Of a stretch of DNA of 32,000 nucleotides, positions 1 to 32,000 are shown piece by piece; the stretch's first letter is position 1, and every line of letters begins with the position of its first letter. Location: contig NC_016893.1 of the NCBI RefSeq assembly GCF_000247565.1, positions 540,001-572,000 of the forward strand. The letters are read 5' to 3'. The position numbers were made by a program, and so were the translations under genes. The DNA comes from Wigglesworthia glossinidia endosymbiont of Glossina morsitans morsitans (Yale colony). Its GTDB lineage: Bacteria > Pseudomonadota > Gammaproteobacteria > Enterobacterales > Enterobacteriaceae. A model generated the notes under the pieces. That model was given only the letters and a program-made list of their open reading frames with translations, did no database searches and was not told where the DNA came from.

Positions 1-1
1 T

Positions 2-985
2 ATTTTACTTTCAGATAAAAAAATTTCTAATATTCGCGAAATGCTTCCAATTTTAGAATCTGTTGCGAAAGCAGGAAAGCCTCTATTAATTATTGCTGAA
101 GACGTAGAAGGGGAAGCATTAGCAACATTAGTTGTAAATAATATGCGAGGAATTGTTAAAGTTGCAGCAGTGAAAGCACCAGGATTTGGAGATCGCAGAA
201 AAGCTATGCTACAAGATATAGCTATATTGACTTCAGGAACTGTGATTTCAGAAGAAATGGGATTAGAATTAGAAAAAGCTGCATTAGAAGATATGGGACA
301 AGCAAAACGAGTAGTAATTACAAAAGATACTACTACTATTATAGATGGAACAGGGGATAAAGCAGTAATAAGTAGCAGAGTATCGCAAATTAATCAAGAA
401 CGCGACGAAGCATCATCAGATTATGATCGAGAAAAGCTTCAAGAACGTGTAGCTAAATTAGCAGGCGGAGTAGCCGTAATTAAAGTAGGAGCAGCTACTG
501 AAGTTGAAATGAAAGAGAAAAAAGCTAGAGTAGAAGATGCTTTACATGCTACTCGTGCAGCAGTAGAAGAAGGAGTAGTTGCAGGAGGCGGCGTAGCTTT
601 AATTAGAGTTGCTAATCGTATTGTAAATTTAAGAGGAGAAAATGAAGATCAAAATGTTGGAATTAGAGTAGCACGACGTGCTATGGAAGCTCCACTTCGT
701 CAGATCGTAGCTAATGCAGGAGAAGAACCATCTGTAATTGCTAATAAAGTTAAAGCAGGAGAAGGCAATACAGGATATAATGCAGCTACCGAAGTATATG
801 GAAACATGATTGATATGGGAATTCTAGATCCAACTAAGGTAACGAGATCGGCATTACAATACGCAGCTTCTATAGCTGGCTTAATGATTACAACAGAATG
901 TATGATTACAGATCTTCCAAAAGAAGAAAAACCAGACATGAGTAATGCAGGAGCTGGAATGGGAGGAATGGGAGGTATGATGTAA
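2..985 (+). CDS. groEL: Chaperonin GroEL, C-terminal about 327 aa (5' end lies outside the window)
   Basis: The frame is open from base 2 ([19 protein letters not shown]...). It is near-identical to E. coli GroEL over its length ([66 protein letters not shown]). It ends in the typical GGMGGMM tail. Confidence 0.97.
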
Positions 986-1046
986 AAAATTCCTCATATT
1001 TTTTTCTTTAAGAATGAAAAATTTAAAAATTTAAATGTAAAAATTA

Positions 1047-1084
1047 GGCCTCAAACTAACTAGTTTGAGGCCGAAAATTTTTTT
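1047..1084 (+). terminator. Rho-independent terminator downstream of groEL
   Basis: A perfect inverted repeat, GGCCTCAAACTA (1047-1058) and TAGTTTGAGGCC (1061-1072), is followed by a T7 run (1078-1084). It is the only GC-containing hairpin with a U-tract in the window. Confidence 0.8.
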
Positions 1085-1167
1085 AAAAATATTTAAATAA
1101 ATAAATAATTTTTTTAACAAAATTAATATTAATTTTATTTTTATATAGCTAACATTTATGATTAATC

Positions 1168-1794
1168 ATGTATAAATTAATATTAAAAACTATTTTTTTG
1201 ATATATATTTTAATTGGCAATAATTTTAAAAATTTTGCTTATTCAAGTGAATACAAAAAGCTAGATTTTTTTATTTCTAGTCAATATCAAATTATAGAAT
1301 TTTTTTCTTTTTATTGCACATACTGTTATCAGTTTGACGAAATATATCAAATTGACAAGCAAATAAAAAATAATTTTTTGAAAAAAAATAAATTTATAAA
1401 ATATCATGTAGATTTTCTTGGCTCAATGGGCAAGGAACTAACAATTGCATGGACAATAGCAAATTTTTTTAATATAGAGGAAAAAATTAGTCCCGAATTA
1501 TTTCAAATAGTGCAAAATGTCAATAAAAACATTACAAAAAAAGATATTTGGTTAATTTTTGAAAAATTTGGAATCAACAAAACGCAATATGAATCTGCAA
1601 AAAATAGTTTTGCGGTAAAATTTTTTTTAAGTCAACAATATAATATTGAAAAAAAATTAGATCTCAAAAGTGTTCCAAGTATTATAGTAAACAATCAATT
1701 TATTATAAATAACGACGAAATTCATGCTAGTTCTATAGAAAATTACACCGAAAGATATATTAACATAATTAGAAATTTATTATCTAATAATTAA
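1168..1794 (+). CDS. dsbA: Periplasmic thiol:disulfide oxidoreductase DsbA
   Basis: 208 aa, the same length as E. coli DsbA. It has a hydrophobic N-terminal signal-like segment, EFFSFYCTYCYQF aligning with EFFSFFCPHCYQFEE, KYHV, and the cis-Pro loop SVPSIIVNN aligning with GVPAMFVNG. Confidence 0.88.
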   Translation: MYKLILKTIFLIYILIGNNFKNFAYSSEYKKLDFFISSQYQIIEFFSFYCTYCYQFDEIYQIDKQIKNNFLKKNKFIKYHVDFLGSMGKELTIAWTIANFFNIEEKISPELFQIVQNVNKNITKKDIWLIFEKFGINKTQYESAKNSFAVKFFLSQQYNIEKKLDLKSVPSIIVNNQFIINNDEIHASSIENYTERYINIIRNLLSNN

Positions 1795-1849
1795 TATTAT
1801 CTAAAATAGAACTATCTTATATAAAAATTATATAAGTAAATTTTTAATT

Positions 1850-2671
1850 ATGAATTATATAAATGAAAAAATTATATTAATAGATGGTTCCATATATTTA
1901 TATCGTGCATATTATGGATTGCCTAATTTAAAAAATAAATTAGGACAACCAATAGGTGCTCTTTACGGAATGATTAGCATGATAAAAAAAATATTAAAAA
2001 AATATAATCCTTATTATATAGCTATAATATTTGATTCAGGAAAATGTAATTATAGAAGTCAAATATATGAATTATATAAAAAAAACAGAAACAAAATGCC
2101 AGATGATTTATATGTTCAAATACCCAGAATAAAAAAAATACTTAAAAAAATGGGATTATCTATTTTTTCCATTGAAGGTACAGAAGCTGATGATATTATT
2201 GGAACAATATCAAAATTATTAGAAAATCAAGGAAGAAAAACACTTATATTTACTAATGATAAAGATATGATGCAATTAGTATCAAATAATATAAACATAA
2301 TTCATGTCAGCTCTTATCAAAGATTTGATCCTTATGCCGTATATTTAAAATATAGAGTCTTTCCGCATGTAATTTCTGATTATCTTGCTTTGGTAGGAGA
2401 TGCATCAGATAATATTCCAGGAGCTCCTGGAATAGGAAAAAAAGCAGCCTCAATTTTATTATCTCAATTTTATTCTATTGAAGGCATTTACGAAAATATT
2501 AACAATATTAAAAATATGAATTTTTTTAATAAAAATAAAATAATTAAGTCTTTACAGAATAATAGATCTAAAATATTTAAGTATCATAAATTAACTAGAA
2601 TTAATACTGATATTAAAATAAGATTTTCTATTAAAGATATTAAATTAAAACATCAAAAATCTTATTATTAA
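1850..2671 (+). CDS. polA: Stand-alone 5'-3' exonuclease (FEN-like), homologous to the N-terminal 5'-nuclease domain of DNA polymerase I. No Klenow part is present.
   Basis: 273 aa. IILIDGSIYLYRAYY, GQPIGALYGM, NKMPDDLYVQI, GTEADDIIGT, NDKDMMQLVS and LVGDASDNIPGAPGIGKK align with E. coli PolA residues about 1-290. It lies next to dsbA, close to the E. coli dsbA-yihF-yihG-polA arrangement. An Xni/ExoIX ortholog cannot be fully excluded. Confidence 0.8.
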   Translation: MNYINEKIILIDGSIYLYRAYYGLPNLKNKLGQPIGALYGMISMIKKILKKYNPYYIAIIFDSGKCNYRSQIYELYKKNRNKMPDDLYVQIPRIKKILKKMGLSIFSIEGTEADDIIGTISKLLENQGRKTLIFTNDKDMMQLVSNNINIIHVSSYQRFDPYAVYLKYRVFPHVISDYLALVGDASDNIPGAPGIGKKAASILLSQFYSIEGIYENINNIKNMNFFNKNKIIKSLQNNRSKIFKYHKLTRINTDIKIRFSIKDIKLKHQKSYY

Positions 2672-2796
2672 TAATAATATTTTATATTTTAATTTTCATA
2701 ATTATTTTATAAAATGTGAATTTTTTATTTTTTAAAAAATAAAGTTTATTGATTTCATTAAAATAAGGTTAAAGATTATTTAAAATCAAAAAAACC

Positions 2797-3138
2797 TTAT
2801 TTAAGCGATTTCAAAGTTCCCTTTGGAAAAATATTAGTAATACAATCTTTTTTAATTATTATTAAATTGTTTTCGTACAATTCTAATAAAATATAATTTA
2901 TATCTATAATTTTTATTATTTTCCCAATAATTCCCGAAGAAGTAAGCACTTCGTCTCCTTTCGCTAAAGAAGTAATTAATTTTTTATGTACATTAGCTCT
3001 TTTTTGTTGAGGTCTTAAAATAATAAAATAAAAAACAATACCAAATATTAATAGCATTATTAATAGCGTATATGGGTTATTTTGTGTATTTGGAATTGGA
3101 TTTTTATCGAAATTTATGTTGTCAAAAAATACATTCAT
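2797..3138 (-). CDS. yajC: Preprotein translocase accessory subunit YajC
   Basis: 113 aa. LLIMLLIFGIVFYFIILRPQQKR...HKKLITSLAKGDEVLTSSGIIGKI matches E. coli YajC (MLVVFGLIFYFMILRPQQKR...SIAKGDEVLT). The C-terminal PKGTLKSL also matches. Confidence 0.92.
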   Translation of the reverse strand: MNVFFDNINFDKNPIPNTQNNPYTLLIMLLIFGIVFYFIILRPQQKRANVHKKLITSLAKGDEVLTSSGIIGKIIKIIDINYILLELYENNLIIIKKDCITNIFPKGTLKSLK

Positions 3139-3536
3139 TATATTTTATCTCGGAAAATATTGTAACTTGTATATTATTTTTATTTTTTTTTAAAATTTTG
3201 AATTATACTGAATTCTATTTATTTTGATTTCATTTTTTAATTAATCAAATTAAATTTAACTAATATCTTAAAAAGAACCTACTTATTTCTAATAAGATTT
3301 TTTTATTACCGTGATTATAGTATAAAATATATATGTTTTAAATACTTTATAATAAATTTATCAAAATTTTAACTTTATAAAAGTTTATATTTAAAATGAA
3401 ATATCTTTTCAAAAGATAATAATAAATTTTTTTACATTAGTAATGTATATAGATTTACAATCTGTTAACTTAGATTGAAGTTAAATAAACTTCTATCATT
3501 AATAATATTTTCAATATAATTTATTTGGTCAAATAT

Positions 3537-5282
3537 ATGTCAAAAAAAAATTTTTCTACTTGGCGTATTTTTTGTCGTTTATGGTCTATCATTTCACCTT
3601 TTAAAGGAGGGTTAATTATTGCAACAATAGCTCTAATAATTAACGCTACAAGTGATACGCTTATGTTATCTTTACTTAAACCTTTATTAGATGATGGATT
3701 TAAAGGACTTAATAATATCATTCCTATTTGGATGCCTCTTACAATTATCGTTTTAATGTGTTCTCGAGGTAGTAGCGGATTTATATCGAATTATTGTTTA
3801 TCTTGGGTGTCTGGAAAAGTAGTTATGCGTATGCGAAAAAATCTATTTCAACATATTATGCAAATGCCTGTATCTTTTTTTGATCGAAAATCAACTGGTA
3901 CACTATTATCGCATATTACTTATGATACAGAACAAGTTGCATCATCATCTTCCAGTGTATTGATTACTGTTGTACGAGAAGGATCATTAATAATTGGATT
4001 ATTTTTTATGATATTTTATCATAGTTGGCAACTATCATCTATTTTAATCGTAATCACTCCTATAGTATTTTTTTTTATTAAATATATCTCTAAAAAATTT
4101 AGAAAAATTAACAAAAAAATTCAAAACAATATGGGCATGGTTACTAATAGTGCAGAACAAATGTTAAAAGGTCACAAAGAAATTCGTATTTTTGGTGGTC
4201 AAAAAAAAGAAAGCGAACGTTTTAATTATTTTAGTAATTTCATGAGACAACAAAGCATGAAAGTAGTAGTAGCATCTGCTGGATTAGACGTTATTATACA
4301 ATTTATTGCATCTTTAGCATTAGCAGGAATATTATATATCGCTAGTTTGCCTAAAGTTATAGAAAGTTTAACAGCAGGAACGATTACAGTAATTTTTTCT
4401 TCTATGATCGCGTTAATGCGTCCATTAAAATCGTTAACAAATGTAAACTCACATTTTCAAAAAGGCATGGTGGCATGTCAAACGTTGTTTTCTATATTAG
4501 ATATTCAAAAAGAACAAGATTACGGATCTCTACACATTAAAAGAGCACGAGGCGAAATTAAGTTTAAAAATGTTACATTTACTTATCCCGGGAAAACTCA
4601 GCCATCCTTAAAAAATATTAATATTAAAATTTCAGCAGGATACACTGTTGCTTTAATTGGATCTTCTGGTTCAGGAAAATCAACTTTAATAAATTTATTA
4701 ACTAGATTTTATGATGCGAATCAAGGCACTATTTTTCTTGATAATATCGATTTAAAAAAATATAAATTAGATAACTTAAGAAATCAGATGGCTTTAGTAT
4801 CACAAAATGTGTATTTATTTAACGATACTATAGCAAATAATATTGCATATGCAAAAAAAGATATTTATTCTAAAAAACAAATTGAAAAAGCTGCTTCTAT
4901 GGCATATGCAATGAATTTTATTATTAAAATGAAAAACGGATTAAATACAATTATAGGTGAAAATGGTACGTTATTATCTGGAGGACAACGTCAAAGAATT
5001 GCGATTGCAAGAGCTCTATTACGCGATTGTCCGATTTTAATTCTCGATGAAGCTACATCTGCTTTAGATATAGAATCTGAAATAGCTATACAAAAAGCAC
5101 TAAATAAACTGAAAAAAAATCGTACATCTCTAATTATAGCACATCGTATTTCTACTATAAAAAAATCTGATATAATATTATTAGTAGAAAACGGAAAAAT
5201 AATAGAACATGGCAATCATCATGAACTTATGGAACTCCAAGGGACATATGCTCATATGCACTATCTGCAATTGGGTAAATAA
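3537..5282 (+). CDS. msbA: Lipid A/LPS flippase, ABC transporter MsbA
   Basis: Collinear with E. coli MsbA over its full length (STWRIF.RLW, LLKPLLDDGF, SWVSGKVVMRMR, FFD..STGTLLS.ITYD.EQVASSSS). It has Walker A GSSGSGKST, signature LSGGQRQRIAIARALL and Walker B ILILDEATSALD. I prefer the ATG at 3537 (MSKKNFSTW) over the TTG at 3525 used by the ORF track. Confidence 0.95.
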   Translation: MSKKNFSTWRIFCRLWSIISPFKGGLIIATIALIINATSDTLMLSLLKPLLDDGFKGLNNIIPIWMPLTIIVLMCSRGSSGFISNYCLSWVSGKVVMRMRKNLFQHIMQMPVSFFDRKSTGTLLSHITYDTEQVASSSSSVLITVVREGSLIIGLFFMIFYHSWQLSSILIVITPIVFFFIKYISKKFRKINKKIQNNMGMVTNSAEQMLKGHKEIRIFGGQKKESERFNYFSNFMRQQSMKVVVASAGLDVIIQFIASLALAGILYIASLPKVIESLTAGTITVIFSSMIALMRPLKSLTNVNSHFQKGMVACQTLFSILDIQKEQDYGSLHIKRARGEIKFKNVTFTYPGKTQPSLKNINIKISAGYTVALIGSSGSGKSTLINLLTRFYDANQGTIFLDNIDLKKYKLDNLRNQMALVSQNVYLFNDTIANNIAYAKKDIYSKKQIEKAASMAYAMNFIIKMKNGLNTIIGENGTLLSGGQRQRIAIARALLRDCPILILDEATSALDIESEIAIQKALNKLKKNRTSLIIAHRISTIKKSDIILLVENGKIIEHGNHHELMELQGTYAHMHYLQLGK

Positions 5283-5531
5283 CAAAAAATATCGAATTAA
5301 AAGATTTTTTGTATCTTTTATCGAATATATTTGGTTTCAAAAAACTATATTCATATTTTTTTTATTTCCATTTTCAATGATATATTTATGTGTTACTAAA
5401 TTTATTCATATTTTATACAAAATTGGTTATAAAAAAATAAAAAAATTCGAAATTCCGATTATAGTTATAGGCAATATTACCGTTGGAGGCAATGGGAAAA
5501 CACCTTTAGTAATATGGTTATGTGAACAACT

Positions 5532-5542
5532 AAAAAAAAAAA
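5532..5542 (+). repeat. A11 homopolymer at the first lpxK frame change (frame 1 to frame 3)
   Basis: Counted directly: T at 5531, A at 5532-5542, T at 5543. One additional A gives L-K-K-K-N-W-Q-V-G-V-V-S-R-G-Y-G in a single frame. Confidence 0.95.
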
Positions 5543-5981
5543 TTGGCAAGTAGGCGTAGTTTCAAGAGGATATGGCAGAAAAAATAAAAAAATTTCTGTA
5601 ATTGTTGATAAAAATACGACGCATGAAGAATGCGGAGATGAGCCGGCAATAATATATAACAAACTTCATATACCTGTTGCAGTAAGTTCTAATCGAATAG
5701 AAGCAGTAAATATGTTATTGAAATTAAACAATCTAGACGTTATTATTTCTGATGATGGTTTGCAACATTATTCAATGGGTCGATCTATTGAATGGATAGC
5801 AGTAGATTATAAAAAAAAATTCGGAAATAATTTGCTTTTACCAGCAGGACCAATGCGAGAAACAAAAAATAAGTTATTTTCTGTAGAAAACGTAATTTTA
5901 AACGGATTTTGTATAAAATATAATAAAAATGTTCAAGCTAGATTTTATCATAAAAATTTTGCTATTAATTTAGTAACTAAT

Positions 5982-5992
5982 AAAAAAAAAAA
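5982..5992 (+). repeat. A11 homopolymer at the second lpxK frame change (frame 3 to frame 2)
   Basis: Counted directly: T at 5981, A at 5982-5992, T at 5993. One additional A gives N-K-K-K-K-L-S-H-L-F-P-L-V-A-I-A-G in a single frame. Confidence 0.95.
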
Positions 5993-6361
5993 TTATCACA
6001 CTTATTCCCACTTGTTGCTATAGCAGGAATTAGCAATCCAGGGAAATTTTTTAATATGCTACGAGATAGTAAAATATATCCTGTAAAAGAAATTAGTTTT
6101 TTAGATCATCAAAAATATCAGGAAAATATGCTTACTATCCTTACTTCAAAAGAAGAACAATTATTAATGACAGAAAAAGATGCAATAAAATGCAAAAAAT
6201 TTGCAAAAAATAATTGGTGGTATATACCTATATATGTTTGCATTAATAAAAAATTCAAAAAAGTTTTATTAAAACCAATAGAAAATAAAATAAAAAAATA
6301 TCGCAAAAAATTTAAAAAAATTTCTTATTAAATTTTAAATTGTTAATCTTAGGATTATTGT

Positions 6362-6526
6362 ATGGATCAAAAATTGTTAAATATTATTGCTTGTCCAATA
6401 TGTTATGGTAAATTAATTTTTTGTTCAGAAAAACAAGAACTGATTTGCAAATTAGATTTAGTAGCATTTCCTATTCATGAAGGTATTCCTATTTTAATAA
6501 AAAATGCAAGTTATTCAATAAAATAA
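6362..6526 (+). CDS. ycaR: Small zinc-ribbon protein YcaR (UPF0434/Trm112-like), 54 aa, not in the supplied ORF track
   Basis: My own translation is [55 protein letters not shown]. coli YcaR reads MDHRLLEIIACPVCNGKL...[24 protein letters not shown]. It sits between lpxK and kdsB, as in E. coli. Confidence 0.88.
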
Positions 6527-6542
6527 ATAATAAGGCAAAATA

Positions 6543-7277
6543 ATGAATTTTATTATTATTATACCTGCAAGATTGTTATCAACCCGATTTCCTAATAAAC
6601 CTTTAGTGAAAATCGGCGGAAAACCGATGATAATAAGAACAATAGAATCTGCAGAACAATCAGGAGCAAAACGTATAATTGTTGCAACTGATCATCAGAA
6701 AATTGCAGATATGGTAAAAAAAAGCGGTAAAGAAGTTTATATAACAAAGAAACAACATAATTCTGGAACAGAAAGATTGTTTGAAGTGATCGAAAATTTC
6801 AAATTTGAAGATAATCAAATTGTTGTTAACCTACAAGTAGACGAACCATTTATTCCAGGTTGTGTAATAAAAAAAGTTGTGAATATTTTAAATAATAAAA
6901 ACGTAGATGTTTCTACTTTAGCTATTCCAACAAATAAAAAAGTAGAAATTTTTAATCCAAATACCGTAAAAGTGATTACTGATGCTTCTGGAAATGCTTT
7001 GTATTTTTCTCGTTCTGTAATTCCATGGTGCAAAAATTATAAATCTTTTAAATCAGTTTTTTTGAGGCACATAGGTATTTATGCATATCATGCAAAGTTC
7101 ATTCGTCTATATGTTAAATTATTACCTGTAAAAATAGAAAAATTAGAAAATTTAGAGCAATTAAGAATTTTATGGTATAGAAAAAAAATATATGTTTTAA
7201 TTGAAAATGTTCGTGAATGTATTAGTATTAATACTCCAGAAGATCTGAAACACATCAATAAATTTTTTAAATTTTAA
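6543..7277 (+). CDS. kdsB: 3-deoxy-manno-octulosonate cytidylyltransferase (CMP-Kdo synthetase)
   Basis: 244 aa. IIIPARLLSTRFPNKPL, GKPMI, RIIVATDH, HNSGTERL, NLQVDEPFIP, ALYFSRSVIPW, LRHIGIYAY and LEQLRILWY are collinear with E. coli KdsB. Confidence 0.94.
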   Translation: MNFIIIIPARLLSTRFPNKPLVKIGGKPMIIRTIESAEQSGAKRIIVATDHQKIADMVKKSGKEVYITKKQHNSGTERLFEVIENFKFEDNQIVVNLQVDEPFIPGCVIKKVVNILNNKNVDVSTLAIPTNKKVEIFNPNTVKVITDASGNALYFSRSVIPWCKNYKSFKSVFLRHIGIYAYHAKFIRLYVKLLPVKIEKLENLEQLRILWYRKKIYVLIENVRECISINTPEDLKHINKFFKF

Positions 7278-7300
7278 CAATTCAAATTTTTAAAAAATTT

Positions 7301-7645
7301 TTATAAACGTTCTTTAACTCTTGCAGATTTTCCAGATTTGTATCTTAAATAATATAATTTTGATTTTCTTACAATACTATGACGTTGCACAATAAAGCTT
7401 TCAATAATAGGAGAATGTATATGAAATAAGCGCTCTACTCCTTCGCCATTTGATATCTTTCTTAAAGTAATTGAAGAGCTAATATGTTTATTTTTCATTG
7501 CAATTATCATGCCTTCAAATATTTGAATTCTTTTCTTTTCTCCTTCTACAATCCATAATCTAATTTTTACAATGTCTCCTGAGCAAAATTTTGGTAAATT
7601 TTTTTTTATTTGAAAATCGTTTATAGATTTTATAATATTATTCAT
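7301..7645 (-). CDS. rplS: 50S ribosomal protein L19
   Basis: 114 aa. MNNIIK..., GD.V.I..W.VEG.KKR.Q.FEG..IA, RKISNGEGVER.F..HSP and KLYYLR...GK.AR.KERL match E. coli RplS. It is the last gene of the rpsP-rimM-trmD-rplS operon. Confidence 0.96.
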   Translation of the reverse strand: MNNIIKSINDFQIKKNLPKFCSGDIVKIRLWIVEGEKKRIQIFEGMIIAMKNKHISSSITLRKISNGEGVERLFHIHSPIIESFIVQRHSIVRKSKLYYLRYKSGKSARVKERL

Positions 7646-8400
7646 TTTCTGAATACCTCTTTTTTTTGATAAAATTCAAATTGGAACTCGTGTAAAAGTT
7701 TTTTTTGTTTATATGTTAAATTTATATTATCTAGCAATTTTGGTTTTTTTATCCACGTTTGTCCTAATGCATGTTTTAATCTCCATTCTGCTATTTTTTT
7801 ATGATTTCCTGATAATAATACTGAAGGAACTTTCATGTTGTTAAACATTTTTGGATATGTATAATCTGGACAGCTTAAAATTCCATTAAAAAAAGAATCT
7901 GTTGTATAAGATTTTTTTTTTAGTACTCCTGGAATCATTCTTGAAATAGCATCAATTAAAATCATTGCAGCTAATTCTCCTCCACTTAAAATATAATCCC
8001 CTATGGAGATTTCTTCATCTACTTCAGAAAAAATTATACGTTCATCAATGCCTTTATATCTTCCGCATATTATAAGTAATTTTTTATTTTTCAATAATTG
8101 TACAATTTTAAATTGATTTAATAAATCTCCTTTTGGAGAAACGTATATAGTTTTTATTTGAGATCCCAATTCTTTTTTTGCTGTGAGGATTGTATTCTGT
8201 AATGGTTTAGGTTGCATTAACATTCCAGAACCTCCTCCATATATTTTATGATCAATTTTTCTTCTTTTATTTTCTGAATAATCTCTAGGATTCCAAAAAC
8301 TTAAATTTAAATAATTTTTTTTTAATATATTTTTAATAATTCCATGATTCATAAAATCATAAAACATACTAGGAAATATTGTAATTATACCAATTTGCAT
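7642..8400 (-). CDS. trmD: tRNA (guanine37-N1)-methyltransferase
   Basis: 252 aa. MQIGIITIFPSMF, RDYSENKRRKIDHKIYGGGSGMLM, ICGRYKGIDERI, ISIGDYILSGGELAAM..IDA..R..PGV and HKKIAEWR are present. Its stop overlaps the rplS start by 4 nt (ATGA). Confidence 0.95.
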   Translation of the reverse strand: MQIGIITIFPSMFYDFMNHGIIKNILKKNYLNLSFWNPRDYSENKRRKIDHKIYGGGSGMLMQPKPLQNTILTAKKELGSQIKTIYVSPKGDLLNQFKIVQLLKNKKLLIICGRYKGIDERIIFSEVDEEISIGDYILSGGELAAMILIDAISRMIPGVLKKKSYTTDSFFNGILSCPDYTYPKMFNNMKVPSVLLSGNHKKIAEWRLKHALGQTWIKKPKLLDNINLTYKQKKLLHEFQFEFYQKKEVFRK

Positions 8401-8404
8401 GATT

Positions 8405-8947
8405 TTACTTTTGTTTATTGTAAAAGTTTGAATTCCAATCTACTCTAATTATTTTAGAATTTTTATCAATTTTTTTTATAAAAACTTCATAAACAAATGG
8501 AATTAAATATTCTTTAAATCTTAAATGATTTTTTTTTTGAGATCGTATTACTAATATATCATGATGTGAAGATCGCAAAAAATTTACTACTTTTCCTAAA
8601 TTAAAATTTTTTGTATTAAGAACTTGTAATCCAATGATTTCGTGCAAATAATATTCGTTATTTTTTAATTTATTTAATTGCTTTTGAAATAGCATAACAT
8701 TGAGATTTGTTATCGAACTAGCTGCACATCTATTGTTAATTGCTTCTATTTTCGCAATAAACTTTTTATAATAAGTTTTCCAAGAAGTAACGTAACATTT
8801 TTGATATATGTTATTTATTTTAAATATCCAAGGTTGATATTTAAATATATTTTGAGATTTTTCTGTATATGAAATTACTTTTACCCATCCTTTTATTCCA
8901 AAAGGAGCTCCTATTTTCCCTATAGAAATTAAAATATCGTGTATCAT
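8405..8947 (-). CDS. rimM: 16S rRNA processing protein RimM
   Basis: 180 aa. IGKIGAPFGIKGWVKV.SYTE is the RimM N-terminal motif. Position between rpsP and trmD and length both match E. coli RimM (182 aa). Confidence 0.9.
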   Translation of the reverse strand: MIHDILISIGKIGAPFGIKGWVKVISYTEKSQNIFKYQPWIFKINNIYQKCYVTSWKTYYKKFIAKIEAINNRCAASSITNLNVMLFQKQLNKLKNNEYYLHEIIGLQVLNTKNFNLGKVVNFLRSSHHDILVIRSQKKNHLRFKEYLIPFVYEVFIKKIDKNSKIIRVDWNSNFYNKQK

Positions 8948-8956
8948 TAAAAATTG

Positions 8957-9199
8957 TTATTTTTTATATTGAGAGATTAATTTTTTTACTCGATTTGAAA
9001 TTTGAGCGCCTTTTTGTATCCAAAAATTTATACGGTTGATTTTTAAAGAATATGCAATAGATTTTCCTGAAGGGATTGGGTTTAAAAAACCTAATCTTTC
9101 AATAAATTTGCCATCTCTTGGTTTTCGGCTATCACTGACGATAACCTGATAGAATGGTTTGTTTCTTGAACCTTTACGTGAAAGACGGATAATAACCAT
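8957..9199 (-). CDS. rpsP: 30S ribosomal protein S16
   Basis: 80 aa. MVIIRLSRKGSRNKPFYQVIVSDSRKPRDGKFIERLGF.NP matches E. coli RpsP ([41 protein letters not shown]). Confidence 0.96.
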   Translation of the reverse strand: MVIIRLSRKGSRNKPFYQVIVSDSRKPRDGKFIERLGFLNPIPSGKSIAYSLKINRINFWIQKGAQISNRVKKLISQYKK

Positions 9200-9265
9200 A
9201 GTTTTTTATTGACTAATAAATTATAATAAATAGTACAAAATATTTTAGCATAAATTTTATTAAAT

Positions 9266-10630
9266 TTAATTTTTTCGAGGTCGAAAAGGTATTAAATTTT
9301 TAATTTTTTGCATAGTTTTTATTAATCCTTTATTTTTAATTTGTTTCATAATTTTTTCTGTATCATAAAATCTTTTTAATAATATATTTATATCTTGTAC
9401 TTTAGTGCCCGATCCAAAAGCAATTCTTTTTTTTCTAGAGCTTTTAATAATACTTGGATTATTACGTTCTTGTATAGTCATAGATTTAATAATTGCTTCC
9501 ATTTTTGTGAATAATTTATCATTTATATTTTCATTTGCACAATCTGCATATTGTGATGTTTTGGACAATTGGTGCATTACCGTTTTAATCCCACCTATTT
9601 TTTTTATTTGAGATAAATGTGATAAAAAATCATTTAAATTAAATGTTTTATTTTTTTTATCTAAAAAAGTTTTTTTTTGTTTTTTAATTTTACTAACTTG
9701 ATGTTCTACTTGCTTTATTAAAGAAAATATATCGTGCATTCCCAAAATTTTTTGTGCTAAAATTTTAGGAGAAAATATTTCTAATTGATCTACATGTTCT
9801 CCTGTTCCAATAAATTTAATTGGTTTTTTAGTGATATATCTCGCTGATAATGCAACGCCTCCACGTGCATCCCCGTCTAATTTAGTGAGAATAATTCCTG
9901 TAAGAGATAGTGTATTGCTAAAAGTTTTTATGTTGTTTATTGCATCTTGTCCCATCATAGAATCTATGACATAAAGTGTTTCTGATGGTCTGAAAATATT
10001 TTGCAATTGTTGAATTTTTTGAATCATCTTTAAGTTAGTATGCATTATTCCTGCTGTATCAATAAGTACAATGTCATGTTTCAATTTTGCTTTTTGAATA
10101 GCACTTTGAATTAAAATTTCTGCATTATTATTCAATTCTTGTACATTAAAAAAGTCTATTCCAGCTTTTTTTGCAAGATATTCTAATTGTTTTAAAGCAG
10201 CGGGTCGATGAAAATCAATAGAGATTGTTAACACATTTTTTGCATGTTTATTTTTTAAATATTTCCCTAATTTTCCAATCGTTGTAGTTTTTCCGCTACC
10301 TTGAGGTCCTACTAAAAAAATAATAGTTGGAGAATTTTTTGAATATATTAATTCTGATTGCGTACTTCCTATAATATTTATCAATTCATTATGTACAATT
10401 TTAATAAATTCTTGACCAGGTGTTAAATTTTTATTTATTTCTTTGTTTAATGCGATATTTTTAATTTCCTGAATAAATTTTTCAATAACAGGTAAGGCGA
10501 CATCTGCTTCTAAAAGTGCTATACGCACTTGACGTAAAGTATTGCCGATATTTTCCGAAGTCAATCGTCCTCTTTCGCTAATATTTTTTAAGATATTATG
10601 TAATTTATTAGATAAATTTGAAAAAATCAT
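9266..10630 (-). CDS. ffh: Signal recognition particle protein Ffh
   Basis: 454 aa. MIFSNLSNKL...RGRLTSENI...LR.VRIALLEADVALPV is present. The GTPase motifs are GPQGSGKTTT, DTAG and TKLDGDARGG. The M-domain carries RIA.GSG. Confidence 0.95.
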   Translation of the reverse strand: MIFSNLSNKLHNILKNISERGRLTSENIGNTLRQVRIALLEADVALPVIEKFIQEIKNIALNKEINKNLTPGQEFIKIVHNELINIIGSTQSELIYSKNSPTIIFLVGPQGSGKTTTIGKLGKYLKNKHAKNVLTISIDFHRPAALKQLEYLAKKAGIDFFNVQELNNNAEILIQSAIQKAKLKHDIVLIDTAGIMHTNLKMIQKIQQLQNIFRPSETLYVIDSMMGQDAINNIKTFSNTLSLTGIILTKLDGDARGGVALSARYITKKPIKFIGTGEHVDQLEIFSPKILAQKILGMHDIFSLIKQVEHQVSKIKKQKKTFLDKKNKTFNLNDFLSHLSQIKKIGGIKTVMHQLSKTSQYADCANENINDKLFTKMEAIIKSMTIQERNNPSIIKSSRKKRIAFGSGTKVQDINILLKRFYDTEKIMKQIKNKGLIKTMQKIKNLIPFRPRKN

Positions 10631-10666
10631 GTTTATTCATTAAAATTTTATATGTTATTAAATTTT

Positions 10667-12187
10667 TCAGTTTTTATTTTCAATAATTTTTTGTTTATGT
10701 AATGAAACTTTGGATTCTCTTTTTAGATTTTTTTCGCTTAATACTTTTAGTTTTTCTTTTTTCCAATGCAATTGATATGATTTTGCTAATTTTAACCCTA
10801 AATTTTCAAATCCGACATCCATAGTATGTCTGAACACTTTTCCTGACAAAGTCATGTTAGGCTGCTCTAACATTTCAAATAAATCATGAAAAATTTTTTT
10901 ATAAATATCTTTTTTTTTATTATAATATAAAATTTCTGCTATGTATTGCAAATCTTGTAATAAATTTTTTAATATATCGGATAATTTTTTTTCTTTATGC
11001 TCTAAATATGATATTAATTTAATATTTGGTTTACGTCCTTTTAATGCAACTCGATTCCAGTTTTCATGAATAAACTTTAATTCTGTATTACTAATCGGCG
11101 GAGATTGTACTAAAATACACCAAATTAAAAATAAATCTAAAAAATATATTTGATGTTTTTTTAATCCAATTGGAGAAAATGGATTAATATCTAAAGAACG
11201 AATTTCTACATATTCAATTCCTTTTGAATGTAAAGCATGAAATAGAGATTCGTTAATTTTTAATGTACGTTTTGGACGAATAGGAGTATATAACTCATTT
11301 ACTTTTTGTAATAAATTTGTATTTAATTGAAGGTAACGCTTATTTTTTTTTATACCGATTTTTTGATATTTTGAATAAGGCGTTTGTGTTGCCTTAAAAA
11401 GAGCTTCGATATATTCTGTTAAGTTATTAAATTTTATTTTTATTTTTTTTTGAACTTTGTTGATATAACCTATTTCACTTAATCTCAATGATGTTGCATA
11501 AGGTAAATATATATCGCCATATTTATTTTTTTTAAATGGTAATTTAACATTTATTTTTTTTAGAAATGAAGAATGTACAACCGGTGATGCTCCAAAATAA
11601 TATGTCATAATCCAACCAAGACGATAATAATTTCTTATCAAATTTAAATATCCCTCTGATGAAACCATTTTTATAGAATCTTTTTTACAAAAAACATGAT
11701 ATTCATTCCAAAATTTTTTACTGAAAGAAATATTATAATGTATTCCAGATATTATTTGAACACGAGCTCCATATCTATTTTTCAATCCGAAACGATAAAT
11801 ATTTTTGATTTTACCTAATTCTGAATTTCCATACTGTGCTATTAAAATAGATAATTCATTTTTTATTTTACATGGCATACTCATAGGCCACAAAAATTCA
11901 TGATGTAGATTGTTTGTAACAAATTTGTGTAAATCTTGTAAAAAATTTATCATATTTTCTATATTTTTATTTACTGGAGTAATTAGTTCTAGTAATGATT
12001 CGGCAAAATCAGTAGTAATCCAATTATGTGTTAAAGGGGATCCAAATAATTTTGGATGCAAAGTTTTTGAAATATTTCCATCATAATCAACGCGTAAAGT
12101 TTCTCTTTCTATACCTCTAAATATAATTTTAAATATTTCTGAATTTTCTTTAATCCAAGGAAATATTTTAGATGCTGTTGGTAACAA
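10667..12187 (-). CDS. gshA: Glutamate-cysteine ligase (gamma-glutamylcysteine synthetase)
   Basis: 506 aa, collinear with E. coli GshA (GIERETLRV, LTH.WITTDFAE.LLE.ITPV, WP.SMPC, GLKNRYGA...ISG.HYN.S, RNYYR.GW, YLPYATSLRLS..GY.NK, LY.PIRPKR, GIEY.E.RSLDINPFSPIG). The start is a TTG at 12187, preceded by AGAGGT 5 nt upstream. Confidence 0.93.
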   Translation of the reverse strand: MLPTASKIFPWIKENSEIFKIIFRGIERETLRVDYDGNISKTLHPKLFGSPLTHNWITTDFAESLLELITPVNKNIENMINFLQDLHKFVTNNLHHEFLWPMSMPCKIKNELSILIAQYGNSELGKIKNIYRFGLKNRYGARVQIISGIHYNISFSKKFWNEYHVFCKKDSIKMVSSEGYLNLIRNYYRLGWIMTYYFGASPVVHSSFLKKINVKLPFKKNKYGDIYLPYATSLRLSEIGYINKVQKKIKIKFNNLTEYIEALFKATQTPYSKYQKIGIKKNKRYLQLNTNLLQKVNELYTPIRPKRTLKINESLFHALHSKGIEYVEIRSLDINPFSPIGLKKHQIYFLDLFLIWCILVQSPPISNTELKFIHENWNRVALKGRKPNIKLISYLEHKEKKLSDILKNLLQDLQYIAEILYYNKKKDIYKKIFHDLFEMLEQPNMTLSGKVFRHTMDVGFENLGLKLAKSYQLHWKKEKLKVLSEKNLKRESKVSLHKQKIIENKN

Positions 12188-12492
12188 ATTTACCTCTCAT
12201 TGTTTTTTGTAATATTAATATTATTGATAAGTATTTATTCTAAATCTTTTAAGATTGTAAACTAATATAGTAAAATGCAAATTTATTTTATAAATTAAAA
12301 TAAATTTTTTAATATTTAATATATTAAGTATATGTTACATTTGATGATATACAATATATGATTATTATTTTCATATATCTTTGATTACAGAATGACATAA
12401 AAAGTTATCTTGTATACAATAGTAATTAAATAAAACTTAATATGTTAAATATTTTAATTATATATAATAGTAGTATTATTTAATATTTTTAT

Positions 12493-13581
12493 TTATTGTA
12501 TGATATTTAATTTTTCTATTAACCAATGACAACAGTTTTGATATTGTTTTGGTAATTTCTTTTCTAGAGTTATTATGCTATTTTTTAATGCTTCATAATG
12601 ATTTGAAATTAAATTTATATGACCCATTTTTCTATACTTAGAAATACTTTTATTGTACCAATGTAAACATAGCAAAGGATCGTTTAACCAAGCTATATTG
12701 AGATAATTACCAATTATATTAATCATTACAGAAAAACAATTTATTTTAGGAATAGGCATAGGAAGATCTAATATAGATCGAAGATGTAATTCAAATTGAT
12801 TTATAGAAGAACTATTTTGTGTCCAATGACCACTATTATGGACTCTTGGAGATATTTCATTAATAATAATTTCGTTATTTTTTAAAACAAAAAATTCCAT
12901 TGCTATTATTCCAATATAATTTGTTGATCTCATGAAACTACTTAAAATTGATTCTGATTTTTCTTGTAGCAAATAATAATTTTTAATATCAGGAATACTG
13001 CATCTTAATATCCCCTGTTCATGGAAGTTACATGTTATTGGATAAAACACTATTTTTCCGAATTTATTTCTAGCTCCAATGAGAGAAATTTCTTCTACAA
13101 AATTAATTTTTTTTTCAGCAATATAATTCTCGTAAATTTTTATATTAAATTTTTTTTTGTCTTTAAATGACAATTGATATTGATTTTTCCCGTTATATCC
13201 TCCTGTTCTTTTTTTTAAGATGATATTATCTCCAAGAGTGTAAAAAATTGTTTTCCATTGAGAAAATTTTTGAATTTTTATCCATGAAGCAGTAGGTAAT
13301 TGTAATTTATCAATTAATTCTTTTTGATATAATCTATCTACAATTAACGGCAAAATATTACGATTAATGAATGTATTATTTTTACATATTTTTTGAATGA
13401 ATTTTGTTTTTTTCCAATGTTCTACTTCTACAGTAATAACACTATTTTTATGCAAAATAGTATTAAATTTTATTTGATTTTTTACGTTAATAGGAATTAC
13501 TGGAATTCCTAAAACTGATCCGGATTGAAATAGCATAAGAGATAATTGCCCATCTCCAATAACATACACAAATTTTTTCAT
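12493..13581 (-). CDS. purK: N5-carboxyaminoimidazole ribonucleotide synthase
   Basis: 362 aa. GDGQL..ML, DRL.QK, LPTA.W, K...GGY.GK.Q, LIGAR, FYP...N.H..GILR, INE..PRVHNSGHWTQN....NQFELHLR.I.DLP and KMGHINL match E. coli PurK. It overlaps purE by 4 nt. Confidence 0.93.
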   Translation of the reverse strand: MKKFVYVIGDGQLSLMLFQSGSVLGIPVIPINVKNQIKFNTILHKNSVITVEVEHWKKTKFIQKICKNNTFINRNILPLIVDRLYQKELIDKLQLPTASWIKIQKFSQWKTIFYTLGDNIILKKRTGGYNGKNQYQLSFKDKKKFNIKIYENYIAEKKINFVEEISLIGARNKFGKIVFYPITCNFHEQGILRCSIPDIKNYYLLQEKSESILSSFMRSTNYIGIIAMEFFVLKNNEIIINEISPRVHNSGHWTQNSSSINQFELHLRSILDLPMPIPKINCFSVMINIIGNYLNIAWLNDPLLCLHWYNKSISKYRKMGHINLISNHYEALKNSIITLEKKLPKQYQNCCHWLIEKLNIIQ

Positions 13582-14078
13582 ATATTTATAGGTTTATAAT
13601 TTAATATCTTGTGAGTAATATCATTTCTTCTATTTTTAATGCGTATATGCAATGGTTTATCATGTAGCGCAAGAATTTGAGCAGCTAATATAGCTGCATT
13701 TATTGCACCTGATTTTCCAATAGCTAATGTGCCTACTGGAACTTCAGATGGCATTTGAACAATTGAATATAAGCTATCCAGTCCTTTTAGTTGTTTAGTT
13801 TCTACAGGAACGCCTAAAACAGGCAACAATGTCTTCGATGCTAACATTCCGGGTAGATGAGCAGCTCCTCCAGCACCTGCAATTAATATATGATATCCAA
13901 TTTTTTTAGCTTGTTCTGCAAACTTAAATAATTGATCTGGAGTACGATGAGCAGAAATTACTTTAAGATCAAAATTAATTTGTAGTTCTTTGAGAGTATA
14001 TGCGCAATGTTTGAGTGTATTCCAGTCGCTGATTGATCCCATAATAACGGCAATTTTTTTTTGATTAGTATTATGCAT
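13578..14078 (-). CDS. purE: N5-carboxyaminoimidazole ribonucleotide mutase
   Basis: 166 aa. IAVIMGSISDW, SAHRTPD, IIAGAGGAAHLPGM.AS.T..PV.GVP, L.G.DSL.SIVQMP..VPVGTLAIG..GA.NAA are classic PurE class I motifs. Confidence 0.95.
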   Translation of the reverse strand: MHNTNQKKIAVIMGSISDWNTLKHCAYTLKELQINFDLKVISAHRTPDQLFKFAEQAKKIGYHILIAGAGGAAHLPGMLASKTLLPVLGVPVETKQLKGLDSLYSIVQMPSEVPVGTLAIGKSGAINAAILAAQILALHDKPLHIRIKNRRNDITHKILNYKPINI

Positions 14079-14183
14079 ATTGTATATTTTTTAATATTTA
14101 ACTATTTATAAAAAATTGAAATTTTTTATTTTTAAAATGAAAATTTAATTTTAAATTATATAAATCAAATTTTTTATTTATTT

Positions 14184-14933
14184 TTAAATTTTTTCCAAAG
14201 TGTAAGAGATAGTAGAATTAAAGTATTTTGAAAATTTAATTAACGATAGTTTATTTTTTATTTCCAATACATAACCTGCTTTATCCCACATTCCTAAAAC
14301 TATTCTATAATGATTTTTAGGTAAGCGATGAATTCTTGGAAGATGAGTATGTCCGTGAATCATAATGCTTGCATTTTTTTTTTGCATTAGATTTAATGCG
14401 TACGTATCGTTTACATCCATAATTTTACTTTTTTTATTTTTATTATTTATAATGCTTTTATTTCTAACAAAAGTACTAATTTTAATACGCCATGATAATG
14501 GCAAATTTAAAAAAAATTTTTTCAGCCAATTTTTATTAATAATTTTTCTAAATTTTTGATATTTTTGATCATATGTACAAAGCGTATCTCCATGCAAAAT
14601 TATAGTTGATTTTCCATTCAAATTTATTATTGTACCGTTTGGTAGAATAGAAATATTTGCTAATTTTGCGTATTTTTTTCCAATTAAAAAATCTCGATTA
14701 CCATGTATAAAATAACAAGAAGTACCTTTTATAACAAGATTTTTTAATACTTGTGAGATTTTTAGTGAAATATCATCAATATAGTCGTCTCCAATCCATA
14801 TATCAAATAAGTCACCTAAAATATATAAAGCATTTGCGCTGCTTGCTTGATATTTTAAAAAATTTAAAAATAAATTTATTATATTTGGATTGTTTTGATT
14901 TAAATGAACGTCTGAAATAAATAATATTTTCAT
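14184..14933 (-). CDS. lpxH: UDP-2,3-diacylglucosamine pyrophosphatase LpxH
   Basis: 249 aa. FISDVHL, ALYILGDLFD.WIGDD, CYFIHGNRDFL.GK, ILHGDTLCT.D..YQ.FR and MIHGHTH.P are the calcineurin-like metallophosphoesterase motifs of E. coli LpxH. It is adjacent to purE, as in E. coli. Confidence 0.92.
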   Translation of the reverse strand: MKILFISDVHLNQNNPNIINLFLNFLKYQASSANALYILGDLFDIWIGDDYIDDISLKISQVLKNLVIKGTSCYFIHGNRDFLIGKKYAKLANISILPNGTIINLNGKSTIILHGDTLCTYDQKYQKFRKIINKNWLKKFFLNLPLSWRIKISTFVRNKSIINNKNKKSKIMDVNDTYALNLMQKKNASIMIHGHTHLPRIHRLPKNHYRIVLGMWDKAGYVLEIKNKLSLIKFSKYFNSTISYTLEKI

Positions 14934-15065
14934 TTTTTTATATTTGTTAAATTTAATTATGATATTAATCTATTTTAGTTTTTAAAAAAATTCATTTTAT
15001 TTTATTTGTAATTTTATTACAGTTTTATATAATATTATATACAACTTTTATCAAAATTCGAAAAT

Positions 15066-16469
15066 ATGATAAAAATTTTTAATACACTAAACAAAAAAAA
15101 AGAAAAACTAGTGCCTATTTGTTCTAAAATGATCAATATGTATGTTTGCGGTATTACTGTTTATGATTTATGTCATATAGGTCATGCACGGACATTAATT
15201 TTTTTTGACGTGGTTTTTAGATATTTGCAATATATAGGATATAACGTTAATTATGTAAGAAATATTACTGATATTGATGATAAAATTATTAAGCGTGCTC
15301 ACAAAAGAAAAGAAACGTATGATCAATTATCTAACGCTATGATTTATGAAATGCAAAAAGATTGTAAAATGCTTAATTTAATCCCTCCCAAGTATGAACC
15401 GCGTGTTACTAATTATATGAATGAAATTATTAATATGATTCAAATTCTCTATGAAAAAGGACATGCATATATTAATTACGACAACGACGTTTTATTTAAT
15501 CTTTCTACATACAAAAACTATGGGGTATTTTCTAAAAAAATAAAATTTTTTTTAAGTACAAAAAATATAAAACATCATACTTTTTTTCAAAAGGAAAAAA
15601 ACTGCGATTTTGTTTTATGGAAACATGCAAAATCTAATGAACCCAGTTGGCCTTCACCATGGGGAAAAGGACGTCCTGGATGGCATATCGAATGTTCTGC
15701 TATTAATTATGGAATATTTGGAAAAAATTGTGATATTCACGGAGGAGGTGCAGATTTAATATTTCCACATCACGAAAATGAAGTAGCACAATCCGTCTGT
15801 GCGCATACAGGAGCGCAAGTAAACATGTGGATGCATACAGGCATGGTAATGTATAAAAATAATAAAATGTCTAAATCTTTGGGAAATTATTATACGATTA
15901 AATCGTGTTTAAAAAAATATCATCCTGATGTAATACGATATTTTTTAACTTCTTCGCATTATCGAAGTCAAATTAATTATACTAATACGAGCTTAAAGCA
16001 AGCATATTATGCAGTTAAGCGTCTTTATTTTGCATTATTAGGCACAATGAGTTTGCCAATACAATATAAAAAAAATAAATTTTATTTAAAATTTTTATCG
16101 GCTATGAACGACGATTTTAATACTCCTAAAGCATACGCAATATTATTTACTTTAGCACGTAAAATTAATTCTTATAAAGAAAAAAACATGCATCAAGCAA
16201 ACAAATTAAGTACTATATTACGTGTTTTATCTAATTTATTAGGAATTTTATATGACAATCCTGACAATTTTTTAAATAGACATTTAAATTTATCACAAAA
16301 TAAAATTCAACAAATAAATACTTTAATTCAAGAACGTGAAATAGATAGAAAATTCCATAAATGGAAGGCAGCAGATATTAAAAGAGAACAATTAAAATCT
16401 ATGGGTATCATTTTGACAGATACTAAAAATGGAACAAGGTGGTTTATTAAAAATAATAAAAAATTATAA
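15066..16469 (+). CDS. cysS: Cysteinyl-tRNA synthetase
   Basis: 467 aa. M.KIFNTL..KKE...P......MYVCGITVYDLCHIGHARTL..FDVV.RYL contains the HIGH motif. GRPGWHIECSA and the KMSKS motif (NNKMSKSLGN) are also present. Confidence 0.96.
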   Translation: MIKIFNTLNKKKEKLVPICSKMINMYVCGITVYDLCHIGHARTLIFFDVVFRYLQYIGYNVNYVRNITDIDDKIIKRAHKRKETYDQLSNAMIYEMQKDCKMLNLIPPKYEPRVTNYMNEIINMIQILYEKGHAYINYDNDVLFNLSTYKNYGVFSKKIKFFLSTKNIKHHTFFQKEKNCDFVLWKHAKSNEPSWPSPWGKGRPGWHIECSAINYGIFGKNCDIHGGGADLIFPHHENEVAQSVCAHTGAQVNMWMHTGMVMYKNNKMSKSLGNYYTIKSCLKKYHPDVIRYFLTSSHYRSQINYTNTSLKQAYYAVKRLYFALLGTMSLPIQYKKNKFYLKFLSAMNDDFNTPKAYAILFTLARKINSYKEKNMHQANKLSTILRVLSNLLGILYDNPDNFLNRHLNLSQNKIQQINTLIQEREIDRKFHKWKAADIKREQLKSMGIILTDTKNGTRWFIKNNKKL

Positions 16470-16485
16470 AACAAACTTTATCTAT

Positions 16486-17352
16486 TTATTTTTTGAAATA
16501 ATTAAGATGTTTTAAATAAATTTGCACGGTGTTTTCTATTAACATAGCAACAGTCATTGGACCTATTCCTCCAGGAACAGGAGTGATATAAGATGCCACC
16601 TGCATAGCATCTCGATAATTTACATCTCCTACTATTTTTCCATTACTTAATCGATTAATACCGACATCTATTACGATAGCTCCAGGCTTAATCCAATTTC
16701 CAGGAATAAATTCAGCTTTTCCCACTGCAACAATTAATAGTTCTGCGTTTTTAATGTGTTTTTCAAGATCTATGGTAAAACGATGAGTTATAGTAACTGT
16801 GCAACCTAATAGTAACAATTCTAAACTCATTGGACGTCCTACAATATTAGAGGCACCTACTATAACTGCATGCAGTCCTATAAAATTTATTTGATAGTAT
16901 TGCAGTAGTTTAATAATCCCTTTTGGAGTACATGGACGTATATCTGGATACCTTTGGCATAATTTACCTATGTTGCATGGATGAAAACCATCTACATCCT
17001 TATAAGGAGATATTGTTTTTAATATATGAAAGCTATTTAATTTGCTTGGTAGTGGTAACTGTACTAAAATACCATCTATTAAATTATTACGATTTAATTT
17101 TTTAATTAATGTAATTAACTTTAATTCAGATATGTTTTCTGCAAAATGATAAAAATATGAAGTTAATCCTATTTTTTGACATATTTTTTTTTTATTAGAT
17201 ACATAAATTCTAGAAGCTGGATTATTTCCAACTAAAATCATAGCTAAAGATGCCGGACGCATGCCTTGTAGAAAAAAATATTTTAAATTTTTGTGTATTT
17301 TATGGATAATTTTATTAGCAACGAGACTTCCATTGATTATTTTTGCTATCAT
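16486..17352 (-). CDS. folD: Bifunctional methylenetetrahydrofolate dehydrogenase/methenyl-THF cyclohydrolase
   Basis: 288 aa, the E. coli length. It carries IINGSLVA, P.LA.ILVG.NPAS..YV..K.K, DGILVQLPLP, KDVDGFHP.N.G.L, PCTP.GI..LL, GAS.IVGRPM..ELL and ITPVPGG.GPMTVA.L..NT. Confidence 0.95.
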   Translation of the reverse strand: MIAKIINGSLVANKIIHKIHKNLKYFFLQGMRPASLAMILVGNNPASRIYVSNKKKICQKIGLTSYFYHFAENISELKLITLIKKLNRNNLIDGILVQLPLPSKLNSFHILKTISPYKDVDGFHPCNIGKLCQRYPDIRPCTPKGIIKLLQYYQINFIGLHAVIVGASNIVGRPMSLELLLLGCTVTITHRFTIDLEKHIKNAELLIVAVGKAEFIPGNWIKPGAIVIDVGINRLSNGKIVGDVNYRDAMQVASYITPVPGGIGPMTVAMLIENTVQIYLKHLNYFKK

Positions 17353-17501
17353 TTTGTAATTAATATAATATTTAATATAGATAATTTAGAATAGATAGTA
17401 TAAAAATTAAAGAAAAATTAAATTTTTTTTATTTAAAAATTTTTTAAAAATATAATTTTATAATATAGATTTAAAAGACTTTTTAATATAATATGAATTT
17501 G

Positions 17502-17575
<74 letters not shown>

Positions 17576-17736
17576 ATTACTTTATGTGTTATAAAACTTT
17601 TTTAAAAATCAAGTATTAAATTAAAAAAAATTTGATTATTCAGTTTTTTAAAATTTTTTTATACGAAATAAGTAAAAATATATTATATTTTATAAAAATA
17701 TATTCTTTATTGTAAATAAGCAATTAATGATATTAT

Positions 17737-18486
17737 TTATTTAATACTCAACAAAGTTTGTAACAAATTTTGATTTTTTGAAGAACTAGATAAAATTATA
17801 TTTCTCCAACCTAAGTGGTAAGCAGTAGAATATATTCTATGGCTTACAACCACTAATTTACACTGAATAATAAATAATGTTCGATAATGTATTGGAATAA
17901 GACCGTGAATTCTTATTAATATTGTGCAACTAGTTACTACTAATGTATTAATTTGAAAATATTTTATTATTTTTAATATCTGATTTTGCTCATATTGAAT
18001 AAAATTACGATAGTAACATTCGCAACTTATTATATTTGCTTTATAAAGTTTTAAACAAACTTTTAATTTTTTTCTTCCATTATTTCCTTTTAAAATCAAT
18101 ACATTTTTTTTTTTCAAATTAAATTGAGATAATAATTCTATTAAATTTTCACTAGTATTGCCATATTTTGAATAATTTGCTTTGATCCCACTTATTTTAG
18201 TGAAATATTGCGCACTTGTATGACCGATGGCATAATAACGCACGTATTTTGGCCAATTTAATTTTTCCAAAATTATTTGTGAATTTGCATAATAAACAGC
18301 ACGAGGAGAAACTATACATATCAGATCTTTATAAAATAAAGATGCTAATAATTTTTGTAGAATAATTAAATCTTTTCCTGGAGTAAAATATATTAGTGGT
18401 AAGTACCATGCTTTTTCCCCATAAGCTCTTAGCATTTTAACAAGATATTTGCCGTCCGGATATGGTCGTGTAATTAAAATGTTCAT
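17737..18486 (-). CDS. hemD: Uroporphyrinogen-III synthase
   Basis: 249 aa. MNILITRPYPDG..LV..LR..G..AW..PLI.F.PG aligns with E. coli HemD MSILVTRPSPAGEELVSRLRTLGQVAWHFPLIEFSPG. VVTS and LVVVS.R are present. It sits directly downstream of hemC. Confidence 0.88.
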   Translation of the reverse strand: MNILITRPYPDGKYLVKMLRAYGEKAWYLPLIYFTPGKDLIILQKLLASLFYKDLICIVSPRAVYYANSQIILEKLNWPKYVRYYAIGHTSAQYFTKISGIKANYSKYGNTSENLIELLSQFNLKKKNVLILKGNNGRKKLKVCLKLYKANIISCECYYRNFIQYEQNQILKIIKYFQINTLVVTSCTILIRIHGLIPIHYRTLFIIQCKLVVVSHRIYSTAYHLGWRNIILSSSSKNQNLLQTLLSIK

Positions 18487-18488
18487 AT

Positions 18489-19412
18489 TTATAAAGATTT
18501 TATTATTTTTTTAGCACCTTGATTAATTAATTTTTGTACTTGTTTATAACTAAGTTGTTTTGCTTCTGAAATATCAGATTGTCCTTCGCTGCGAATAATT
18601 GTAGATCCATTAACAGAACCTACTATAGTTTTTATCCATATTTGGCTTTTTTGTTTAATTTTTGCATATACTCCTATTGGTATACGGCATCCAATGGCTA
18701 ATTTAGAAATAATTGTTTTTTCTGAATTAACGCATATTGCTGTTTCTTTATCATGTATTAAATTTACAAGATCTAATATTTTATGATCATTTAATCTATA
18801 TTGTACCATAATTGCGCCCTGTCCCATGGCGGGAATCATGTTGGTAAGATTTAGAGGAGTATATAATTTTTTATTAATTTGCAATCTTTTTAAGGCAGCT
18901 ACAGCAAGTATAATTGCATGAAAGTGACCCTGGAATAATTTATTTATTCTACTATGTATGTTACCTCTTAATGGATATACAATAAGATCTGGACGTAAAA
19001 GTAACAATTGAAATTTACGTCTTATGCTAGATGTTCCAATAATAGCTTTTCTTGGCAAAGAATAAATATTCTTATAATACTTACTAACTATTGCATCTCT
19101 TGGATCGCCTCGTTTGCAAATTGCTGCTATTCCTAATTTATTTGAAAGAGGTGAAGTGAAATCTTTCATCGAATGAACTGCAATGTCAGATTGATATTCT
19201 AATAAAGATTTTTCTAATTCATTAATAAATGAACTTTTGTTTTGTATTTGGTTTTGTGTATTTTTTTTAAAAATGTCACCTGATGTTAATAAAGGTAATA
19301 AACTTATGTTTAAATATGGATGGTAGTATAATAATTTTTTTTTTACATGATTTGCTTGCCAAATTGCAAGTGGACTAGTTCGGGTTGCTATTATCAAGCA
19401 GCTATTTTTCAT
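18489..19412 (-). CDS. hemC: Porphobilinogen deaminase (hydroxymethylbilane synthase)
   Basis: 307 aa. IATR.SPLA.WQA..VK.KL, DIAVHSMKD, DPRDA.VS, IGTSS.RR..QL...RPDL....LRGN...R..KL, AIILAVA.LKRL, PA.GQGA and GC..PIG (the cofactor Cys) are present. Confidence 0.93.
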   Translation of the reverse strand: MKNSCLIIATRTSPLAIWQANHVKKKLLYYHPYLNISLLPLLTSGDIFKKNTQNQIQNKSSFINELEKSLLEYQSDIAVHSMKDFTSPLSNKLGIAAICKRGDPRDAIVSKYYKNIYSLPRKAIIGTSSIRRKFQLLLLRPDLIVYPLRGNIHSRINKLFQGHFHAIILAVAALKRLQINKKLYTPLNLTNMIPAMGQGAIMVQYRLNDHKILDLVNLIHDKETAICVNSEKTIISKLAIGCRIPIGVYAKIKQKSQIWIKTIVGSVNGSTIIRSEGQSDISEAKQLSYKQVQKLINQGAKKIIKSL

Positions 19413-19622
19413 ATAAATTTAAATATTTTATTTAAATAGTTTCTTTGAAAGAAATTTTTCTTCATATATAGTAGACTTTATTGTTAAAATTTAAAACATT
19501 GATTTTAAGAGAGTTTTAGTATATTTGAAATAAAGGTGATATTATCAAAAATTAAATTATATATTTTAATATATTATTTAATTTTTTCTTTTTATTTATT
19601 GTATTAATAATTTTTAAATATT

Positions 19623-19635
19623 TAGGGCGCAATTA
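19623..19635 (+). repeat. Copy 2 of the 13-nt direct repeat TAGGGCGCAATTA, with no tRNA body attached
   Basis: It is identical to 17567-17579. The sequence immediately upstream is pure AT with no T arm. It lies between the hemC start and the infA stop. Confidence 0.9.
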
Positions 19636-19657
19636 TACTGCAATTTAATTGTAGAAA

Positions 19658-19876
19658 TTATCGACTACGAAAAATTATTCTTCCTTTAGTGAGATCGTAT
19701 GGGGTTAATTCTACTGTAACTTTATCTCCAGTCAAAATTCTAATATAATTTTTTCTCATTTTTCCTGATATGTGAGCTAAAATTATATGTTTGTTTTCTA
19801 ATTCTACTTTAAACATAGTATTTGGTAAAGTATCTAATACAGTGCCTTGCATTTCAATGTTTTCTTCTTTTGTCAT
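19658..19876 (-). CDS. infA: Translation initiation factor IF-1
   Basis: 72 aa. [25 protein letters not shown]...[37 protein letters not shown] is almost identical to E. coli InfA. Confidence 0.98.
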
Positions 19877-20035
19877 ATTTTTATATATTTTTAATATTTG
19901 TTGTAATTTTATTTTATTACAATTTTCATAATTATGAAATGGTCGAACACAATTTAAATAAAATTATTGATTATAATATAAAAAACTTAATTAGATAATT
20001 TATAAAATTTTTTTAGCATAATTAAGATAAAAAAA

Positions 20036-21280
20036 TTATAAGAAATTATTTTTTTTAAAAATTTTTACATTAAATATTTCTTTTTCGATAATTTTTTTTC
20101 TTCTTTCTGTTAATTCATTTTTAATTTTAAACCCAATAAATCCGTCTTGAATAATATTTTCTACTTTAATAGTACTAGCGAGTTTATATATTTTTTTTAA
20201 CAACATTTCTGGTGCGTATAAATGATACTTAAAATTTCCTAAATTACATAAATGGGCTTTATTAATAGCAATTATTTCATTGATTCTATGAGGTTTTCTC
20301 CAAACATCAATATGATTTAAAAATAAAATTATTTTCTTTGGATTCATAAAAAAAATTTTTTTCAAAATGTTGTGGTAACATATAAATATTTTAGATAAAA
20401 TCAAAATTTTTCGTGGAAGTTTTAATCTTGAAAACATACTGTTAAGAAGTATTGAGCTATGTTTCGTTTTATTTTTTTTTATATTATTTTTCAAATTATT
20501 TTGGTTTAATTTTCCAAAATTGTAACATAAAGTTGCAAATCTCACGGCAATATCATCTGATAAACATACAATGATAGACAAAGCTGATAGTGTTTTTTGC
20601 CCTAAATCTTTTCGTATAGGTGGTTTAACAGAATTTGAATTTTGAAATAGATACGAAATTTCTGGAAATATTTTATTTAATGCTCCACATTGAAGTAAAA
20701 CTTTAAAGTATATTTGTGGATTGTAAGATAATAAAGCTTTTTTTGTTTCCAACCAAATTCTTTCTACAGATAAGTCTGATAATTCATGAATCATATCAGA
20801 CATTTTTTTTAATGTTTCTGAAGCAATAAAAAAGTTTAAATGTGCTAAGTATGCTGCAAATCTGGCAACTCTCAATACCCTTAAAGGATCTTCTTGAAAA
20901 GCATTTGATATATGTCTTAAACAACGTAGCTTTAAGTCATTTAATCCTCCATAAGGATCAATTAAATTTCCTTTTTCATCTTTAGCAATTGCATTAACGG
21001 TTAAATCACGTCTTTTTAAATCTTGTTTTAAAGTAATTTTTGGAGAAGTTTGAAAAAAAAATCCTGTGTGACCGCTCCCATGTTTACATTCTGTACGGGC
21101 TAAAGCATGTTCTTCATAATTTTTAGGATGTAAAAAAACTGGAAAAGATTTACCTACTGGTAAGAATCCTAGATTTATCATTTCTTCTGGAGAAGATCCT
21201 ACGACTACCCAGTCTTTTTCTTTAATTGGAATATTTAAAAGACTATCGCGTACTGCTCCGCCGACTAAGTATTTTTTCAT
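20036..21280 (-). CDS. cca: tRNA nucleotidyltransferase (CCA-adding enzyme)
   Basis: 414 aa. MK.YLVGGAVRD.LL..P.K..DWVVVGS.P.EM, FPVFLHP...EE.ALARTE.K.G.G.TGF, DLKRRDLT.NA.A and EDPLRVLRVARFAA..AHL.F are collinear with E. coli Cca. Confidence 0.94.
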   Translation of the reverse strand: MKKYLVGGAVRDSLLNIPIKEKDWVVVGSSPEEMINLGFLPVGKSFPVFLHPKNYEEHALARTECKHGSGHTGFFFQTSPKITLKQDLKRRDLTVNAIAKDEKGNLIDPYGGLNDLKLRCLRHISNAFQEDPLRVLRVARFAAYLAHLNFFIASETLKKMSDMIHELSDLSVERIWLETKKALLSYNPQIYFKVLLQCGALNKIFPEISYLFQNSNSVKPPIRKDLGQKTLSALSIIVCLSDDIAVRFATLCYNFGKLNQNNLKNNIKKNKTKHSSILLNSMFSRLKLPRKILILSKIFICYHNILKKIFFMNPKKIILFLNHIDVWRKPHRINEIIAINKAHLCNLGNFKYHLYAPEMLLKKIYKLASTIKVENIIQDGFIGFKIKNELTERRKKIIEKEIFNVKIFKKNNFL

Positions 21281-21859
21281 ACTTTTAAAAAAATTAAAGT
21301 TTTTATAAAATATTTAAATTTACTATGTCTATATATTTAGTTTGCATTGTTAATTATGTAAAAAGTTTACGAATTATTTATTTTTTTAAACATTTTAATA
21401 ATTAATAAATAGCGTATAAGATGTTTTTAAATGTGAAAAAAAATTTTTTATTTTCAATATATTAAATTATTTAATTTTATATTGCAAACGATAATAATTT
21501 TACTATAAAAATAACACGATTCTATAATATATTTTTTTTAAAAAAATTTTATAATCAAAATTTGATTTTTTTTTAAACATTAAATTTTTATTTAAGAATG
21601 ACACTATTAATGAAATATGTACAAATAATTATCATAGAAAATGATATTTTTTGATTTAAATAGTTAATTGTATTGAAAATTAATTAATTTCAGGGTATAT
21701 TCTATTACTATAAATATAATATACTTAATATCTTATATCAAAGTTAAATAGTAATATGATAAAACATTTTAAAAATGCTTATTTATAGTGTTATTGATAA
21801 CAATTTTTAAGTATAACATAATTTAAGTTACTTATTTCATCTCGATGGAGTTATATATA

Positions 21860-22504
21860 ATGCATAACAAATTTTTATATAAATTTGGATCACCAAAAGA
21901 ACGAGTTGAAAATGCATTAAATGCTTTAAAAAATGGACAAGGAATATTAGTTTTAGATGATGAAAATAGAGAAAATGAAGGTGACATGATTTTTGCTGCA
22001 GAAAATATGACTTTGGCACAAATGGCTTTAGCGATTCGCTTTGGAAGTGGTATTATTTGCATATGTTTAACTAAAGAAAAATGTAAAAAATTAAATCTGC
22101 CTATGATGGTGCAAAAAAATAACAGTAAATATCAAACTGCATTTACAGTTAGCATTGAATCAGCATTTGGAATTACTACTGGAGTATCTGCACATGATAG
22201 GCTAACTACTATTAAAACTGCTATTCAAGATAATGCTAAACCTACAGATTTAAATCGTCCAGGACACGTATTTCCTTTGCAAGCTAAATCTGGAGGAGTT
22301 TTATGTCGTGCAGGACATACCGAAGCTGCTATAGATTTAACAAAATTAGCTGGATTAAAACCTGCTGGAGTAATATGTGAAGTCATGAATGATGATGGAT
22401 CTATGGCGCGCATGCCAGAAATATTAAAATTTTCTTATAAAAATAAAATGCCGGTTTTAATTATGCAAGATATTATTAATTACCGACTTGCATTAAAGCC
22501 ATAA
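21860..22504 (+). CDS. ribB: 3,4-dihydroxy-2-butanone 4-phosphate synthase
   Basis: [86 protein letters not shown] matches E. coli RibB. I prefer the ATG at 21860 ([12 protein letters not shown], with GGAG 9 nt upstream) over the ATG at 21845 used by the ORF track. Confidence 0.94.
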
Positions 22505-22604
22505 AATTGTTTTATTAATTAATTATTTTTAAATAAATAAGTAATTTTTTATTAAATTAAATGCATTTTATTTTAAAAAAAAATGTCTTAAATAATTGAA
22601 AATA

Positions 22605-23654
22605 TTATCTATTATGTATTTTTAAAAAGTTATATAAGTTTTTCAAAAAATAACATGTATCATCCCAACTTATACAAGGATCTGTTAACGATATACCGTA
22701 TTTAATTTTGTTTTTTGGTAGTTTCCATATTTGATTTCCAGAATTGATATGACTTTCTAACATTAATCCGATAATTGATCGATTATGTATAGATAAATAT
22801 CTTAAAATTGATTCTGCAACTTGAATTTGTTTCTTTTCATTTTTTTCAGAATTTCCATGATTGCAATCAATCATAATTGCTTCAGGAAGAGAAAAATTTT
22901 GCATTTGTTTTTTGCAATCATAAATATTGTGTTGAAAATAATTAGGAAAATTTCCGCCTCTTAAAATAATATGACTATTTATATTTCCTGAACTATTTAT
23001 AATACAAATATTTCCATCTTGATTAATTCCAACAAAATTATGTGCTTCAGAAGCAGTTAAAATTGCATGACATGCATTTTTTATGCTGCCGTCTAAGCTA
23101 TTTTTGAAACCTATCGGATTCATCAAATAAGAAGCGATTTCTCTATGTATCTGAGAACTAACAGTACGTGCTCCAATTGCAGACCAGCTAATTAAATCAT
23201 TAAAATAATAAGCAAATAATGGATTTAATATTTCTGTAGCAATTGGTTGTTTAATTTTAGTTAATTGAATATATAAATTTCGAACTTTTATTAATCCTAA
23301 TGTTATATTGGATTTTCCATTTAAATTTGGATCATAAATAAATCCTTTCCATCCTAATGAAGTACGAGGTTTTTCGTAATAAACTCGCATAATAATATAT
23401 AAATGATTGATAAATTTTATTGATAATTCTTTTAATCTAATTGCATAATCTATAGATGTATGTATATCGTGAATAGAACATGGCCCGCAAACTATCAAAA
23501 ATCTTGGATCCTTATTATATATAATATCAGAAATAATTTTTCTAGATTTTAGAATAAATTTTTTTTCTTTTGCATTGATGGGATATTTTTCTTTTAATTT
23601 TTTAGGAGTGATAAATAATTTTGTTTCATGAAAATTTATATTTTTATTTTGCAT
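22605..23654 (-). CDS. aroH: Class I (AroAI-alpha) 3-deoxy-D-arabino-heptulosonate-7-phosphate synthase
   Basis: 349 aa. GPCSIHD, MR.Y.EKPRT..GWKG.I.DP.LNG, ISW.AIGART..SQ.HRE.AS, P.GFKN..DG, IILRGG..PNY, D..HGNS.K and LT.PC..W..T are present. The assignment to aroH rather than aroF or aroG is a guess based on what other endosymbionts retain, not on sequence discrimination. Confidence 0.85.
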   Translation of the reverse strand: MQNKNINFHETKLFITPKKLKEKYPINAKEKKFILKSRKIISDIIYNKDPRFLIVCGPCSIHDIHTSIDYAIRLKELSIKFINHLYIIMRVYYEKPRTSLGWKGFIYDPNLNGKSNITLGLIKVRNLYIQLTKIKQPIATEILNPLFAYYFNDLISWSAIGARTVSSQIHREIASYLMNPIGFKNSLDGSIKNACHAILTASEAHNFVGINQDGNICIINSSGNINSHIILRGGNFPNYFQHNIYDCKKQMQNFSLPEAIMIDCNHGNSEKNEKKQIQVAESILRYLSIHNRSIIGLMLESHINSGNQIWKLPKNKIKYGISLTDPCISWDDTCYFLKNLYNFLKIHNR

Positions 23655-23889
23655 TTAATTAAGAATATTTTTATAAAATATTTAAAAAAACAGTATTTTT
23701 ATATTATATAAATAAATATAATTTTTACAATTTAATTTATTAAAATTAATACATTTAATATGTTTTTAATATAGTAAAATAAAATGTTTATAAATATGAA
23801 TAATAACTATTTTTATTATAAAAATTTATTAGTATATTAAATATAATAATTTATATAAAAATATATTTCTTCATTATTTGGAAATTTAA

Positions 23890-24891
23890 ATGGTAATTGA
23901 AAATAGCAAAAAAAAAGCATTAGATTTAGCTATGTATCAAATTGAGAAACAATTTGGACATGGTTCTATTATGCGTTTGGGTGAAGATAGATCCATGGAT
24001 ATAGAAACTATTTCTACAGGTTCTTTATCATTAGACATCGCATTAGGAGCCGGAGGTTTACCGATGGGACGCATTGTTGAAATTTATGGACCTGAATCTT
24101 CTGGAAAAACTACATTAACTTTAACAATTATTGCTGAAGCACAAAAAAAAGGAAAAATATGTGCTTTCATTGATGCAGAACACGCATTAGATCCAAATTA
24201 TGCAAAATCATTAGGTGTAGATATTAATAATCTTTTATGTTCTCAACCAGATACAGGAGAACAAGCATTAGAAATTTGTGATGTTTTAACTAAATCAGGT
24301 GCAGTTGACTTAATTATAGTAGATTCTGTTGCAGCTTTAACTCCAAAAGCTGAAATAGATGGCGAAATAGGTGATTTACATATAGGTTTAGCAGCAAGAA
24401 TGATGAGTCAAGCTATGCGTAAGCTTGCAAGAAATTTAAAAAATGCCAATACTTTATTAATTTTTATTAATCAAATTCGTTTAAAAATTGGAGTGATTTT
24501 TGGAAATCCAGAAGTTACAACAGGTGGTAACGCTCTTAAATTTTATGCTTCAATAAGATTAGATATTCGACGTATTGGTTCTATTAAAGATGGAGATCAT
24601 GTCATAGGAAGTGATACACGCGTAAAGGTAGTAAAAAACAAAATTGCTGTGCCTTTCAAACAAGCAGAATTTCAAATTTTATATGGACGTGGAATTAATA
24701 CTGAAGGAGAAATTTTAAATTTAGGCGTGACATATAATATAATTGAAAAATTAGGATCTTGGTATAGTTATAATAAAACAAAAATTGGCCAAGGAAAAAA
24801 TAATGTATATAAATTTTTTAAATTGAATAAAAATATTTCAAAAGAAATAAAAAAAGCAATAAAAGAAAAAAGCATAAAAATAAATAATTAA
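23890..24891 (+). CDS. recA: Recombinase RecA (short form lacking the acidic C-terminal tail)
   Basis: 333 aa. [74 protein letters not shown] and [17 protein letters not shown] are near-identical to E. coli RecA through about residue 330. Confidence 0.97.
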
Positions 24892-24929
24892 AGCGTAATT
24901 AAAAAAAAGCGAACTAAAATGTGTAAAAA

Positions 24930-27545
24930 ATGAAAAATACTCCTGAAATTCGTAAAATTTTTTTAAATTTTTTTTCTAAAAAAAATCATAAAATTCTTGA
25001 TAGCAGTAGTTTAATCGCAGAGGATGATAAAACTTTATTATTTACTAACTCTGGAATGCATCAATTTAAAAATATTTTTCTCGGTTTAGAAAAAATACAA
25101 CATCCATGTATTGCTACAGCACAACGTTGCATGCGAGCGGGTGGAAAACATAATGATTTAGATGTAGTTGGAAAAACTGGAATTCATCATACTTTTTTTG
25201 AAATGTTAGGTAATTTTAGTTTTGGTGCATATTCAAAAGTAGAAGCGATTCAATTTGCATGGGAACTACTTACTGACAAAAAGTGGTTTAATCTACCAAA
25301 AGAAAAATTGTTAGTAACAGTATATTATAAAGACATAATTTCTTATGATATTTGGATTAATAAAACAAACATTAATCCTAATCATGTTATATTTATCAAA
25401 GATAAAAACAACAAACCGTATCATTCAGATAATTTTTGGACTATGGGAGATTTTGGGCCTTGCGGTCCATGTTCAGAAATTTTTTATTGTTTTAACAAAA
25501 TTTATACAGTAAACGATACATTTTTAAAAAATCATTGTATTGAAATCTGGAATTTAGTATTTATGCAATTTAACTTGCAAGTTAACGGAGAATTATCGAA
25601 ATTGCCTAAATTTGCTATTGATACAGGAATGGGATTAGAACGCATTTCTTCTGTATTGCAAAAAGTAAATTCCAACTATGATATAGATTTATTTCAAAAA
25701 ATTATTAAATCAATCTTTACAATTATTAAAATTAAGAATTTAGATTTAATATCTTACAGGATTATTGCAGATCATATTCGTGCTACTGTATTTTTAATTT
25801 ATGATAATGTTTTGCCATCAAATTCCGGTAGAGGATACGTGTTAAGAAAAATTATGCGTCGCGCTATTTTACATGGAAATATGAATTTAAAAGAAAATTA
25901 TTTTTTTTATAAACTTGTTATTCCAGTAATACAAATTATGTCTTACATAGATATAAAATTGAAAGAGAAACAAAATTATATTAAAAAAATTGTCAAATCA
26001 GAAGAAAAGCTTTTTTTATGTTCTGTAAAAACAGGTATGCAATTTCTTAATCAAGAGCTTATTAAAATTCAAAATAATACTTTATCAGGAAAAATTATTT
26101 TTAAAATATATGATACTTATGGAATTCCTTTAAATTTAATACAAGATATTTGTCGAAAAAAAAATATTTTTTTTGATCAATCCGGATTTAGCATTGCTAT
26201 GCAGATACAAAAAAATAGATCACAAAAAAGTAGTTATTTTAAAAATATTAAACATTACATATCAAATAATAATGAAACTGTTTTTTGTGGTTATTCTGAT
26301 ATAATTTGTACGACAAAAATTATCGCAATATATAATGAAAAAACATGCATAAAACAAATACAAGCTGATCAAGAAGGGATAATTATTTTAGATAAAACTC
26401 CATTTTACGCTGAATCTGGAGGACAAATTGGAGATTCTGGATTGTTGAAATCTTCTAATGGTACATTTAACGTAATAGATACAAAAAAAAATGGAAATGT
26501 CTTTATACATATTGGAAAAATGATATATGGTAAATTTGATATTGGAGACATAGTTGCTGCATCAATTGATCAAGAAAAAAGATTATCTATTACTTTAAAT
26601 CATTCTGCCATACATTTACTACATACTACTTTACATCGTATTTTAGGCAATACTGCTATGCAAAGAGGATCTTTAGTTAAAGAAAATTATTTAAGTTTAG
26701 ATTTTACCTACTACGAAAAAATGAACACAGAAAAAATACATAATATTGAAGATATGGTAAACGTACAAATTCGTAAAAATTTAACAATTCGTATAAATCA
26801 CATGTCATTAAATGATGCATTAAAAATAGGCGCAATTGCTTTATTTAAAAAAAATTATTGTTCTCAGGTACGTGTCATAAAAATAGGTAATTTTTCAAAT
26901 GAATTATGCGGAGGCACTCATGTTCAAAAAACAGGTGAAATTGGCTGTTTTATCATTGTTTCTGAAAAAAAAATTGCTTCAGGAGTACATCGTATTAAAG
27001 CTGTAACAGGAAAATATGCTATACAGTTTTTACAAAAAAAATTTGATCTTTTGAACTCAATTCAAGAATTAATGCAAAGTGATGCTTCAAATTTATTTGA
27101 AAAAATCAAACAAATGCAAAATAATCTGAAATCTCAAAGAAAAAAAATTTTTGAGTTTAATAATATAAAAATTAAAAATTGTATACTTGATATTCGTAAA
27201 AATATTAAAGTTGTTAACGAAACAAAAATTATTATTGATTTTATCAAAATTTCTTTGGATGCATCTATGTTGCGTTTAATTTTGAATAAATTGAAAGAAA
27301 ATTTGAAAAATAGTATTATTGTTTTAGCTATTATAAATAAAAATCAAGTAAAAATCGCAGTAAGTGTCGCTAAAGAAACATCTAGAAATATACAAGCAAG
27401 TGATATTATAGATTATTTTAAAAAATTCAATACTATAAAAGGCGGCGGAAACGCATATTTTGCTGAAGCAAGCGGAATTTTAAATCCAATAGATTTACAA
27501 TCTACATTTAAAAAAATATTTGTGATATTATCAAAAAAACTTTAG
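24930..27545 (+). CDS. alaS: Alanyl-tRNA synthetase
   Basis: 871 aa. EIR..FL.FF..K.H....SSSL, TLLFTN.GM.QFK..FLG, QRC.RAGGKHNDL..VG....HHTFFEMLGNFSFG, WTMGD.GPCGPC.EIF, DTGMGLERI..VLQ.VNSNYDIDLF, the editing-domain HSA.HL.H and CGGTH are present. Confidence 0.96.
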   Translation: MKNTPEIRKIFLNFFSKKNHKILDSSSLIAEDDKTLLFTNSGMHQFKNIFLGLEKIQHPCIATAQRCMRAGGKHNDLDVVGKTGIHHTFFEMLGNFSFGAYSKVEAIQFAWELLTDKKWFNLPKEKLLVTVYYKDIISYDIWINKTNINPNHVIFIKDKNNKPYHSDNFWTMGDFGPCGPCSEIFYCFNKIYTVNDTFLKNHCIEIWNLVFMQFNLQVNGELSKLPKFAIDTGMGLERISSVLQKVNSNYDIDLFQKIIKSIFTIIKIKNLDLISYRIIADHIRATVFLIYDNVLPSNSGRGYVLRKIMRRAILHGNMNLKENYFFYKLVIPVIQIMSYIDIKLKEKQNYIKKIVKSEEKLFLCSVKTGMQFLNQELIKIQNNTLSGKIIFKIYDTYGIPLNLIQDICRKKNIFFDQSGFSIAMQIQKNRSQKSSYFKNIKHYISNNNETVFCGYSDIICTTKIIAIYNEKTCIKQIQADQEGIIILDKTPFYAESGGQIGDSGLLKSSNGTFNVIDTKKNGNVFIHIGKMIYGKFDIGDIVAASIDQEKRLSITLNHSAIHLLHTTLHRILGNTAMQRGSLVKENYLSLDFTYYEKMNTEKIHNIEDMVNVQIRKNLTIRINHMSLNDALKIGAIALFKKNYCSQVRVIKIGNFSNELCGGTHVQKTGEIGCFIIVSEKKIASGVHRIKAVTGKYAIQFLQKKFDLLNSIQELMQSDASNLFEKIKQMQNNLKSQRKKIFEFNNIKIKNCILDIRKNIKVVNETKIIIDFIKISLDASMLRLILNKLKENLKNSIIVLAIINKNQVKIAVSVAKETSRNIQASDIIDYFKKFNTIKGGGNAYFAEASGILNPIDLQSTFKKIFVILSKKL

Positions 27546-27584
27546 TATTTAATAGATAAAACATAATTTATTATTAATTTCAAT

Positions 27585-27672
27585 GGTGAGGTGGCCGAGA
27601 GGTTGAAGGCGCTCCCCTGCTAAGGGAGTATATAATAAAACTATATCGAGGGTTCGAATCCCTCTCTCACCG
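27585..27672 (+). tRNA. serV: tRNA-Ser, anticodon GCU (serV-like), long variable arm, no encoded 3' CCA
   Basis: Hand-folded. The acceptor stem is GGTGAGG/TCTCACC. The 5' half, GGTGAGGTGGCCGAGAGGTTGAAGGCGCTCCCCTGCTAAGGGAG, is nearly identical to E. coli serV. The anticodon loop is CU-GCU-AA and the variable arm is AT-rich. The T arm is GAGGG-TTCGAAT-CCCTC and the discriminator is G, followed by ATT. Confidence 0.93.
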
Positions 27673-27679
27673 ATTTTTT

Positions 27680-27753
27680 GCATCCGTAGCTCAGTTGGAT
27701 AGAGCACTCGGCTACGAACCGAGAGGTCAGGGGTTCAAATCCTCTCGGATGCA
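27680..27753 (+). tRNA. argV: tRNA-Arg, anticodon ACG (argV-like), no encoded 3' CCA
   Basis: GCATCCGTAGCTCAGTTGGATAGAGCACTCGGCTACGAACCGAG... closely matches E. coli tRNA-Arg(ACG). The anticodon loop is CU-ACG-AA and the acceptor stem is GCATCCG/CGGATGC. The discriminator is A, followed by TTA. It lies 7 nt after tRNA-Ser, matching the E. coli serV-argV order. Confidence 0.94.
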
Positions 27754-28044
27754 TTATAAAATTAGTGTTATAGTTTGAATTATAAAAATTCATTTACACA
27801 TATTGCTAAATTTTTAAAAAATTTTATTTCTTAAAAATTCATGATTATACATATTAAAAATAAATCATATAAAATTAAATAATTTATGTCATATCATATA
27901 AATCATAAAATTTTTCAAATTTAATTTAATAAAATTATTTTATATATTAATTAATAACAAAATTAAAATATATTAACATAATCAAACTAATTAGTGATAT
28001 TAATATATATACAGTTAATTTTTAAATTTTTAAGAGATATAACT

Positions 28045-28521
28045 ATGAATCATATTCCAATGACTTTAAATGGAGCAAAAAAATTACGCGAAGAATTAAA
28101 ATATTTAAAACAAATACGACGTCCAGAGATAATTAAAGCTATTGCAGAAGCGCGACAATATGGAGATTTAAAAGAAAATGCAGAATATCATTCAGCAAAA
28201 GAGCAACAATATTTTTGTGAAGGAAGAATTCAAGAAATTGAAGCTAAATTAATTAATTCAAATATCATTGATATTAAAAAAATTCCCGTACAAGATCGTG
28301 TAGTTTTCGGAGTAACTATCAGTATAAAAAACTTGCATACTTCTGAAAAAAAAACGTATAAAATAGTCGGCGATGATGAAGCTGATTTTAAATATAACTT
28401 AATTTCTGTAAATTCACCTTTAGCACGTAGTTTAATTGGAAAAAAAACTCTAGATATCGTGGATGTATATACTCCTCGAGGAATAACAACGTACAAAATA
28501 TTGGATATAAAATATTTATAA
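28045..28521 (+). CDS. greA: Transcript cleavage factor GreA
   Basis: 158 aa from the ATG at 28045 ([59 protein letters not shown]; [23 protein letters not shown]). Length and N-terminus match E. coli GreA. The GTG at 27994 in the ORF track would add 17 unsupported residues. Confidence 0.95.
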
Positions 28522-28640
28522 GTTAGCCTTTTAATTATTTTATGATAATGATAAAATTAAAATAAATTAAATCGTTTTATTATAGTAAGATAACTTTTCA
28601 ATAAACTTAATTTATTTTTTTTAAATAGGAAATATACAGT

Positions 28641-29252
28641 ATGTATTATACGTGTTCTAATACATGGTTATCACGACATTTTTCAGATAAATTTGTTAAA
28701 GAATCTAAGCGTTTTGGATATAGATCTCGTGCTTGGTTTAAGTTAGACGAAATGCAAAAAGCAAATAATATAATTACCTCTGGCATGACCGTTTTAGATC
28801 TAGGATCTTCTCCCGGAGGATGGTCCCAATACGCGTCTCAAAAAGTTAACAATTTGGGTCATGTAATTTCTTGCGATATTAAACCTATGCTTGAAGTATC
28901 AAAAGTATCATTTATTTTAGGTGACGCATTTAAAAAAGATGTTTTAAAAAAAATTTGCAAAATAAAAAATAAAGTAGATGTCATTTTATGCGATATTGCT
29001 CCTAACATTACCGGAATAACAGAGATTGATCATCCAAAATGTATAAGCATAAATTATAAGGCGCTAAATTTATGCAAGTATATATTACTAAAAAATGGAA
29101 AATTTATTATTAAAAGTTTTAATGGATCAGAATTTAAAAGATATTATACAGCAATAAAAAAATTATTCAAAAAAACAAAAATTTTTAAACCAGTTGCTTC
29201 TCGATTAAATTCTCAGGAAATATATATTATAGCAATTGGTTATAAAGTATAA
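28641..29252 (+). CDS. rlmE: 23S rRNA U2552 2'-O-ribose methyltransferase RlmE (FtsJ/RrmJ)
   Basis: 203 aa. WL..HFSDK.V......G.RSRAWFKLDE.Q, GMTV.DLG..PGGWSQY, D.APN..G and E.YI.A.G are present. It sits directly upstream of ftsH, as in E. coli. Confidence 0.93.
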   Translation: MYYTCSNTWLSRHFSDKFVKESKRFGYRSRAWFKLDEMQKANNIITSGMTVLDLGSSPGGWSQYASQKVNNLGHVISCDIKPMLEVSKVSFILGDAFKKDVLKKICKIKNKVDVILCDIAPNITGITEIDHPKCISINYKALNLCKYILLKNGKFIIKSFNGSEFKRYYTAIKKLFKKTKIFKPVASRLNSQEIYIIAIGYKV

Positions 29253-29295
29253 TATTTTTTAAATATCATTAAATAAATTAAATGAGGTTACTTTC

Positions 29296-31215
29296 TTGAG
29301 CGACATGGCTAAAAACTTAATTCTTTGGCTAATTATCGCAGTTGTTTTAATGTCTGTTTTTCAAAGTTTCGGGCCAAGTGATTCTAATAGACGTAAAGTA
29401 GATTATTCAACTTTTATGCTAGAATTAAATCAAGAGCAAATTAAAGAAACTCGTATCAATGGTCGAGAAGTTGTGGTTTTTAAAAAAGATGGTAGTAGAT
29501 ATACAACTTATATTCCAATTAATGATTCTAAATTATTAGATATTCTCTTATCAAAAAATGTAAAAATAATCGGAGAACCCCCAGAAGAACCAAGTTTACT
29601 AACTTCTATTTTTATTTCCTGGTTTCCTATGTTGTTATTAATCGGAGTATGGATATTTTTTATGCGTCAAATGCAAGGAGGCGGTGGAAAAGGAGCAATG
29701 TCTTTTGGAAAAAGCAAAGCGCGCATGTTAACAGAAGATCAAATTAAAACAACATTTCTAGATGTTGCTGGTTGTGATGAAGCAAAAGAAGAAGTAAGCG
29801 AATTAGTGGATTATTTAAAAGAACCAAAACGATTTCAAAAATTAGGTGGCAAAATTCCTAAAGGTATACTTATGATCGGTCCTCCTGGAACAGGTAAAAC
29901 ATTGTTAGCCAAAGCTATTGCAGGAGAAGCTAAAGTACCATTTTTCACAATTTCAGGATCTGATTTTGTAGAAATGTTTGTAGGAGTTGGCGCTTCTAGA
30001 GTAAGAGATATGTTTGAACAAGCCAAGAAAACTGCACCATGTATTATATTTATTGATGAAATTGATGCAGTAGGACGTCAAAGAGGTGCCGGATTAGGAG
30101 GAGGACATGACGAACGTGAGCAAACATTAAATCAAATGTTAGTAGAAATGGATGGTTTTGAAGGAAATGAAAGCATTATCGTAATTGCTGCTACTAACAG
30201 ACCAGATGTTTTAGATCCAGCATTATTAAGACCAGGAAGATTCGACAGACAAGTTATCGTAGGATTACCCGATGTACGCGGAAGAGAGCAAATATTAAAA
30301 GTACATATGAAACAGGTTCCTGTTGCTTCTGATGTAGATTCTGCAATTATTGCACGCGGTACTCCTGGATTTTCGGGAGCAGATTTGGCAAATTTAGTAA
30401 ATGAAGCAGCTTTATTTGCAGCAAGAAAAAATAATATACATGTATCAATGACAGAATTTGAAAAAGCAAAAGATAAAATTATGATGGGCACTGAAAGAAG
30501 ATCCATGGTAATGACAGAAATACAGAAAGAAGCTACTGCATATCACGAAGCAGGACATGCGATTGTTGGTCGTCTAGTACCAGCACATGATCCAGTACAT
30601 AAAGTCACTATTATTCCTAGAGGACGCGCTCTAGGAATTACTTTCTTTCTACCTAAAGGCGATATAATTAGTACTAGTAGACAAAAATTAGAAAGTCAAA
30701 TTTCTACTTTATATGGCGGGAGACTTGCAGAAGAAATTATTTATGGAATTTCTCAAGTTTCTACTGGAGCATCTAATGATATTAAAGTAGCCACATCTAT
30801 TGCACGCAATATGATTACACAGTGGGGTTTTTCTGATAAACTTGGTCCATTGCTATATGCAGAAGAAGAAGGAGAAATATTTCTAGGTCGATCAGTTGTA
30901 AAATCTAAACATATTTCTGATAAAACAGCGTGTATTATTGATCAAGAAATTAGAGCTTTGATTGAGAAAAATTACTTAAGAGCTCGTAAATTAATTCTAG
31001 AAAATATTGATATTTTACATGCTATGAAAGACGCTTTAATGCAATATGAAACTATCCACGCTTATCAAATTGATGATTTAATGAATCGAAAACCAGTGCG
31101 TCCACCATCTGATTGTACTGAAACAAAAACAAAAACTCATAGTGCAACAAATCGATTAGCAAATCAAAATCAAGCAAACATTATCAATAAAAGTGTTTTC
31201 AATCAAATTCAATAA
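29296..31215 (+). CDS. ftsH: ATP-dependent zinc metalloprotease FtsH (HflB)
   Basis: Near-identical to E. coli FtsH ([24 protein letters not shown]). It has Walker [14 protein letters not shown], Walker [10 protein letters not shown], the SRH region and the zinc site HEAGHA. The ORF opens with a TTG at 29296 (GAGGT 7 nt upstream). The alternative ATG at 29305 gives the MAKNL N-terminus. Confidence 0.96.
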
Positions 31216-31235
31216 AATTAACATCATTAAAGCTT

Positions 31236-32000
31236 ATGCTTACAAAACTAAAGAATATATTATCAAAACCGTGCATCATGGGAATTTTAAATGTCACACC
31301 GGATTCGTTTTCTGATGGTGGACAGTTTACTTGCATAAACAAAGCGATTAATCACGTTCGTTTTATGATAGACTCGGGTGCTAAAATTATCGATGTTGGA
31401 GGAGAATCTAGTCGTCCAGGAGCAAAAAGGGTTAGCGAACTTGAAGAATCAGAACGAGTTATTCCAATAATAGAATATATTTTAAAAAAATTTAATGTGT
31501 TTGTTTCAGTAAATACATCGCATTTTTCTATTATGCAAGAATGTATAAAACTTGGTGTACATATAATAAATGATATTAGATCATTTTCTGAATGCAATTC
31601 GTTACATGATATTATTGATAGCGATGTTATGCTGTGCTTGATGCACATGAAAGGAAATCCAGAAAATATGCAAAAATTTCCACAGTATAAATGTATAAAA
31701 TCAGAAATAAAAGAATTTTTTACAAAAAAAATTTCTTTTTTTATTAATCAAGGAATAAAAAAAAATCGTATAATCATTGACCCCGGTTTTGGTTTCGGAA
31801 AAAATATGGAACATAATTATCATTTATTAGCAAATCTAAAAATTTTTTTAGAATTTCAAGTTCCTATACTTGTAGGATTTTCAAGAAAAGTAATGACAGA
31901 TATAAACAAAAAATATTTGCCAAATAAACGAATTATCGGAAGTATTGTATGTGCAATTCTTGCATGTATTGAAGGTGCATCTATTATTAGAGTACACGAT
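31236..32000 (+). CDS. folP: Dihydropteroate synthase, N-terminal 255 codons (3' end lies outside the window). It is not in the ORF track because no stop is reached.
   Basis: My own translation from the ATG at 31236 is MLTKLKNILSKPCIMGILNVTPDSFSDGGQ...IIDVGGESSRPGA...IINDI...LMHM.GNP..MQ...DPGFGFGKN..HNY.LL...VG.SRK...IIRVHD. It is collinear with E. coli FolP and follows ftsH, as in E. coli. Confidence 0.93.
   Translation, partial: MLTKLKNILSKPCIMGILNVTPDSFSDGGQFTCINKAINHVRFMIDSGAKIIDVGGESSRPGAKRVSELEESERVIPIIEYILKKFNVFVSVNTSHFSIMQECIKLGVHIINDIRSFSECNSLHDIIDSDVMLCLMHMKGNPENMQKFPQYKCIKSEIKEFFTKKISFFINQGIKKNRIIIDPGFGFGKNMEHNYHLLANLKIFLEFQVPILVGFSRKVMTDINKKYLPNKRIIGSIVCAILACIEGASIIRVHD

Follow-up and report, generated by a model that had tools for sequence, protein, structure and literature searches.

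The window analysed here is a stretch of 32,000 nucleotides from the 719,535-bp chromosome of the Wigglesworthia glossinidia symbiont of Glossina morsitans (WGM). The locus under study is lpxK, the gene for the lipid A enzyme LpxK, whose reading is broken at two poly(A) tracts. As in Enterobacteria, lpxK stands directly behind msbA, and the order msbA, lpxK, ycaR, kdsB is retained in four relatives. The features are as follows, in window coordinates.

3537..5282, + strand: msbA (lipid A flippase), intact, NF008381 at 998.5 bits; directly 5' of lpxK and overlapping it
5248..6331, + strand: lpxK (tetraacyldisaccharide 4'-kinase), in three reading frames; matches TIGR00682 after tract repair, and 4EHX
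5248..5531, + strand: lpxK segment A, with the N-terminal membrane helix and the P-loop GGNGKTP
5532..5542, + strand: poly(A) tract 1 (site 1), A11, out of frame; A12 or A9 would give ..EQLKKKNWQVG..
5551..5553, + strand: TAG stop met with tract 1 as A11; product ends ..LKKKIGK
5543..5981, + strand: lpxK segment B, with VVSRGYG, DEP, DDGLQHY and LPAGPMRE
5982..5992, + strand: poly(A) tract 2 (site 2), A11, out of frame; A12 or A9 would give ..NKKKKLSHLFP..
6021..6023, + strand: TAG stop met with tract 2 as A11; product ends ..NKKKNYHTYSHLLL
5993..6331, + strand: lpxK segment C, with AGISNP, MTEKDAIKC and NWWY; stop codon TAA at 6329-6331
6362-6526, + strand: ycaR, intact, YcaR at 78.7 bits, under its cutoff of 126; downstream of lpxK
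6543-7277, + strand: kdsB, intact, above its curated cutoff; downstream of lpxK and co-oriented
14184..14933, - strand: lpxH, intact, above its curated cutoff

By reading lpxK from its ATG, which gives a 35-nt overlap with the end of msbA (other in-frame ATGs lie at 5209 and 5221), three successive frames are obtained: frame 2 from MLICT to EQLKKK, frame 1 from NWQVGVVSRGYG to NLVTNKKK, and frame 0 from (K)LSHLFP to KKISY at the final stop. An earlier, sequence-only reading had placed both frame switches inside uninterrupted A11 runs, and the coordinates, the tract lengths and the position of the switches proved exact when the window was read again. The two tracts are the sole + strand A-runs of at least 10 nt in the window, and the gene has no other frame-breaking indel. 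Elsewhere in the window, lpxH has an in-frame sense-strand A10 at 14374-14383, trmD has an in-frame A10 at 7912-7921, and hemD has an in-frame A11 tract at 18104-18114. With tract 2 as A11, the truncated product ends in ..NYHTYSHLLL, and the exact 110-aa product of the A11 form of tract 1 is called in Logan assemblies. The first in-frame start codon of segment B is the ATG at 5712, and the protein that NCBI derives from lpxK (WP_050812776.1) comprises only the last 91 aa of segment C (6056-6331).

The addition of one A to each tract yields a single ORF of 361 aa, and the removal of two from each yields one of 359 aa, neither with a further stop, as had been proposed for A12 or A9 at both tracts. 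The junction peptides of the frame-restored protein would be ..CEQLKKKNWQVGVVSR.. and ..NLVTNKKKKLSHLFPLVAIAGISNPGK... The assignment to the LpxK family (TIGR00682 / PF02606) is based on two matches. The repaired ORF fits NCBIfam TIGR00682 with an E value of 5.5e-86 and 288.6 bits (cutoff 91.95) over one uninterrupted stretch, profile positions 1-322 of 324, and it aligns with Aquifex aeolicus LpxK (4EHX) in one stretch over both junctions; an alignment with E. coli LpxK is illustrative only. The family motifs (Walker A GxxGKT as GGNGKTP, GDEP, and DDGLQHY) each stand in the correct frame, and all five of the motifs quoted earlier (GGNGKTP, VVSRGYG, DDGLQHY, LPAGPMRE and MTEKDAIKC) are found in the repaired ORF. 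These matches confirm 5248-6331 as lpxK, a predicted member of the LpxK family. The rest of the lipid A/Kdo pathway in the window, which had likewise been called intact, is so: msbA, kdsB and lpxH score above their cutoffs, and ycaR is complete at its lower score.

Long homopolymers are prone to sequencing error, and lpxK would simply be intact if both WGM tracts were truly A12. In favor of this, the WGM reference is a Sanger assembly of MDA-amplified, PCR-templated reads at 9.4x (Rio et al. 2012), and one Logan contig (L002, SRR22299860), which begins at tract 1, reads A12 at tract 2. On the other hand, contig L008 has A11 at both tracts; L009 has A11 at tract 1 and ends inside tract 2; and L012 has A16 at tract 1 and A11 at tract 2, so that at WGM site 2 one contig reads A12 and two read A11. 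The A11 readings come from other runs, and a synonymous SNP that is absent from the reference (5466 T>A) is carried by Logan contigs from three such runs. In addition, a sister lineage has site 1 equally out of frame on a DNA contig of 417 kb, and four lineages are frameshifted at site 2, among them the G. palpalis gambiensis symbiont, whose assembly retained contigs at >1,400x coverage. Finally, ~15 billion proteins were searched for exact copies of 20 conceivable LpxK products, built from three starts with A9-A15 at site 1 and A9-A13 at site 2: no full-length or singly repaired WGM LpxK was present in that collection, and only the A11 products were found, plus one A16 variant clustered with the A11 product. 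The frameshifts of WGM lpxK are thus present in genomic DNA, one discordant A12 contig aside. A sequencing or assembly error is highly improbable, and the under-calling of A12 as A11, which had been named as the trivial alternative, is largely refuted by the independent contigs and by the high-coverage DNA assemblies of sister lineages.

The A12, A16 and tract-ending contigs all come from the runs SRR22299859-71, whose library could be RNA or DNA; a guess from dates makes them probably part of SRP408059, a set of bacteriome RNA-seq with poly(A) selection. The runs SRR5590063-68 are tentatively assigned to PRJNA387614 from dates, organism and laboratory. Contigs L005-L007, which start 92-141 nt upstream of msbA, look as if they might be transcript-derived. 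The A12, A16 and tract-ending contigs hint at length heterogeneity at the nucleic-acid level, and the A12 contig could equally reflect DNA polymorphism or read error.

The comparison of tract lengths with relatives, also proposed in the sequence-only reading, puts site 2 out of frame in four of five lineages and site 1 in two of five. The only intact lpxK among the five is that of the Wigglesworthia of G. brevipalpis (WGB), in which both tracts are interrupted. In the sister lineage of WGM (L011, 93% nucleotide identity), site 1 is A11 and site 2 is A10, and both are out of frame. Site 2 is likewise A10 and out of frame in L003 and in L004-L007 (four runs), and it is A10 in the Illumina genome of the G. 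palpalis gambiensis symbiont, which is among the three lineages frameshifted at this site besides WGM. The distance between conserved anchors around site 2 is 13, 13 and 10 nt (mod 3 = 1) in these three, 14 nt in WGM and 15 nt in WGB. Site 1 is in frame in L003 (A9-T-AA), L004 (A9-C) and WGB (A8-G-A). The earlier claim that the same +1 change repairs both tracts therefore stands for WGM and fails for the three relatives with A10 at site 2, which need -1 or +2 there. A second homology search for further lineages with the C-terminal segment gave only three already-known clusters.

These tract states indicate that the site-2 frameshift is old and common to WGM and three other lineages, and that the site-1 frameshift arose later, on the branch ancestral to WGM and its sister lineage, since the other frameshifted relatives carry only the site-2 break. 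Tract length could change recurrently, and the shared out-of-frame state might reflect homoplasy and not ancestry; the argument for selection in the frameshifted state would then be weaker.

The selection measures point to a gene that is not decaying. Between WGM and L011, dN/dS is 0.148 for lpxK (0.17, 0.12 and 0.16 in the three segments) and 0.171 for kdsB, by the NG86 method, which is crude at 25% GC and for which dS is near-saturated in deeper pairs. The codons downstream give dN/dS of 0.10-0.25, similar to kdsB, and past site 1 the differences number 30 synonymous and 20 nonsynonymous (binomial P = 4e-10 for the test of neutrality). In each of four lineages the 258 downstream codons are free of stops, compared with 22-36 stops in the other frames, and in neutral simulation a stop-free outcome had P <= 0.0034 for segment C and occurred in 0 of 5,000 runs for segments B and C together. 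These comparisons indicate that lpxK is kept under purifying selection across several symbiont lineages despite its frameshifts. A recent true pseudogene, in which LpxK production has ceased and the gene looks conserved only because inactivation was recent, would agree with the 11 WGM pseudogenes and the ongoing gene loss described by Rio et al. (2012), and relaxed selection would permit two inactivating lesions in one gene. It is nevertheless very unlikely: the site-2 frameshift is common to lineages separated by dS ~0.7, the downstream constraint is that of kdsB, the other pathway genes of the window are intact, and four lineages have acquired neither stops nor extra indels where neutral simulation predicts stops almost always. 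The earlier view that this is not a decaying pseudogene is thus upheld, with lesions confined to poly(A) and shared with relatives.

Based on the results presented above, we consider it probable that these are real frameshifts in a needed lpxK, tolerated and rescued by slippage on poly(A), most likely by RNA polymerase, with ribosome sliding as a possible contributor. Each of the two genomic frameshifts is a length change in a lysine-coding poly(A) tract, and because such tracts are slippery, a fraction of the expression products would regain the frame. The likeliest route would be the addition or loss of A's by RNA polymerase on A10-A11, and sliding of the ribosome along the AAA run may contribute. 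In this way lpxK would still be needed and some full-length LpxK would still be made in WGM; both the product and the rescue route at the RNA level are inferred. Since both WGM tracts need correction, the expected yield of full-length enzyme is low, and a putative dosage throttle on lpxK is a reasonable consequence of the double break. In poly(A)-frameshifted genes of Buchnera and Blochmannia, 12-50% of transcripts are described as corrected, and slippage at runs of at least 9 A's as adding up to 6 nt (PMC5009743; PMC3017870). With that per-site range and independent correction of the two tracts, about 1-25% of WGM lpxK transcripts would be expected to be doubly corrected. On the other hand, Baranov et al. 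(2005) found A/T runs of W. glossinidia (WGB) to be equally frequent in coding and non-coding DNA and read these frequencies to mean that slippage does not occur in this organism, which counts against slippage rescue of lpxK.

Functional LpxK could also be reached by other routes. Replication slippage might keep a minority of the genome copies in frame (A12 or A9); these would supply LpxK while the consensus stays out of frame, and would be spread across the symbiont population or, if the symbiont is polyploid, within cells. The discordant contigs at WGM site 2, the breaking of contigs at both tracts, which is expected with mixed read lengths, and the variation of tract length by lineage (A10, A11, A12) are all compatible with this route, which we regard as unlikely; the exact A11 of WGM site 1 recurs in a lineage at dS ~0.2, an argument that this tract is stable, RNA may be the source of the heterogeneous contigs, and the correction in Buchnera and Blochmannia has been ascribed to transcription (PMC3017870; PMC5009743). 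Also unlikely, in our judgment, is a mainly translational rescue, in which the ribosome slips or slides on A-rich lysine codons of an unchanged mRNA (-1 in WGM; +1 or -2 in the A10 lineages). The heptamer A AAA AAA, present in lpxK, is well known as slippery, and bidirectional sliding would account for the tolerance of both +1 and -1 lesions. Against it, the A12 and A16 contigs represent variation at the nucleic-acid level, and both usual stimulators are missing at the tracts. The 70 nt past the tracts fold no better than shuffles (z of -0.5 and -1.6 in WGM, +1.1 and +0.3 in L011), and the fold is not conserved in L011; direct reading of the sequence found no Shine-Dalgarno-like GGAGG 5' of either tract. 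A programmed -1 frameshift site of the dnaX type was considered separately and rejected, its heptamer being trivially present and its stimulators missing.

A split gene, in which three pieces are separately translated by re-initiation and assemble into an active kinase, is scarcely credible. ATG-started ORFs of 101-114, 103 and 91 aa do exist, and the 91-aa piece is the one annotated as a protein by NCBI. In WGM, however, there is no in-frame start over the 57 codons past site 1 or the 21 codons past site 2, and the model is rejected because these start-less stretches, which hold VVSRGYG, DEP and AGISNP, are constrained (pN/pS 0.14-0.42). The restart positions also vary between lineages.

Rescue by poly(A) slippage has precedents as a class (Tamas et al. 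2008 PNAS, and the 'ancient frameshifts' of Wernegreen et al. 2010 MBE, as given in PMC3017870 and PMC5009743; Williams & Wernegreen 2010 for B. vafer). Like the genes in Buchnera and Blochmannia, lpxK belongs to an AT-rich obligate insect endosymbiont, is a cell-envelope gene, carries a frameshift in a sense-strand poly(A) of 10-11, is otherwise intact, and has its frameshift in common between species without faster evolution. Both shifts fall in A11, beyond the ~9-nt minimum for homopolymers of this class, and the codons downstream are under purifying selection in lineages that share the frameshift. Unlike these cases, Wigglesworthia is another symbiont genus, and the correction at one site varies by lineage (+1 vs -1); single indels figure in the Blochmannia comparisons, whereas two frameshifted tracts lie within WGM lpxK. 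For WGM itself, Rio et al. (2012; mBio 3:e00240-11) reported that 6 of 11 pseudogenes had frameshifts of only 1 or 2 indels and might be rescued at homopolymeric tracts, so the rescue idea for WGM pseudogenes is not new; the main text of that report does not name lpxK or give a cross-lineage or selection analysis of it.

Two other known systems are similar in part. In E. coli dnaX (A AAA AAG), as in lpxK, an A-run is decoded by tRNA-Lys, and the outcome of a -1 shift in lpxK would be identical to the A12 product; sliding of ribosomes on poly(A) shares the slippery A-run at tRNA-Lys codons. In contrast to dnaX, lpxK has neither an upstream SD-like element nor a conserved downstream hairpin, and its lesion, judged against the intact WGB ortholog, is a mutation and not an ancestral two-product design. 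The phase-variable LOS genes of Haemophilus and Neisseria are likewise surface-glycolipid genes whose frame is set by homopolymer length, and the lpxK tract differs among samples (A11 vs A12). On the other hand, lpxK serves an essential core step of lipid A and not a decoration, and it resides in a clonal, vertically inherited symbiont whose lineages have the out-of-frame state as their fixed consensus. Among the contigs, site 2 varies by a single A12 against two A11, and site 1 is steadily A11 over dS ~0.2. Because WGM lpxK is broken and yet kept under purifying selection, it is placed in the slippage-rescued class, of which it is probably a new example, neither a dead gene nor a sequencing error.

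A further interpretation, which we consider improbable, is that the out-of-frame tracts are a selected, slippage-based expression device, with very low or tunable LpxK favoring an intracellular mutualist. Site 2 would then have been kept out of frame throughout the morsitans-palpalis radiation of tsetse symbionts and a second tract added in the morsitans branch, and the exact A11 at site 1 over dS ~0.2 would be the result of stabilising selection on tract length. LpxK output determines how far lipid A is 4'-phosphorylated, and through this the properties of the envelope and possibly host immune sensing.

Under the preferred reading, tolerated frameshifts with rescue by slippage, the 'impaired and rescued' phenomenon of poly(A) tracts, described in Buchnera and Blochmannia, would extend to a third symbiont, the medically relevant obligate mutualist of the tsetse vector, and would affect an essential step of lipid A synthesis. 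The series of lineages at one site (in frame, A10 needing -1, A11 needing +1, and A12 in one WGM contig) provides a natural experiment on the persistence of such frameshifts and on the corrections that can be tolerated. The lpxK of WGM, of the G. palpalis gambiensis symbiont and of two other lineages should be annotated as a probably functional frameshifted gene, and read neither as a pseudogene nor as the 91-aa RefSeq fragment. Since lpxK is probably functional, metabolic reconstructions of these symbionts should not score lipid A synthesis as broken.

The lpxK gene of the Glossina morsitans symbiont (WGM), which encodes an essential step of lipid A synthesis, lies in three successive reading frames:

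lpxK, 5248-6331, + strand: three successive reading-frame segments, jointly one LpxK
site 1, 5532-5542, + strand: A11 tract between segment A (5248-5531) and segment B (5543-5981)
site 2, 5982-5992, + strand: A11 tract between segments B and C (5993-6331)

The frame changes coincide exactly with these two unbroken A11 runs; nowhere else in the 32-kb window does the + strand have an A-run of at least 10. The sequence-only reading had placed and measured both tracts exactly. Without repair, the frame from ATG 5248 ends at TAG 5551-5553 and the middle frame at TAG 6021-6023. Adding one A per tract gives a single ORF of 361 aa (359 aa if two are removed from each), and the proposed fusion into one LpxK is borne out by NCBIfam TIGR00682 (lpxK, equivalog), which the repaired ORF matches at 288.6 bits (cutoff 91.95) in a single stretch covering profile positions 1-322 of 324. 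The repaired ORF also aligns in one stretch, spanning both junctions, with the solved Aquifex aeolicus LpxK (4EHX), and every LpxK motif named in that reading is present. The neighbouring msbA, kdsB and lpxH, likewise described as intact, exceed their curated cutoffs; the same description of ycaR stands less firmly, its match to the YcaR model scoring under the cutoff. The G+C content per 2-kb block is 21.5-32%, mostly 22-28%.

Eight sense-strand poly(A) runs of at least 10 occur in the window, all within genes and none in spacers, and no sense-strand poly(T) run of that length is found there. The only two out of frame both belong to lpxK. The other six (7912-7921, 8529-8538, 14374-14383, 17184-17193, 18104-18114 and 19335-19344) are in frame in the intact genes trmD, rimM, lpxH, folD and hemC (A10 each) and hemD (A11), and serve as natural controls for measuring slippage. 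Homopolymers of at least 8 number 59 for sense poly(A), 11 for sense poly(T) and 11 in spacers; the sense poly(A) excess presumably reflects lysine AAA-codon usage at the 25% G+C of the WGM chromosome (Rio et al. 2012).

Selection on the three in-frame lpxK segments was estimated from codon alignments by the Nei-Gojobori method, comparing WGM with the related lineage L011.

Nei-Gojobori estimates, WGM vs L011
lpxK overall: dN/dS 0.148, dS 0.21
lpxK segment A: dN/dS 0.17, dS 0.16
lpxK segment B: dN/dS 0.12, dS 0.20
lpxK segment C: dN/dS 0.16, dS 0.28
kdsB (intact neighbour): dN/dS 0.171, dS 0.28
msbA: dN/dS 0.034, dS 0.17

In segment C, 3' of the shared site-2 frameshift, deeper lineage pairs give dN/dS values of 0.10-0.25. 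Of the WGM-L011 differences in the 258 codons past site 1, 30 are synonymous and 20 nonsynonymous, where neutrality predicts about 1:4 (binomial P = 4e-10), and none of the four frameshifted lineages carries a stop in these codons, compared with 22-36 in the other two frames. When neutral AT-biased substitution was simulated at the observed dS, 0.34% of runs left segment C without a stop at dS 0.21, and no run did so at higher dS; segments B and C together remained free of stops in 0/5,000. With a dN/dS close to that of kdsB, no downstream stops and a neutral simulation that contradicts decay, the earlier view that lpxK is not a decaying pseudogene is upheld. A split gene whose pieces are translated by re-initiation was also considered; in WGM, however, 57 codons past site 1 and 21 past site 2 contain no in-frame start codon and are therefore not translatable in that way, yet they are constrained (pN/pS 0.14-0.42) and contain VVSRGYG, GDEP and AGISNP, which speaks against such a model. 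Unless all the frameshifts are very recent and independent, selection has preserved coding capacity past them, and some full-length LpxK is probably made.

The simplest objection is that both A11 tracts are under-called A12. The WGM genome comes from Sanger reads of MDA-amplified DNA at 9.4x (Rio et al. 2012), and public Logan contigs from five runs (among them SRR22299859, -60, -62 and -71) also carry WGM sequence.

Tract lengths in Logan contigs of WGM
L008: site 1 A11; site 2 A11
L009: site 1 A11; site 2, contig terminates within tract
L012: site 1 A16; site 2 A11
L002: site 1, contig starts at tract; site 2 A12

The A12 of L002 favours an under-call at site 2. L008, L009 and L012, however, which come from different runs, each retain A11 at one or both sites, and their common synonymous SNP in lpxK (5466 T>A, a Val codon changed from GTT to GTA), missing from the reference, shows that they do not derive from the reference assembly and that the sampled fly colony was slightly unlike the sequenced one. 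A search of about 15 billion predicted proteins recovered the exact A11 products (pieces of 110, 103 and 91 aa) but no product with one or both sites repaired. At both sites, therefore, most of the data reproducibly give A11, while the A12, A16 and tract-ending contigs show that more than one tract length is present in those read sets. The A16 (L012 686-701, run SRR22299871) lies in a contig otherwise identical to the window except for the shared SNP, with its gene called as a 123-aa product.

Both tracts were compared across five lineages.

Site 1 and site 2 by lineage (nucleotide identity to the window)
WGM: site 1 A11, out of frame; site 2 AAT+A11, out of frame (+1/-2)
L011 (93%): site 1 A11, same context, out of frame; site 2 GCT+A10, out of frame (-1/+2)
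L004-L007, four runs (86%): site 1 in frame (TTA AAA AAA AAC); site 2 AAT+A10, out of frame
L003/MAG-1 (80%): site 1 in frame (A9-T-AA); site 2 A10, out of frame
WGB, the G. brevipalpis symbiont, BA000021 (72%): interrupted tract AAAAAAAGA, in frame at both sites

L011 is DNA-derived, since it lies on a 417-kb contig, and MAG-1, the G. palpalis gambiensis symbiont, comes from Illumina 2x150 contigs kept only at mean coverage >1,400x. The LpxK of WGB is intact (363 aa). Between conserved anchors at site 2, WGB has 15 nt, three lineages 13, 13 and 10 (all mod 3 = 1) and WGM 14. The comparison with related strains places site 2 out of frame in 4/5 lineages and site 1 in 2/5, and the proposal of the same +1 at both tracts holds for WGM alone: in the three relatives frameshifted at site 2, the A10 there needs -1/+2. 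In the simplest history read from these sequences, substitutions would have created a long pure A-run after the WGB line split off, the site-2 frameshift would predate the divergence of morsitans-group and palpalis-group symbionts, and WGM would later have gained one further A there; the site-1 frameshift would be the younger one, dating from the ancestor shared by WGM and L011. Alternatively, the out-of-frame states may stem from recurrent slippage (homoplasy) and not from common descent. In L003, the msbA ORF (1290-3062) is extended to 590 aa, ending ..LGQEKKDFFKRI, its stop being shifted within the msbA/lpxK overlap; msbA has 581 aa in WGM (3537-5282), L011 and WGB.

In Buchnera and Blochmannia, such poly(A) tracts make RNA polymerase slip, correction reaches 12-50% of transcripts, and some frameshifts are shared between species without gene decay; bacterial slippage on at least nine A's adds up to 6 nt (PMC3017870, PMC5009743). 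On the lpxK tracts, slippage would yield longer and shorter RNAs, part of them regaining frame, so that at site 2 it could rescue the A11 state, which requires +1, as well as the A10 state, which requires -1. If the SRR222998xx runs are RNA-seq, the A12 contig and the A16 one (A11+5) agree with RNA slippage; a +5 change is odd for a DNA read error and, should SRR22299871 be RNA-seq, fits multi-nucleotide transcript slippage. These runs plausibly belong to SRP408059, a deposit from about late 2022 of poly(A)-selected mRNA libraries from the bacteriomes of G. morsitans and G. brevipalpis, in which oligo-dT capture would also favour lengthened tracts. L005-L007, of the SRR55900xx lineage, have 92-141 nt of sequence ahead of the msbA start (L005 1-92, L006 1-141, L007 1-118) and extend through lpxK into ycaR/kdsB, which looks like a putative msbA-lpxK-ycaR-kdsB transcript with its 5' end in the yajC-msbA spacer.

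Against slippage stands the study of Baranov et al. 2005, which saw no depletion of A/T runs in the coding regions of WGB and concluded that the species does not undergo slippage; the same result could also reflect weak selection in a bottlenecked symbiont. Ribosomal slippage may contribute, A AAA AAA being slippery, but downstream structure at the tracts is neither significant nor conserved and no SD-like element lies upstream of them. LpxK could also come from a minority of in-frame genome copies, a route compatible with the others. Since two sites must be corrected in WGM, little of the output is expected to be full-length; the low output behind the suggested dosage throttle would follow from the two lesions and does not itself show that a throttle is adaptive.

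Based on these sequence comparisons, lpxK probably belongs to a class already described in endosymbionts, of genes that are frameshifted at poly(A) tracts but kept functional via slippage: the lesion lies within a tract of an otherwise intact gene, the frameshift is present in DNA and conserved across lineages, and purifying selection acts downstream. The tract-located frameshift, intact remainder and lack of decay are shared with the Buchnera and Blochmannia cases, whereas the organism, the gene and the two tracts in one gene are new, as is a lineage series with differing out-of-frame lengths at one site. Rescue at homopolymeric tracts in WGM is already known as a general suggestion: Rio et al. 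2012, citing Wernegreen 2010, proposed that 6 of its 11 pseudogenes, with just 1-2 indels, might be so rescued. Their main text does not mention lpxK by name, and a literature search for Wigglesworthia and lpxK found no paper on the subject. Table 1 of a 2024 genome announcement (PMC10868223) gives WGM 22.5% G+C and 8 pseudogenes and WGB 11 pseudogenes, the reverse of Rio et al. 2012 (WGM 25%, 11; WGB 22.5%, 8), and its columns appear swapped. Of this lpxK, RefSeq includes as a protein only the C-terminal 91 aa: WP_050812776.1, 'tetraacyldisaccharide 4'-kinase [Wigglesworthia glossinidia]', has exactly the sequence encoded by 6056-6331, and this stand-alone entry is a misleading annotation. 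The lpxK case bears on annotation and on pathway calls.
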